In this document: one piece after another, positions 1-64,000 of the stretch
Position numbering within the stretch: position 1 is the stretch's first letter
How the letters are laid out: each line of letters begins with the position of its first letter
Origin: a virus
Lineage: Duplodnaviria; Caudoviricetes
DNA length: 64,000 nucleotides
Direction: 5' to 3' (one strand)
Virus record (IMG/VR): IMGVR_UViG_3300028833_000142
Location: 1 to 64,000 of that record
Made by a program: the position numbers and the translations under genes
The notes under the pieces: model-generated
What the model was told of the DNA's origin: nothing
The model's input: the letters and a program-made list of their open reading frames with translations, nothing else
Database searches by the model: none

Positions 1-1179
1 GAATATGACGCTAATGGTATAATAACACAAGATTTAGTTGAAATTTTAGACGAAAGAGAAAACAACCTTAAAAGAACTATGGGCGATGATTTTATTATTG
101 ATAAAACTACCCCTATAGGTAATATGGAATTAGCAGATGCTACCAATGAAGCTAATATACAAGATTTAATTGCTTGGTTAATACCAAACCAAATAGACGC
201 CAATACAGCTCAAGGTATATTTTTAGATGCTATTTGTGAAAAAAACAGAATATATAGAAAACAACCAGAATATACAAAAGTAAATTTTATTCTTAATGGT
301 ACAGCAGATACATTGTTTTATAGCGGTGATATTATTGTAGCTGATAGTTTGACTGGTGTATATTATGATTTGAATGAAGATGTGACTATAGGTTCAGACG
401 GTACAATATCAGCTCAATTTATATGCGAAGATTATGGTGAATATGTACCCACCTCTGGTTCTACCTTAGAAATTTTAACCCCAGTTGTAGGATTAAATAG
501 CGTAACATTAAACACAGAAAACCCTAATATTATTCTTGGTAGATTAGCAGAAACAGACGATGAATTAAGAGTGCGTAGACAATATAGTGTTGGTCAAACA
601 GCAACTACAACAATGGCTTCTATGTTGGCATCTATATACTCGTTAGATGGTGTGCTTCATGCTACATATTTTGAAAATGATACGTTATTAACAGATTCAC
701 ACGGTATACCTGCTAAAGCATTTGAATTTATAGTAGATGGCGGAGATGAAAACGAAATTAGTGATGTAATTTTCTATAATAAATCTATAGGTTCACAAGC
801 ATATGGAACTACAATTATAGAAAAAACCGATGAAGAAGGAAATGTGTATTCTATAGGGTTTTCAAAAGCTGATAAAGTGAACGCTGGAATGGAAATTGTT
901 TTAACAGTTTCCTCTTTACCTTCTGAAACTTGGATAAATAACGTTAAAAATGCATTAAAAGAAAAATTTGATAGTATACAAGGGATAGGTGATGACGTTA
1001 AAAATTATGATTATTTCACTGTTTTAACAACATTTTCTGGCATAAACAATATAGATTCTGTTAAAATTTATGATGTTGATGCAACTGGTACACCACTCTA
1101 CGACCAATTATCTATCGGCGAAAAACAAATAGGTAAATTAGATATAACAAATATTTCAATTACCACAGAAGTAGGTTAA
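1..1179 (+). CDS. Baseplate J-like protein (5'-partial; frame is open from base 1)
   Basis: Frame 1 is open from base 1 into the 79..1179 ORF. Motifs LDAICE, GRLAETDDELRVR, HATYFEN and GIPAKAFEFIVDGG are typical of baseplate J/gp47. Confidence 0.75.
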   Translation, partial: EYDANGIITQDLVEILDERENNLKRTMGDDFIIDKTTPIGNMELADATNEANIQDLIAWLIPNQIDANTAQGIFLDAICEKNRIYRKQPEYTKVNFILNGTADTLFYSGDIIVADSLTGVYYDLNEDVTIGSDGTISAQFICEDYGEYVPTSGSTLEILTPVVGLNSVTLNTENPNIILGRLAETDDELRVRRQYSVGQTATTTMASMLASIYSLDGVLHATYFENDTLLTDSHGIPAKAFEFIVDGGDENEISDVIFYNKSIGSQAYGTTIIEKTDEEGNVYSIGFSKADKVNAGMEIVLTVSSLPSETWINNVKNALKEKFDSIQGIGDDVKNYDYFTVLTTFSGINNIDSVKIYDVDATGTPLYDQLSIGEKQIGKLDITNISITTEVG

Positions 1180-1181
1180 AA

Positions 1182-3308
1182 ATGTATTATATAGACGATT
1201 ATAGACAACAAGCAATAAATAAAATTATACCTTATTTAATAGAATTTCCAGAAATAGTTTCTATTATTGAGAATTCTGCTGATAGATACCAAGCAATAGA
1301 AGATGTTTTATGGAGAATAGCTAATAATTTTAAAGTAATAAACTCTCGTGGTATATTTCTTAACGCTCACGCACACAATGAAGTAGTGGATTTAGTTTAT
1401 ACCGATAAAGCAAAAGATGCATTTACTTATGGAACAGAATTTCCAGAAACACAAGCTTTTGGAACTGGACATTTTTACTCACAGGCTTCATATCTTTCTG
1501 GTATATCAAAAGATGTTTCAGAGGACAAATTAATAAGAGCAGTACAAGAAAAGATTATACAAAATAATACAAACGGTACAATACAAGATTTTATTGAAGC
1601 TATGAAATTGCATTTTAATGCTACTTCAGTAGGTATATATGAAAGTTATCCTTTAGCTATTTCTTTAATGTTATCTGGTGAAAAATTAGAATTGTCTTCT
1701 TCTGGAAATAAAGAAGCTATTAAAAAATGTTTACCAGCTTGTGTAAGTTTAAATAATTTGTATATAAATGACCATTTATTTGACCAACTTATTTATAATA
1801 ATGAGTCTGGATATGCAAATGATAGTCGTTACCCTATAACACTTGGTGATAGTGATTATTTATATAAATACGTATCTACTGCTGTTAATTTAAACAGTAG
1901 TGATAAAGAATATATAAAAATTAACAGCCCATTTTATAATGTAGATTTTACTCAAGACGAAATACCTTTTGAATGTATTTGTGGGCAACTTACTAGATTA
2001 AACAACAATAGGGTTGTATACTCTATTATATATAATTCAACTAATGTTTATAAAATTTCGCTTATTACAACACAAATAGAGGGTGAATATTATTTTGTAT
2101 TGTCAAGAACTATGTGGGATGATGCAAATTCAATATGGCAAAATATAAGCACATTTAATACAAATATTAAAGCAGAATTAAATAAAGATTATACTTTTTT
2201 ACTAAGCATAAACCATGACTCTTTTGATTTCTTTAGAGCTTGGATTTTTGACGGTGTTAAACTTATAGGACAAAACTCTCTTCAAGATACGTCATGGGTA
2301 TATAATATTATACAAAATAATATAAATTTTACACAAATTCAGTTGAATACAACAAATATAAGTTATGATGAACAAAATATTGTAAATGCAGAAATTATAA
2401 ATTATAATAATAAAAATATAGATAATTATTCTGATTTTACATATTATTGTATATTGGGTGGCATATTAAATAATGAAAATAATATAGATGTAAATAATAA
2501 ATCATCTCATTACTATATAACTTGTTTTGGTGAAAAAAACATTTTATTTAATTGCTTATCTAATAATAATCATATTATAATAAATACAGACAGTATACTT
2601 CAAAATAATTTAACCGTAAAGCAAAGTTCTTATAATTATAAAAAATGGCACTCTAATGGTAAATATCTTAATATATATAATAAAAATAATCAACCAAGTA
2701 TAAGATGGAGCTCACAACAACCTATAGATTCACTCATAAATTCTTTTGATTTATCTTTTGATTTATGTTTACCTATAAATTCAACAGCAAATATATTAAA
2801 TGGTCTATTAGGTTCTAATACAAAATTTAATATATCTTACAACACTGAACAACAAAAATTGATATTAGTTTTACCTACATATACCTCTGGGAATGTAGAA
2901 GTGCCTTATACTATAGAAGTAAATTTATCTAATGAAGAATTTATTAAGAAATTTAATAATTTAAAAATAAAATATGCTGACAACAAAATATATATTTATA
3001 TAGATGATGTACTAATAAAAAGCGAAAATATATTAGACGTTAATATAAGGTATTTAAATGCTATATTAGAATTAGGTCCGATAAATGCTTTTGTTAAAGA
3101 TTTAATTTTTAATTGTGTTTATACAGATGGTGTAAATATATCGAATTTAGAATATGATTTACCTTTAACTGATAGTTTATATGAAAAAAATAATTTAATA
3201 CAACCAGTGAATTATAATGCAAGATTTTTAACTACACCGCAATTAGTAGATAACATAACAAATAAAGATTTATTTAATAATAAAACATTAAGAATAGTTA
3301 ATTTTTAA
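1182..3308 (+). CDS. Baseplate wedge/tail protein (DUF2612-like N-terminus)
   Basis: Directly follows baseplate J. N-terminal region (DDKLIRAVQEKIIQNNTNGTI-like, YESYPL) resembles P2 gpI-like proteins. Asn-rich C-terminal extension. Confidence 0.5.
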   Translation: MYYIDDYRQQAINKIIPYLIEFPEIVSIIENSADRYQAIEDVLWRIANNFKVINSRGIFLNAHAHNEVVDLVYTDKAKDAFTYGTEFPETQAFGTGHFYSQASYLSGISKDVSEDKLIRAVQEKIIQNNTNGTIQDFIEAMKLHFNATSVGIYESYPLAISLMLSGEKLELSSSGNKEAIKKCLPACVSLNNLYINDHLFDQLIYNNESGYANDSRYPITLGDSDYLYKYVSTAVNLNSSDKEYIKINSPFYNVDFTQDEIPFECICGQLTRLNNNRVVYSIIYNSTNVYKISLITTQIEGEYYFVLSRTMWDDANSIWQNISTFNTNIKAELNKDYTFLLSINHDSFDFFRAWIFDGVKLIGQNSLQDTSWVYNIIQNNINFTQIQLNTTNISYDEQNIVNAEIINYNNKNIDNYSDFTYYCILGGILNNENNIDVNNKSSHYYITCFGEKNILFNCLSNNNHIIINTDSILQNNLTVKQSSYNYKKWHSNGKYLNIYNKNNQPSIRWSSQQPIDSLINSFDLSFDLCLPINSTANILNGLLGSNTKFNISYNTEQQKLILVLPTYTSGNVEVPYTIEVNLSNEEFIKKFNNLKIKYADNKIYIYIDDVLIKSENILDVNIRYLNAILELGPINAFVKDLIFNCVYTDGVNISNLEYDLPLTDSLYEKNNLIQPVNYNARFLTTPQLVDNITNKDLFNNKTLRIVNF

Positions 3309-3321
3309 GTAGGAGTGAAAA

Positions 3322-4932
3322 ATGGCTTATCCAGAAGATTTAGATAGTAAATATAATTTAAGAAATTATAATTTTGCCGTAAATGATAATAATATTTTAC
3401 CATATGATGAATCGTTATTTAAAAGTGGTTATAGAAATGCTGATGAAAGCGATACTTTAAGTGTACCAGACGCACATAATGTAAACTGGATGTACGATAT
3501 TTTATATAGAAATTTGAGATATACAAAAGATACAGCGGTTGAAAACAAAAATCTTTTAGCTAATAAAATAGCTACTCCTACAACTATTGGTCAAATAAAG
3601 GTTGGTCAAGGACTTAGAGTATTATCTGATGGCACATTAACTTTAGAAAATCCTATGACTGGCGATAAACAATCTATAACATATGATATTCCAGTTGGTA
3701 TGTTTATGTTATGGAGTGGTTCATTTATACCTGAATATTTTATAGAACCAGATGGAACGTCAAGATTAAAAGCAGATTACCCAGAATTAATAACTTATGC
3801 CACTGAGAATAATTTATATGGCGAAGGTAAATTGTTTTATGATGACCCAGAAGATAATACTAAATTTATTGTATCTGATATGAGAGATGCGTTTATAAAA
3901 ACTGCGTCTTCTATAAATGATATAGGTATTTATACACCTGATGGTTTACCAACTTTGACTATACCTAGTTCTGGAAACCACTCTCATAGTGGTACTACTG
4001 GAAATGATTCCCCAGACCATTATCACGCTAGGGGTACACAGGACATTACTGGTACATTACCTGGTGAAAATACTAGAGAAAGCTCATGGTGGCAAAATGT
4101 AACAGGAGCTTTTTATAATGCTGGAACTACAAATAGTAAAAGAGGGCATTCTGCCGAAGATAGTGATAATACTAATTATAGCTTTAGGGCTTCTCGCTCA
4201 TGGACAGGTAGAAGTAGTGGTGCTGTTGCATCTAATGGTACAACTGCACAACGCCATCAGCACTCATTCAATATATCGAACACTGGTGCACATACGCATA
4301 GTATAACACATTTAGCTCAAACTAGAGAAGATGGTAAGGTTATGCCAGCGAACTGGAGTTTAAGACTTATATTAAAAGCTAAACCTACCCCGCAAGTTAG
4401 AACTGTTCCTATTGGTACAATACTTGATTATAGTGGCACCGTTGCACCAGACGGATTTATTATTGCTAATGGTTTTACAATACTTAAAAATGGTCATGAA
4501 GATTTATATAATTGGGCTATACAAAATGATTTAATGAAACCATATTCAGAATATACTAATGATGGTACACCTCATTCTTGTTATTATGAAGGTCCTACTG
4601 ATGATACATTTATAATACCTAATTTAGTTGGTGTATATAGAAGAGGTGAAAATGAAGATATAGGCGTATACGAACAAGATAGCGCACCAGATATACAAGG
4701 CACGTTTTTAACTAATGATGTAGGTTCTGCTTATTTAAGTGGTTCGTTTAATTATATTGGTGAATCATTAACACCAGGTTTTGCTGCATCTGGTACCGCA
4801 ACATCTATAGTTATGGATTTTAAAGCTTCAAATAATACAGATTCAACATTATACCCAAATGGTAATCCATATGGAAGAAAAAATATTGTACAACCTAAAA
4901 CCGTAAGAACACTTCCTATTTTGAAATACTAA
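3322..4932 (+). CDS. Tail fibre protein with two tail-collar domains
   Basis: Collar motifs IPVGMFMLWSG..PDG...YPEL and VPIGTILDYSGTVAPDGFIIANG; His-spaced GxHxH repeats; C-terminal QPKTVRTLPILKY. Confidence 0.8.
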   Translation: MAYPEDLDSKYNLRNYNFAVNDNNILPYDESLFKSGYRNADESDTLSVPDAHNVNWMYDILYRNLRYTKDTAVENKNLLANKIATPTTIGQIKVGQGLRVLSDGTLTLENPMTGDKQSITYDIPVGMFMLWSGSFIPEYFIEPDGTSRLKADYPELITYATENNLYGEGKLFYDDPEDNTKFIVSDMRDAFIKTASSINDIGIYTPDGLPTLTIPSSGNHSHSGTTGNDSPDHYHARGTQDITGTLPGENTRESSWWQNVTGAFYNAGTTNSKRGHSAEDSDNTNYSFRASRSWTGRSSGAVASNGTTAQRHQHSFNISNTGAHTHSITHLAQTREDGKVMPANWSLRLILKAKPTPQVRTVPIGTILDYSGTVAPDGFIIANGFTILKNGHEDLYNWAIQNDLMKPYSEYTNDGTPHSCYYEGPTDDTFIIPNLVGVYRRGENEDIGVYEQDSAPDIQGTFLTNDVGSAYLSGSFNYIGESLTPGFAASGTATSIVMDFKASNNTDSTLYPNGNPYGRKNIVQPKTVRTLPILKY

Positions 4933-4965
4933 ACTAAAATAAAATTGTAAATTGAAGGTTTTAAA

Positions 4966-5667
4966 ATGAAAATATATTTTTATAATCCAAATACTTTTGA
5001 ATATACATATTCTGGTGAAGCACAATACGACCCTGTAAATCCAGATTATCCGCTTGTACCACCGTGCGCAACACTTGTTGAACCTTTGCTAAATGAAAAA
5101 GGGTATGTTAATATATGGTGCAAAACACATTGGGAATATACAGAAGACCATCGTGGAGAAATATGGTATAACGCTAATTTAAAAAAATTAGTTATTATTA
5201 ATTTTATAGGTAAACTACCAGATTACTACTATACACCAGACAGTCCAATAGCTAATCCACCTGAAGGTTCATACTGGGAATGGGATAATGTAAATCAAAA
5301 ATGGGTACCGAATGTATCTTTGTATAAGATAGAAGTATATAATTCATTTAATGCAATTTGGGAATATAAAAATAACATACCATATACCTTTGATAGTCAT
5401 AGATATTTGTCTAAATGGAGAGATTTATATAATTCTATATATTCTACTCTTAAAGATGGCATAAAAGACCAATATAGACTTCAAGATTATGACGGTGGTT
5501 TATTTTATGTAAACCAAGCTCAAATGAGAGAAATTTATATAAAAATGGCTGAAGTTGTAGATAAAATGTATATGGACAAACAAGATTTAGAATTGTTTTT
5601 TAAAGAAAACAATGATTATCAGCAATTGTCTTTAAAATTGCAAGAATATTTAAGTAAAAAATATTAA
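4966..5667 (+). CDS. Tail fibre assembly/chaperone protein
   Basis: Follows the tail fibre. PPCATLVEP...W...EDHRGE pattern of Tfa-like proteins. Confidence 0.6.
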   Translation: MKIYFYNPNTFEYTYSGEAQYDPVNPDYPLVPPCATLVEPLLNEKGYVNIWCKTHWEYTEDHRGEIWYNANLKKLVIINFIGKLPDYYYTPDSPIANPPEGSYWEWDNVNQKWVPNVSLYKIEVYNSFNAIWEYKNNIPYTFDSHRYLSKWRDLYNSIYSTLKDGIKDQYRLQDYDGGLFYVNQAQMREIYIKMAEVVDKMYMDKQDLELFFKENNDYQQLSLKLQEYLSKKY

Positions 5668-5681
5668 GAAGGATATAAATT

Positions 5682-5960
5682 ATGGTAGATAAACCGAGTA
5701 AACCAAGTGGTATATGGGCATTAAAAGTAGATAACAGTGACAATCCTATATATTTTGCAGAAAATAGTGGAACTGTACAAGTTATGACTAATGAAGAATA
5801 TTTACAAGGTCGTAATATGACTGGTGAACCTGAAACTTTATTGGGAAGTATACCAGATATTCATAAGGAAGATTGGTTATTACAATATTTTACTCATCAT
5901 TTGGTTTATATCGAACAAATGTTAGACTACCTTGATGAACAAATATCTGGAGGCGTCTAA
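5682..5960 (+). CDS. Hypothetical tail-module protein
   Basis: RBS AAGGA and translational coupling to the next gene. Confidence 0.6.
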   Translation: MVDKPSKPSGIWALKVDNSDNPIYFAENSGTVQVMTNEEYLQGRNMTGEPETLLGSIPDIHKEDWLLQYFTHHLVYIEQMLDYLDEQISGGV

Positions 5961-6352
5961 TGATTAATACAATCGCAACAATTTTAGGTACTGGTGTAGT
6001 TGTAGGTGGTGCAATTGGAACAATTTTAACTGGTTTTTATAAAACAAACAAATCTGCACAACAAGATTATAAAGAAATAGAAGAAAAGTTTGATAAAAAA
6101 ATAGAAGATTTAAGAAGCAGTTTTGAAAATAAAGTAAAAGATAATCATTCTTCTATAAAAGAAGAATTAGATAAAATATCTTCTAAAATTGATAATATAA
6201 CAACAAATTATGTAAGTAATGAAAATTTTAAAACTTACGCTGATACAATGAATAAATTACTTGAAATGACGAGTGAAAGAATAGGTAGATTGGAAAATAC
6301 CTTAGAAGATATAAGAGAAGATATTACAATCGCATTAAAAAATAAAAATTAA
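5960..6352 (+). CDS. Single-TM coiled-coil protein (holin-like candidate)
   Basis: Gly-rich hydrophobic N-terminus followed by a charged coiled coil; located in the tail/lysis region. Confidence 0.4.
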   Translation: MINTIATILGTGVVVGGAIGTILTGFYKTNKSAQQDYKEIEEKFDKKIEDLRSSFENKVKDNHSSIKEELDKISSKIDNITTNYVSNENFKTYADTMNKLLEMTSERIGRLENTLEDIREDITIALKNKN

Positions 6353-6356
6353 AAAT

Positions 6357-6404
6357 GGCTCTGAAAACCCTTGGTATATAAGAGCAAAATTACAAAGTTT
6401 AAAT
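6357..6404 (+). repeat. Dispersed ~45-bp element, copy 1 (core AAACCCTTGGTATATAAG)
   Basis: Related copies at 21578-21625 (+), 60871-60916 (-) and 20451-20485 (-, degenerate). Confidence 0.8.
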
Positions 6405-6431
6405 CATTTTAATAAAAAGAGTTTAAAGAAA

Positions 6432-6809
6432 ATGGGAAATTATACATATAAAATTAAGAAGGGTTATAAGGGTCCAATAAATATTACTGTAAGAAATAGA
6501 GACGAAGATAAACCTATTGACCTTACTGGTTCAAAAATTTTAATTCAAATAAAAGATGAATTACAAGATGAATTTTATATAATAAATAAAACTATAACTG
6601 AAAATACAGATGTATATGTAGATGGTCGAATTGTATCCCCCGAAGAAGGTCAAATTATCATAAGGTTTAACGATGAAGATTATGATAAATTTGTTATTGA
6701 AAGAATATATTTTTTGACTATTTGGTGGGTAAAGGAAAATGAAGATTTTGCTAAAGTAATATCTTCTAATTGCGGTGAGCAACTACAATTTCAAGTTTGT
6801 TATCCATAA
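6432..6809 (+). CDS. BppU-like baseplate upper/adaptor protein
   Basis: PIDLTGSKILIQIK...EEGQIIIRF beta-sandwich pattern; immediately precedes the giant fibre gene. Confidence 0.45.
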   Translation: MGNYTYKIKKGYKGPINITVRNRDEDKPIDLTGSKILIQIKDELQDEFYIINKTITENTDVYVDGRIVSPEEGQIIIRFNDEDYDKFVIERIYFLTIWWVKENEDFAKVISSNCGEQLQFQVCYP

Positions 6810-6818
6810 GGAGTAAGA

Positions 6819-9800
6819 ATGGGACTAGATATAGATTTATATACACCAAAAATAGATATAGATGATGATGGTGCCGATGATATTATTATTGAAATCACTG
6901 GCTTAAAATCAATTAATAAATTTATAGGGCTAGAAGATACACCATTATATTATGATAATGGTAAATTTTTTAAAGTAGAAAACAATAAAATTGTATATAC
7001 AGATATACAATGGAAAGATATTTCTGGAAATATAGAAGATGCACCAGAAATTGTAGCTTTTATTGAAGATTTAATCGAAGAAATTTCTGCTAAAGTCGTG
7101 GATGACCATATATACCTCCACGATATAGCTAAAGATGCACATCCATATATACAAAATATAATTCACGAAAATTATGAAACATTAGATATTAAAATTGATA
7201 ATACAAAAGAAGAATTATCTCAAGATATTTCCAACTTAAATGATGCTTTAAATCAAGAAATTTCTGATAGAGAAACGGCAGATAACAACTTATCGGAAGA
7301 TATACAAGAAGAAATTTTAGCTAGGATTGAGGGTGACACAACACTTCAGAACGAGATAAATACAGTAAATACTAATTTACAAAACGAAATAGATGCTAGA
7401 ATTGAGGGTGACACAAACCTTTCAAATTCGTTAGATGAACTATCAAACAATTTAATACAAGAAGTATTAGATAGACAAGAACAAGATAGTATTTTACAAG
7501 AACAAATTACATCTAATTATAATGCTTTAGACGATAAAATTGATACAGAAATTTCTAATAGAACATCTGCCGATACAACCTTACAAAATAATATTGACAC
7601 TGAAGCATCAACAAGACAAAGTGCCGATTCCACATTGCAAGGTAATATTGACACGTTATCTGATACCGTTTCAAGTAATTATAATGACTTATCAGACCAA
7701 ATAGATAATTTATCTGATACTGTAACAAGTAATTACACAACATTAGATACTAAAATAGATAATATAAAAACATCACTTGAGGGTGATATTAACGATTTAT
7801 CGACAACCGTTTCAAATAATTACACTACTCTTGATGGCAAAATAACCAATCTTACTTCTACAGTAAGTGACAACTATACAGAACTTGATGGCAGAATAAC
7901 TGCTAATACAAATAATATTTCCGCTATTAATAGTAAAATACCTAATCAGGCTTCAAGCTCAAACCAGTTAGCCGATAAAGATTTCGTAAATTCATCTATT
8001 GCAACAAATACGGCTAATTTTATAGGTACTTTTAATTCTGTTGCAGAACTTGAAGCGTATACAGGTACGTTGACTAATAACGATTATGCCTTTGTTGCCA
8101 CCACTGATACAGCAGGGAATACACTTTATGACCGTTACAAATGGAATGGTTATGAATGGTTGTTCGAATATGAATTAAATAACTCTTCTTTTACAGCGGT
8201 ACAATGGGCAAGTATCAATTCTGGTGCTACTACTGAAAATATAAACCAAATTGCAATAAACGCAAATAATATCATTAATTTACAAACAAATAAACAAGAT
8301 AAACTTACCGCTGGTGCGAATATTCAAATAAACAATAATATTATATCTGCAACAGATACAACTTATACTGCTGGTTCTGGTATTTCTATTGAAAATAATG
8401 TTATTTCCAACACCCAAACTTCAGCAGTATGGGGTAATATTCAAGGTACATTGTCGGACCAGACGGATTTACAAACAGAGCTAAATAGTAAGCAGGATAG
8501 TCTTATAAGTGGTACAAATATAAAAACTATTAACCTAACAAGTATATTAGGTAGTGGTGATATATCAGTTGCAACTTCTGCGCAAGGTGCTTTAGCAGAT
8601 ACGGCATTACAACCTAATGATAATATTTCAGAGCTTATAAACGATGTTGGTTATATAACAAGTGAAGATTTACCTATTGTTAACAATGGTGTATTAACCA
8701 TTCAGGTAAACGGTGATGATTTAGCTAGTTTCAGCGCAAATCAATTTGGAAATACGACAGCAAATATTGTTGTCCCTGACAGTGCCACTTGGGGGAATAT
8801 AACAGGCATATTAAGTAATCAAACCGATTTACAAAATGCTTTAAATAACAAATATGATGCTTCAAATCCTAACGGTTACACTTCTAATATAGGTACAGTT
8901 ACGAGCGTTAATGATATTCAGCCTGTCGGAGGTAACGTAACGCTTTCAATCCCGACTGCAACGAGTGATTTAACAAATGATAGCGGATTTATAACAAGTG
9001 CCGATTTACCGACAGTCGACCAAATTTTTGACGGTACAAGCACTAACGCACAAAGTGGTGTAGCGATTATTACTGAACTTGCGAAAAAGCAAGACCTTCT
9101 CACTTCTTTTAATGCTGGAACTGACATTTCTATTATAGAAAGTACGATTATTGTTAGCGGAGATGGCTCTATTGAGCTTAATGAAGCTGAAAATGAAGGA
9201 CTTAATAGTGTAACACTTGAAGGTAAGTGTGAGCAACGCAATTTACCTAGTGAGTATACGCAGGTTGAGTATTTAGAGTCAAGTGGTACACAGTATATTG
9301 ATACTGGGGTAAAGCCTAACGCAAATCAAATAGTGGATATTAAATACACTTATGTAAGAATAGGATTCGTTTTTGGTTGCAGAGCTACGGAGTCAACACA
9401 ATATAGTGGTATCACTAACGAGGATGTCACTGGTAGTATTTTTAATATTCGTTGGGGGAATAAAGTTATTTATACAACATCCCCTCAGCCACAAGGCACT
9501 GTTACTGTGCATATTGAGAATGGTAATACTCGATTAAATAATAAATTAGTTTCGACGGATACATATGGTTCAAGTTTTTATGATGGAAATATTGTCTTGT
9601 TTAATATAAACCATGGTGGCGTCGTGCCGAATTGGTATATGAACTATGGTTATAATAAAATACATAGTTTTATTATTTCAGAAAATGGTACTCTTGTCCG
9701 CAACTTAATACCTTGTAGACATAATTCTGATAATGTATTAGGTATGTACGATACTGTAACAGACACTTTCTTGACTAATGCAGGCACAGGTAATTTTACC

Positions 9801-12800
9801 GCTGGTGCAGACGTAACAGCTCCATCACCTGAAACACCTATAGATATATGGTGTAATAACGGGGCGATTAAAGTAAATTCGCAAGGTCAAGTCTACACCG
9901 ACGGCACTACTGAAACGGTAACAGTCCATAGTGAAAATATCGCTCCGCTTTCTTCATCAACATCTTTCGATTTCTCAAACAATATATTAAGTAATATAAG
10001 AACAGATACGAGAACGGAATTTCAATTTCAGATTCAGGCATCCGTAGGTGGCAGTTGGAGAACAGTTGGAACTTTTCTCGTGACATCAACAGGGGTGAAA
10101 GAATATACTTTTGACATTCCTCCTGAAGTTACAGATATAAGAGTAAAGCACAATGGCGCAACAACAGATTTGGTTATCACTTCTGGTTTTGTTTTACCAG
10201 AGGGTTCTTATACAATACACTTTGACTGTCTTTCTTATAACCCAACTATCGTGGGTGGAATACAATTAAAAGATTTCGTATTTTGTCAAACACCTTATTT
10301 TAACGGTGGCACTGCAACTGCTGAAATGCTATTGGGTGTTGGTAATTATAAAGATACTCAAGAAGTATTAACTGGTAATGTAACAAGGAATGTTGGCATT
10401 AAGGTGCTTGACGGTAGTGAAGATTGGAGAGCTCACAAGACTTTAGAGGGTTGGTTTCAATTAGGTGAGCCTTTAGTTTACAATGGTATTGCTCCTGCTT
10501 TATGCACACATTATCCTTACAGTTCTGAACAAAGTTCAGAAGGTGTCTTTTTTAGTACAGGAAGAGATAGTATACCAACAAGTAGATTTATAATTGCGGA
10601 TAATGTAAACTTCCCCAATACAGGTATGATTGCAGAGTTTAAGCAATACCTTGCCGACCAATACGCAAACGGTACACCAGTTATAATAGTATATCCGCTT
10701 GAAGAGCCTACTACTGAAAGTGTAACAGGTCAACCGCTAAGCATTCAATCTGGTAATAATATAATAACTACAACTGGTTCAATAAATAATCTACCGATTT
10801 CAGCTAATTATAATAGGCAAGGCGGAACACTCATAAGTTTTACAAACGAAACAGGATATATAACGGGTATTACATCAGATGATGTTACAACTGCATTAGG
10901 CTATACCCCATATAATGCTACAAATCCCAGTGGTTATGAACCAAATGTGATTGAAACTATAAAAGTAAATGATAACGTTTTAACTCCTACAAATAAAACT
11001 GTTAATATTGTAGTTCCAACAAGTGCAAGTGATATTGGTGCATTACCTAATACTACAACTATTGAAGATTTGACTACTTCATCACAGCTTGTAGCTATAA
11101 ATTCAGGGGCAACAACTACAAATATTAATCAGATAGCGACTAATACAAGTGCAATATCTACAATTAATAATAAAATACCGAGTGCCGCAAGCGCAACAAA
11201 TCAATTAGCAGATAAAAATTTTGTAAATAGTTCTATTGCAACAAATACGGCGACATTTAGAGGCACATTTGATTCTGTTGCAGAACTTGAAGCGTATTCA
11301 GGTGAGAAAGATGATAACGACTATGCGTTTGTAACTGGAGTAGATAGTGATGGAAATACATATTACGATAGATATAAATACAATGGTACGACTTGGGTAT
11401 TTGAATATAGGTTGAATAATTCAAGTTTTACATCAGTGCAATGGAATGCTATCAATTCAGGAGCTAATATTACAAATATTGGACAAATTGCCACTAATAC
11501 ATCAAATATTACTAATTTGACTACTAATAAACAAGATGTTATAAGTGATTTAAGCACAATTAGAAGTAATGCTTCGGCGGGTGCAAATGCTGCTACTACT
11601 ATTGCTGGTTATGGAAATATCGTAACTCATAATGTAAATGAATTTGCAACGGCTACGCAAGGTGCTTTAGCAAGCACAGCATTACAACCTAACGATAATA
11701 TATCATCATTAATAAATGATGTAGGGTATATCACAAATGCAAGTCTTCCAACAGTTAATGATGCGACAATAACCATTCAAAAAAACGGTTTAAATATAGG
11801 TACATTTACGCTCAATCAAGAAAATAATGATACTTTAAATATAACCGTACCTACACAGGCAAGCGACATTGGGGCTATGCCTGATACCATAACTATTGAA
11901 GATTTAACAACAACGGCACAATTAAACGCATTAAATTCGGGTGCAACAACTTCAAATATTGGACAAATTACAACAAACCAAAACAATATTGCTGATATTA
12001 GAGCGTTAATTCCAGCACAAGCAACCACGTCAAATCAATTAGCCGATAAGAACTTTGTAAATTCATCTATTGCAACGAATACAGCTAATTTTATAGGAAC
12101 ATTTAATAGTGTTGCAGAACTTGAAGCATATAGCGGAACTTTGACCAATAATGATTATGCCTTTGTTGCCACCACTGATAGTGTAGGAAATACTTTATAT
12201 GACCGATATAAATATAATGCCGATAGTCAACAATGGATATTCGAATATGAACTAAATAACTCTTCTTTCACTGCTACACAGTTGGAGAGTATTAACTCTG
12301 GAATTACAAGTGGTGACGTTACACTTATAAGAACAGCATTACAACCTAATGACAATATATCTGAGCTTATTAATGATGTAGGTTATATAACAGGGATTAC
12401 AAGTTCTGATATAACTACGGCTTTAGGGTTTACACCTTATAATTCAACAAATCCAGCAGGCTATATAACAAGCTCTGCATTATCTCCATATGCTAGAACT
12501 TCTGATTTAGCAACAGTAGCCACGAGCGGAAGTTACAACGATTTGACGAATAAGCCGACTATTCCTGCTCCACAAGTTAATTCTGATTGGAATGCAACAA
12601 GTGGCGTCGCACAGATACTTAATAAACCAACTCTTGCAACTGTAGCGACAAGTGGCAGTTATAATGATTTGAGTAATAAGCCTACAATTCCAAGTGAAGT
12701 AACAGAAAATACTGTTAGTGATTGGGGATTTACTAAAAACACGGGTACAGTAACTTCTGTTAATAATATAAGCCCCGTTAACGGAAATATAACTTTAAAT

Positions 12801-13649
12801 ATCCCCGATATAAGTAATCTTGCAAATAAGGATTTATCTAACCTAACTTCTACAGGTAATAGTAAATTCCAAGCACCTTTAGTTTCTGGTACTAATATTA
12901 AGACTATTAATAACACATCGTTACTTGGTAGCGGGAACATTGATATACAAGGTGGAAGCACTATTACGGTTGACGAAGCATTGTCAACAACTTCAACCAA
13001 CCCTGTACAAAATAAGGTTATAACTAATGCGCTTCCTGACACATCTTCATTATCCTATTATGGCACTTGTGCAACGGTAGCATCTACACAAGCTAAAGTT
13101 GTCGACTGCCCTGAATTTACGGAGTTAAAAGAAGGTGCATCAATTAGGGTTAAATTTACCTACGCACAGTCTTATAATGGTGCGCCGACTTTAAATGTCA
13201 ATTCTACAGGTGCAATAAGTGTAAAATCTATTGGTACGACAAACGCTACGCGTTATTGTTGGCTAGCAGGTGAAGTTGTAGCTTTTACTTATGACGGTAC
13301 AAACTGGATAATGGAAGATGCAGGAATTGCAAGCACAACTTATTATGGGTATACAAAATTATATACAGGGGCAGGGAGTACAAGCACATCAACAGCTTTA
13401 ACACCTGCAAGTTTGAATAATTTAGCTCAACTTATGGTTGAACCATATCCAGTTTATTCAGCGTCAGCGACTTATGATGTAGGTGATAGGGTAAGATACG
13501 GTTATCAGGCTTGGGAATGTATAACCGCAATAACGACAGCAGAAGCTTGGGATGCTGAACACTGGAAAGCATTAGACCCGATACAAACACAGATTGATAA
13601 TATAAATGCGACTATAGGCGACATTGAAACATTACTAAGTGAGGTATAA
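6819..13649 (+). CDS. Giant tail fibre/adhesin (2276 aa) with internal repeats and C-terminal CBM5/12-like module
   Basis: N-terminal coiled-coil repeats; three copies of NQLADKxFVNSSIATNTAxFxGTFxSVAELEAY...YDRYK...FEYxLNNSSFT; YTQVEYLESSGTQYIDTG module; C-terminal YSASATYDVGDRVRY...WECITA...HWKAL. Confidence 0.75.
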   Translation: MGLDIDLYTPKIDIDDDGADDIIIEITGLKSINKFIGLEDTPLYYDNGKFFKVENNKIVYTDIQWKDISGNIEDAPEIVAFIEDLIEEISAKVVDDHIYLHDIAKDAHPYIQNIIHENYETLDIKIDNTKEELSQDISNLNDALNQEISDRETADNNLSEDIQEEILARIEGDTTLQNEINTVNTNLQNEIDARIEGDTNLSNSLDELSNNLIQEVLDRQEQDSILQEQITSNYNALDDKIDTEISNRTSADTTLQNNIDTEASTRQSADSTLQGNIDTLSDTVSSNYNDLSDQIDNLSDTVTSNYTTLDTKIDNIKTSLEGDINDLSTTVSNNYTTLDGKITNLTSTVSDNYTELDGRITANTNNISAINSKIPNQASSSNQLADKDFVNSSIATNTANFIGTFNSVAELEAYTGTLTNNDYAFVATTDTAGNTLYDRYKWNGYEWLFEYELNNSSFTAVQWASINSGATTENINQIAINANNIINLQTNKQDKLTAGANIQINNNIISATDTTYTAGSGISIENNVISNTQTSAVWGNIQGTLSDQTDLQTELNSKQDSLISGTNIKTINLTSILGSGDISVATSAQGALADTALQPNDNISELINDVGYITSEDLPIVNNGVLTIQVNGDDLASFSANQFGNTTANIVVPDSATWGNITGILSNQTDLQNALNNKYDASNPNGYTSNIGTVTSVNDIQPVGGNVTLSIPTATSDLTNDSGFITSADLPTVDQIFDGTSTNAQSGVAIITELAKKQDLLTSFNAGTDISIIESTIIVSGDGSIELNEAENEGLNSVTLEGKCEQRNLPSEYTQVEYLESSGTQYIDTGVKPNANQIVDIKYTYVRIGFVFGCRATESTQYSGITNEDVTGSIFNIRWGNKVIYTTSPQPQGTVTVHIENGNTRLNNKLVSTDTYGSSFYDGNIVLFNINHGGVVPNWYMNYGYNKIHSFIISENGTLVRNLIPCRHNSDNVLGMYDTVTDTFLTNAGTGNFTAGADVTAPSPETPIDIWCNNGAIKVNSQGQVYTDGTTETVTVHSENIAPLSSSTSFDFSNNILSNIRTDTRTEFQFQIQASVGGSWRTVGTFLVTSTGVKEYTFDIPPEVTDIRVKHNGATTDLVITSGFVLPEGSYTIHFDCLSYNPTIVGGIQLKDFVFCQTPYFNGGTATAEMLLGVGNYKDTQEVLTGNVTRNVGIKVLDGSEDWRAHKTLEGWFQLGEPLVYNGIAPALCTHYPYSSEQSSEGVFFSTGRDSIPTSRFIIADNVNFPNTGMIAEFKQYLADQYANGTPVIIVYPLEEPTTESVTGQPLSIQSGNNIITTTGSINNLPISANYNRQGGTLISFTNETGYITGITSDDVTTALGYTPYNATNPSGYEPNVIETIKVNDNVLTPTNKTVNIVVPTSASDIGALPNTTTIEDLTTSSQLVAINSGATTTNINQIATNTSAISTINNKIPSAASATNQLADKNFVNSSIATNTATFRGTFDSVAELEAYSGEKDDNDYAFVTGVDSDGNTYYDRYKYNGTTWVFEYRLNNSSFTSVQWNAINSGANITNIGQIATNTSNITNLTTNKQDVISDLSTIRSNASAGANAATTIAGYGNIVTHNVNEFATATQGALASTALQPNDNISSLINDVGYITNASLPTVNDATITIQKNGLNIGTFTLNQENNDTLNITVPTQASDIGAMPDTITIEDLTTTAQLNALNSGATTSNIGQITTNQNNIADIRALIPAQATTSNQLADKNFVNSSIATNTANFIGTFNSVAELEAYSGTLTNNDYAFVATTDSVGNTLYDRYKYNADSQQWIFEYELNNSSFTATQLESINSGITSGDVTLIRTALQPNDNISELINDVGYITGITSSDITTALGFTPYNSTNPAGYITSSALSPYARTSDLATVATSGSYNDLTNKPTIPAPQVNSDWNATSGVAQILNKPTLATVATSGSYNDLSNKPTIPSEVTENTVSDWGFTKNTGTVTSVNNISPVNGNITLNIPDISNLANKDLSNLTSTGNSKFQAPLVSGTNIKTINNTSLLGSGNIDIQGGSTITVDEALSTTSTNPVQNKVITNALPDTSSLSYYGTCATVASTQAKVVDCPEFTELKEGASIRVKFTYAQSYNGAPTLNVNSTGAISVKSIGTTNATRYCWLAGEVVAFTYDGTNWIMEDAGIASTTYYGYTKLYTGAGSTSTSTALTPASLNNLAQLMVEPYPVYSASATYDVGDRVRYGYQAWECITAITTAEAWDAEHWKALDPIQTQIDNINATIGDIETLLSEV

Positions 13650-13651
13650 AA

Positions 13652-14926
13652 ATGACAATAGCTAGTGAAATACAAAGAATAAAAACAAATATTGCAAATG
13701 CTTATATCTCTTGCGATAATAAAGGGGCAACAATGCCTAGTACGCAAAATAGTGCTAATTTAGCTAATTGTGTTAATAGTATACCAACAGGCATTACCCC
13801 AACAGGTACAATATCAATTACCAATAACGGTGTGTACGATGTTACAAATTATGCAAGTGCAAATGTAAATATTAGTAGTGGTGGTGGCGATACAGTAGGT
13901 ATAACAAGAGAAGTATCTTCAAATGGGGTGTTTCAAATGCCTGAAAATGACTTTACTTTTAGTTTGCCTAGTAATGCTACGGATGTGGGTGGCGGTGCAA
14001 TGTCCTATGCTTTCGCCAGTTGCAGAAATTTAACAAGCGTAGACTTAAGCAGTCTGACTACAGTGAGTGGTGTTAATGCAATGAACTATGCTTTCTTCGC
14101 TTGCACAGGTTTAACAAGCGTAGACTTAAGCAGTCTGACTACAATAAGTGGTAGTAGTGCAATGAACTATACTTTCTACAATTGCAGAAATTTAACAAGC
14201 GTAGACTTAAGCAGTCTGACTACAGTAAGTGGTAGTCAAGCAATGTACTATGCTTTCTACGCTTGCGCAGGTTTAACAAGCGTAGACTTAAGCAGTCTGA
14301 CTACAGTAAGTGGTAGTAATACAATGTACCGTGCTTTCTATAGTTGCACGAGTTTAACAAGCGTAGACTTAAGCAGTCTGACTACAGTGAGTGGTAGTGG
14401 CGGTGCAATAGCCTATGCTTTCAGCGGTTGTACAGGTTTAACAAGCGTAGACTTAAGCAGTCTGACTACAGTGAGTGGTAATGGTGCAATGAACTATACT
14501 TTCCAAAATTGCACAGGTTTAACAAGCGTATTATTCACTAATCTTGAAATAATCGGAGCAAATAGTTGGTTAGTTGACTACGGACATTTTACACAATGTT
14601 TCTATAATTGTAATAATCTAACTTCTATAACATTCCCTAAGCTTGAAAAAATCTATTGCACAGGTGGAACGTCAACAAGTTACGGTACTTTTGCAAATAA
14701 TAATAAAGTGCAAAAAATGTATTTTCCCAAACTTGACACAATTACTTACGGTAACGGTGCAAATACATCAAATCAGAACGCTTGCAAAAATGTATTCTAT
14801 GGCTGTTCAGCTCTAACAGAACTACATTTTGGGGCAGCAAATCAAGCTGCTATTGAAGCGAGTCCTGGTTATTCAACTGCTTGGGGTAGGGGTGCAGGCG
14901 ATGTAACAATTTACTTTGATTTATAA
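13652..14926 (+). CDS. BspA-type leucine-rich-repeat tail/receptor-binding protein
   Basis: 27-aa repeats CxxLTSVDLSSLTTVSGxxAMxYxF; N-terminus MTIASEIQRIKTNIANAY is typical of phage tail-associated proteins. Confidence 0.85.
   Translation: MTIASEIQRIKTNIANAYISCDNKGATMPSTQNSANLANCVNSIPTGITPTGTISITNNGVYDVTNYASANVNISSGGGDTVGITREVSSNGVFQMPENDFTFSLPSNATDVGGGAMSYAFASCRNLTSVDLSSLTTVSGVNAMNYAFFACTGLTSVDLSSLTTISGSSAMNYTFYNCRNLTSVDLSSLTTVSGSQAMYYAFYACAGLTSVDLSSLTTVSGSNTMYRAFYSCTSLTSVDLSSLTTVSGSGGAIAYAFSGCTGLTSVDLSSLTTVSGNGAMNYTFQNCTGLTSVLFTNLEIIGANSWLVDYGHFTQCFYNCNNLTSITFPKLEKIYCTGGTSTSYGTFANNNKVQKMYFPKLDTITYGNGANTSNQNACKNVFYGCSALTELHFGAANQAAIEASPGYSTAWGRGAGDVTIYFDL
14030..14530 (+). repeat. 81-bp coding tandem repeat (6 full units plus a partial) with an identical 33-bp core
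   Basis: Core TTAACAAGCGTAGACTTAAGCAGTCTGACTACA starts at 14030, 14111, 14192, 14273, 14354 and 14438; partial copy at 14519. Confidence 0.95.
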
Positions 14927-14937
14927 GGAGAAAATTT

Positions 14938-15297
14938 ATGATAACAACAACATTAACAAAATTAACAGCAAGTACAGGAATGGTACTAACAAACGGCAAA
15001 AACTTTACTCATTCAGTATTACTAAGAGAAGATGAAAGTCCTGAAGATTGGTCTGAAATTACAGAAGAATATTTTAGAAAACTTCAAGCACAAATGACTC
15101 CTAGAGAATTTTTGCTTGCTTTAATTAACAAAGGTAAAACAAGAGAACAAATTGAAGCAATTATAAATTCTGATGATAAAATTTGGGCAGAATTAACAGG
15201 CGCAACAGCAATTATACGTGCTAATCCATTACTTGATTTGTTGTGTAGCAAATTAGATTTAACACCTAATGATTTAGATAAAATGTTTGGATTATAA
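14938..15297 (+). CDS. Small tail-associated hypothetical protein
   Basis: RBS AAGGAG; KLTASTGMVLTNG...EDWSEITEE pattern, as found downstream of gut-phage fibre genes. Confidence 0.55.
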   Translation: MITTTLTKLTASTGMVLTNGKNFTHSVLLREDESPEDWSEITEEYFRKLQAQMTPREFLLALINKGKTREQIEAIINSDDKIWAELTGATAIIRANPLLDLLCSKLDLTPNDLDKMFGL

Positions 15298-15451
15298 ATA
15301 AAGCTTGAATAACTTTATTAAATTCTAAGATAGGGGGAAAAGAAGGCTTTGAATTGCCACAAGATAATTTACTTAACTAGGTAAAATCAAAATTTATTTA
15401 TTTTTTTAATGATAAAAAAGGTAGATTATTTATTATAACAAGGAGTTTAAA

Positions 15452-15811
15452 ATGAGGGTAGAAAAGACAAATAACGCTTCTTTTTGTGGTTATAACTTTA
15501 AATTAAAAAAAATGTACCGACAAGGTAAACTTCCTAAGAATTTAATAGATATGGGTGGTAATAAAATTACACAACGAAATTTATCTGGAGACCACGGTAT
15601 ACCTCGCTCTTTAGGTGGTAAAAATACAGATGATAATATGATACTTGCGACAAAACAATTTAACTCTTTAAGAGGTAATAGACCATTAAAAGAAGTTGTT
15701 ACATTAGATAATTTAATAAAATGGGCAAATCAATATTTAAAATTAGGTACAATTGATGGTTTTGATTTTGTAAAATATGTACAAAATATATTTAAAATAT
15801 TTGAGAAATAA
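15452..15811 (+). CDS. HNH endonuclease-family protein (Gastranaerophilales-type)
   Basis: GDHGIPRSLGGKNTDDNMILATKQFNSLRGN HNH core; N-terminal NNASFCGY..KKMYRQGKLP. Confidence 0.75.
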   Translation: MRVEKTNNASFCGYNFKLKKMYRQGKLPKNLIDMGGNKITQRNLSGDHGIPRSLGGKNTDDNMILATKQFNSLRGNRPLKEVVTLDNLIKWANQYLKLGTIDGFDFVKYVQNIFKIFEK

Positions 15812-15855
15812 CGCTAAGATAGATATGTAAAAATTTAAAAACAGGGATATATAAA

Positions 15856-18168
15856 ATGTCAGAAAAAATAATTTTAGTACGAGGCGATGATACAGATTTT
15901 AATTACCAAGTCTTATTGGTGTTAAATTTTATAAGCACTTTAAACCTAGAAGGTTATAAAACAAGATTAACTATTGAAAACCCTACAAATGTAATAAAAA
16001 CTTATGAAATCTTTAATAATAATTGCGAAGTTAATTTTGATAAAAGTATAACTTCTACTTTAGAAGTTGGCGAACATAGATGTACCGTCAAATTACTAAA
16101 TTCTTTAAATCAAATCAAAACCATATATAATTTTGACATTTTAGTACAAGACGAATTCGATATTTCAACTAAATTTATCAACGAATATACTGTCGATATA
16201 AAAATTGATGATGGTATCAATAAATATAAAAATTACAACGAACTATTTAATAAACCGTTAATAAATGACGTTGAATTGGTCGGTAATAAAAGTTTTGAAG
16301 ATTTAGGTATCACAGAATATACAGAAAATACTATTGATAGTAAAATAGAAGAACATAATATAAATGCAAATTCACATCAAGATATAAGACAAGAGTTAAA
16401 CAATAAACAAGATACTTTAATTGCTGGCTCTAACATCACTATTATAGACGGTATTATATCGTCATTAGGTGCACAAGGTGGTGTAACAACAGACTATAAA
16501 GAATTAGGTAATAAACCTAAGATTAATAATGTAACATTAGTTGATAATGTTTCTTTAGAAGATTTAGGTGTTCAACCAGTTGGTGAATATATAACTGAGG
16601 AAGTATTAGATAATAAAGGATATTTGACTGCTGTGCCTACTGGATATGTAACAGAAGAAGAATTAAATTCATATAATTTCTTAACAGAAGTTCCAGAAGA
16701 TTATTATACAAATACTCAAAATGAAGGAATATATGCTAAAAAAGAAGAATTAAATAATAAACAGAATATTTTAACCGCTGGGGATAATATAACAATAGAA
16801 ACTGTAGATGAAAACACAGTTATATCTGCAAATATACCAGAACAATACATAACAGAAAATGAATTATTAGAAAGAAATTATATCAATTCAGATTATTTAA
16901 CAACCCAATTAAACAAAAAACAAAATTTAATGAGGGCTGGTAATAATATTAGATTTTATCAAAATGCAGATGGTTCTTATACAATATCCGCGGTAGATGG
17001 GCAAAGTTCACCGTCTATAGCTTCGTATAATGCTTTAAGTAATAAACCGCAGATAGGCGGTATAGAACTTATAGGAAATAAAAGTCTTTCACAATTAGGA
17101 ATACAACCCGCTGGTGAATATTCACCTATTTTAACTGCTGGTGATAATATAACCATAGAACAATCTAATGGTGAAACAGTTATATCTGCTATTATACCAG
17201 AAGATATATGTACTGATGCTGAATTAGAAGCTGGATTATCAACAAAAGCAAATAAAGCTACAACTTTATCTGGTTATAATATAGAAAATGCATATACTAA
17301 GACAGAAATAGATGAATTTTTTGATATTTATTTAGATAATAAAATTTCAGACATAGTTAAAAGTGCACCAAACCAAATAATAAGATATACAGAAAAAACT
17401 ATAACATTACAGTCTGACACTGAAATATCGTTCGCTAATGGATTAAATATAGACAATGCATTGAAAAGTTTAAGTGTCTTAAATGAAAATGATTTGATAT
17501 TAGACCTTAGCAATACTCCATTTAATGATGAATATAAAGATTTTTATATAATAGCAATTTATGAAAATGATATATTGTCTTTAAAGGTTATACCTTGTAA
17601 TAAATTTACAATGTTTAATGGAGAGGTTATACCTTTAACCTTAAAGGGGTATGTAAAACATGTTTACCAAAATAAATACTATGAAATGGTAGAAAATAAT
17701 GGTATTAACACACCTATACCTAAAATTATTAAAATATTAGGTAAAGGAACTGCTGTAGCAGATGAAAATATGATATTTAAAATAACATCTGTTACACCTT
17801 GTGGGGTAAATAGATTAGCCACAGAAGACGAAGTTTTACGCTTCCAAGAGTATATAGGCACAAATTATCAACGCAATTTAACTTTTGGAGATAATTTTAA
17901 TGTAGAAAATAATGTCGTAAATTATCAAATACCTTCTAACTATATTAGTGTTGATTATTTGGTTGAAAATGATTATGTAACTCAAACAAATATAAATGAC
18001 GCTGTACGTATACATAATACGAATGGAACATCTCATGAAGATATAAGACAACTTATACAAAATACGAGAGATAATTATATCGCAAAAACACAATTTAACC
18101 AATTAGCAAATAGAGTTAGTATTTTAGAAAATAAAGTTGACGAAATTTTAAACAGATTGGGTGAATAA
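15856..18168 (+). CDS. Structural protein with BppU-like N-terminus and KQDxLxAGxNITI / YxxLxNKPxINxVxLxGNK repeats
   Basis: Starts IILVRGDDTD; carries repeats typical of phage tail/receptor proteins. Confidence 0.55.
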   Translation: MSEKIILVRGDDTDFNYQVLLVLNFISTLNLEGYKTRLTIENPTNVIKTYEIFNNNCEVNFDKSITSTLEVGEHRCTVKLLNSLNQIKTIYNFDILVQDEFDISTKFINEYTVDIKIDDGINKYKNYNELFNKPLINDVELVGNKSFEDLGITEYTENTIDSKIEEHNINANSHQDIRQELNNKQDTLIAGSNITIIDGIISSLGAQGGVTTDYKELGNKPKINNVTLVDNVSLEDLGVQPVGEYITEEVLDNKGYLTAVPTGYVTEEELNSYNFLTEVPEDYYTNTQNEGIYAKKEELNNKQNILTAGDNITIETVDENTVISANIPEQYITENELLERNYINSDYLTTQLNKKQNLMRAGNNIRFYQNADGSYTISAVDGQSSPSIASYNALSNKPQIGGIELIGNKSLSQLGIQPAGEYSPILTAGDNITIEQSNGETVISAIIPEDICTDAELEAGLSTKANKATTLSGYNIENAYTKTEIDEFFDIYLDNKISDIVKSAPNQIIRYTEKTITLQSDTEISFANGLNIDNALKSLSVLNENDLILDLSNTPFNDEYKDFYIIAIYENDILSLKVIPCNKFTMFNGEVIPLTLKGYVKHVYQNKYYEMVENNGINTPIPKIIKILGKGTAVADENMIFKITSVTPCGVNRLATEDEVLRFQEYIGTNYQRNLTFGDNFNVENNVVNYQIPSNYISVDYLVENDYVTQTNINDAVRIHNTNGTSHEDIRQLIQNTRDNYIAKTQFNQLANRVSILENKVDEILNRLGE

Positions 18169-18169
18169 A

Positions 18170-18455
18170 ATGAATAAAATATTATCTACTATTATTATTT
18201 TAATGTTAACTTGTTTGCCATGTTCTGCTAGTTCGGAGGGTGTGAGTTATATCTAAAATTAAATTTTTAGGTAAAATTAGTAAATATATTGTCTTTTATA
18301 AAAATGATATTTGTGAATTTATATTATATCCTAATATAGATATTGAAGAACAAGAAATAAATGGCTTTAACTTTAAGTTTGTTTATAAAATAAAAACGAA
18401 GGGAGAGAAACATGAATTTTCTAAAAAAAATGTTCGTATTCTTAAAGGACTCTAG
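18170..18455 (+). pseudogene. Apparently frameshifted exported protein (28-aa signal-peptide ORF 18170-18256 continuing in another frame 18252-18455)
   Basis: MNKIISTIIILMLTCLPCSA signal-like N-terminus; an open second frame (SKIKFLGKISKY...ILKGL) begins at the TATATC tract. Confidence 0.4.
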
Positions 18456-18705
18456 TATATTAGTAGATGTTAAAACAGCATTATTACCTATAATACAAGA
18501 CGATTTAAAAGAATTAAAACCTAAAATTTTAATATATATAAATGATAAAACACCATGTGCTAAAGAAAAACTTATAGATTTTATATTATTAAAAGTTAAA
18601 TTACCTTGGTATTTAAGACCATTTAAAGGTAAAGTAAAAAATATATTAAATAAAAATTTTGATAAAGTTTTAGATTTTGTTTTACAAGTTATAGGGTTAA
18701 AATAA
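18412..18705 (+). CDS. Hypothetical protein
   Basis: RBS GGGAG; coupled to the next gene. Confidence 0.6.
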   Translation: MNFLKKMFVFLKDSSILVDVKTALLPIIQDDLKELKPKILIYINDKTPCAKEKLIDFILLKVKLPWYLRPFKGKVKNILNKNFDKVLDFVLQVIGLK

Positions 18706-19256
18706 TGGCTATTATATATGATAAAGAATTTTTTAGAATGATGTTAAGAACCGATTTAGAAAAATGGATTAAAGATAATTATGATAATCTTATCGGCAGT
18801 ACAATATTTACCAAAAATAATAGTTTAACCTCTAAAATTGTATCTTGGGCACAAAAAATACATGATAAATCTAAAGATAATTTTATACCTTCACATACAG
18901 CTTCAATAGTAGAAAAAGATGGTGAACTTTATCTTTTTGATATGAAACCACCCAAAGCAAGTATACAGCCACTATTCAAATACCTATATACTTCAAAAGA
19001 TGAATTTGTATTGGTTTTAAGAAACTACCCACTTGATACATTTATGTTTAGTAAGAATCTTTTATATCATGTTGGTGAATTATACCCATATTTAAGTGCA
19101 ATTAGGTCTGTATTTACAAAACGTCAAACAAAATGGGTAAACCACTGTTCAGAAATATTTGCACGTGAATTAGATAGACAAGGTTTTAAATTCCCAAAAG
19201 GGTTTAATTTAGAGTGTACCCCTAATGAATTATTAAATGTTTTAAAAGATATATAG
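18705..19256 (+). CDS. Permuted papain-like NlpC/P60 (YiiX/YaeF, peptidase C92-like) enzyme
   Basis: His (PSHTASIV) precedes Cys (NHCSEIF), and a G-E-x-Y-x-Y motif is present, matching the permuted catalytic order. Confidence 0.6.
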   Translation: MAIIYDKEFFRMMLRTDLEKWIKDNYDNLIGSTIFTKNNSLTSKIVSWAQKIHDKSKDNFIPSHTASIVEKDGELYLFDMKPPKASIQPLFKYLYTSKDEFVLVLRNYPLDTFMFSKNLLYHVGELYPYLSAIRSVFTKRQTKWVNHCSEIFARELDRQGFKFPKGFNLECTPNELLNVLKDI

Positions 19257-19260
19257 TGAA

Positions 19261-19283
19261 AAGAGCCAGTTTATCTGGCTCTT
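19261..19283. terminator. Hairpin between convergent genes
   Basis: AAGAGCCAG-TTTAT-CTGGCTCTT. Confidence 0.7.
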
Positions 19284-19305
19284 GTTGCAAATGAAGGGAG
19301 ACATT

Positions 19306-20367
19306 TTATAAACTTAACAATTCATAATCTTCTTCTATATCATCTTTTGGTAAATCTTCGTCTTTTCTTATTGCCCAATACCATTGTAAAACTTTATCTA
19401 TTGTTTTCCCTTCTTTTTTTACTAATTCTTGTGGAATATCAAACTTTTTATAGTCGCCAGATATTAAATGTAGTTGTATAATATTGAAATTTGGTAGATT
19501 ATCACTATATAGATGCGTCATACCGCTATTTTGTAATAGTTTATAATATATATAAAGCTGTCTAGCGTATGGTGCTAATTGAGATTTAGTTTTAAACTTG
19601 GGTTTACCAGTGTTTTTGTCTAATGACGAGGTTGTTTTATAGTCCCAAATAGAAAACTTGTTATCGTAATAACAAACCAAATCTATTGAACCCTGTATAA
19701 ATTTATCCATTGATATAAAAATCTCTGAATAAACAAGGTCTGTAAAAATAAGCTCTCTTTTTATAAAATCGGGTAGACACTTTAAGGCAAAATCTAAATA
19801 AAAATCTTTAGTTTCTTGTATGTCTGGTATTTTACGTAATATTTCACTGTCATTAAATGACTCTTCTGCATATTTTTTAATATCGTTTATAATCTTATTT
19901 TCTATTTGCTGTTGTATTTTTAAAGAAGGTTTTTTACTTTTTTGTAAAATCTTTAATTGTTCAATAATTGGTTTATCTTTTTTTCTACCTTCTTTATCAC
20001 ATATATAATGTTCTAATATACTATGAACAATTGTACCCTTATTTAAAGTCTCTTCTTTATTATTATCTTGTTCTAACAATGGTGTGTCATTTTTCCACCT
20101 TATTAAAAACTTATCCTTATATAAATCAATTGGAAATAAAGAATAAGCTATTTTGGTGGAGCTTGGAAGGTCCTCATTATATTCTTCGCCTCTACCTTTT
20201 GATGTAAACTTATTTTCAAGAATTTCTTTTATTTTTTTACGATTCTTAATAACTTCATATTTAAAATCTGTTTGACAAAAATTTCTTAATTCTAAAAAAT
20301 CGTTAACATCTTTTTCGTAAATTGTGTTGTATTCATCTGTTAATTTATTGTGTATTAAAACAAACAT
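19306..20367 (-). CDS. PD-(D/E)XK RecB-like exonuclease
   Basis: KGTIVHSILE, E...GSIDLV...IWDYKT and QLYIY motifs. Confidence 0.75.
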   Translation of the reverse strand: MFVLIHNKLTDEYNTIYEKDVNDFLELRNFCQTDFKYEVIKNRKKIKEILENKFTSKGRGEEYNEDLPSSTKIAYSLFPIDLYKDKFLIRWKNDTPLLEQDNNKEETLNKGTIVHSILEHYICDKEGRKKDKPIIEQLKILQKSKKPSLKIQQQIENKIINDIKKYAEESFNDSEILRKIPDIQETKDFYLDFALKCLPDFIKRELIFTDLVYSEIFISMDKFIQGSIDLVCYYDNKFSIWDYKTTSSLDKNTGKPKFKTKSQLAPYARQLYIYYKLLQNSGMTHLYSDNLPNFNIIQLHLISGDYKKFDIPQELVKKEGKTIDKVLQWYWAIRKDEDLPKDDIEEDYELLSL

Positions 20368-20393
20368 ACAAAATCCTAACCATTATATCCATA

Positions 20394-20422
20394 ATTATAT
20401 CACACTTATATACTTTTGTCAA
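20394..20422 (-). promoter_or_regulatory. Sigma70-type promoter for the nuclease gene
   Basis: Minus strand TTGACA-17 nt-TATAAT with TG extension. Confidence 0.8.
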
Positions 20423-20488
20423 GTGTTTAAGTTACACTTTATACTAAAATGATTAAAATCCTTATATATCAATGGTTTACAAAACATA

Positions 20489-20517
20489 TTGACAAATAGT
20501 TGTTCACGTGATATAAT
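20489..20517 (+). promoter_or_regulatory. Sigma70-type promoter firing into the origin-like repeats
   Basis: TTGACA-17 nt-TATAAT with TG extension. Confidence 0.8.
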
Positions 20518-20537
20518 TAACCATGAGGTTAACCAAG

Positions 20538-20770
20538 AGGTATACCTTTAAGGTATATAATAAGGTATACCTATAGGTATACTTAAAGGTATAATAATAG
20601 GTATAATAATAGGTATAATACTTATATACCTCTAATATAATACTTAATATACCTTAAAGGTATACTTATTATAAGGTATACTAATATTTTTATACCATTG
20701 TTTTAACAATAGTATACTAATATTGGTGTACTGTTATTGTAATAACATTATACTTTATAGGTATACTAAT
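20538..20770. repeat. Iteron-like AGGTATA array (putative replication origin)
   Basis: AGGTATA at 20538, 20551, 20563, 20575, 20587, 20599, 20611 (12-13 bp period), 20658, 20674 and 20759; inverted TATACCT at 20625 and 20648; non-coding, with an AT-rich flank. Confidence 0.75.
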
Positions 20771-20891
20771 ATTAAGTAAACCAATATTATATTACTGAAA
20801 TTAAATAATTTCATATAAAATAATGGTATAATTAAAGTAAAATATATTTGTTTTTTTTCTTCTTTTTAAAAGAATAAACCTCTTAATAAAC

Positions 20892-20920
20892 TTGACAAAT
20901 ATACCTTTAGGTGCTAAAAT
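20892..20920 (+). promoter_or_regulatory. Sigma70-type promoter of tdk
   Basis: TTGACA-17 nt-TAAAAT with TG extension. Confidence 0.8.
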
Positions 20921-20950
20921 AAATATAGCAATAGAAAGGTTTACTACTTT

Positions 20951-21538
20951 ATGATAAAAGCAATAATTGGACCTATGTTTGGTTCAAAATCTTCAAGATT
21001 AATTGATATAGCATTAGATTTAGAGAAAGAGGGTAAAAAATTTAAAGTTTTCTTTCCAGCATCTTGTAATAAATTAGATGGATATATCTATTCGAGAGAA
21101 AACGATAAAAAAATTAAAGCTATAAAAGTATTTGACATAAGTGATTTATACAACAATGTTAATGACTGTGAAATAATACTTTTGGATGAATTTACTTTTA
21201 TGTGTACATCTCAATATATAGATGAATTTATGGCTTTTTTAGACGCTATGGATGAAAGAAATATTGATGTAATACTTGCAGGTTTACAATTGGATTATAT
21301 GGGTAAATCTTTTGATTTAACTGAAAGAGTGTTACCTTATTGTGATGAAATCGTAACTACATCTGCTATTTGTGAACATTGTGGCAAACCAGCAAGTAGA
21401 CAAATACGTAAAATTGATGGTGTAATAGATACAGTGGAAAATACACCTACTTTAATAATGGAAAATGAAAATGTAGTGTATATTCCTTTATGTAGGTCTT
21501 GTTTTAGAAAATTAACTGGGTTAACTGCTATCAAGTAG
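20951..21538 (+). CDS. tdk: Thymidine kinase
   Basis: GPMFGSKS P-loop, ILLDEFTF, AGLQLDYMGKSF, Zn site CEHC...YIPLCRSC. Confidence 0.9.
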   Translation: MIKAIIGPMFGSKSSRLIDIALDLEKEGKKFKVFFPASCNKLDGYIYSRENDKKIKAIKVFDISDLYNNVNDCEIILLDEFTFMCTSQYIDEFMAFLDAMDERNIDVILAGLQLDYMGKSFDLTERVLPYCDEIVTTSAICEHCGKPASRQIRKIDGVIDTVENTPTLIMENENVVYIPLCRSCFRKLTGLTAIK

Positions 21539-21577
21539 TTAATTTTAACGTCTTATATTTTTAGATTTCTAAAATTA

Positions 21578-21625
21578 GGTCTTGAAACCCTTGGTATATA
21601 AGGGTCAAATTAACGACTTTAAACT
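21578..21625 (+). repeat. Dispersed ~45-bp element, copy 2
   Basis: GGTCTTGAAACCCTTGGTATATAAGGGTCAAATTAACGACTTTAAACT. Confidence 0.8.
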
Positions 21626-21681
21626 AACTTGACATTTTAAAATTTATATGTTAATATGATTTTGTCAAGGAGAGGTATAGA

Positions 21682-23403
21682 ATGACAATTTATTCACAAG
21701 AAATTTTAAATAATATTAAAGAAAAAATAAATTATTTTGAATTTTACCAAAAATTTTTCCCAGATTTACAAAATAATAGAGGTAAAGTTTTTGTTGTATG
21801 TCCGTTTCATAAAGAGCAGGTTGGAAGTTTTCAAATAGATTTAGAACTTGGACTTTGGAGATGTTGGGCTGAAGGTATATATGGTGATGTATTTACTTTT
21901 TATATGAAGTATTACAATATGTCGTTTCCAGAAGCTGTAGAATCTTTAGCTGAACAATATGGTGTAGAATTAGTTGTTGACCCAGAAGAACAAAAGAAAA
22001 GAGATTATAAAAATAATTTATACAAAATAAATAAAATTATTTGTAATAAATTTGAAGAAAATTTAATGAAGGATAATGAAGCTTGGAATTATATTACAAA
22101 AATTAGAGGTTTTTCCCCGAAAATTGTAAAAGAGTTCCATTTTGGTCAAGGTTTAGATGAGTTACCTATAACAAATGGTTTACAAAGTGTTGGTTTATTA
22201 TCTAACTATCACGACACACTTAAACCTGTATTTACCTCTGACCGTATCACGATACCTATTCAAGACGAAAGGGGTAATATTACTTCTTTTGTAGGTCGTG
22301 CATTTAGAGGTGATGAAAGTCGTAAATATATGTATACACATAATACAGACATCCATTCAAAATCAGATGTTGTATTTGGTTTATATCAAGCAAAAGAGTA
22401 TATTAAAAGGTTTAAAAGTGTTGTGGTAGTTGAAGGTCAACTTGATATGATTAAATGTTACCAAAAAGGTATAGTTAATACCGTATGTTTGGGCGGTTTA
22501 TATTTTTCTGATAATCAAATAAATTTACTTAAAAAGTATACTTCAACCTTTTATATATGCGTAGAAGATGAAGCAATTTTAAGAAGTCCAGAAGGTAAAG
22601 ATAACATACAAAAAGCACCTTTAACAAGAATGTATGAAAAAATAAAAGAAATTATACCTTATGCAAAGGTATATGTGGTTGACCTTAGACACACTGACGG
22701 TACAAAGTGTGACCCAGATATGTATTTAGAAGAAAACACAAAAGCCGATTTTATGGAAAAGGTAAAACATGCTAAAATTTACAACGAATTTGTAATAGAT
22801 GTATTATTAAAGTCTTGCAACCCTAAAAACATCGAAGAAAAAACGGCTTGTATAAATATGCTTATTCCTAAATTAGTAAGTATTCAAAACTATTTAGACC
22901 GCAGACAATATATTGAACTTGTAAGTAATAAACTTTTAATACCAGAGAACGATATATACCGTAAGGTTAAATTCTATTCTGAGAAACAAGAAAAATTAAA
23001 TACAGCTAATTTAAAATGGGATAGTAAACCTATTTATGCACAAAAGATATTGTTATCAATTTGCTTTGCAAAAAACTTTAGTCAACATAAAGCTTTGGCG
23101 TATGTAGTGTTGTTAGCTAAAGATAAAATGGAAGAGTTTTATCGCAATATATTATGTGAAATAATAGCACCATATATTGATGACCAGTTTAAAGAAACGG
23201 GCTCAGAAACAATAAACTTTGATAAATTTTTCTCAGAAGTGGTTCATAATCCAGATTTAGATGTTATGATACAAAACACAATTGTAGATTGTTATATGAA
23301 AGCAGAACAATTAGAAGATTTAGATGATGAAGATTTACAAAATTTAATAGAAGAACAGGTAGATACACTAAAAGATTATGTATATACCGAAGTAACAGTT
23401 TAG
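21682..23403 (+). CDS. dnaG: DNA primase (CHC2 zinc finger + TOPRIM)
   Basis: CPFHKEQVGSF...CWAEG..GDVFTF; RITIPI...FVGR; KYMYT; VVEGQLD; CDPD. Confidence 0.9.
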   Translation: MTIYSQEILNNIKEKINYFEFYQKFFPDLQNNRGKVFVVCPFHKEQVGSFQIDLELGLWRCWAEGIYGDVFTFYMKYYNMSFPEAVESLAEQYGVELVVDPEEQKKRDYKNNLYKINKIICNKFEENLMKDNEAWNYITKIRGFSPKIVKEFHFGQGLDELPITNGLQSVGLLSNYHDTLKPVFTSDRITIPIQDERGNITSFVGRAFRGDESRKYMYTHNTDIHSKSDVVFGLYQAKEYIKRFKSVVVVEGQLDMIKCYQKGIVNTVCLGGLYFSDNQINLLKKYTSTFYICVEDEAILRSPEGKDNIQKAPLTRMYEKIKEIIPYAKVYVVDLRHTDGTKCDPDMYLEENTKADFMEKVKHAKIYNEFVIDVLLKSCNPKNIEEKTACINMLIPKLVSIQNYLDRRQYIELVSNKLLIPENDIYRKVKFYSEKQEKLNTANLKWDSKPIYAQKILLSICFAKNFSQHKALAYVVLLAKDKMEEFYRNILCEIIAPYIDDQFKETGSETINFDKFFSEVVHNPDLDVMIQNTIVDCYMKAEQLEDLDDEDLQNLIEEQVDTLKDYVYTEVTV

Positions 23404-23414
23404 AAAGGATTTTT

Positions 23415-24044
23415 ATGAGAAGAAAAAAAATTAATTTTACACCGTTAATTTTATTGATTTTTCTTATTTTTATGTCATTTAAAGTGGTAAAATTAGAAAG
23501 AGAAATTGAAAATTTAAAGAGTAATGAAACACTTATTTTATTACAACTTGAAACAGAAGAAAAAGACTTAAATAGAGTACACACAAAGGTTTTAGATTTG
23601 GATAGTATAATAAACAAATATGCTTCTAAATATAATGTAGAACCCAATTTGGTAAAAGCTGTGGTCAAAGTTGAAAGCAGTAATAACCCGAACGCTACAA
23701 GTAAAGCGGGAGCCATAGGTTTAGGGCAATTAACTTTATCTACTGCAAAAGCAATGGGGGTAAACCCATATAACCCAGAGGATAATATAAAAGGCACAGT
23801 GAAATATTTAGATTATCTTAATAAAAAATTTAATGGTGATACTAAAAAAGTTTTAGCTTCATATAATGCAGGACCAAATGCAGTTCAAAAACACAACGGC
23901 ATACCACCATATAAAGAAACACAGAATTACGTTAAAAAAGTAGAACAAGAAAAGGCTAAACTCGATGCTAACACAAAAACAGATGGAACAGTTGGAACAA
24001 CAGACCCAAATATTACTGTTAGAGTATATAAAACAACTAAATAA
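23415..24044 (+). CDS. Membrane-anchored lytic transglycosylase (SLT domain)
   Basis: N-terminal TM segment; AVVKVESSNNPNATSKAGAIGLGQL, YNAGPNAV, PPYKETQNYV. Confidence 0.9.
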   Translation: MRRKKINFTPLILLIFLIFMSFKVVKLEREIENLKSNETLILLQLETEEKDLNRVHTKVLDLDSIINKYASKYNVEPNLVKAVVKVESSNNPNATSKAGAIGLGQLTLSTAKAMGVNPYNPEDNIKGTVKYLDYLNKKFNGDTKKVLASYNAGPNAVQKHNGIPPYKETQNYVKKVEQEKAKLDANTKTDGTVGTTDPNITVRVYKTTK

Positions 24045-24148
24045 AATAATTCAAGAAGACTTGACAAAAAATAAAAAGTATGATATACTTAATGAGTAAA
24101 CAAAAAACAAAGGTTTACGGTAGGTTTTAACAAAAGAAGGAGAAAAAA

Positions 24149-24904
24149 ATGACAGATTTTATTGAAGTCAAAAATGCAAAAATTTCATTTTCAACAATGA
24201 AAAACAAAGACACAAAAAAATTATTTGGTAGAGTATTTAAGGTTTTAGTTCCAGTAGGTTCACCAGAACTTGAAAAAACTATTGGACAATATAAGGCTTT
24301 GAATGATTTAGCTAAAACAACTTATGGCGAAAAAGAAGGCAAAAAAATTAAAAATGCTAAGTCTGTAGATGATGTATTTGCAGAAAGTATTTACAATGAA
24401 GGTTTTGTTGAATTAGCTTTTAACGTATCATATTTTAATGATGAAGTTAAAACTGATGAAGACGGTAATCCTTTGACTGATGAAAATGGTAAAGAGATTA
24501 CTGAAAAAGTTGAAAAACTTAATCCAGTTTATAAGAAAAATCCTAATTTTACCTATATTTTAGATAATAATGGCAACAAAGTTTTTGAATATGATGAAGG
24601 TAAATATTGGGCACCGCTTTCTGGTAATACAGTAAATATTAAATATAGTTTGGTTGCAAAATATTCTAAAAAGAATAATCAACCTATCATTCAGTTAAAA
24701 GCAGAAGAAGTACAATTGCTGGATACAGAATTTAGAGAGAAGAAAAGCGGTAGTAGTTTAGGTTTCTTAACTTTGTCTAGTGAAGACGAAGAAATTGAAC
24801 AAAAAGTAGAAAAAACTGCACCTAAAGCTAAAAAAACTAAATCTGTAGAAGAAGATGAAAGTGCTACATTTACAGCAGAAGAATTAGCATCGTTGGATAT
24901 TTAA
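24149..24904 (+). CDS. Putative single-stranded DNA-binding protein
   Basis: Lies in the replication cluster with its own consensus promoter (24061-24089); beta-rich body and acidic C-terminal tail. Confidence 0.5.
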   Translation: MTDFIEVKNAKISFSTMKNKDTKKLFGRVFKVLVPVGSPELEKTIGQYKALNDLAKTTYGEKEGKKIKNAKSVDDVFAESIYNEGFVELAFNVSYFNDEVKTDEDGNPLTDENGKEITEKVEKLNPVYKKNPNFTYILDNNGNKVFEYDEGKYWAPLSGNTVNIKYSLVAKYSKKNNQPIIQLKAEEVQLLDTEFREKKSGSSLGFLTLSSEDEEIEQKVEKTAPKAKKTKSVEEDESATFTAEELASLDI

Positions 24905-24914
24905 GAGGTGAACT

Positions 24915-25505
24915 ATGGAAGTAAAAGTAGGGAAAGTAGAACTTAGTGTTACTAACAATGGTACACCAAAAGTAAATATATATCCAGAAGGTAGTGATTT
25001 TGAAAATATAGCTGAATCTATAGAAATTATAGGTGAAGAAAGTATTTATGCTATGACTCGTAAAGCAGGTGATGTAATAAATATCATAGAAAAGGGTAAA
25101 TGGAAAAATTTAGAAATTCCAACCGATTATATGAAGCTTTTAAACTCACCTACTTACGACAGAGTAAAATTACTATTCAGACGTAGTATTGCTGGGGTAA
25201 ATAAGGCAGTAAACGGTGTAAGAACCCAAATTGACCTTGATACTGCAAAAATGTTAATTGTAGATAATTTAGAATTACAGTTAAAGGTAGCAAATTGTGT
25301 TATAGATACATTAAAAAATTCTAAAACAGATTTTGCTAAACAAATTATCGGTGATTTAAAATCTGGAAACCCAGAAGCTGTACATAATGCTTTAAAAATA
25401 GTAAACGATTTAACCTTTAAAAACATTAGTGAAATATCTAAGGATTACAAGATATTAAACGACTGTGAAGAGGTTAAAGAATCTAAAGTAAAGAAAAAAT
25501 CTTAG
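24915..25505 (+). CDS. Hypothetical protein
   Basis: RBS GAGGTG; followed by a terminator hairpin. Confidence 0.6.
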   Translation: MEVKVGKVELSVTNNGTPKVNIYPEGSDFENIAESIEIIGEESIYAMTRKAGDVINIIEKGKWKNLEIPTDYMKLLNSPTYDRVKLLFRRSIAGVNKAVNGVRTQIDLDTAKMLIVDNLELQLKVANCVIDTLKNSKTDFAKQIIGDLKSGNPEAVHNALKIVNDLTFKNISEISKDYKILNDCEEVKESKVKKKS

Positions 25506-25533
25506 ACATACCTCCCTCCTTACTGACTAAGAG

Positions 25534-25569
25534 ATATACCACTGGTTTTCATATCGGTGGTATATTTTT
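25534..25569 (+). terminator. Rho-independent terminator
   Basis: ATATACCAC...GTGGTATAT followed by TTTT. Confidence 0.6.
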
Positions 25570-25621
25570 GTTGACAAAAAAATATTTATATGTTATAATG
25601 TTCACATCGGAGGTATAAATA

Positions 25622-27100
25622 ATGGTTTTAAACTTAGAAAACGCATTAAATAAACAACCAAGTAAGGTTGAAGAAAAGATTTTAAAGGCTATTTTTAAGA
25701 AAAATGATTCAATAATAGATGTTGTAGATATAATAACACCCCAAATGTTCACAATAGCTGAATATGCCAACATATACGAAGCTATGATAAGTCTATACAA
25801 ATCTAATAGTAAAATAACGGATGATTCAGTAAAATTATGGCTAGAAGATAATGGGTATGTTGTAGATTTTAATGTTGTAAAAAAACTATATAATGAAGGA
25901 TATACCGCTATTAAAATTAAAGAAAGCGGTTTAATACTTAGAGAACTTCATAACAGAAGGTATATGTTATCTAAAATACACGAAATTATTGATAAACAAG
26001 AAGAGAAACCTACTGTAAGTGAAGACATACTGCAACAAATAAATAATATTGCAATAAAATCTGGTGAACAAATTAGTTATAATGATAGTGCCACTAGATG
26101 TTTTAGTGATAAAAATAGGATATTGGCTGATATAGATTCAAGACTTAATAGACCAGAAGCGGAAATTGGATTAATTACTGGTTGGAAATCTATTGATTTT
26201 GATTTAGGTGGGTTTTATAGAGGTCAACTTATTTGTTTATGTGCTTCTTCTGGTGCAGGGAAAAGTTGGATAAGTTGGGAAACATGTATACAAATGTGTA
26301 TGAATAACCCTAATCTTAAAGCATTATATTTTTCTTTGGAAATGAAAAAGGATGAATTAGAAGATAGGGCTATTTCTATATTATCTGGTATACCAACTAA
26401 CGCTATTCAAAGACCAAGACAATATTTTAAAAAATATGATGAAACTGGTGTGTTGCACGATTATTTTTTAGAAGATAAAAAAAGAGTAGAAGAATTTAAA
26501 AGTAAAATAAAAGATGCGGTTAATACATTGGCTAATCTTAATATCACGATTGATGATGAAGGCGGTTTAAAAATTGAAGATATACTTGCTAGAATACAAA
26601 GATATATTTTAAAAAATGGTGGTTGCGATTTAATATTTATAGACCACACATATTTATTAAGAAATATAAATGTAGATATGGGAACATCTGATGAATTTGG
26701 TAATATTTATTATTCTTTAAAAAATGTTGCTAAAAAATATAATTGTGTAGTATATGCTTTACATCAATTGAATATGGAAGTAAAAAATAATTCAGATAGA
26801 AGACCAAGTATATATAATATTAGGGGGTCTTCACAAATTATAGATAACTGTGATGTATTAATGTTGCTTTATAATTCAAATATACATAAGGATTTAATTA
26901 AACAAAATCCAGAACTTAAAGACATAATTGATATTACTTTTGGTAAAGTTCGTTCAAATAAATTACCAGATAGTATAGAACTAAAATTTACAAATAATGG
27001 TATTGTAGAGAAGTTACCTTCAGAACTTACTGGTAAAATTTTGAGTGGTAAAACATTTTTAGATTTAGACGGAAATTTAGAGGTAGACGAAGATGAATAG
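25622..27100 (+). CDS. dnaB: Replicative DNA helicase
   Basis: N-terminal DnaB domain; ASSGAGKS Walker A; FSLEM; IFIDH; LHQLN...RRPSIYNIRGSSQI; GKVRS. Confidence 0.9.
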   Translation: MVLNLENALNKQPSKVEEKILKAIFKKNDSIIDVVDIITPQMFTIAEYANIYEAMISLYKSNSKITDDSVKLWLEDNGYVVDFNVVKKLYNEGYTAIKIKESGLILRELHNRRYMLSKIHEIIDKQEEKPTVSEDILQQINNIAIKSGEQISYNDSATRCFSDKNRILADIDSRLNRPEAEIGLITGWKSIDFDLGGFYRGQLICLCASSGAGKSWISWETCIQMCMNNPNLKALYFSLEMKKDELEDRAISILSGIPTNAIQRPRQYFKKYDETGVLHDYFLEDKKRVEEFKSKIKDAVNTLANLNITIDDEGGLKIEDILARIQRYILKNGGCDLIFIDHTYLLRNINVDMGTSDEFGNIYYSLKNVAKKYNCVVYALHQLNMEVKNNSDRRPSIYNIRGSSQIIDNCDVLMLLYNSNIHKDLIKQNPELKDIIDITFGKVRSNKLPDSIELKFTNNGIVEKLPSELTGKILSGKTFLDLDGNLEVDEDE

Positions 27101-27239
27101 AAAAATTGAACAGTTAATTTTGCTTTTGCAACATATAGAAGAAGATGATTTAGACGGAATTATATATGAATGTAACACAACAGATGAAGTAATAATGGCT
27201 ATAAAGGCACAATTAGAGTGTGAATACGGAGAGGTGTAA
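27093..27239 (+). CDS. Small hypothetical protein (48 aa; absent from the ORF track)
   Basis: Overlaps the dnaB stop; fills the gap to the next gene. Confidence 0.5.
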   Translation: MNRKIEQLILLLQHIEEDDLDGIIYECNTTDEVIMAIKAQLECEYGEV

Positions 27240-27240
27240 A

Positions 27241-27552
27241 ATGAAATTTAATATATCAGAAGTTGTTTTAGATAAGGTACTTAAAGAAAAAGAAAAAGAA
27301 ATAACAGGTTATGCTTATGAAAAATATAAGTATGTAGATTTTATTTTGTTTTTGTTCAACCAATTAGCAGATAATTATAGTGTTAAGGGTTTAGTAAATT
27401 TAATTTATAGTGAACCACTTGAATATAACGAACATCCTTATAAATATAACGGTTCATTTTCTAAGGCTAAAATGATAACTTTTTTATTGAATAAAGATGA
27501 TAATTATTTATTGTGGGTAATTAAAAAACTTATAGATTATGAGGGTAAATAA
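27241..27552 (+). CDS. Hypothetical protein
   Basis: Start moved to the ATG after the GAGGTG RBS. Confidence 0.55.
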   Translation: MKFNISEVVLDKVLKEKEKEITGYAYEKYKYVDFILFLFNQLADNYSVKGLVNLIYSEPLEYNEHPYKYNGSFSKAKMITFLLNKDDNYLLWVIKKLIDYEGK

Positions 27553-28103
27553 TGACTAAAAAATACTCTTTAATATATGCAGACCCCCCGTGGAATGTAA
27601 AAAAAATAAAACGTAAATGTAGACCTAATCAGGTAGATTTTGATTATCCTACACTTACATTAGAACAAATAAAGTCTATTCCAGTTGGTACACTCGCAGA
27701 TGAAAATTGTTGTTTATTTTTATGGACTACACAAGCATATTTACCTAAAGCTTTTGAAGTTATGGAATCTTGGGGTTTTAAATATCAAAGAACTATAACT
27801 TGGGATAAACAAAATGGAATGTGTCTATTCGGTTTTCATAACAGAACAGAATTTTTACTTTTCGGTTATAAGGGAAAAATAGATATGTACCCTAAACGCA
27901 AAACTATACCAACAATATTTCAGATTTCTTCTAAAAAACTTAGACATTCACAAAAGCCAGATGAAATTAGAAATGCAATAGAAGTTTTTGCAAATAATGG
28001 TAATAAAATAGAACTATTTGCTAGAAGTAAATCTGAAGGTTGGGATGTATGGGGAAATGAAGTAGAAAGTGATATAAATTTAGAGGTAAATAATGAAAAA
28101 TAA
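27552..28103 (+). CDS. MT-A70-family N6-adenine methyltransferase
   Basis: IYADPPW, CLFLWTT, WGFKY...WDK, RTEFLLFG, HSQKP, IELFAR..GWDVWGNE. Confidence 0.9.
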   Translation: MTKKYSLIYADPPWNVKKIKRKCRPNQVDFDYPTLTLEQIKSIPVGTLADENCCLFLWTTQAYLPKAFEVMESWGFKYQRTITWDKQNGMCLFGFHNRTEFLLFGYKGKIDMYPKRKTIPTIFQISSKKLRHSQKPDEIRNAIEVFANNGNKIELFARSKSEGWDVWGNEVESDINLEVNNEK

Positions 28104-28491
28104 TATAGAATTTAGAATACCTATGTTTACTGATAAAGATAATTTTAGCGAATTTCAATATATTGAATTAGGTGATGATATTGAATGTACCTTGTGTGGA
28201 CATAATGGTGAACCAGAACAGTATACTGGTAGAAAAGATTGTATGGGTAAAAAAATATTTGATAATGATATTGTTACTGTTACAGGTTCAAATGGTATGT
28301 TTTGGACTTATATTGTAAAATATGATAAAAAGAAATATAAATGGGTTCTTTTATATCCTAATGAAAAATATGCTAGAGATTTCAGCAAAGAATATGCACA
28401 ATCTAATAAAAAATTATATAGCAGAGGCTATTATATAGTAGGGAATATACATCAAAATAAAGATTTGCTAGTAAAAGAGGGGGCATATTAA
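28093..28491 (+). CDS. YopX-family protein
   Basis: QYTGRKDCMGKKIFDNDIV...IVGNIHQNKDLL. Confidence 0.85.
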   Translation: MKNNIEFRIPMFTDKDNFSEFQYIELGDDIECTLCGHNGEPEQYTGRKDCMGKKIFDNDIVTVTGSNGMFWTYIVKYDKKKYKWVLLYPNEKYARDFSKEYAQSNKKLYSRGYYIVGNIHQNKDLLVKEGAY

Positions 28492-29186
28492 TGACTAAAC
28501 AAAATCAGATTATACTTGCAATAGATTATAGTTTAAACGGTTCTAGTTTTATATTTGGGGATGAAAACGGTAAACTTTGGGCTTTCAAATATTTTTCAAA
28601 GTTAAAATCAGACCATAAAAATCCTAATTGTTCACCTATTTATGATGAAACATCAGAAAACAAACTAGACAATGTTATATGTGCGTTTTTACAAGATATA
28701 AATAAAGTAGATTTGGTTGTGTTAGAAAGCAGAAGTTTTAACTCTTCCAATGCTTCAACATCATTTTTAGATGGCTATTCTATAATAAGTTATTTATGCA
28801 GACGCTTAGATATACCTATAATACAGATACCGCCTATTACTAACAAAATGTTTTTTACAGATGATGCAAAGGCAGATAAAAAGAAGATGGTGGCAAGGGC
28901 ACGTGAACTGTATGGTAAAGAGATAGATTTTGATAGTATTAGTAGCAAACACCAAGAAGATGTAGCAGACAGTTTGAGTTTATATAAAATAGGTTCTACC
29001 TACTTAAAATGTAATCGTTTGCCTGCACCTAAAGGATATGTTGGAACAAGTGATATAAAACCATTCGATGTTTTACCTTTAAATGAGCAAATGGTTATAG
29101 CTAAATTACGTGGTAGAGAAGATTTATATAATGAGGCTAAAAAACTTAGAGAAAAGAAAAAGAAGCTTGACAAAGGTTTTAAATAA
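28491..29186 (+). CDS. RuvC-like Holliday junction resolvase
   Basis: ILAIDYSL, VVLES, P...K.F.T..AKADKKKM, EDVADS acidic tetrad. Confidence 0.75.
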   Translation: MTKQNQIILAIDYSLNGSSFIFGDENGKLWAFKYFSKLKSDHKNPNCSPIYDETSENKLDNVICAFLQDINKVDLVVLESRSFNSSNASTSFLDGYSIISYLCRRLDIPIIQIPPITNKMFFTDDAKADKKKMVARARELYGKEIDFDSISSKHQEDVADSLSLYKIGSTYLKCNRLPAPKGYVGTSDIKPFDVLPLNEQMVIAKLRGREDLYNEAKKLREKKKKLDKGFK

Positions 29187-29213
29187 TGCTATTATATGTT
29201 TGGAGGTATATAG

Positions 29214-29543
29214 ATGAATAAATTTGAATACAAATTTACAACTGAAAAGAAAATGCTTGCAACAGTTAATCGTATCGAAAAATGTTGCAAAGAGCAAGGA
29301 CTTTATTACTTAGGTGATGGTATTGAATTTAATTATGAAAAAGATGAAAATGCAAAGTCTGTAAGAATGAGATTATTTGACGGACATAATGCTTTTCTTT
29401 CCGTGCAATATCATGTAGATAAAGGTGATGATAACCACAGTATAAGTAATACAGAGTTTTTCAGATACTCTCTTGATGATAGTAAAAAAGCATTTAATAA
29501 AATGCGTGAGTTATTAATTAAATATAAAGGAAAGAAAATATAG
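29214..29543 (+). CDS. Hypothetical protein
   Basis: Consensus promoter from 29167 and RBS GGAGG. Confidence 0.6.
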   Translation: MNKFEYKFTTEKKMLATVNRIEKCCKEQGLYYLGDGIEFNYEKDENAKSVRMRLFDGHNAFLSVQYHVDKGDDNHSISNTEFFRYSLDDSKKAFNKMRELLIKYKGKKI

Positions 29544-29927
29544 ATGCAAATAGTAACAGAAGAACAAATAAAGAAGGCTTTAGAAGAAGCTGGTATAGAA
29601 ATAAAAGGGAACTGCTTCTATGAATTAGACGATGGTGGTTTTGGTAAAGTTATTAACTTGCCAAGATTTCGTACAAGACTTCAGATTCATGAAATAGACG
29701 ATGAGACAAAGGTTTCCTATATTTGTGGTATAAATAAGATAAACAAGAAAAAGTTGTCTTATACAGATAGGTATACGGGTTGTCTACATTGGGTTGTAAG
29801 ACCCGAAAATCTTATAGATGCTATGTGGTTAGAGTGTAATAAGTTTACGGTTATTGAGAATTTAAGAGCTTGCAGGAATGCAGATTTATTTAAAAGAATA
29901 GTGAAGGAGCTTGAGGAACAACCATGA
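29544..29927 (+). CDS. Hypothetical protein
   Basis: Tightly packed ORF. Confidence 0.55.
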   Translation: MQIVTEEQIKKALEEAGIEIKGNCFYELDDGGFGKVINLPRFRTRLQIHEIDDETKVSYICGINKINKKKLSYTDRYTGCLHWVVRPENLIDAMWLECNKFTVIENLRACRNADLFKRIVKELEEQP

Positions 29928-30376
29928 AAAGAATAATAGTAGTCATAAGTGAAAATGAAAACAAGAAATTAGAATATCTTTCAAGAAATGTAGAAAGATA
30001 TACAACTCATTATAATCCTGAAAATAATAAACACCCAAAAGTACAGAAAGAATTTATAGAAAATATAATTCAAGATGCTAATATTTATCATAAACAAATA
30101 TGTATTGCAACCAATAGTCCTTATGTTCTTACTACATTAAATAATTTATTATATGCGGGAAGATTAAAGGATAAAATTTCAAAAGAAAAATTTGTAGAAA
30201 TAATGGGTAATGTATCTAATTATATTCTTCCTAATGAATTGGAAGTTATTAATCTTGATACAAGTAAATCCATAATAGAAGATAATGAAATTCTTGCTGA
30301 AGCAATAGATACTGTTTCTGATGAGATTAGTAAACAATATACAGCATTGTACGATGTAGAAATGGAAGGGGTGTAA
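29924..30376 (+). CDS. C-terminal fragment of an AAA_15/AAA_21-type ABC ATPase (no Walker A; degenerate Walker B and H-loop)
   Basis: NPENNKHPKVQ, ICIATNSPYVLTTLNNLLYAG, EAIDTVSDEI. Confidence 0.6.
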   Translation: MKRIIVVISENENKKLEYLSRNVERYTTHYNPENNKHPKVQKEFIENIIQDANIYHKQICIATNSPYVLTTLNNLLYAGRLKDKISKEKFVEIMGNVSNYILPNELEVINLDTSKSIIEDNEILAEAIDTVSDEISKQYTALYDVEMEGV

Positions 30377-30377
30377 A

Positions 30378-30671
30378 ATGTCAGAAGCAGAATATTTAGA
30401 TTCAATATATCCATATACAGAAGAATATATTTCTGAGTTAAGAGAATTAAATCAGAAAGTTTTTGATGCTATCTCTGAACCTGAAATTGAATTAATGAAA
30501 GTAGCTTATAAAGATGCAAGTAATGCTAAAACAGGAGATAAAATTATTTGTCCTTTTTGTGGTAAAGAAATAATAAAGAAATCTTATCAACATAAATTCT
30601 GTTGTACTAAACATAAAGATAAATATTGGAATATAATTAATCCGAGAGGTATAATGGGAGGGGTGTTATGA
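30378..30671 (+). CDS. Zn-finger protein
   Basis: CPFCGK...KFCCTKH. Confidence 0.6.
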   Translation: MSEAEYLDSIYPYTEEYISELRELNQKVFDAISEPEIELMKVAYKDASNAKTGDKIICPFCGKEIIKKSYQHKFCCTKHKDKYWNIINPRGIMGGVL

Positions 30672-33397
30672 TAAATATATTTTTAACACTTTGGATAACA
30701 TGTTATTGTTTATTTGTAATATTAGATAATACACCATGTGATAATAATATAAGAAAAGCATTTTTATTTCTTACATCATTTGTAGTAAATACAGCAGCAA
30801 TAGCTGTTATATGGCATAGAGAATTAAATGCTTTAATAGGAGGTAATTAATGATAACTAAACAACAAACATTAGATACAAATAGCGAAAGAAACGCTTTA
30901 GCAATGGCTTTATACAATTTATGTGTAAGAAATAATATAAATCCACAAGATTTTATAAAAACAATGAAAGATACTCGTAAAAATATAAGGAAAAGACATG
31001 ATAATTAAAGAACAAATAGGTGAATGTTTATTAGATTGTATTCGTTCTCATTATTATGAAGGTGGATTTGACAATAAACAGAAATCATATTATAAACAAG
31101 ATAAATTGATATTTGAAACTGTTTGTGATGTATTCAATTTAGATAAACAAAAATGTCTGAAAGACCGTGGATATGAGGAAGAATAAATGCAATTTTATGT
31201 AATAAAGAAAAACAGATGGTTCGGTGCTGGTATATTAAATATAGGTCTTAAAAAATCTCATCATTATACCGACAGCGTTTTATCAGCAAAATATTATACG
31301 GATTTAAAAGAGGCAGAATATGCATTAAATTCTTACAAAGAAAACAATATATTACCTTTATATAAAGGTGAATGGAAGATAAAAAAATATGAAATTAGAG
31401 AGGTAAACAAAATATGAGTGTAAAAATATCTAAAAATAAAGAAAAAATAAAGGTTTTTGATATTTTTAATACAAATGAGGTTGTAGAGATAGAAGCTAAT
31501 CCTATTATTATAAATGAAAATAAAACATTTTTGTATTTATATCAAAGTCGTAATAAATTTTGGTATATATATGAGTTAACAACTGGATTAACAGCTTTTA
31601 GTAATAAAAAAAGAAAAGTTTGTATAGATTTCTTGGATAAGCAAGAAAATGTGGACTATATAAACCTTGTGGCTTCAGAAAAACCTACACTTGAAGAAGT
31701 ATGTAAAAACCGTATAGAATGGAATGATTTGTATAACGAATTTGTAACAATATTTTCTTTTAATCCACCAATAGACTTTTGGGGTTTAGATGTTATAAGA
31801 TTAGATTCGTTATTAAGAGTACCACAAGTGGATGGTGTAAGTACAAGTTCTTTTATCCTTAAACACTATGGTAAACGTGGGGTTGAAGTAGTTGAAAGAA
31901 TGTTAGAAATAGGGAGTAGAATATAATAATATGCGTACAGAAAAAGAAATAAAAGATAAAATAGCTAGTAAAGAAGAATATTTACAAAATCATTATTCTA
32001 GTTCTATAACAAATGAAGTGATAATGTTAAAAGCATTATTAGAGTCGACCGATGAAGAAAAAGAAAAATATTATAAATACGTTTTAGAAAAGGTAGAGCC
32101 GTATTATACATATGTACAAAGAAAAAACGCTGAAGATAAAGCGGATGAATTTTTCGCTAAAAATATAAGAGGTAAAAAAGAAAGTCCTAAAAAAGAAGCT
32201 TTGTTAAAACAATATGAAGAAATGAGACCCACTACATATACAGAGGGTTTATGGGCGGGGTATCGTGTAATGAAGTGGTATATAGAGGAAAATGATGAAT
32301 TTTATATATAGAAAGGATATAGTATGTTTTGGTTAATATTAAATTTATGGTTAATGGGTTTTATATTTTTAGGTTGTATTATTCAGTGCTTAGACTCAAC
32401 TTATAAAAACCTTCAAAATATAAATGATAACTTAGAAAGTATGCGCAAAGAATTAACTATTATCAGAAATAACGTGTATATACACGATAAATTTAACTTA
32501 TTAATATCCACATTAGATAGAATAGCAACTATTCTTGACAAAAAGATAAAATAGTGATATTATATAAGAAAAGGAGAAATAAAATGATAGCAATTACGTT
32601 AAGGTTTAGTATTAATGATTTTGAAGGAATAGAAGATGAAAACGAAGTCCAAAGTTTAGTAGATGAATTATCACCAGATGAATTACTATCAATGGCAAGA
32701 GGACCAGTAAATGTAGACGTAGAGGTAGATTAATGGAAGAAAATAAAGAAAGATTAACAGAAGAAGAAGAAGTAGACCAAAAAATTGCTGAAGCTAAAGA
32801 AAGAATTAAACAGCATGCCACAAAATACACAAAAGTGGTATATGGTGGAACCCCAGAGTTTACCTTGCAAATGTATAAAGCCAAAAAAGAACGTGCCCGT
32901 AAAAGAGCCAAAGTACAAAAGGCTAGTAAAAAAGCAAATAGGAAAAAGAAATAATGACTATACCGTTTGGTAAATATAAGGGCAAAAGTATACAGTGGGT
33001 TTATGATAACGATAAAAGTTATTATAAATGGTTAGAAGGTATACGGTTAAAAGAACCATTTGCTACAAAGTTTGCAGATTTTCATAATTCACTTCTTCAA
33101 AAAGAACGAGAAATAGAAAATGGACACGTATATAACGTCTTAGGTTTAATAGAAGAACTTATTAAAGATAATGATGATATATATGGTGTGAATGTACATT
33201 CTGTGGGGTTTGAATTTAGATTTAATGGTATATCTTTGGAAAATATTTTAAATAAACATTATAATCTTAGATATTATGATAATAATGGTATGGTAAATAT
33301 CGAGTTATCAAAAGAAAATTATGATGTATTGTATGAAGTAATGTATAAATATTGGACCGAAAAAGGTAAACCGTGGCAAGATAGAGGGTTATATTAG
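30668..33397 (+). other. Run of small hypothetical genes (30668, 30998, 31187, 31414, 31931, 32324, 32733, 32954, plus short unlisted ORFs near 30850 and 32584)
   Basis: Tightly packed with RBSs. 32954 starts IPFGKYKGK (DUF3820-like); 32733 has a basic tail. Confidence 0.6.
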
Positions 33398-33408
33398 AAA
33401 GGTAAATT

Positions 33409-34050
33409 ATGACAGATAAAAAACAAATTATTGCATTTATGGGATTAAAAACGTGTGGCAAGGACTATAATAGTCAACCATATATAAATATTGGGTATAA
33501 AAAAATAGCATTAGCAGACCCATTGCGTGAAATAGCTTGGAATATATTGGGGTATAATCCAGAAGAAATAGGTAATATACCATATAATGATTTTAAAAAC
33601 TGTAATTTATCAGCAGAGGTAAAACATAATTTTATGGGTTTATTACCCTATTATACCGATGTTAAAATAACATCAATTAGAAAAATTTTACAAAATATAG
33701 GCACCGAATTTAAACGCTTATTTGGTACAGATTACTGGTGTAATTTGTGGTATGACTCGGTGGTAAAAAGTGGTGAGAATGTTGTTCTTACAGATTTAAG
33801 ATTTCCCAACGAAGTCAAAAAAGTCTTAGAGTTAAAAAACGTAGGTTATAATGTTACGTTTATGTGGTGTCAATATGAAAAAGCTGATTATGATAAAATT
33901 TTAGCTGATAAACACGAAAGCGAATTGTTAAATCAATTTATATACTACAACCGTGATAAATATAGACTACACGATGGTTGTATTATAAAAGAAGATGTTT
34001 TAAAAAGAATTTTAGAAGATTTTGAAAAGACAAAAAAGTTTAGTTTTTAG
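33409..34050 (+). CDS. Deoxynucleoside monophosphate kinase
   Basis: GLKTCGKD, LADPLRE, RKILQNIGTE, VVLTDLRFPNE. Confidence 0.85.
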   Translation: MTDKKQIIAFMGLKTCGKDYNSQPYINIGYKKIALADPLREIAWNILGYNPEEIGNIPYNDFKNCNLSAEVKHNFMGLLPYYTDVKITSIRKILQNIGTEFKRLFGTDYWCNLWYDSVVKSGENVVLTDLRFPNEVKKVLELKNVGYNVTFMWCQYEKADYDKILADKHESELLNQFIYYNRDKYRLHDGCIIKEDVLKRILEDFEKTKKFSF

Positions 34051-34056
34051 TATATG

Positions 34057-34201
34057 TTTACTTTTATATTAACCTGTGCTAATATAGAAGTGAACATTAA
34101 TAAGGTATTTGTATAAAAACAATTAAATAGAAAATATAATTTATAACTCTCTGTATTAATATCTTTAGATACTTTGTTAATGTTCAACAGAGAGTTTTTT
34201 T
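34057..34201 (+). ncRNA. Putative small RNA with its own promoter and terminator, containing inverted CRISPR-repeat-like segments
   Basis: TTTACT-17-TAATAT promoter (34057-34085); 34091-34114 is complementary to 34164-34188; AACTCTCTG/CAGAGAGTT stem followed by a T-run. Confidence 0.5.
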
Positions 34202-34244
34202 ATGGGAGGTGCATATTTATTACCACAAAATAATAAAAGAATTA

Positions 34245-34273
34245 TTGACAAATAATATTTTTTATGATATGTT
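34245..34273 (+). promoter_or_regulatory. dnaE promoter
   Basis: TTGACA-17-TATGTT with TG extension. Confidence 0.65.
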
Positions 34274-34290
34274 ATATTTGGAGGTAAAAA

Positions 34291-37200
34291 ATGTCAAATT
34301 ATATATCTTTTCATAATCATGATTGTTTAGGTAGTTTACTTGATAGCTCTTTAAAGTTGAAAGACTTGGTAAATTGGGCTAAGGCTAATAATATGAAGGC
34401 TGTAGGTGTTACTAACCATGGTTACTTAACTTCGTCTATAAAACTATTAGACTTATGTAAAAAGGCAGATATTAAACCGCTAATAGGAATAGAGTTTTAT
34501 GTTACAGAAAATAAAGTAGATGGAAACGGCAAAAAAATAAGAGACAATCACCATTTATGTGCAATTGCTAAAAATTCTAACGGGTATCATAATTTAATCA
34601 AATTACATAATTTAAGCTTTCGAGAAGAGAGGTTTTATTATGATGGTCGTATAACTTTAGAAGATTTAGAGAAGCATAAAGAAGATTTAATTATAACTTC
34701 TGCTTGTATAGGTAGTGTTCTTGGGAAACAATTTACCTCTGGTAATTTAGATGTAGCTGAAAACAAGCTTGTTACTCTTTATAATATGTTTGGTGAAGAT
34801 TTTTACCTTGAACTTCAAAACCACAATTCTTTTAATAAAGAATGGCAAAAACAGCAAGAGGACTATAATGAATGGTTAATAAAAATGGGAAAAAAATACG
34901 GTATAAAATGTATAGTGCAACAAGATAGCCATTATTATAGAAAGGAAGATTGGAAGGCTCATCAAGTTCTATTGTGTAAAAATACTGGTTCCAAATTAAG
35001 TAAGCCTACGTTTCAATTTGACTCTCATGAATATTATTTAAAAAATGAAGCAGAAATGCTCGAAACTTTTGCTAAATACCCACTTCCTTTTATAGAAGGG
35101 TGTTTTAAACACACTAGCGAAATTGCTGATAAAGTAGAGGTTTTCAATATAGAGAATGAACATTATTCTATGCCTACTTTTGGTGAAAAAAAAGAAGTAA
35201 GTCGTAAATTGAGGGATTTAGTAAAGGCTGGCTTTATTAAGAGATTTGGTTCATTAAATTATAAAAAAGAATATATCGACAGAATAAAATACGAACTTGA
35301 AGTTATAGAAAAAATGAATATGCAAGATTATATATATTTACTTTGGGATATATATGAATTTGCTAAAAAAAATGGTATATATAGAGCAGTAGGTCGTGGG
35401 TCAATGGGGGCTAGTTTAGTTCTTTATTGTCTTGATATTGTGCAAATAAACCCTATGGAATACAATTTAATGTTTGAAAGATTTCTTTCACCCGACCGAA
35501 TTTCGTGCTGCGATTGTGATTCAGATTGGGCACCAGACGATAAAGCAAGAATAGAGCAGTATTTGAGGGATAAATATGGCGAAGACAAGGTGTGTGGAAT
35601 AGCTACGTATGTTGAACTTACTGCAAAAAGTTCCTTTAAAGCCGTTACAAGTGCAATGGAAGTTCCATTTGCGTTGGCTAATAAAATAACTTCTTTAATG
35701 GACCCTAATTTAACTCTTGAAGAAAATATAGAGGACAATGAAGCCTTACAAAAAGAGATAAAAAACAACAATTTAGAAGAAGTAATCAATATATCAAAGG
35801 TGCTAGAGGGCACTTTCTCTGCTCAGTCTGTTCACCCTTGTGCTAATGTTATATTTCCAGATAATTTCGATAATTTATGTCCTGTTATATCTGTAAAAGA
35901 CCCAAGTGGCAAAAAAGATAGAGTTTTTGTTACTTCATACGATATGAAAGAAGTAGACGGTAAACTTAAATTTTTAAAAATGGATGAGTTGGGACTTGCT
36001 TGTCTACAAACAATAAGAGAAACAGATAAATTAATAACCGAAAGGAATGGTATAAAGATAAATTTTCACAATTTACCACTAGATGACAAAAAGGTTTATG
36101 AAACATTGGGGAATGGTGAAAGTTTTGGCGTATTTCAAATGGAAAGCCAAATGTTTAAGTCTTTATTAAAGTCGGTTAAACCAAAGAATTTAGAAGATTT
36201 AACAGTTATAACTGCTATCGGTAGACCTTCAGCTTTACAAAGTGGAATGACAGAGCAATACAAATTAATAAGAAACGGTAAAGCAGAACCAGAATATATT
36301 ATTCCAGAGTTAGAAGAGCCATTAAAAGATACTTATGGATTAATGATATTTCAAGAAACAATGATGTTGACATTAAAATACTATGCAGGGTTCTCAAATT
36401 CTCAAGCAGATTTTGCAAGAAAAATATGTGGTAAAAAATTAAAGGATAAAATTCCAGAATTAAAAGAATTGTATTTGGAAGGCTGTAAAAAGATGAATAG
36501 GGATTTAGAACAAGCAGAGGATTTATTCGAGAAAATACAACAATTTGCTTCATATTCTTTTAGTAAGATACATGGTGTTCTTTATAGCTATATGTCTTAT
36601 GCTACAGCTTGGTACAAGGTCAACTATCCCCTCGAATATATGTGTGCTTTATTAAATGCCAATTCAGATGACCTAGATAAACTCAACCTATATATAAACG
36701 AGTGTTATCGCTTAGGCATACGTGTTACACCCCCCGATGTTAACGACTCAGGTAAAGATTTCCAAATAAACGAAAGTGGTGAACTTGTGTTCGGTTTATC
36801 TGCTATTAAAGGTTTGGGTAAAGCCGTTGTAAACGATATTATAAGAGCAAGAAGTAATAAAAAATTTATATCAATTGAAGATTTTATAGAAAGGGTAAAC
36901 AAAGCAGATAAAGGTAGTATACAAGCACTTTTACGGGTTGGTGCTTTTAATAAATTGGTAAAATACCCTAAACGTTGGGATTTACTATGTGATTATATCA
37001 ACGATGCTAAAAACTCTAAATATTATATAGATACAGAAAATTTAGAGCAAGCGGTATACCACGTGGTTGGCACCAAAGCAGGTAAAAAGAGTGATAAATA
37101 TATAGAAATCCAAGAAGAAAAACGAGGTTTAAAATCAAGTAGACAAGATAAATTATATAGAGAAGAACTAAACAAAAAACAAGATGACCTTTTAGAGTAT

Positions 37201-37896
37201 TATATTGATGTAGTTAAAAGACAATTTTTAAAAGCTACAACATATAAACCTGCTGAAAAAATACAAAACGAACAAGAACTTATGGGGTTTAATATATCTA
37301 CAAATCCTTATAAACGTTGGGATTTATTTAAGAAATACTATACACGTGCCTTAGAAGGCGGTATACCGTATGTTGAATTAAATGAATTAGTTGATGATTT
37401 TGAAAAATTTGTTGACTTAAAAAGCTTTAATACCGTTGGTTTACTTACAGATGTTAAGGAATTAAAAACTAAAAAAGGTCAAAAAATGGCTAAATTAACT
37501 TTCGAGTATTTTGGTAGTAAAACAACCATAACAGTATTCCCAAATGATTGGGAGAATGATTTAGAATTTAAACTTCAAAAAGGTAATATGGTATCTATAA
37601 CTGGATATTTGGTAGAAACAAATAAACAATATAGTGATGACGATTACGAAATCAGATTTACTTCTATGCGTCAATTAAATGTTTTAATAAACGAAAACAA
37701 TAAATGTATTATAGACATAAAGAACAAAAATGTTGAAGATGTAAATTTTGCTGTTAAGAAATTAGCATATAGTGAAAAATCTGATAATTTGCCAGTTGAA
37801 AGAGTTGTAATATATAAGAAAGATGATAAAATGCTTGTATTACAAGGTGTTTTATGGATAAACAATCCAGATAAACTTTTAAATTATTTGAGGTAA
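34291..37896 (+). CDS. dnaE: DNA polymerase III alpha subunit (family C, PHP domain)
   Basis: PHP HNH...SLLDS, TNHG, GIEFYV; GRGSMGASLV.Y.LDI; FERFLSPDR; KMDELGL; FQMES; YGLMIFQE; YSFSKIH; FGLSAIKGLG; C-terminal OB fold. Confidence 0.95.
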   Translation: MSNYISFHNHDCLGSLLDSSLKLKDLVNWAKANNMKAVGVTNHGYLTSSIKLLDLCKKADIKPLIGIEFYVTENKVDGNGKKIRDNHHLCAIAKNSNGYHNLIKLHNLSFREERFYYDGRITLEDLEKHKEDLIITSACIGSVLGKQFTSGNLDVAENKLVTLYNMFGEDFYLELQNHNSFNKEWQKQQEDYNEWLIKMGKKYGIKCIVQQDSHYYRKEDWKAHQVLLCKNTGSKLSKPTFQFDSHEYYLKNEAEMLETFAKYPLPFIEGCFKHTSEIADKVEVFNIENEHYSMPTFGEKKEVSRKLRDLVKAGFIKRFGSLNYKKEYIDRIKYELEVIEKMNMQDYIYLLWDIYEFAKKNGIYRAVGRGSMGASLVLYCLDIVQINPMEYNLMFERFLSPDRISCCDCDSDWAPDDKARIEQYLRDKYGEDKVCGIATYVELTAKSSFKAVTSAMEVPFALANKITSLMDPNLTLEENIEDNEALQKEIKNNNLEEVINISKVLEGTFSAQSVHPCANVIFPDNFDNLCPVISVKDPSGKKDRVFVTSYDMKEVDGKLKFLKMDELGLACLQTIRETDKLITERNGIKINFHNLPLDDKKVYETLGNGESFGVFQMESQMFKSLLKSVKPKNLEDLTVITAIGRPSALQSGMTEQYKLIRNGKAEPEYIIPELEEPLKDTYGLMIFQETMMLTLKYYAGFSNSQADFARKICGKKLKDKIPELKELYLEGCKKMNRDLEQAEDLFEKIQQFASYSFSKIHGVLYSYMSYATAWYKVNYPLEYMCALLNANSDDLDKLNLYINECYRLGIRVTPPDVNDSGKDFQINESGELVFGLSAIKGLGKAVVNDIIRARSNKKFISIEDFIERVNKADKGSIQALLRVGAFNKLVKYPKRWDLLCDYINDAKNSKYYIDTENLEQAVYHVVGTKAGKKSDKYIEIQEEKRGLKSSRQDKLYREELNKKQDDLLEYYIDVVKRQFLKATTYKPAEKIQNEQELMGFNISTNPYKRWDLFKKYYTRALEGGIPYVELNELVDDFEKFVDLKSFNTVGLLTDVKELKTKKGQKMAKLTFEYFGSKTTITVFPNDWENDLEFKLQKGNMVSITGYLVETNKQYSDDDYEIRFTSMRQLNVLINENNKCIIDIKNKNVEDVNFAVKKLAYSEKSDNLPVERVVIYKKDDKMLVLQGVLWINNPDKLLNYLR

Positions 37897-37925
37897 GTCT
37901 AAAATAAAATTGTCACTAAAAATAC

Positions 37926-37989
37926 TTGACAAAATTGTTAAGATGTGTTACAATGTATATAGATAAATTTGTACATTAAAAATTTAATA
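37926..37989 (+). promoter_or_regulatory. Strong promoter plus boxA-like antitermination leader
   Basis: TTGACA-17-TACAAT, then TTGTACATTAAAAATTTAATA (20/21 identical to 60178-60198). Confidence 0.7.
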
Positions 37990-37990
37990 T

Positions 37991-38082
37991 CCCAACCTAG
38001 TTTAACAAATCAAAATACCGTATAAGTTTACTAAGTGCTTATACAAGATGGTGAACGTGGTGAGAGTCCACGGGGAGGGTCA
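37991..38082 (+). ncRNA. tRNA-like RNA (non-canonical; no assignable anticodon)
   Basis: Acceptor CCCAACC/GGGAGGG (5 of 7 pairs); TAGTTTAA...AAAAT D-arm; perfect T-arm CGTGG-TGAGAGT-CCACG; anticodon arm expanded. Confidence 0.55.
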
Positions 38083-38097
38083 TATATCGAAATGACT

Positions 38098-38211
38098 TGT
38101 CTGGAAAAATTCATGGTCTTTGACGGTAGAGCTATACCGTGTGTTGGATGTACAGGGTGTATACGTTTTAGATAGTAGCTAATATATAAAACTAGAGATG
38201 CACTCTGGACA
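38098..38211 (+). ncRNA. Putative structured RNA (multi-hairpin junction)
   Basis: Closing stem TGTCTGGA/TCTGGACA (with G-U pairs) enclosing ACGGTA/TACCGT, GTTTTA/TAAAAC and AGAG/CTCT hairpins. Confidence 0.4.
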
Positions 38212-38233
38212 TTGAAAAAAAGAAAGGTAAACG

Positions 38234-38410
38234 ATGAAAATATATAACGAAAAGTTAAAAAGAAATATTGTGGTATTTAATGAGTATAAATTAAATGGTG
38301 CAACTGCTTGCCCCGAATGTCACAGAATCTTTAAAGAATACGATATTAAAAATTTAGAAGAACGTGGTAAAATAAGTTGTGTAAAATGTGGTGCAAAACT
38401 TAAAAAATAA
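38234..38410 (+). CDS. Small Zn-ribbon protein (58 aa; absent from the ORF track)
   Basis: RBS GAAAGGT; CPEC...CVKC. Confidence 0.7.
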   Translation: MKIYNEKLKRNIVVFNEYKLNGATACPECHRIFKEYDIKNLEERGKISCVKCGAKLKK

Positions 38411-38416
38411 TTGAAT

Positions 38417-38593
38417 AGTGGTGGGACACAGGTCGTAGAACATAATGAGGTTTAGCTCGGATGCAATGTGTTCATTACATAAAGGCACCTGTATGTATTT
38501 ACTTCCTAGGGGTAATACACGGTATAGCTATATACTCGGTCATAGACCTTACAGCGTGGTAATAAACTGAAATAGCACCTCTTCGGAGGTTTT
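38417..38593 (+). ncRNA. Putative structured RNA ending in a UUCG hairpin and U-run
   Basis: ACAGGT/ACCTGT, GAACAT/GTGTTC, GGTC/GACC and CCTC-TTCG-GAGG-TTTT; GC-richer than its flanks and non-coding. Confidence 0.45.
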
Positions 38594-38613
38594 ATAGAAA
38601 GAAAGTTAATTTA

Positions 38614-39182
38614 ATGGATAAAGAAGAGTATGGTAAAAGCGGTATATATTTCACCGCAGATTTGCATATAGGACATAAAAATATATTAAGATTATCTAAT
38701 AGACCTTTTGGTGATATAGACCATCATGATGATACAATTATAGATAATTATAATTCAATAGTTTCAAGTAATGATGTCTGTTATATTTTGGGCGATATAT
38801 CTTGGAATCAAAGTTATGAAACATATAAATCAATCTTTAATAGATTGAATGGTAAAAAATTTATAATCTTAGGAAATCATGACAATAAACAAAATCTTAT
38901 TAGATGTCAAAAAGAAGGTTTAATAGAAAGTGTTAAAGAAAGCCAAATATTGCAAATAGGTAATGATAGAATATTTTATCACATTTCCCTTATCGTGAAT
39001 GGTCTGGGTTTTACAAAGGTTCATACCATGTTTATGGACATGTTCATTGTACACTTCCAGATTATAAACAAAGTACAGATTGTGGCGTAGACGCTTGGGA
39101 ATATGGACCAGTTTCTTGGGAAGAAATCAAAGAATATATAAACCTTAATTGTGAACCTAATGTTGTAAATGAAGAGAGATAG
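38614..39182 (+). pseudogene. Calcineurin-like metallophosphoesterase interrupted by a one-base frameshift at TTTT 38974-38977
   Basis: DLHIGH, LGD and GNHD lie in the first frame; the expected SHFP..EW...HVYGHVH...DCGVDAW continues in the shifted frame to TAG at 39180-39182. Confidence 0.8.
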
Positions 39183-39211
39183 ACAGTATTATACAACAGC
39201 AGGTATATAGG

Positions 39212-39838
39212 ATGAGAAAAAAGAAAAAAACAAATGAACAGTTGATTTATGAATATCAACAAGAGCAGAATCCAGTCAAAAAGAAAAAAATTGCAGATGA
39301 ATTATATAGAAAAATCTTTAGACTTGTTGCCAAATATGCGGGTACATTCCCAAATATAGCCTATGGTACACAAGAAGATTTAATACAAGAGGCTAGTTTA
39401 ATTTTTATGCGTTGTATAAATAAATTTGATGTTACTAAAAACCTAAAGTTTTCAACTTATTTAGGTAAGGCTTGTAAATATGAACTTAGGCGTTACAAAG
39501 ATAAACAAAGGAAACATATAGACAATAGTTATTATTTAGAAATAGATGAAATTATACGAGCTAAAACGCAAGACGTAGATGAATTTATTGACGATATAAA
39601 TGATTGGAATAAAGTACAAAAGATTGTGGTAGATTTATATAAAAATGAACAGATAACACAAAAACAATTTGAAACTATAATAGATGTGCATGGTTTTCTT
39701 GGAAGAGATAAAAAAACAAGAAAAGAAATTGCAGATGAAAAGGGTTGTTCATTACAGAATATAGGGTTTTTATATCGTAAAGCATTAAATAAAATCCGAG
39801 AAGAATTAATAAAACAAAATGTAGAATATGTTATTTAG
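39212..39838 (+). CDS. Phage-encoded sigma70-family RNA polymerase sigma factor
   Basis: Region 2 EDLIQEA...INKFD...KFSTY; region 4 HTH KTRKEIADEKGCSLQNI...KALNKIR. Confidence 0.85.
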   Translation: MRKKKKTNEQLIYEYQQEQNPVKKKKIADELYRKIFRLVAKYAGTFPNIAYGTQEDLIQEASLIFMRCINKFDVTKNLKFSTYLGKACKYELRRYKDKQRKHIDNSYYLEIDEIIRAKTQDVDEFIDDINDWNKVQKIVVDLYKNEQITQKQFETIIDVHGFLGRDKKTRKEIADEKGCSLQNIGFLYRKALNKIREELIKQNVEYVI

Positions 39839-39854
39839 AAATGGAGATTAACAA

Positions 39855-40097
39855 ATGGGAAAATTTGTAGACAGAGCTAGACAGGCTGTAGCTGGTGCAA
39901 AAGAAGTTATTGCAAAAATTGACCTTAAAAAAGATAAGGTTATTATTGAGCTTTCAGAAAAAGTAGTTAAGTTAGAAGAATTAGTTGCTAAACTTTCTAA
40001 GGTAATCGAAAAATTACAATCTAAAGAAGATAAAAAGGCTGATAAAAAGGCTGATAAACAAGAAGCTGATAAAAAAGAAGATAAAAAAGCCGAGTAG
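39855..40097 (+). CDS. Small coiled-coil protein with a KKAD-repeat tail
   Basis: RBS GGAG; low-complexity C-terminus. Confidence 0.6.
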   Translation: MGKFVDRARQAVAGAKEVIAKIDLKKDKVIIELSEKVVKLEELVAKLSKVIEKLQSKEDKKADKKADKQEADKKEDKKAE

Positions 40098-40116
40098 TTT
40101 AAACTACCCTAAACAA

Positions 40117-40150
40117 TAGGGTGTACCTTTGTGGTATACCCTATTTTTTT
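40117..40150 (+). terminator. Rho-independent terminator
   Basis: TAGGGTGTACC-TTTGT-GGTATACCCTA followed by a T-run. Confidence 0.75.
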
Positions 40151-40210
40151 CTTAAATTTGACATTTAAAATAGTTTGTAGTAATATTGTTGTAGAGAAAA
40201 GGAGATAAAA

Positions 40211-43200
40211 ATGCAGACATTAGAAAGAGAAAACGGTGTAAAAGAGGTAAATATGGAAGAAAATAATAAAAAAGAGTTTATAAAAAATTACTTAAATTCT
40301 CAATCTTATCAAAAAGATTTTGTCAATTTTATGGTAAATATGTTAGATAAATACGGGGTTGAAATATTTAATCTAAATGGTATTGGTGAACAATTAGATA
40401 TGAATAAAGCAATTAAGAAAGCTATGTCTAGTTCAACAATGGCAGATACTTCTGTAGACCCTAATTCTAATACCAATATTATTACAAGTGGTGCAGTATT
40501 TTCCGAAGTGGGGAAAGCACATTCTTTAATCCATAATCATTATAGAGTTTGGAAATTTATGAAAAAATCACATGATTTAGAATATGCGAATGATTTAATG
40601 GAAAGAAAGTTAACTGGTCAAATTTATATACATGATTTTAGTTCATTTTTACCGTATTCTTACTATGGAAAAACAGTTATAACTGTTAAATATCGTGGTC
40701 AAATTCTCTATTTGAATATGGAAGACTTGTTTAATATGTTTGAAAATAGTATTGAAGTTCTTCCTGATAGAGAAACAATTGATTTATCTAATGTTAATAT
40801 TTATGTTTTAGATAAAGGAAATAAGTTTGTTAAATTAACAAGAGTTTTACGCCATAAATCACATTGTGGGCTGTTAAAATTTGAAACAAAGAATGGAAGA
40901 ACAACAATAGTAACAGAAGACCACCCAGTAATTTTAGAAAATGGAGAAGAAAAACAGGCTTCTGCAATCAATATAGGCGATAGATTGATGATTTCAGATT
41001 GTTTGTTTGATATATTCGATAGTGGTTGTCATGATATTAGTAGAACAAAATATCTTGTTGGTTTTACTTTGGGTGATGGTCATTTGATATTGGGTGGAAC
41101 AAGAGGAAGTAATCAATTAAGCATAAAACAGAAAGGTTTAGAAAATCATAAAGTGTACCAATATATAAAGGAAGAAAGTCCAACAACGGCTAATAATTTA
41201 CACGATGGTGGTAACGGTACACAACGAGTTAGTTTTGGTACAAAGTGCTGGGTATGTAAAAATGCACAAATAAATCATGGAGCACCGAATAAAGTATTCC
41301 CTAAAGATGTACTAAATTGGGATAAAAATGAAGTTTTAAGTTTTATAGCAGGACTTATTGATTCAGATGGTTGTGTTAATTCACAGAACGGTGTTGTAGA
41401 TGTTCGTGTAACTGCCTTTTCAGCAGTTCAACAAATGGCTGAAATTTTGAGAAGTTTAGGTTTTGAACGTGTAAGAACTTCTTTAATGGATACACAAAAG
41501 AGAGAGTATCAATTCGGTTCCAATTATGACATGTATAGGGTTTCTTTCGTTGTAAATGACAAAAACATTGATTTAGTTAATTTTTCTGATAAATTGCAAA
41601 AATACAAGGATGTTGTGCTGAAAGAGCGTGGGAAAGACGGTAGGTTTGAAACAAACGAGGTTTTGAAAATCCGTTCATTTGAACAAGACTATGTTTATGA
41701 TATTACTACCGAGACAGGAACTTTCAGTTCACAAGGGTTAATACAACATAACTGTTTTAATTTTGACCCAGTACATTTTGCTTTATTAGGTATACCTAAA
41801 GAGCTAGATGGTAAAGGTGAAAGTTTACCACCACAACATATGGAATCTTTCTTTGGTATTTTGGAAGATATATTACCAATTTTCGCTAAAAATTTAGCTG
41901 GGGCTTGCGGAATAGCCACATTATTTCCAGTTTTATCTATATATGTACAAAAAGCAATAAAAGAAGGATATAAAATAGATAAAATACAATTAAAAGATGA
42001 ACAAGCTGTATGGGATTTTTTAAGAGTAAAATTGACATCTTTATTATATAATCTTAATAGACCATCCAGAGATGGTTCACAAAGTTTATTTACTAACGTA
42101 AGTATTATGTCACCGTCTTTCTTAGAAGAAGTTTGTGCTAATACTGTTGTGGTATTTAAAAATGATGTGGTTATTACAGCCGATGTAGATATTACTTTAA
42201 AAATACAAGATTTATGGGTTGATGTGTTTAACGAAGAAAGTAAGAGAAGACTATTTACCTTCCCAGTTCAAACATTGTCTATAGCAACAGTAGAAGACCC
42301 AGAAACAGGTAAACAAAAAATAGTAGATGAAGATTTTTATAACAAAATGATGGCTAAAAACTCTAAGTTGGCATCACAAAATGTATATGCTGGTGATAGT
42401 TCAACGCTAAGCTCCTGCTGCCGTTTGCGTTCAGATAAATCTAAAATTTTTACAAATTCATTAGGTGGTTCTACTTCAAATATAGGTTCGTTTGGTGTAT
42501 GTACAATAAATCTTGCTACTTTAGGTTTAAGATATAAAGACAACTTAGATAAATTTTACAAAGAACTTGAAAAAAATATTCGTTATGCACAAGAAGTTAA
42601 TAGATGTAAGATGAATTTCATTAAAAAAGATATAAAACGTGGTGCATTGCCTATGTATACATTGGGTTTTGTATCTTTAGATAAACAATATGCTACACTC
42701 GGAATTAACGGTTTATATGAATGTTGTGTGGAATTAGGCAAGGATTATAGAGAATTAAAAAATCGTAGCTTTGTAGAAGAATTACTACAATTTATTAATA
42801 AAATAAATGACGATATAGGCGAAAATACTTTAAAACATATTGTTAATTGTGAACAAGTGCCCGCCGAAAATGTTGCTGTAAAACTTGCAAAAATTGATAA
42901 TTTGCTTGGTTATAATACTAATTACGAAATTTATGCAAATCAATTTATTCCATTAGATATAACTACAGAAGGTGGTATATTGGACAGGGTATCAATACAA
43001 GGTGAGTTAGATAAATATTTTAGCGGTGGTAGTATTTTACACGCAAATTTAGACCAAGAATGTGATGAACAGTCATTTATAGACCTTGGCAAATATGCAA
43101 TTGAAAACGGTGTCAGATATTTTGGTATTAATTATGTTACTTGTAAATGTCATAATTGTGAAGGTACATTTGTTGGTAAATTCGATAAATGTCCTCATTG

Positions 43201-43324
43201 TGGCTCAGAAGATTTTGAGGCTTGGTGTCGTATTATAGGATATATGGTACCTATTTCTAATTATAATGCGGTTAGAAGAAAAAAATTTAACGATAGAATT
43301 TTTTATAAAAGTATCAATAATTAG
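40211..43324 (+). CDS. nrdD: Anaerobic (class III) ribonucleotide reductase, intein-containing, lacking an ATP cone
   Basis: IYIHD; SSCCRL finger loop; EQVPAE; YFSGGSILH; CHNC/CPHC Zn site; glycyl radical motif RIIGYM. Confidence 0.95.
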   Translation: MQTLERENGVKEVNMEENNKKEFIKNYLNSQSYQKDFVNFMVNMLDKYGVEIFNLNGIGEQLDMNKAIKKAMSSSTMADTSVDPNSNTNIITSGAVFSEVGKAHSLIHNHYRVWKFMKKSHDLEYANDLMERKLTGQIYIHDFSSFLPYSYYGKTVITVKYRGQILYLNMEDLFNMFENSIEVLPDRETIDLSNVNIYVLDKGNKFVKLTRVLRHKSHCGLLKFETKNGRTTIVTEDHPVILENGEEKQASAINIGDRLMISDCLFDIFDSGCHDISRTKYLVGFTLGDGHLILGGTRGSNQLSIKQKGLENHKVYQYIKEESPTTANNLHDGGNGTQRVSFGTKCWVCKNAQINHGAPNKVFPKDVLNWDKNEVLSFIAGLIDSDGCVNSQNGVVDVRVTAFSAVQQMAEILRSLGFERVRTSLMDTQKREYQFGSNYDMYRVSFVVNDKNIDLVNFSDKLQKYKDVVLKERGKDGRFETNEVLKIRSFEQDYVYDITTETGTFSSQGLIQHNCFNFDPVHFALLGIPKELDGKGESLPPQHMESFFGILEDILPIFAKNLAGACGIATLFPVLSIYVQKAIKEGYKIDKIQLKDEQAVWDFLRVKLTSLLYNLNRPSRDGSQSLFTNVSIMSPSFLEEVCANTVVVFKNDVVITADVDITLKIQDLWVDVFNEESKRRLFTFPVQTLSIATVEDPETGKQKIVDEDFYNKMMAKNSKLASQNVYAGDSSTLSSCCRLRSDKSKIFTNSLGGSTSNIGSFGVCTINLATLGLRYKDNLDKFYKELEKNIRYAQEVNRCKMNFIKKDIKRGALPMYTLGFVSLDKQYATLGINGLYECCVELGKDYRELKNRSFVEELLQFINKINDDIGENTLKHIVNCEQVPAENVAVKLAKIDNLLGYNTNYEIYANQFIPLDITTEGGILDRVSIQGELDKYFSGGSILHANLDQECDEQSFIDLGKYAIENGVRYFGINYVTCKCHNCEGTFVGKFDKCPHCGSEDFEAWCRIIGYMVPISNYNAVRRKKFNDRIFYKSINN
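40658..41752 (+). mobile_element. Intein with LAGLIDADG homing endonuclease (365 aa, Ser1...His-Asn, +1 Cys)
   Basis: PY|SYYGKTVITV; block B TEDHPVI; LVGFTLGDG and FIAGLIDSDG; VYDITTETGTF...QHN|CFNF. Confidence 0.92.
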
Positions 43325-43413
43325 TATAAAATATATATTCAGACCTTTGCATTTAGCAGAGGTCTATTTATATCTCTTGACATCAAAATATTTTTATACT
43401 AAAATAATAAGAC

Positions 43414-43914
43414 ATGGAGGTAAGAATGCAAAAAAATTTACAAATAGCCCATATAGAATACTCTATAACAACTAAATCACTTGATATATTCACAATTGGT
43501 TGTGATGGTCATTGTACTGGTTGTTGCAACCCAGAAATAAAAAGTTGGGATTTAAAAGGATTAAGTGTATTTGAAGTATTAGACAAAGTTATGGAATTAA
43601 ATTCTCGATACGATAATCTTATCGAAAGAGTAATAGTTGTGGGTGGAGACCCAGTTGACGCATACTCTAAATATCCTTTTGATATGAAAACATTATTAAA
43701 AGGTATTAAATCGGTTACAGGTAAACCTCTGTATCTATTCACTCGTCACGGTTTACCACTTATCCCACAAGACTTAAAAGACCTTGTAGATTATATAAAA
43801 AGCGGCGAATATAAATCAGAGTTAACTTGTGATGACAATATACAATACGGTATAAAATTAGCTACTAGCAATCAGGTAATATATAGAAAGGAAAATGACG
43901 AATGGATAAAATAA
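43414..43914 (+). CDS. nrdG: Anaerobic RNR activase (radical SAM)
   Basis: GCDGHCTGCCNP; VVGGDP; DYIKSGEY; LATSNQ; adjacent to nrdD. Confidence 0.9.
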   Translation: MEVRMQKNLQIAHIEYSITTKSLDIFTIGCDGHCTGCCNPEIKSWDLKGLSVFEVLDKVMELNSRYDNLIERVIVVGGDPVDAYSKYPFDMKTLLKGIKSVTGKPLYLFTRHGLPLIPQDLKDLVDYIKSGEYKSELTCDDNIQYGIKLATSNQVIYRKENDEWIK

Positions 43915-44180
43915 CTTATAGACCCCAAGGTGTATGTTCAAAGATTATACAAATTAGTTTAGATGGCGATAAAATAGACAAAGTAGTCTTTATAGGTGGA
44001 TGTCAAGGCAACGCTGGTGGTATATCCGCATTAGTTAAAGGTTTAACTATACAAGAAGCAATTGAAAAACTTGAGGGTATACAGTGTGGTAATAAAGGTA
44101 CAAGTTGCCCAGACCAATTTGCTAAAGCATTAAAAGAATTTTTAGAAAAACAAGGAGTAAAAAATGACCAAAATAACTAA
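43902..44180 (+). CDS. TSCPD-domain protein (TIGR03905-like)
   Basis: YRPQGVCSK...FIGGCQGN...GIQCGNKGTSCPDQFAKAL. Confidence 0.9.
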   Translation: MDKITYRPQGVCSKIIQISLDGDKIDKVVFIGGCQGNAGGISALVKGLTIQEAIEKLEGIQCGNKGTSCPDQFAKALKEFLEKQGVKNDQNN

Positions 44181-44409
44181 ATATGCAAGTCATACTTGTG
44201 TAAAATGTAAAGTATTAGATAAAATGTTAAAACAATTAAATATCGAACCAGACGAAACAATATATACGGAAGATGTTGATATTAACGAATTAACTCAAAG
44301 AGGTATAATGTCGTTACCCACTTTAATTATTGATAATGGAAAACAAACATATAAACTTTCTGGTGCAATAACAGCGAAAGATATAAAACAATGTCTTGAC
44401 ATAGAATAA
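44164..44409 (+). CDS. Glutaredoxin/thioredoxin-like protein
   Basis: CVKC and GIMSLPTLII. Confidence 0.85.
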   Translation: MTKITKYASHTCVKCKVLDKMLKQLNIEPDETIYTEDVDINELTQRGIMSLPTLIIDNGKQTYKLSGAITAKDIKQCLDIE

Positions 44410-44430
44410 AATATATGGTATCATATATAT

Positions 44431-45845
44431 ATGAAAAGAGAACAACGTGTAGAAAACAAAATAAGCGAACTCAAAAACACAATAAGTGCGTATGTTTCAG
44501 AGATAGAAACTCTAAGAAAAGATGTTGAGTTTTACGAAGAAATATTAGATTTATTGCAACGTAAATCAGAAGAATTAAACCCGTGTGAGTTTAAACAATT
44601 TTTTGATGAAGAAATTATAATAGAGAAAGGTTTATGATGGGTGTAGAAGTAGAATTAGTAGGACTGATAGGTTTAAAATTAGATTATATAAAATATCATG
44701 TATATAAAAATAAAAATGATGAAGATTATATAGAGCATAAAGAAGAGGGTAAATTAGATAATATACACTGTATATTTGAAGATTATTTTCCAGAAAATTT
44801 TATATCTAAATCTGATGTTATGAGCGGTGAATATGTATATATAGGTAAAAAAATATTCGTCACTAAATATATAGACGTAGGTGTAGAGGTATCTTTAAAC
44901 CCAGAAGAATTACAAAAGGAAATTGATAGTGTTATACCAGATTTAAAGGCATTGGGTATAGAATTTGAAAACAAAGACGTTAAGGTACATTTCTTCACTC
45001 ATTTTTGGTGATGTAATTATATATGTCATATAGGGTTTCCTTGCAATAGAACGGTTTTACCGTTCTTTTCTTTTGCTTGACAAAAAGGTAAAAATATGGT
45101 ATCATACAAGAAAAGGAGAAAAATATGGTAAAAATTGCAGAAGAATTAGAAAAATACAAAAATGGTGAAATTTCCGCAGAAGATTTGTGGGATAAACTAC
45201 GTTGGAATACTCATGAGATTAAAGAAGTGGCAGTTGAAGAATATCGCTGGCAAATTCTATATAATTGGGTGGTACAAGACGAAGAAAATAGATACTGGTC
45301 TTTTGGTAGACTTATGGATAAAGGTGAAATGGGTGAACACGAAGATTTTGACCCATATTGTATACAAGAGGTTGAACCTTATGAGAAAACCGTTATTGAT
45401 TATAAACCGATTTTAAAAGATGTAGAGGTAAAAAATGGATAAAAAACTAAATTTTGATTTAATTGATGGACTTAAAAAGGTAGATGATTTAGCAGAAGAA
45501 GAATTTGAAGAAAGACCTGCTTCATATGGCTTTTGGTATAGTATAGGCGAGGGTAATGGTTCTATGTTTGTAGAATTTTTAAAAGACGAAGAAACAAAGA
45601 AAAAATGTTATGAAGCGATAGGTATATTGAGTAAATTGGAAAGTTTAATAGACGATTATATAATTTGGATGTAGAAAGGAATTAAAATGCCAATAGATAA
45701 TACAAGAAGTCATAGTGAAATTGTACAAGAGTTAATGGATGCGTATGAAAAGACTGGAAGGATTGGGAACCTCACCCCAGAAGATAGGGAAGATGCCTTA
45801 CGCATCAGTAATGCTATCGCCTTCAAAGCAAAAGAGGATAAATAA
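44431..45845 (+). other. Small hypothetical genes (44431, 44634, 45125, 45435, and a 52-aa ORF at 45687-45845)
   Basis: RBS-led ORFs with consensus promoters at 44396 and 45077. Confidence 0.6.
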
Positions 45846-45856
45846 CTTTAATATAC

Positions 45857-45885
45857 TTGACATCGGTATACCTTTGTGGTATACT
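45857..45885 (+). promoter_or_regulatory. Promoter of the radical SAM operon, overlapped by a GGTATACC-TTTGT-GGTATAC inverted repeat
   Basis: TTGACA-17-TATACT with TG extension; the palindrome covers the spacer and the -10 box. Confidence 0.8.
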
Positions 45886-45916
45886 GGTGTTAGTTACAAA
45901 AGGAAAGGTATGTAAA

Positions 45917-47059
45917 ATGGAAGAAACAAAAGAATTGCAAAAAGAAGTTAAAAAAACATTAGATTTTAAGGATTATGTTACACCTCAAGGGTACAAATAT
46001 TCTATTTATGATGATAAAAACATCAAAATAGTAAAATCCGAGAAATATAACAGTATCTTTAATAAAAAAACTGGTATGTTTTTGAGATGGGGTGAAACAC
46101 CACAGGTTGACCCGAAGTTTTCGCCAGTGGGATGTGAGATTTTAGACATAGAAGTCTCGACAATATGTCACGGAATTAATAATCAACCTTGCCCGTGGTG
46201 TTATAAAAGTAATTTTGCAGTCGGTGAAAACATGTCATTTGAAACCTATAAACAAATTATAGATAAAATGCCATTATCTTTAAATTCTGTAGCAATAGGA
46301 ATTGGCAGTATAGACGCTAATCCAGACCTCTGGAAAATAATGGAATATACCAGAGAAAAAGGTATAGTTCCCAATATCACTATAAACGGTGCAAGATTAA
46401 CAGATGAAATCGTAGAAAAATTGGTTAAATATTGCGGTGCAGTTAGCGTATCTTGTTATTCACCTAAAGATGTTTGCTATGATGCCGTTAAAAGATTGAC
46501 AGATGCTGGTTTAAAACAGGTTAACATACATCAGTTAATTGCACATGAAACAGTGGATAAATGTTTAGAAGTTATAAACGATAAACTAACAGACTCAAGA
46601 TTAGAAAAATTAAACGCTATAGTATTCTTAACATTAAAACCAAAAGGTAAAAGAAATACGTTGACGGTGCCAACAATGGATGATTATAGAAAAGTAATTA
46701 AATCAGCTATTGATAAAAAGGTTGGTATAGGTTCTGATAGTTGTGGTAGTGGTGCACTTTATAGAGTTTATAAAGAACTAGGTTTAGAAAATATGGTTAA
46801 AGATGTCGTAGAAAGTTGTGAGTCTTTTGGTTTGTTTTCTTCTTATATAAACGTAAGAAATGAATATTTTCCCTGCTCTTTTACAGAAAATGAAGGTGAA
46901 TGGGAACAGGGTATAAATGTATTAAATTGTGAAGATTTTTTAAGTGATGTTTGGTTTAATGAAAAATTAGAAAAATATCGTAAAGCTTCAATTTGTTCGG
47001 CAGATTGTAATGGTTGCCGTAAATGTTTAACATTTAAAGATGTGAATGTAGAGGTGTAA
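45917..47059 (+). CDS. Radical SAM enzyme with a C-terminal SPASM/twitch domain
   Basis: CHGINNQPCPWC cluster motif; PNITING; C-terminal CES...YINV..EYFPCSF...C..CRKC. Start at the ATG after the GAAAGGT RBS. Confidence 0.9.
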   Translation: MEETKELQKEVKKTLDFKDYVTPQGYKYSIYDDKNIKIVKSEKYNSIFNKKTGMFLRWGETPQVDPKFSPVGCEILDIEVSTICHGINNQPCPWCYKSNFAVGENMSFETYKQIIDKMPLSLNSVAIGIGSIDANPDLWKIMEYTREKGIVPNITINGARLTDEIVEKLVKYCGAVSVSCYSPKDVCYDAVKRLTDAGLKQVNIHQLIAHETVDKCLEVINDKLTDSRLEKLNAIVFLTLKPKGKRNTLTVPTMDDYRKVIKSAIDKKVGIGSDSCGSGALYRVYKELGLENMVKDVVESCESFGLFSSYINVRNEYFPCSFTENEGEWEQGINVLNCEDFLSDVWFNEKLEKYRKASICSADCNGCRKCLTFKDVNVEV

Positions 47060-47060
47060 T

Positions 47061-47456
47061 ATGAAAGTTAGAAATGGATTTGTAAGTAACAGTAGTTCAA
47101 GTTCTTTTATTGTACGCTTAGACAAGCCAATAGAAGACTATACGTATGAAGAATTTATGGATATTTGTGGTATAACAAAATCTTATGAAAATGAAAATTG
47201 TAAAGATGAATGGGGTGATACAATGCCGTTTACTTATGGGGATTGTGTTAATGCCTTATGGAATGATTTAAAGGATAAATATGCCAAAGTGTTAAGCGAC
47301 TGGTTTAAAGAAGAATACTGTGTGGATAATCTTGGACCTACGGAATATAAGGTTTCTTATGGTAGTGAAGATAGTGACTGGGAAAAGGGTAGATATATGG
47401 AGTGGGAATTTATGCCACACCTCAAAATAACAAAAGATACAATTAACATGCATTAA
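47061..47456 (+). CDS. SNSSSSS-leader protein 1
   Basis: Begins MKVRNGFVSNSSSSSF. Confidence 0.85.
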   Translation: MKVRNGFVSNSSSSSFIVRLDKPIEDYTYEEFMDICGITKSYENENCKDEWGDTMPFTYGDCVNALWNDLKDKYAKVLSDWFKEEYCVDNLGPTEYKVSYGSEDSDWEKGRYMEWEFMPHLKITKDTINMH

Positions 47457-47471
47457 AGAAAGGATGTATAT

Positions 47472-47906
47472 ATGAAATTACGTACAGGTTTTGTAAGCAA
47501 CAGTTCATCATCGTCATTTATTATTTGGTATAAAGACGATTTAACAAAAGAAAATTTAATAAAAGCTATGGGTGTAGACAAAAATAATCCGCTTTATTTC
47601 TTTGCGGACGATTTGAGTGACTATGTAATAGCAGAAAGTAAAAGCTCTTATAACAAACCAATAGAGACATTTGAAGAGTTTGCAAAGGATTATGGGTTTA
47701 TTGATTGTGATGATGAAAACCCAGATTTAACTGAAGCTATAGAAGAGCTTCCAGATGAATACAATAGGTTTAAAAAAGGGTTCAAAATGTTGAGTTTATG
47801 CCCTTCATATAACGAAGCTGATAGTGCTATTGAATATTATTTAGGTAATATGAATGATAAAGTTTTAGCCGATACAGACACTATTTATATGGAAGTAGGT
47901 GAATAA
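47472..47906 (+). CDS. SNSSSSS-leader protein 2
   Basis: Begins MKLRTGFVSNSSSSSF. Confidence 0.85.
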   Translation: MKLRTGFVSNSSSSSFIIWYKDDLTKENLIKAMGVDKNNPLYFFADDLSDYVIAESKSSYNKPIETFEEFAKDYGFIDCDDENPDLTEAIEELPDEYNRFKKGFKMLSLCPSYNEADSAIEYYLGNMNDKVLADTDTIYMEVGE

Positions 47907-47909
47907 ATT

Positions 47910-48407
47910 ATGAAAATACGAAATGGTTTTGTAAGTAATAGTAGTAGCAGTAGCTTCGTAATATATAATCCACAAAAACAAGCACAAGTAATGGACATTA
48001 TAAATAATGTCGGTTGTTATGATTTTTATGAACTAGACGGTGTTTTATATACATCTTTCATATCAGACTGCTCTGATGCATATAGTATAATTTCTAGGTT
48101 AGCCGATGAAAGTTATGATGGCTCTCACGGTACACCTTATGATGAAGCTGATTATGTAGAATTTGAAGGTGATAGAGGAGTTGATAGTGTATATATATTA
48201 AAATCTAAATGTAAAGATGTGGTTGAAGCTGAAAATAGAATAAAAGATTTATTATATGAGTATGTTAAAAACTATATAAGTTGTAACAGTATATATTCAG
48301 AAGATTATATAATGAAAGTCAATGCATTAAAAGAAGATTCACCATATTTTTTAAATAGATGTTGTGAAATTGTAGGATACTGTGAAAAAGAAGATTGGAT
48401 GGAATAA
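47910..48407 (+). CDS. SNSSSSS-leader protein 3
   Basis: Begins MKIRNGFVSNSSSSSF. Confidence 0.85.
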   Translation: MKIRNGFVSNSSSSSFVIYNPQKQAQVMDIINNVGCYDFYELDGVLYTSFISDCSDAYSIISRLADESYDGSHGTPYDEADYVEFEGDRGVDSVYILKSKCKDVVEAENRIKDLLYEYVKNYISCNSIYSEDYIMKVNALKEDSPYFLNRCCEIVGYCEKEDWME

Positions 48408-48560
48408 TGAAACTAGAAGATTTTATATGCAAGGTCGATATTTTAAAATATGAAATAGAGGGTTGTAAAAATTTGATAGAATTTTATTCTAATAAAAAAG
48501 AAAATCTTGAAAAAGAATTGCATAATTTATTGAAACAAAATTTAACAAGCGAGGTAAACA

Positions 48561-49175
48561 ATGAAAATTAGAAAAGGCTTTGTAAGCAATAGTTCAAGTA
48601 GTAGTTTTGTATGTGATGTATGTGGCTATACCGAAAGTGGTTGGGATATGAGTTTAGAAGAAGCAGAAATGTATGAGTGCGAAAACGGACATACATTTTG
48701 TGAAGGACATATTATAACACCAACAAAAGAACAACTAATTGAATACGCTAAAAGAATTTTAAATAATGAAAAAATTAGTGCGGTTAATTTTTCAGAATGG
48801 TTAGATAATAAAGATTATAATTCAATTGAAGATGTAGATAGCTTAAGTGATATAGAAGATTTGTCCAGAGAATATGGTTGGGGTGAAGGTGGAAGATATG
48901 CTATACCCGAATGTTTTTGCCCCTTGTGCAATTTTGAAGAATTAAGTCAAGCAGATGCAAGAGAATATCTATATATAACAACAGGTATATTACCATCTAC
49001 TGTATTTGAAGAAGTCAAAAAAATAAATAAAAGACGTAAAAAATTAAGGGATAGTGAATATGTTTCTTATGTTTTACAAAAACTAAATAAAAACGAAACA
49101 GAATTGCTTCAAGAAATAGATGAGAGATTTAATCACTCTTATAAAAAATTTAAGATATTTATACGTGGATTATAA
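48561..49175 (+). CDS. SNSSSSS-leader protein 4 (Cys/His-rich, likely Zn-binding)
   Basis: Begins MKIRKGFVSNSSSSSF; then CDVC...CENGHTFCEGH...CPLC. Confidence 0.85.
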   Translation: MKIRKGFVSNSSSSSFVCDVCGYTESGWDMSLEEAEMYECENGHTFCEGHIITPTKEQLIEYAKRILNNEKISAVNFSEWLDNKDYNSIEDVDSLSDIEDLSREYGWGEGGRYAIPECFCPLCNFEELSQADAREYLYITTGILPSTVFEEVKKINKRRKKLRDSEYVSYVLQKLNKNETELLQEIDERFNHSYKKFKIFIRGL

Positions 49176-49238
49176 TCTATTGACAAATAAAAATATATGT
49201 GATAAAATTTTCATGTAGTTAAGAAAAGGAGAATAAAA

Positions 49239-50011
49239 ATGGCAACAGTTAAAGAAGCAGATACTATTACAATTGACAGAACAAGTGGTAAATTTAATAT
49301 TACCGCATGTGCAGATGAAAATGCTAATGTGAGTATTTCAAGTTTAGACCTTAGAAAAATTGAAACTTTTGCAGACTTGCATACTGTTATTAACTTGTTA
49401 ACGGACACAGAAGAAGCTCTACAAGCGGTAACGGATATGTATGACGGTGGGATTTGTGGTGAATGTGTTGGTCCTTGTTATGCACAATAATATGAGGGGG
49501 TTATACCCCTCTTTAAGTTTTAAGGTGTAGTTATGTTGTTTTTAAAAATTTTGTTTTATATCGTTGTATTTTATTTCTTTTTGTTTATATTAACTTGCAT
49601 TACCACAAGTGGTTTAGGTAAAATACATGAATATTTAGAACTCAGAAAAAAGGAAGAAAATAAAATAGTATATAAATCAAAAGCTAAACCCAAAGAACAT
49701 AATAATAATTTAAAATTTAATAAAAGTTTAGGTATATGGGAGGAAGAGTAGTGGATTATAAAAAAATAAAAAAACAAGATTTGATTCAACTTTTAGAAAT
49801 GTACAGTAATAAAATGACGATATTAGATATTATGCTTAATGACATATCTGATGTAAATATTAGCGATATACAAAAGTGGTTAGACGGCATACAAGATTAT
49901 TTAGCAATTTTTAAACATAAACAAATAAACGAAAATAATAATTATGATGAAAATCATTATAAACAAGTAACAATACAAGAAGCCTTGGAGTTATTAGAAG
50001 ATGACAGATAA
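49239..50011 (+). other. Three small hypothetical genes (49239, 49533 with a TM segment, ~49750)
   Basis: Promoter at 49180; hairpin GAGGGG/CCCCTC near 49495-49511. Confidence 0.55.
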
Positions 50012-50834
50012 AAAATTTTGTTTAGTTAGCGATTTACATTTAGATATAAATAATACAAATATATTAAAGTTTGGTTTTATCAAAAATTTAGAAAATATCG
50101 ACTATCTTTTAATAGCAGGTGATACAAGTGGAAGTTATTTTAATGAATTAGATAATTTAGAAATGTTGAGAGATTACATTTTAAATAATAATCTTAAAAC
50201 TAAGGTTATAACAATTGGTGGTAATCATTCTTGGTATGATTTTAAAGAAGAATTTATTTCTAAAAATACAGGTACAACAATGTTAAGTAATTCCTTTAAT
50301 GAAGACCCTATATATTTTTTAGAGAACAATATCTTTGAAGATAAAGATATAATTATATTTGGTGCTACTTTATATACGGACCTAAAATTATTGGGTGATA
50401 TAAACTTAGCTTTATGTTATCATAAATATATGAATGACTTTAGATATGTTTATAAGGAAGTAAGAAATCAAAATATACCTGTTACACCGTTTGATTATAT
50501 GAAGTGGCATGCTGATACAATGAAAAAATTAAAAGAAATATGCGAAAAATACAAAGATAAAGATATAGTGGTAATTACACACCATGCCCCGTGTAGCCAG
50601 AGTATTTCACTAGAATACATAAATGATATTTTAAACTCATTTTACGCTTCAGATTTAAGTGGATTTATATTAAATAATCAAAATATAAAAGCATGGTGTC
50701 ATGGACACATACATTCAGACAGTGATTATAATATAGGTAGCACGAAGATTTTATGCAATCCCTATGGATATGCAAATTATGAAGGTAAGGTTAAACCTCA
50801 GAAATATATAGGCAAAGAATTTGTATTGACATAA
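50001..50834 (+). CDS. Calcineurin-like metallophosphoesterase
   Basis: SDLHLD, AGD, GGNHSW, THHAP, CHGHIH, CNPYGY. Confidence 0.9.
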   Translation: MTDKKFCLVSDLHLDINNTNILKFGFIKNLENIDYLLIAGDTSGSYFNELDNLEMLRDYILNNNLKTKVITIGGNHSWYDFKEEFISKNTGTTMLSNSFNEDPIYFLENNIFEDKDIIIFGATLYTDLKLLGDINLALCYHKYMNDFRYVYKEVRNQNIPVTPFDYMKWHADTMKKLKEICEKYKDKDIVVITHHAPCSQSISLEYINDILNSFYASDLSGFILNNQNIKAWCHGHIHSDSDYNIGSTKILCNPYGYANYEGKVKPQKYIGKEFVLT

Positions 50835-50881
50835 TTTATTTTTTGTGTTATACTTAGTTGGTACAAAGGTGAGGGAAATAA

Positions 50882-52201
50882 ATGAACAAAGTTTTAGAAA
50901 ATGAATTAGTAGAAAAAATACTCAGTGATAAATCAAGTAATATCAACCAATTATTAAATCAAAGAATAGATGATATTACTAATCGAGTAGATAAAAAAAT
51001 TACTGAAACAGAACAAATTTTAACAGAAAAAATTTCACGAGTAAGCGATAAATTAAAAGGGAAACCGATAAAGGTTAACTTGGGTTCTGTTAAGAAACCA
51101 GATAATAAAATTCTTCATGAAAAATTTGATACAATTATCAAAGTTTTAGAAAGCACAAACCGTATAGAAAAACATATAATGTTAGTTGGACCTTGTGGTT
51201 CTGGTAAAAGTTCATTATGTTCTGATGTTGCTAAGGCTTTAAAGGTAGATTTTTACCCTATGAGCGTAGGGTTACAGACTACAAAATCAGATTTATTGGG
51301 CTTTATTAACGCTAAAGGTGAATATATAACTACACCTATACGTCAAGCATTTGAAAACGGTGGTTTGCTCTTACTTGATGAATTTGATGCTACAAATCCA
51401 AGTACAGTAACTATTTTGAACTCAATGTTAGCTAATAATATATGTAGTTTCCCAGATAAAATTGTATCTAAACATAAAAACTTTATTTGTATTGTAGCTT
51501 GTAATACCTATGGTAAAGGTGCAGATATATCTTATGTTGGTAGAAATAGGCTTGATGCTTCGACACTAGATAGGTTTATCGTTATAAATGTAGATTATGA
51601 TGAAGTTCTTGAGGGGCATTTAACTAATAATGATGAATGGTTCAAATGTATTAAAAAAATGCGTTCTAATATAAATAAATATGGTGTAAAAACTATTATT
51701 TCACCAAGAGCTTCTATGCAAGGTGCCGATTTATTAGAACATGGATTTTCGTTTGAAGATGTTGTAAATATGGTTGTTTTAAAGGGTGTAAGTGAAGATG
51801 TAAGAAATAAAATTTTAAACGGTGTTACTTACGGCAAAAAGAAAAAAGAAGTTAAAAAATCTGATAGTGTAAAAATAACATTTTCAGTAGACAGAACTCA
51901 TGCTTTTGTAGAGTATGACCAAGATTTTTCAATGATTACGGAATTAGACTGGGAAGGTAAATATAGCATTTTTATTTCAAAGGATAAAGAATATATATCT
52001 AGTTTAGATTCAAATGTTAATAAAATATTCTTAAATTGTGGCGATAATAAATTTGATAAACCAGTAAATTTAACAAAATTAGTTAATGATATTAAAGAAA
52101 ACATTAATAGTTATAATGTTTCAGACATTAGCGTTTCCATAATCTTATGTTCAGAACAGCCAGAGTTAAATCGTACATATATATTGGAGTGTGATAGTTA
52201 A
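50882..52201 (+). CDS. MoxR/CobS-like AAA+ ATPase
   Basis: GPCGSGKS, LLLDEFD, NTYGKG...YVGRNRLDASTLDRF, SPRAS. Confidence 0.85.
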   Translation: MNKVLENELVEKILSDKSSNINQLLNQRIDDITNRVDKKITETEQILTEKISRVSDKLKGKPIKVNLGSVKKPDNKILHEKFDTIIKVLESTNRIEKHIMLVGPCGSGKSSLCSDVAKALKVDFYPMSVGLQTTKSDLLGFINAKGEYITTPIRQAFENGGLLLLDEFDATNPSTVTILNSMLANNICSFPDKIVSKHKNFICIVACNTYGKGADISYVGRNRLDASTLDRFIVINVDYDEVLEGHLTNNDEWFKCIKKMRSNINKYGVKTIISPRASMQGADLLEHGFSFEDVVNMVVLKGVSEDVRNKILNGVTYGKKKKEVKKSDSVKITFSVDRTHAFVEYDQDFSMITELDWEGKYSIFISKDKEYISSLDSNVNKIFLNCGDNKFDKPVNLTKLVNDIKENINSYNVSDISVSIILCSEQPELNRTYILECDS

Positions 52202-53098
52202 ATGGTTAGGCTATATACCTTTAAAGATAATAATAGAAGTATAAAATGTGCTGATTTTAACGGATTAGTAGACCAATATAATTTTATCTCTGATGAATTT
52301 AAAGAAAAAAAATATAGAACCGTGCAAATGCAAATTGACGAACGTAGAGATGACTGGTGGGGTAAGCACAATATAGAAGAAACCTTACAAGGAATGTTTT
52401 ATGGTTTTGAAAATTCTACGGAATATTTTTTAGAGAATATACAAAGTAGTAAATATTTTAACGAAAAAGATAATGGTATACAAATGTCTGAACAAGGTAA
52501 TATATATGATATGGGTAGTTTTGTATCAGGTATACCTGAATGTTGTTTAGATTTCGGTTTACCAACACCGAATCCATATGTTAAAATTATGGTTGATTTA
52601 CCATTTTCTTGCGGTTATTCTGAAAACCAAATATATAATCGTGGTGTAGCTATATTGGCTTTATTGCAAACATTAATCATTTCAAAATGTATAGTAGATT
52701 TATATATGTTTGAATTTAATCAACAAAGTGATATGCTCGTTATGTATACAAATAAAATTGATATGAATTGTATATCAATAGCAGATTTAGCGTTTTTATG
52801 TTCACCAGAGTATTTCAGAAGAATAGGTTTTGTAACTACGGAATGTATACGACAAAGAAGTAGCGAATGGGGTTGTGGCAACAGTACCTTAACTAATTTT
52901 ATAAAAGAAAAAATAAAAAAAGATAAAATATTTTTTATAGGTGGTAGTTACACAGACGGTGAATTGGCAAATAATTTATCAACACCAGATAAAGCCATAG
53001 AATGTTTATTAACAAAATTTAATAAATTTTGTACAGAAAATAAATTAAATTTGAATTTACAGATGAAAAAGAATGGAGAAATAAATGTTAGAAATTAA
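52202..53098 (+). CDS. Putative vWA-like partner of the AAA+ ATPase
   Basis: Directly coupled; YDMGSFVSGIPEC, VDLPFSCG, RGVAILAL and FRRIGF pattern of phage CobT/vWA-like partners. Confidence 0.55.
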   Translation: MVRLYTFKDNNRSIKCADFNGLVDQYNFISDEFKEKKYRTVQMQIDERRDDWWGKHNIEETLQGMFYGFENSTEYFLENIQSSKYFNEKDNGIQMSEQGNIYDMGSFVSGIPECCLDFGLPTPNPYVKIMVDLPFSCGYSENQIYNRGVAILALLQTLIISKCIVDLYMFEFNQQSDMLVMYTNKIDMNCISIADLAFLCSPEYFRRIGFVTTECIRQRSSEWGCGNSTLTNFIKEKIKKDKIFFIGGSYTDGELANNLSTPDKAIECLLTKFNKFCTENKLNLNLQMKKNGEINVRN

Positions 53099-53531
53099 AA
53101 TGGTGGCAGGAGAAAAGTATAGACCAATATATGCAAACGACACAGATGCTTGTATGGATATTAAGGCAAAAATAGATAACGATTTAGGCGAAATAATTAT
53201 ATATCCTAATCAGATAGTTAAGATTGGCTCTGGTTTACAAGTAGATGTGCCCAAAAACCATATTATGCAAATGTTCGTAAGAAGTTCTGTAGGTATTAAG
53301 AAAAATTTATGTTTAGCAAACGGTACAGGGATAATAGATAACGGTTTCAAAGATGAAATTATTATGGTATTATATAATTTTGGGAAAGAACCACAAATAA
53401 TTCAAGATGGTGATAGAATTTGTCAATTTTTAATTTTTCCAAGACCTATTATTAAACCAGTTTTTGTACAAGATAATGAAGATTTTAGACAAGGTGATAG
53501 GGGCGGAGGCATCGGCTCTAGTGGAGTTTAA
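53085..53531 (+). CDS. dut: dUTPase (trimeric)
   Basis: ACMDI, VRSSVG, GIIDNGF.DEI, GDRICQ, RGGGIGSSG. Confidence 0.92.
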   Translation: MLEIKMVAGEKYRPIYANDTDACMDIKAKIDNDLGEIIIYPNQIVKIGSGLQVDVPKNHIMQMFVRSSVGIKKNLCLANGTGIIDNGFKDEIIMVLYNFGKEPQIIQDGDRICQFLIFPRPIIKPVFVQDNEDFRQGDRGGGIGSSGV

Positions 53532-53587
53532 GTCTATTGACTTTTTTGTTAAGCTATGGTATTATATTTTAGTGTTATAAACGTGAG

Positions 53588-54025
53588 GTGTATATGATTT
53601 CATTAGATTTATTTAAAAGTATTATTAGTCACATTAAACAACAAGAAGAAAAAGACGAGAAGTTAACAAAATTGTTAATTGACCCAGATTTTACGGGTTG
53701 GGTTTCTACCGCCAACGATTTAATTGACGATTTAGTTAAATTATTAGAATATGAACTTGGTGATAAATACGAATATATATCTTGGTGGTTATATGATATT
53801 TCTGATGGCAATAAATTTGTATATGAAGATTTTAAAGATAATAAACAAATTAGATATAATCTTAATCTACTAGAAGATTTATATTATTACGTAATTGGTG
53901 ATTTGGAAGCTGTTAAGCAGGATGTAGTTAATAAAAATAAAGAGGATAATGCATATACAATGGCTGACAGTTCTGTATTTAATGAAATTTTTGATACAAT
54001 TTGGGGTGAAACGGATGAGTTATAG
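53588..54025 (+). CDS. Hypothetical protein
   Basis: Promoter at 53538; ISWWLYD motif. Confidence 0.55.
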   Translation: MYMISLDLFKSIISHIKQQEEKDEKLTKLLIDPDFTGWVSTANDLIDDLVKLLEYELGDKYEYISWWLYDISDGNKFVYEDFKDNKQIRYNLNLLEDLYYYVIGDLEAVKQDVVNKNKEDNAYTMADSSVFNEIFDTIWGETDEL

Positions 54026-54938
54026 GCTTAACCCAGAAATTATAAAAAATCCATTTAATTATATTGGTTCTAAAAATAGAATTATGCCTTTGATTTTAGA
54101 TTGTATACCAGAAAATATATATGAACTGGTAGACGTTTTAGGCGGTAGTGGCGAGGTTGGTTTATCAGTTGGTTTACCATGTGTATACAACGACCTTAAT
54201 AAACCCTTAACCTACATAATAAAAACATTCCAAGAATTGCCTATAAGCCTTATATTAGATTCAATACAGGTTTTAATAAATTCTTACAATTTATCAAAAG
54301 ATAATAAAGAAGGGTATTTAGAACTTAGAAAAGATTTTAATGAACATCAAGGGTATAATTTATTGAATTCTGAGGATAGCGATATAAGATGGGCTAATTG
54401 CATAGCCTTATATGTACTTATCTGTCATTCTTTTAATTATTATATAACTTTTAATTCAAAAGGCGAATATAATAATCCAAGTGGGTGCAACAGGTCTTGG
54501 TTTAGCGAAAGCTTAAAAAATAAATTGATAAAATATAAAGAAAGACTTGACCAAATGTGTAAATTCGAGGTAAACTGTGTAGATTACAATGAGATTTTAG
54601 ATAGATATTTGGTTAAAGATGATTTAAGAGATATATTGTTTTTTATAGACCCACCGTATTTAGCAAGTGACGATATTTATTCAAGAAATAAAATTTTAAA
54701 ATGGACAAAGGATAATGAAATAAATCTCTATCAAAAACTCTTGACAATTCATTCAAAAGGTGGTAGAATTATTTTAACAAATCAGTTACAAAAGGGTGAT
54801 TATAAAAATGAAATTTTACAAGATTTTATTACAGAGAGTGGTTTTGACGTAGTGAACACAATGGTAAATTTTGATAATTGTTCTTATCAACGCAAAAACA
54901 AAGGGTATGATAAAGAAATATTAGTTAAAAATTTTTAA
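54015..54938 (+). CDS. Dam/D12-class DNA adenine methyltransferase
   Basis: PFNYIGSK, VLGGSG.VG, YNDLN, HSFN, FFIDPPY. Start moved to MSYRL. Confidence 0.88.
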   Translation: MSYRLNPEIIKNPFNYIGSKNRIMPLILDCIPENIYELVDVLGGSGEVGLSVGLPCVYNDLNKPLTYIIKTFQELPISLILDSIQVLINSYNLSKDNKEGYLELRKDFNEHQGYNLLNSEDSDIRWANCIALYVLICHSFNYYITFNSKGEYNNPSGCNRSWFSESLKNKLIKYKERLDQMCKFEVNCVDYNEILDRYLVKDDLRDILFFIDPPYLASDDIYSRNKILKWTKDNEINLYQKLLTIHSKGGRIILTNQLQKGDYKNEILQDFITESGFDVVNTMVNFDNCSYQRKNKGYDKEILVKNF

Positions 54939-54952
54939 TAGAAAGGTATAGC

Positions 54953-56275
54953 ATGGATAGAGAATACGCAATTGAAGAACTTAAAAAATTTAAGAATTAT
55001 TCAGGTATTAGTAGAGATAAATGTATAGAAATTTACAACTCATTTAAAATGTCACCGACGACATTTAAAATTACTATACCATATCACGGTGAACTAATTA
55101 ATATAGAAAGAGATGAATTTTGGGATTATATAAAAACGTCTGATATTAGAGAGGTATACTCAACGGGGTATATACAGTCTTTAGAAGGTGAATGTAATAA
55201 CGAACCAGAAGATGAAGAAACGCTTTTAAAATTAAGAAAACAAAAGTTAGCCATTCAAGATAAGTTAAATTTTGAAAGAAAAATTAACAATAAAAGTTTA
55301 AGAAATTTGAATACACTTGAGGAATTAAATAAAGAAATCATAGATAAATTGAATAAATTACCAAAAGTGGAAATAAATAGAAGTGATATTATTTCAAATG
55401 ACAGGTCTGTTGGTATTATAGCAATAGGTGATGTCCATGCAAATGAACTTATAGATACACCTAAAAATAAATATGATTTTGAAATTTTGAGTAAAAGATT
55501 TAAAAAATTAGCAATTTGTGCTAAAAAATATTTTAAACAAAACAATGTAAACACAGTCGTAGTGATGCTTTTAGGCGATTTGCTGAATAGTGACCGTAGG
55601 ATAGCAGAGGTTTTTAATATGGCTACTAACCGTTCTTGTGCAGTAGTATTGCTTTTCCACGTTTTAAGACAATTCTTAATGGATATATCAGAATTTTGTA
55701 ATATTACTGTGGCGAGTGTTTCGGGTAATGAATCAAGAGTCATTGGTGATGAATTTGATACCTCTGATATATTAGCAACATATAATTATGATTATACATT
55801 ACATGAGTTTTTAAAGGTTGCATTTGAAAAAGATGAGAGAATTAAATTTATTGACGGAAACTTTGCTGAAAAGGTTATGAATATTGCGGGTTCAAATGTG
55901 CTTATGACTCACGGTACATCTTTTACAAAAGATATAGAAAAGTCTGTGCAACAAACCTTTGGAAGATATGCTTCAAATGGGATAACTCTTGATTATTTGT
56001 TCTGCGGACATTTTCATTCTGCTAGAATAGGTGATATGTATGCACGAACTGGTTCTATGTGTGGCAGTAATAGTTATTCAGAGGGTGCATTAAACCTTAA
56101 TTCAAGAGCGAGTGAGCTTATTGGTATTTTTTATCCAGATAAAAGTAATACGGTTTCAAGAGTAGATTTACAAGATGTAAATAATATAGAAGGATACAAT
56201 ATAGTTGAAGAGTTAGAGAAATATAATGTTAAATCTTCTTCTAAAAAAGAAAAGTTTTTAGTTCATATTTTATAG
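54953..56275 (+). CDS. Metallophosphoesterase/nuclease with an N-terminal coiled coil
   Basis: GDVHAN, LGDLL, SGNE.R, THG, CGHFH. Confidence 0.8.
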   Translation: MDREYAIEELKKFKNYSGISRDKCIEIYNSFKMSPTTFKITIPYHGELINIERDEFWDYIKTSDIREVYSTGYIQSLEGECNNEPEDEETLLKLRKQKLAIQDKLNFERKINNKSLRNLNTLEELNKEIIDKLNKLPKVEINRSDIISNDRSVGIIAIGDVHANELIDTPKNKYDFEILSKRFKKLAICAKKYFKQNNVNTVVVMLLGDLLNSDRRIAEVFNMATNRSCAVVLLFHVLRQFLMDISEFCNITVASVSGNESRVIGDEFDTSDILATYNYDYTLHEFLKVAFEKDERIKFIDGNFAEKVMNIAGSNVLMTHGTSFTKDIEKSVQQTFGRYASNGITLDYLFCGHFHSARIGDMYARTGSMCGSNSYSEGALNLNSRASELIGIFYPDKSNTVSRVDLQDVNNIEGYNIVEELEKYNVKSSSKKEKFLVHIL

Positions 56276-56285
56276 GATATAATAT

Positions 56286-57123
56286 ATGTTAACAGATAGA
56301 GAGATAATAATATTGATAGAAAATTTAGAAAAAGCTAAAATAAAATTTAAAGATTATCCATATAGAATATATCGACTCGATACAATTATAGATACACTTG
56401 AATATGTCTTAAACCCAGAGGATAAAAATTATGGCGGTATAATAAGAGGTGTATGTGATGAAAATAAGTGATAAAACAAAGCTTTTATTAGCCATAAGCC
56501 TACTTGAAGGTTTAAAGAGAGATGTGGAATATAGACTATGTAAATGTGAAGATTGTAAATTTACGTTAGACTATATAGATTATTGTTTAAGAATTTTAGA
56601 AGAAAGTGAAACAAATGGTTAAATTTTTAAAAAAAATAGCAGTTATATTAGGAATGGCGTATTTAGTTATTATAAGTGTTAAGGAAATGGTAAATGTATT
56701 AGACCTTTATATAGATTCGCCTTCATATAATGCAAAAGCTTTTTTAAATGATTTTAATAATGCTATTTATAAAAATATAAATATTCTACAAAACGCATAT
56801 AAAGAAGGTTTGGGTATATAATGAATATAGCAGGTTTTGGTACATATTTTTCAGTTTTAGGGCATTGTATAAGATTACATGTTGAAGCAAACACTTATTA
56901 CAATTGGTTTGACTGGCGTTTTGAATATGACGAAGGTTTAAATGGCGTAAGGATAATAACAGAGTTTTTAAAAATACAAGTTTTTATAGGTATAGGTAGT
57001 AATGTACAAGATGTATGGTTTTTTGATTCAAGTTCTTATTTCTTACAACAAGAACATGACCGTATACCAAAAGAACTACAAGAAATGATGGGAAATAATA
57101 TAATAGAAGAAGAAACGGAGTAA
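56286..57123 (+). other. Small hypothetical genes (56286, ~56456, 56606, 56821)
   Basis: Tightly packed short ORFs. Confidence 0.5.
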
Positions 57124-57287
57124 AAAGATGAAAGTAGACAAAATATTGAGTCAAATTTCTTTTAAAAGAAATGAAATACCAGAAGATTTAGATAGAAAAA
57201 AAAGAATAGAAAAAAATCAAGTAATATCAACAAAAGAAGCCGAGATATTATTAGGTAAAAAAAATAAAATAAATTATATAGCTTAAA

Positions 57288-57315
57288 AAAAAGATGCCCT
57301 AATCGGCATCTTTTT
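57288..57315. terminator. Bidirectional terminator
   Basis: AAAAAGATGCC-CTAATC-GGCATCTTTTT between convergent genes. Confidence 0.8.
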
Positions 57316-58072
57316 CTGTAATAGATTTGGGTTCAAGTAGAGGTATAGGTTTGACATCTATTACATTTTTATTTTTACTTTCAATTAATGCTTTTTGCTG
57401 TTTTTCTTGTTGAAGTGCAATAGCTAAAATACTTTTTGTATTTACATCAACAGAGCCATTATGGTTTACGACTTGTGTATCGGCAAATTCTTCTTTATTA
57501 TAACTTTGTAAAAGCTTAAACCCAAGTTGTGCATTTTTGGAACTCATACCGTGTTTTGTTACACTAGACAATAAACCCATTTCTATCATACATCTACAAC
57601 GGTTATATATTCTTGCAAATCTAATTAAAAGTTTATAATCTCTATCTAAATTTTTATCATCAGACAATTCAACATTTTCAAGTATTTCTTGTTCTTTTGC
57701 CTCTATTTTACGCTCTATAAAGTTGCGTTTTTTATCAAGCATAAAGTTTTCATGACGCATATATAACCTGTCAGGTATAGGTGTGTTAGGTTCTAAATCA
57801 TATAATTGTGCAAATTCAGCTTCAAATTCCTCTTTTCTTTGTTCAAAAACTTGCTCATAGGTGTACGGCAATAATAAATCTAAATCTTCTAATTTATCTG
57901 AAAATTCTTCTTGTAAAATTGTACCAGTTTTTATATAATTTCTAACTGTATCTACATTATTTATACCTAATCCCATAGCTAAATATTTTGGGGTAGGTGC
58001 TTGTAACATAATTGGCAATATAGCCTTTAATTTATTATTGTCAATCTTTAATTTCGGTCCAGTTTTCGCCAT
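57299..58072 (-). CDS. Putative terminase small subunit
   Basis: N-terminal G-P-K-L-K HTH-like region (LAMGLGI...TVRNYIKTG), helical core, and C-terminal beta tail QVVNHNGSVDV. Confidence 0.5.
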   Translation of the reverse strand: MAKTGPKLKIDNNKLKAILPIMLQAPTPKYLAMGLGINNVDTVRNYIKTGTILQEEFSDKLEDLDLLLPYTYEQVFEQRKEEFEAEFAQLYDLEPNTPIPDRLYMRHENFMLDKKRNFIERKIEAKEQEILENVELSDDKNLDRDYKLLIRFARIYNRCRCMIEMGLLSSVTKHGMSSKNAQLGFKLLQSYNKEEFADTQVVNHNGSVDVNTKSILAIALQQEKQQKALIESKNKNVIDVKPIPLLEPKSITEKDAD

Positions 58073-58170
58073 AATTTACCTCTACTTTCTACTTTTCTAT
58101 AATAGCATTTTAAGGATACTTGACAAAATTATATTGTTATGGTATAGTGAATATATTGAAAGGATAACTA

Positions 58171-58968
58171 ATGAAAAAAGAATTAAGGTTTAGACAAAAA
58201 CTTGTAATTAAACTTGATAAAATAACTCAAATAATTTTATTTATTATTTGTTTACCTCTAGTATTAATTTTCGAGGGGAACAATAGAGTGTTTCAATTTT
58301 TAGCAGACTTTAATCAAAAGTGTAGCGATATATTGGTAGATGTAGTTGCACGTAAAATTTATGTATTTATTAACAATTTACTACTTAAATTTGGAGGAAA
58401 ATAAATGTGCGAAATAGAAAAGATGTATATGGATGATACTATTGATAATAGTTTAAGTATTTTGTATAAGCAAATTATTAAACTATATCTTATTTCTTTG
58501 GGTTTTGAATTTGACGAAAGTATTAACATGAAATCATTATCATATCCTAAAAAGTTTGTAGCGTGGAAAGTGGATGATTTTGATTTTAACAAGATTACAG
58601 ACCAAATAACTGCTACTTTACATTCAATTAAAAAATTTATGAAAGATGAGAATTTAATTCATAAAGGCTATAGATTTAATGTAAAAGATGTAGAAGCTTT
58701 GAAAGATAAAGACGATTGCGAGTCTACTTTGTTTAGAACCATTATACAAGTGGACAAAAAAACAACAAGTGAAATAATGGATGAAAGAATATCGCAAATT
58801 GAAAAACTAGCAAGTGAATTAAGAAAGTGTGCTTATGGTACTGGTGGACAATGTGTAGGGGTTCAACATAGAAATATGTTAAAATCCAATTTAGGTTTAA
58901 AATGCTTAAAAGCAATAAAAGAATATAAGGATGAAAAAGACGAATTTTTTGGAGGGCAAAATGCCTAA
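58171..58968 (+). other. Two hypothetical genes (58171-58404, 58405-58968)
   Basis: Consensus promoter 58120-58148 and RBSs. Confidence 0.55.
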
Positions 58969-59488
58969 AAAGAAAAAAATATGTATAATTATAGATGTAG
59001 ATGGAACTCTTGTAAGTGAAAAGGACAATAGTCAAATTATTTTACCTACAGAAAATAATAGAGAGGTTTGGGATTTATTCCATAAAAACAAACAATATTA
59101 TAAACCTTCTCAGTTTAAACAAAATAAAAATATAGTAGATATTATAAAAGCTATTATTAATAATGTGCCAGAGGTATATTTAATATTTTTAACAGCAAGG
59201 GAAAATATTGAAGGTAAACCGATTTTTATAAATACATATAGATTAATTAAAAAAATATTCGGTTTTCAACCTACAGATTTTAGTAGAAGATTTACTATTT
59301 TAATGAGAAAAGAAAACGATTTTAGGTCAAGCGATATGGTAAAAGAAGATATTTTAAATAATGAAATATTACATGATTATTTGCCAGTTTTAGCCATAGA
59401 TGATGAAGAGCCTAATATAAAAATGTTTGAAAGAAACAATATAAATTGTATTCGTGCAGTAAGAAAAGGAGATTTATTAAATGGATAA
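58961..59488 (+). CDS. HAD-family phosphatase (T4 PseT/PNKP 3'-phosphatase-like)
   Basis: DVDGTL, FLTAR, MRKENDFRSSDMVK, IDDEE. Confidence 0.8.
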   Translation: MPKKKKICIIIDVDGTLVSEKDNSQIILPTENNREVWDLFHKNKQYYKPSQFKQNKNIVDIIKAIINNVPEVYLIFLTARENIEGKPIFINTYRLIKKIFGFQPTDFSRRFTILMRKENDFRSSDMVKEDILNNEILHDYLPVLAIDDEEPNIKMFERNNINCIRAVRKGDLLNG

Positions 59489-60129
59489 TAAGATTCCCTA
59501 TGATAGTTATATAGGTTGGACTCACGCAACTTGTAAAAAATGCAAAGAAGTATTCCCTATTTTTGACCGTTATGGTCAATGGAATGATTTACCGCCAGAC
59601 AATAAATTTTATTGCCCAAAATGTGAGCGAAAAGGTTTTAAATCAAAAAAACCAAAATCGCCCAAAACAGCTACTGGTCGTGTAACACCCGAAGTATTTT
59701 TGAAACAAAATGAAATAAAAGATAAATTAACTATCAAATTTTTTAAAAAGATTTGTCGTGAACGTGGCAAGGGTAGAAGTTATAATAGTATTTTAAAAGA
59801 AGCAATAGAAGTAGCAGATTTGTACAGAGAGGATTAAAATGACAGATTTTAAATATAAATTACCGATTTATGAAGTTGTAGATGAAGAAGGCAGTTTAAA
59901 ATTCTTATTTAATTTAGAGGCGAACAATATACCAAATATAGGTGAACAAATTGTTGTTTTAAAACGAGGTGAAGACGGTTCTTTTGAACATAGGCTTTAT
60001 TTTAAAATAATACACAAACTTATACCTACAGTTTTAGACGAAACAAATAATAGAATTTTTGATGAAGATAATGTGAATTATGTTTTATATGTTGAAAAAC
60101 AAATTGATGAACCTGTATTAAATTGTTAA
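59481..60129 (+). other. Zn-finger protein (59481-59837) and hypothetical protein (59839-60129)
   Basis: CKKC...CPKC in the first ORF. Confidence 0.55.
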
Positions 60130-60132
60130 CAC

Positions 60133-60198
60133 TTGACAAATAAAAAAATATGTGCTATAATAAAATTGTCAAGAAAATTGTACATTTAAAATTTAATA
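60133..60198 (+). promoter_or_regulatory. Consensus promoter plus boxA-like leader
   Basis: TTGACA-17-TATAAT with TG extension, then TTGTACATTTAAAATTTAATA. Confidence 0.8.
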
Positions 60199-60638
60199 AA
60201 AAATAAAAGAAGTGACTGAATAATACTTTCATCGGGTATAAAGTGGTGATATAAGAGAGTTGGAATACTCTTCATAGGTTTGTCAAAACCGAATTGTATT
60301 ACGCTCAGGTCTTTTAGAAAGCTCAAGTACGCATAAGATATATCTTGCAGGTTGAAAAATTACCAAAATGGGTATACGCTAGTAGGATTTTAATTTTAAA
60401 ATCTGTTCTCTGTATGCGGTACACAGCCAAAATCTAGCAATTAAACCATGCATGTAATCTGCTTACTGGTTAGAGTGGTGAGTGTTGAATAGTTTATCTA
60501 TTCTATGGGAAAAATTTTATGGAGAATGTTTTGCTGACGGGTAAAACTATTTTTTATAAAATCCGTAAAACTTGTGAAGGTCAAGGATAAAAGGTTTGAT
60601 ATTAGTAATAAACTAATCTAATTTTCTTTTATTTTTTA
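60198..60638 (+). ncRNA. Large structured ncRNA, probably a ROOL-family RNA
   Basis: ORF-free; closed by a 14-bp stem (60198-60211/60624-60637); many hairpins; segments such as TGAATAATACTTTCATC, GCTCAGGT..AAAGCT.AAGTACGCAT and AAACCATG.ATGTAA..TGCTTACT.GTTAGAGTGGTGAGTGTTGAA match my recollection of ROOL. Confidence 0.65.
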
Positions 60639-60672
60639 ATTTTTTTAACATAATATAATGTAACATTTTAAT

Positions 60673-60713
60673 TACCACCCTTTTAAACCTCTTTCTTGGG
60701 TGGTTTTTCTTTT
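60673..60713 (+). terminator. Terminator downstream of the large ncRNA
   Basis: ACCACCC...GGGTGGT followed by a T-run. Confidence 0.75.
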
Positions 60714-60870
60714 GTAAAAAATTACATGTCATTTACTGAATTTAAAAATGAGAAAATAAAAAAGCCAGAAAATATTTTTGAAAAATAAAAAACATTATAT
60801 AAAGAAGATATTAAAAAATATAATAAGATAAAAAACATAGTATCTTCCAAAATATAAAACATCAATTTAA

Positions 60871-60916
60871 TTTAAAGTTGTTAATTTCGCCCTTATATAC
60901 CAAGCGTTTCAAGACT
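60871..60916 (-). repeat. Dispersed ~45-bp element, copy 3 (inverted)
   Basis: Reverse complement is near-identical to 21578-21625 (TCTTGAAACGCTTGGTATATAAGGGCGAAATTAACAACTTTAAA). Confidence 0.85.
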
Positions 60917-61105
60917 CAAAATAAAAAGCAAGTGTAAAATCACGAGTAAACCACGTGGTGAATAAGATTTATCATAGCAAATAAAATTTAACATGTAGTC
61001 CACATGTCATGCCGTAGCTCAAGCTAAAAAAATGCGATTAAAACTCTTGACTTTTGGGAAATTTTTTGCTAAAATAATTGTGTTAGTAAAATAAAGAGGA
61101 AAAAA

Positions 61106-61831
61106 ATGATAGGTAGTAGTGATTTTTTTGATTTTGACATTTCAGAGCAGGATAATTTGAGCTTTTTCACATCAACCAATATTAAGACTGTTCTTGGCAA
61201 AAATCAAGTTTTGAACTTTATAGATAAAATGAATTTTGAATTAAAAATGTTTGATTTTTCAGAAACCGCATTGAATATTGCAAAATTTTATGAAGAAAGT
61301 AAAAATACAAAAGGGATTATATCTTTTTATCAAAATCAAGTGATACAAATGATTTTATATGTTATTGAAAATTATCCCGAATTAAAAAAATATTTATATG
61401 AAAGAATTTTTGATAGTATTGAACAAGATAAAATTAAGTGTTTAGACAACACTTTTAAAAACAATGAAGAAATTTATCAAAAAACACAAGAACAAGTAAA
61501 TAAGTTTGTTGAACAAAAAGCAATTTATGAAAAGAAAATTAAAAAAATAATGAAAGATAATAAATGCAATAGAAAAACCGCAGAGCTTATATATGAAAAC
61601 GAGAGATTGAAGAAATTAGCTCAAAAACAAGGCTTTGTATCACCGAGTTTTGGTGTAGAATTTCCAAATATACCTAATATATTCGGCACAGGCATACCAC
61701 AAGCACCTCAAAAAGATAGTGGTTCAAAAAACATAACTTCATCTGATGATACGGTAGAACAAGAAGAAATAATTATTGACGATACACAAAATAATAACGA
61801 CTCTTTTGATGATGAAAATTTTTGGTCTTAA
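61106..61831 (+). CDS. Hypothetical protein with an acidic C-terminus
   Basis: Promoter at 61048; RBS GAGG. Confidence 0.65.
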   Translation: MIGSSDFFDFDISEQDNLSFFTSTNIKTVLGKNQVLNFIDKMNFELKMFDFSETALNIAKFYEESKNTKGIISFYQNQVIQMILYVIENYPELKKYLYERIFDSIEQDKIKCLDNTFKNNEEIYQKTQEQVNKFVEQKAIYEKKIKKIMKDNKCNRKTAELIYENERLKKLAQKQGFVSPSFGVEFPNIPNIFGTGIPQAPQKDSGSKNITSSDDTVEQEEIIIDDTQNNNDSFDDENFWS

Positions 61832-61910
61832 TATTTCTTTATAAAACACTTGACAGGCATGGTAAAATATGTTAAAGTGTATATGTAAGTTAAAAAGAAA
61901 GAGGTACATT

Positions 61911-63659
61911 ATGGGTGATGTAGTTTTATTAGAAAACAAACAACAAAGAGAAGAAAGACGGTGGGTTGAGTACCAATTAAACAACATGCCGTATGAAGAA
62001 AAAAGATATTATATAGCGAAAGTTATACTAAAATTTAATGATAGAACATCAGCAAATATAATATGTGGTAAAAAACTGAACGATATTGAGTTTCAGCAAT
62101 TTAAAAATACGCTAAAACAATATGTTTAATATTTCTTAACAAAAAGGTTGACAATTTTATAAATAAGTGCTATATTTATTATATAAATAAAGAAGTACAA
62201 TAAATTGAAATCAAAAAGAAAGCGAGGTTCAATATGTAGTGGCTAATGTACCGAATATGGTTAAGGCACATTGTAAGATTTAAAACCACAAACAATTTTT
62301 ATTTTTATAGGATTTAAAATCAATAGTACAAAAAGAAAGAGGTAAAAAATGAGTTACGAAATTGTAAAAACTTTAAGCGTAAACCAAAATGAAAATGGTA
62401 AATGGTACGCAAAGGTAGTATCGGCTTGTAATAATTGCTATCCGCATTATTATTCAGCATGGGATTATGGGTTTTTTGATACAAAAGAAGAATTGCAGAA
62501 ATCTTTACTATTAGATTTCTTTCATGGTAATTTTCATGGTGGCACATCAACCAAATACGGACAATTTATTAAAAGTTTAGGTGGTTGGGGTAGTAAACAA
62601 GATAACGGTAGTTACGTATGTAAAATACACAGGTTTTATGATGATATTATATACGGCTCTTTATATGGTAACAAATATAAAGATGTTGATAGAAAAATTT
62701 GTAGTAAACTATCTGTTAGACGAGATAGAGAATTAAGAAGATATTTATATAAAGAATTTCAACAGTTTTCTAACACGCATAAACCATGCAAATTAAGAAC
62801 ATGGTCATATAATAAATATCTTAATGAATGGGTAGCAGGTGCATACTTGCATACTTATTATAAACAACGCAAAGGTGCGTATTTTACAAACAGTTATGAA
62901 AATGCTACGGTTTATAATAAAGCAAGTAAAATAGGTTATTTAACAAAACTTGCTGAACAAAACGGTTTAAGAGTAGAAAAAATATATGTGTAGAAAGAGG
63001 TGTAACATGCTTTCAAAGAAACTTCAAAAAGCCATAGAGAAACAACTAGAACACGATTTTAGAGCAGATAAAGATGTATTGAGGGTATTTATAACCAAAT
63101 GTCCAAAAGGTTCATTAAAAACTTGTTTAATGGCTTGTGAACAAAATTATTGTGGTGTTAAAATATTACTTAATTGGGATTATAATTATAAAACAATAAA
63201 TGCAAGATATTGTGAGGTATAAAATGGAATTAACAGTTAAAAACTTTAAAAAAGCATTATCAAAAGTTGATGAAAACAAAATTGTATATGTAGAGGGTGG
63301 TTTTGGTCGCTCTGATATACATGTAGCGTATGATATAAGAGAATTATCAAATGGTAATATTATGGTAAATATTGACGGTTGTTGTGGTGAAGATGATAGA
63401 GAAAACACTCAATTTGATTACGAATATTTTGTCGAAAGTAAAAGTTTAATTAAAGAGGTATAATATGAAGAAATATATTATTTTATTATTGATTTTGATT
63501 TTAAACTTTGGTTTATTATGTCATGCTCAACAAAAACAAGATAAACCAAAATCACCGAGTCAAAGTACAAGTAAAGAAAATAAAATCAGAAAACAAAATT
63601 TTGATTTATGTGTACTAAGTGGCAAAAATAGGTCATATTGTTATTATTTATATTATTAA
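61911..63659 (+). other. Early-type small genes (~61911, 62349-62993, ~63008, ~63224, 63465-63659 with a signal peptide)
   Basis: Each block has a consensus promoter (61850, 62148) and GAGG RBSs. Confidence 0.6.
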
Positions 63660-63839
63660 GACTAATTGTTAAGAAATGTAAAATAATACAAAAGATGTAT
63701 TGACTTAAGGTAAATAATGTGATACTATATAATTGTAAACCAAAGAGGAAATTTTAAAAGTTAATTCACCTCTCTAAAAGAAGATATAAATTAAGGTTTG
63801 CAAAAGAGTTACAAAATAAAGCATAGAAAGAGGTGTACA

Positions 63840-64000
63840 ATGGGTACAAGAGGACTTACAGTAATTGTTAAAGACAATCAAATCAAATTATCAAACTACC
63901 AACAATTTAATAGTTACTTTGATTACACAGGTATTAAGTTTTTAGAATTTTGTAAAGAGAATTTAAACGAAGAAAGAAAAATTAAAAACTTTTCTGAAAA
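63840..64000 (+). CDS. MGTR-start conserved phage protein (3'-partial)
   Basis: Promoter at 63700, RBS GAGGTG, MGTRGL...YQQFNSY; runs off the window. Confidence 0.6.
   Translation, partial: MGTRGLTVIVKDNQIKLSNYQQFNSYFDYTGIKFLEFCKENLNEERKIKNFSE

What the first reader, a model, noticed from the sequence alone, without database searches (positions are those of the whole stretch)
60133..60713. Compact (~440 nt) ROOL-like giant ncRNA as a stand-alone transcription unit
The unit has a perfect promoter, a boxA-like leader, a 14-bp stem joining the RNA ends, at least eight hairpins, a possible GACGG/CCGT long-range pairing, and a terminator. Several conserved-looking blocks match my memory of ROOL, a protein-free nanocage-forming RNA of unknown function, typically about 580 nt, known mainly from Firmicutes, Fusobacteria and their phages. 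This copy would be markedly shorter and possibly from a new host phylum, so it is useful for defining the minimal cage. If it is not ROOL, it is a new large RNA.
Basis: partly seen in the sequence, partly recalled or inferred. Interest (0 to 1): 0.8.

Follow-up and report, generated by a model that had tools for sequence, protein, structure and literature searches.

The report
Giant manA-like phage RNA, not ROOL
This is a real, highly folded non-coding RNA gene of about 440 bases in gut/rumen phages. It is not ROOL; it is a much enlarged relative of the small manA RNA, which was recently reported to build RNA-only cages, and it carries a sequence signature suggesting that copies pair with each other.

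Summary
Window 60133-60712 is a stand-alone transcription unit: a perfect extended sigma-70 promoter, a ~438-nt structured core (60199-60636) closed by a 14-bp stem, and an intrinsic terminator.

I fetched 16 homologues from metagenomic phage contigs. Across 15 of them, 122 proposed base pairs are 92.7% paired, and 85 show compensatory double changes (shuffled controls 50, slid controls 24-36). One pseudoknot is supported. No ORF is conserved.

The ROOL reading fails. No ROOL, GOLLD or OLE match appears in the window RNA at E<=10, nor in the homologous loci of eight relatives at E<=1 or E<=10.

The only recurring Rfam hit is manA (RF01745), at 14.6-19.7 bits against a cut-off of 55.2. The two RNAs share a frame. 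The closing helix leads into GUGAC-UGAAUAA-hairpin-UAARGU at the 5' end, and a terminal hairpin with a 12-nt UAAUA..AAU loop sits just before the 3' strand of the closing helix. A model of that hairpin alone, built only from this family, found the manA 3' hairpin in 49 of its top 51 hits. About 260 nt of new helices replace manA's P4.

A hexamer after an invariant AACC is a perfect palindrome in 16 of 17 sequences, in four versions. This is the signature used elsewhere to infer symmetric RNA-RNA kissing.

The biological function is unknown. This scan also noted the same stretch once before, in an overlapping window.

The parts
60133..60161 (+). Promoter: -35 TTGACA, 17-nt spacer, extended -10 TG-n-TATAAT
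   Evidence: 12/12 matches. The TTGACA and TGCTATAAT boxes are kept in all rumen-type lineages; L019 has a weaker TTGATT plus extended -10.
60168..60198 (+). 5' leader (transcription start inferred about 7 nt after the -10). Holds a conserved motif (UGUACAUUUAAAAU here, UGAACUUUGAAAAU in other lineages) that can lengthen the closing stem.
   Evidence: Alignments; 28-nt inverted repeat I1. The start site is inferred, not measured.
60199..60212 (+). P1, 5' strand of the closing helix (pairs with 60623-60636)
   Evidence: The helix covaries: AGAAAAUGAAG/CUUCAUUUUCU in L026, AAAGGCAAG/CUUGCCUUU in L029, UUUAAUAGUA/UACUAUUAA in L019, AGAGAAUAGUG/CACUAUUCUCU in L158.
60212..60244 (+). manA-like 5' module: GUGAC-UGAAUAA, hairpin P2a (60223-60227/60235-60239), UAAAGU; P2 = 60215-60217/60242-60244
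   Evidence: cmscan aligns it to manA positions about 18-60. P2 and P2a covary. Same order as the manA consensus from 101 IMG/VR examples.
60246..60302 (+). P3 three-way domain. The 9-bp stem 60246-60254/60294-60302 encloses hairpin P3a (invariant loop UUGGAAUA) and hairpin P3b (loop GUCA).
   Evidence: 8 of 9 P3 pairs show double changes. The structural pattern of this domain found L019.
60321..60581 (+). Large inserted domain closed by long-range P4 (60321-60328 with 60570-60581). It holds P5-P8, P9, P10 and the long P11 arm, and takes the place of manA's ~40-nt P4 hairpin.
   Evidence: P4 covaries: U-A to C-G in L026/L027, A-U to G-C in L024.
60378..60382 (+). Pseudoknot, 5' strand GCUAG (pairs with CUAGC at 60434-60438; crosses P5)
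   Evidence: helix 14: 96% paired. Versions GGCGG/CCGCC, GUUGG/CCAAC, GCUCG/CGAGC, GGUAG/CUACC, GGUGG/CCACC.
60434..60438 (+). Pseudoknot, 3' strand CUAGC
   Evidence: helix 14.
60444..60453 (+). AACC (invariant in the 16 rumen/gut sequences; L019 reads GGCC) followed by the self-complementary hexamer AUGCAU (60448-60453); candidate symmetric intermolecular kissing site
   Evidence: Perfect palindrome in 16 of 17 sequences, in four versions (AUGCAU, ACAUGU, AUAUAU, AAGCUU). L009 differs from all six close relatives only at the two central bases.
60535..60539 (+). Conserved hairpin loop UGACG at the tip of the long P11b arm; complementary to the UGUCA of loop L3b (60281-60285)
   Evidence: Conserved loops. 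The loop-loop pairing is inferred and shows no covariation.
60601..60622 (+). Terminal hairpin P12 (AUUAG/CUAAU) with 12-nt loop UAAUAAACUAAU, next to the 3' strand of P1; the manA-like 3' module
   Evidence: Model R2, built only from this hairpin in 7 family members, finds the manA 3' hairpin at the expected offset in 49 of its top 51 hits. Best hit 29.4 bits, E = 4.5e-4. It hits only the true site in the 64-kb window.
60623..60636 (+). P1, 3' strand of the closing helix
60676..60712 (+). Intrinsic terminator: ACCACCC / 17-nt loop / GGGUGGU, then a U-run
   Evidence: Every lineage has a stem-loop plus U-run here with a different sequence (GCCACC/GGUGGC in L011, AACCCAG/CUGGGUU in L029, GCAGACU/AGUCUGC in L158, CCCUUAG/CUAAGGG in L019).

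Best explanation
Window 60133-60712 is a stand-alone gene for a structured non-coding RNA.

Transcription (inferred from sequence). Host RNA polymerase would start at a consensus extended sigma-70 promoter in the early-gene block and stop at an intrinsic terminator, giving a transcript of about 545 nt.

Fold (shown by covariation). The 438-nt core is closed by a long helix, P1. From P1 emerge a 5' module (GUGAC-UGAAUAA-hairpin-UAAAGU), a three-way domain (P3), a ~260-nt multi-helix domain with one pseudoknot, and a terminal hairpin that abuts P1.

Kinship (supported by models in both directions). The P1 frame, the 5' module, the start of P3 and the terminal hairpin are those of the ~190-nt manA RNA of cyanophages. 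I therefore read this RNA as an enlarged, diverged relative of manA, in which manA's short P4 is replaced by a large new domain. It is not ROOL.

Mechanism (inferred, about 45%). Like manA, ROOL and GOLLD, the RNA acts as an RNA-only homo-oligomer. A single-stranded hexamer that stays self-complementary through three independent changes would form a symmetric kissing contact between two copies. Conserved loops such as UGACG, GUCA and UUGGAAUA could supply further contacts.

Biological role (speculative, about 25%). What the assembly does in infection is not shown. tRNA genes lie immediately downstream in three lineages, and a polynucleotide-kinase-type phosphatase gene lies nearby. My leading guess is a role tied to tRNA or translation.
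For: Real RNA gene:
- Promoter and terminator, present in every lineage with different terminator sequences.
- The gene-free gap is kept in all 12 distinct syntenic contexts.
- The RNA stays 52-69% identical where the flanking protein falls to 43-50%.
- Covariation: 122 pairs, 92.7% of cells paired against 74.7% shuffled; 85 pairs with double changes against 50.2 shuffled and 24-36 when slid; covariation score 0.525 against 0.20 and 0.09-0.15.
- Invariant G-U pairs (columns 64-81, 257-317, 252-323) fit only the + strand as RNA.
- No conserved ORF.

manA kinship:
- manA is the only recurring Rfam hit, seen in two lineages and on two different parts of the RNA (best E = 0.0065 in a 521-nt search).
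- The shared order of modules is visible against the consensus of 101 manA examples.
- Model R1 (our 5' domain) aligns P2, P2a and P3 onto manA.
- Model R2 (our terminal hairpin) recovers the manA 3' hairpin in 49 of 51 top hits. Those loci were chosen by the 5' pattern alone, so this is an independent test.
- L019's loop UAUACCAGAAU nearly equals the manA variant UAUACAGGAAU.

Self-association:
- Palindrome in 16 of 17 sequences, in four versions.
- L009's only private changes in 449 nt are the two adjacent central bases, GC to AU.
- The same logic was used and confirmed by cryo-EM for OLE and GOLLD (PMC12286853).
- manA itself forms decamers and a 60-mer through kissing loops (bioRxiv 10.64898/2026.07.01.735769).

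tRNA link: tRNA-Cys or tRNA-Met plus tRNA-Cys lie directly 3' of the RNA in L024, L026 and L027, and tRNA-Trp lies 1 kb away in L019.
Against: - manA scores are far below Rfam's cut-off (14.6-19.7 against 55.2 bits). L011 and L028 gave no manA hit, and sequence-only nhmmer is not significant (E = 1.6-3.3). The interior helices show no likeness to manA. Shared modules could reflect a reused structural motif rather than common descent.
- The R1 test is not independent of the pattern used to fetch the manA loci.
- Part of the L031 alignment to manA conflicts with this family's own structure.
- The palindrome rests on three independent changes only, roughly p ~ 0.01 by my rough estimate.
- An alternative partner, the 3' strand of P5, can pair at 5 or more of 6 positions in 14 of 17 sequences.
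- L019 lacks the palindrome as aligned.
- There are no expression data and no physical evidence of oligomers.
- The tRNA link is absent from the window's own lineage.
- All rumen-type homologues were fetched through one flanking protein, so synteny with that gene is by construction.
Confidence: 0.68

Rival explanations
1. It is a compact member of the ROOL family.
For: It is large, ornate, phage-encoded and of ruminant-gut origin, and it sits next to tRNA genes in some relatives. All of these are typical of ROOL according to PMC12286853.
Against: No ROOL match at E<=10 in a permissive scan of the 1.2-kb region, none on the whole contig, and none in the homologous loci of eight relatives. The only recurring family is manA.
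Confidence: 0.03
2. It is a new class of large phage RNA unrelated by descent to manA. The two merely share recurrent building blocks (a junction motif and a loop motif).
For: Scores are below threshold, nhmmer is not significant, the interiors are entirely different, and host environment and size differ.
Against: Two separate modules occur in the same order and the same register relative to the closing helix. The start of P3 also matches (UAAgGUGAUGAgAc against UAAAGUGGUGAUAU). The R2 test is independent and strong.
Confidence: 0.2
3. It is a cis-regulatory leader or riboswitch for the downstream 241-aa gene, as manA was first proposed to be.
For: manA was classed as a riboswitch candidate in 5' UTRs (PMC2864571). 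The RNA always precedes the 241-aa gene in the rumen lineages.
Against: An intrinsic terminator follows the RNA in every lineage, and the downstream gene has its own promoter (61047-61075). About 390 nt, or tRNA genes, intervene. In L019 the neighbours are different genes. The synteny comes from how the loci were fetched.
Confidence: 0.06
4. It is the RNA part of a ribonucleoprotein, or a decoy that binds a host or phage protein (for example an RNA-repair or anticodon-nuclease-related factor). It works as a monomer, and the palindrome is a protein site or a DNA-level site.
For: A PNKP-type phosphatase gene lies three genes upstream in all rumen lineages. An HD plus AAA_33 kinase-like gene lies nearby in L019. 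OLE is an example of a large RNA that works with proteins (PMC12286853).
Against: No partner is identified. The neighbours differ between the two phage groups. The AUAUAU and AAGCUU versions contain no CATG. The palindrome changes sequence while keeping its symmetry, which suits RNA-RNA pairing better than a fixed protein site.
Confidence: 0.25

Closest known systems
manA RNA motif (Rfam RF01745; Weinberg et al. 2010, PMC2864571)
   Same: - A closing helix is followed at once by (G)UGAC-UGAAUAA, a hairpin, UAA(A/G)GU and then a multi-hairpin stem.
- The terminal hairpin is closed by G-C, has a 12-nt loop UAAUA-N4-AAU, and abuts the 3' strand of the closing helix.
- Both are phage-encoded.
- manA is the only Rfam family hit.
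   Different: - The core is 438 nt against about 190 nt.
- manA's P4 hairpin is replaced by a ~260-nt domain with a pseudoknot.
- P3 carries other hairpins and loops.
- There is no upstream P0 hairpin.
- G+C is 31% against about 45-50%.
- It has its own promoter and terminator instead of a 5' UTR position.
- It comes from ruminant/gut phages, not marine cyanophages and gamma-proteobacteria.
- It scores a third of the family cut-off.
ROOL RNA (Rfam RF03087)
   Same: Large, ornate, phage-borne and rumen-associated; often beside tRNA genes; function unknown; RNA-only cage with kissing loops (PMC12286853). The likeness is in kind and setting.
   Different: No detectable sequence or structure match. 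About 440 nt against about 580 nt. A different helix plan.
GOLLD and OLE RNAs
   Same: Large ornate RNAs whose symmetric kissing loops covary between palindromes (GGCC, GAUC, AGCU), the same signature as the hexamer here (PMC12286853).
   Different: No model match. Different sizes (over 800 nt and about 600 nt) and architectures. OLE is bacterial and works with proteins.

Membership tests
ROOL (RF03087) | Match to the Rfam covariance model at or above 99.1 bits | tested here: not met
   No match at any score up to E = 10 on the region or the whole contig (its control genomes rang nowhere, so one search carries the weight). None in the homologous loci of eight relatives.
ROOL (RF03087) | Phage or prophage location, often near tRNA genes | tested here: met
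   The contigs are phage contigs. tRNA genes lie directly 3' of the RNA in three lineages. This is not specific to ROOL.
ROOL (RF03087) | Homo-octameric nanocage | not testable with these tools
   Needs SEC, mass photometry or cryo-EM.
manA RNA (RF01745) | Match to the Rfam covariance model at or above 55.2 bits | tested here: not met
   14.8 bits (window), 14.6 bits (L008), 19.7 bits (L031). No hit in L011 or L028.
manA RNA (RF01745) | 5' module: closing helix, UGAC-UGAAUAA internal loop, hairpin, UAAgGU | tested here: met
   Window 60212-60244. Aligned by cmscan and, in the other direction, by model R1 onto manA loci. Present in all 17 family members with small variations.
manA RNA (RF01745) | 3' terminal hairpin with conserved loop next to the closing helix | tested here: met
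   Window 60601-60622. Model R2 from this family finds the manA hairpin in 49 of 51 top hits, up to 29.4 bits. The L158/L159 lineage has a diverged loop.
manA RNA (RF01745) | Interior: P3 with three hairpins (loops GUGGUG, variable, uACCA) and a P4 hairpin | tested here: not met
   P3 here has two hairpins (three in some lineages) with other loops. P4 is replaced by a ~260-nt domain.
manA RNA (RF01745) | Position in 5' UTRs of metabolic genes in cyanophages and marine bacteria | tested here: not met
   It has its own promoter and terminator and comes from ruminant or gut metagenomic phages.
manA RNA (RF01745) | Closed homo-oligomers through kissing loops (2026 preprint) | not testable with these tools
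   Only indirect evidence: the covarying palindromic hexamer.

The most novel reading that the evidence does not exclude
This is the founding member of a new class of large phage RNAs: a manA core that has grown a ~260-nt domain and assembles, without protein, into symmetric homo-oligomers or cages through a palindromic kissing site. It would link the small manA cages to the ROOL/GOLLD type of phage nanocage RNA. It would also imply that manA-type RNAs are stand-alone assembly RNAs made early in infection, possibly acting on tRNAs or the translation apparatus, rather than riboswitches.
Probability: 0.35. Interest if true: 0.85.

Novelty: new variant of a known kind. Interest (0 to 1): 0.72.

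Why it matters
Only a handful of large ornate bacterial and phage RNAs are known (OLE, GOLLD, ROOL, raiA, HEARO), and none has an understood function. This adds a well-supported new family that no Rfam 15 model reaches at threshold.

- It has clear gene boundaries, a testable dimerisation site and an unexpected kinship to manA.
- That kinship extends manA-type RNAs from marine cyanophages to AT-rich gut phages.
- It shows that a small cage-forming core can carry a large extra domain.
- It argues against the riboswitch reading of manA.
- It offers a natural size series (190 nt to 440 nt) for studying how RNA quaternary structure is encoded.
- The family occurs in two phage groups with different replication machinery, DnaE-type and PolA-type. 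This suggests it moves between phages as a self-contained module.

Tried and rejected
- ROOL, GOLLD, OLE, HEARO, raiA and all other Rfam families at gathering threshold: nothing on the whole window. RF01998, which I first took for GOLLD, is a group II intron domain; the call was wasted.
- GenBank phages: no blastn match for three divergent family members.
- IMG/VR: no relatives through either flanking protein, through DnaE (only one 57% hit on a short contig), through the protein alignment, or through two RNA patterns.
- JGI metagenome pattern scan: two chance matches inside a coding region.
- Sequence-only profile of manA against the family: the top hits fall on the 5' module but are not significant.
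- Second copies in the window or the relatives: none. The partial matches at 49180 and 37965 are promoter and leader look-alikes.
- Saccharibacteria as host: the copy lies on a phage contig co-binned with the MAG. None of 150 other genomes of that class has it.
- tRNA or tRNA remnant in the window's own downstream spacer: none.
- Coding reading: no conserved ORF.
- Minus-strand RNA: it folds less well (-75.5 against -103.4 kcal/mol), and the invariant G-U pairs would become A-C.
- An internal 'second manA unit', suggested by the repeat UAAAGUGGUGA / UAGAGUGGUGA and by the L031 alignment: the repeat is confined to the window's clade, so I dropped it.
- Neighbouring proteins: apart from the PNKP-type phosphatase, none has a family.

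Full report
**What is at the coordinates**

The window is 64 kb of a 75.9-kb IMG/VR phage contig. CheckV estimates it at about 47% complete, and it has about 29% G+C. It encodes a DnaE-type polymerase, DnaB, DnaG and an intein-bearing NrdD.

A 975-nt stretch lies between a 96-aa gene ending at 60129 and a 241-aa gene starting at 61106. It has no ORF over 46 aa.
- a 12/12 sigma-70 promoter with an extended -10 at 60133-60161;
- a perfect 14-bp inverted repeat, 60198-60211 with 60625-60638;
- many hairpins, with a folding z-score of -3.7 for the core;
- a G+C-rich stem plus U-run at 60676-60712.

**The proposed test for ROOL**

Rfam 15 at gathering threshold gives nothing on the whole window. 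A permissive scan of 59900-61100 at E<=10 lists no ROOL, GOLLD or OLE. The ROOL model itself finds nothing on the contig. Permissive scans of the homologous loci of eight relatives also list none. ROOL is therefore rejected.

**Finding relatives**

GenBank phages and IMG/VR hold no relatives. The large protein collection does hold the downstream 241-aa protein at 44-90% identity. A profile search then found about 40 more distant clusters.

I fetched contigs for twelve of these proteins. Every one keeps the same order: PNKP-type phosphatase, two or more small genes, a gene-free gap of 0.76-1.16 kb, then the 241-aa homologue. Every one holds the RNA.

A structure-aware pattern, with conserved loops fixed and stems left free, found one more copy in GTDB genomes: L019, on a contig binned with a Saccharibacteria MAG. 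That 83-kb contig is itself a phage. All its genes lie on one strand, and it encodes a PolA-type polymerase, a DNA transfer protein, a tail protein, a helicase and a ligase. It shares only two proteins with the window phage. The RNA therefore occurs in two unrelated phage groups. No other genome among 150 of that class has it.

Several record names point to ruminant gut metagenomes, for example PRJEB21624. I recall that project as a cattle-rumen study; this is from memory, not from a tool.

**It is a structured RNA**

I aligned fifteen sequences spanning 43-99% identity (A3; identities).
- RNAalifold predicts 108 pairs, 79 of them with compensatory changes.
- I lengthened the closing helix and added a pseudoknot that I had seen by eye: GCUAG at 60378-60382 with CUAGC at 60434-60438.
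- On that 122-pair structure, 92.7% of cells are paired, against 74.7% in shuffles.
- 85 pairs carry double changes, against 50 in shuffles and 24-36 when partners are slid by 1-3 columns.
- The covariation score is 0.525, against 0.20 in shuffles and 0.09-0.15 when slid.
- Of the 21 helix segments counted, all have at least one pair with a change on both sides.
- Invariant G-U pairs fix the strand as +.
- No ORF is shared among lineages.
- Each lineage has its own terminator of different sequence, and the rumen-type lineages keep the consensus promoter, while L019 has a weaker one. The unit is therefore transcribed on its own.

CCGU (60563-60566) pairs with AUGG of 60504-60509, not with GACGG. 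UGACG is a conserved hairpin loop.

**What it resembles**

The only Rfam family that turns up repeatedly is manA (RF01745):
- 14.8 bits on the window's 5' domain;
- 14.6 bits on L008;
- 19.7 bits (E = 0.0065 in a 521-nt search) on L031, where the match covers the 3' end.

All three are far below the 55.2-bit cut-off, so I looked for independent evidence. I then derived a consensus from 101 distinct sequences.

Set side by side, the two RNAs share a frame:
- In both, the last G of the closing helix is followed by UGAC-UGAAUAA, a hairpin, and UAA(A/G)GU.
- The 5' strand of a multi-hairpin stem follows: UAAgGUGAUGAgAc in manA, UAAAGUGGUGAUAU here.
- At the other end, a hairpin closed by G-C with a 12-nt loop sits directly before the 3' strand of the closing helix. 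The loop is UAAUACAGGAAU in manA and UAAUAAACUAAU here. L019's loop UAUACCAGAAU nearly equals a manA variant.

A covariance model of our 5' domain aligns P2, P2a and P3 onto manA; 12 of its 17 hits fall there. This test is not independent, because the manA loci were chosen by the 5' motif.

A model built only from our terminal hairpin is independent. Its top 51 hits in 525 kb include 49 manA 3' hairpins, each 139-150 nt downstream of the 5' pattern. The best reaches 29.4 bits, E = 4.5e-4. The same model hits only the true site in the AT-rich 64-kb window.

I conclude, at about 75%, that the family is a diverged and enlarged relative of manA. The interior differs. P3 carries other hairpins, and manA's ~40-nt P4 is replaced by a ~260-nt domain (60321-60581) holding P5-P11 and the pseudoknot. 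It is not a member of RF01745 as defined.

**Why that matters for mechanism**

manA was proposed in 2010 as a riboswitch candidate of cyanophages and marine bacteria (PMC2864571). A July 2026 preprint reports that manA RNAs form RNA-only decamers, octamers and a 60-subunit icosahedral cage held by kissing loops. ROOL and GOLLD, also phage RNAs often found near tRNA genes, form cages too. In that work, symmetric kissing loops were recognised by covariation between palindromes at adjacent bases (PMC12286853).

The present family shows that signature:
- Directly after AACC, which is invariant in the 16 rumen/gut sequences (L019 reads GGCC), lies a hexamer that is a perfect palindrome in 16 of 17 sequences.
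- It comes in four versions: AUGCAU, ACAUGU, AUAUAU and AAGCUU.
- L009 differs from all six of its close relatives at only two aligned bases in 449 nt. They are the two central bases of the hexamer, GC to AU.
- A competing intramolecular partner, the 3' strand of P5, fits in 14 of 17 sequences but fails in the AAGCUU lineage.

With three independent changes, this is suggestive rather than proven. I put self-association through this site at about 45%.

**Setting and function**

The RNA lies in the early block of small genes behind repeated strong promoters. tRNA genes follow it directly in three lineages, Cys or Met plus Cys, and a tRNA-Trp lies 1 kb away in L019. A PNKP-type phosphatase gene lies three genes upstream in all rumen lineages, and a kinase-like HD/AAA_33 gene lies near it in L019.

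These hints point loosely to tRNA or translation, as has been suggested for GOLLD and ROOL. Nothing here tests it. The association with the 241-aa gene is an artefact of how the loci were found.

**Verdict**

- The ROOL label is wrong.
- The thing itself is a new, well-supported large phage RNA. It has a manA-type frame, a large novel domain and a candidate symmetric kissing site.

Noticed in passing
window 60713-61046: The second half of the gene-free gap (about 330 nt, 24% G+C) is conserved among close relatives and partly in distant ones. In L024, L026 and L027 the equivalent space holds tRNA-Cys or tRNA-Met plus tRNA-Cys. The window has no tRNA there. A weaker promoter-like site (TTGAAA at 60778) and a hairpin (GAAGAUA...UAUCUUC, about 60815-60862) suggest a possible second small transcript.
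   Followed up: partly
window 60718-60725 and the same place in all lineages: The octamer TTACATGT follows the RNA's terminator, or the tRNA where there is one, in every lineage, although the terminators themselves differ in sequence.
   Followed up: no
window 60683-60699: The 17-nt terminator loop contains AACCUCUUUCUU. It is conserved in the L011/L022 lineage although the stem differs, and it resembles the anti-Shine-Dalgarno end of 16S rRNA. It is 76% complementary to the ribosome-binding region of the downstream gene at 61090-61106 (repeat I18).
   Followed up: no
L008 1902-2051: One relative carries a tandem duplication of the last ~75 nt of the RNA core, so the terminal hairpin and the P1 3' strand occur twice. 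This is either a real variant or an assembly artefact.
   Followed up: no
window 40211-43324; L019 6321-7892: Both unrelated phages that carry the RNA have an intein inside a ribonucleotide reductase gene: NrdD with a LAGLIDADG intein in the window, and a class I/II-type reductase with an intein in L019.
   Followed up: no
L111 869-896 and 381-407: One IMG/VR cyanophage contig gives two hits of the terminal-hairpin model about 490 nt apart. This may mean two manA RNAs in tandem.
   Followed up: no
L019 (G001:C2, 83 kb): A contig binned in a Candidatus Saccharibacteria MAG is a complete-looking phage region. All genes lie on one strand, with a PolA-type polymerase, tail and DNA-transfer proteins, a QueC-like protein, a CobA/BtuR adenosyltransferase and an R2K ATP-grasp protein. 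Its G+C (30%) is close to that of a host-like contig of the same bin (32%).
   Followed up: partly
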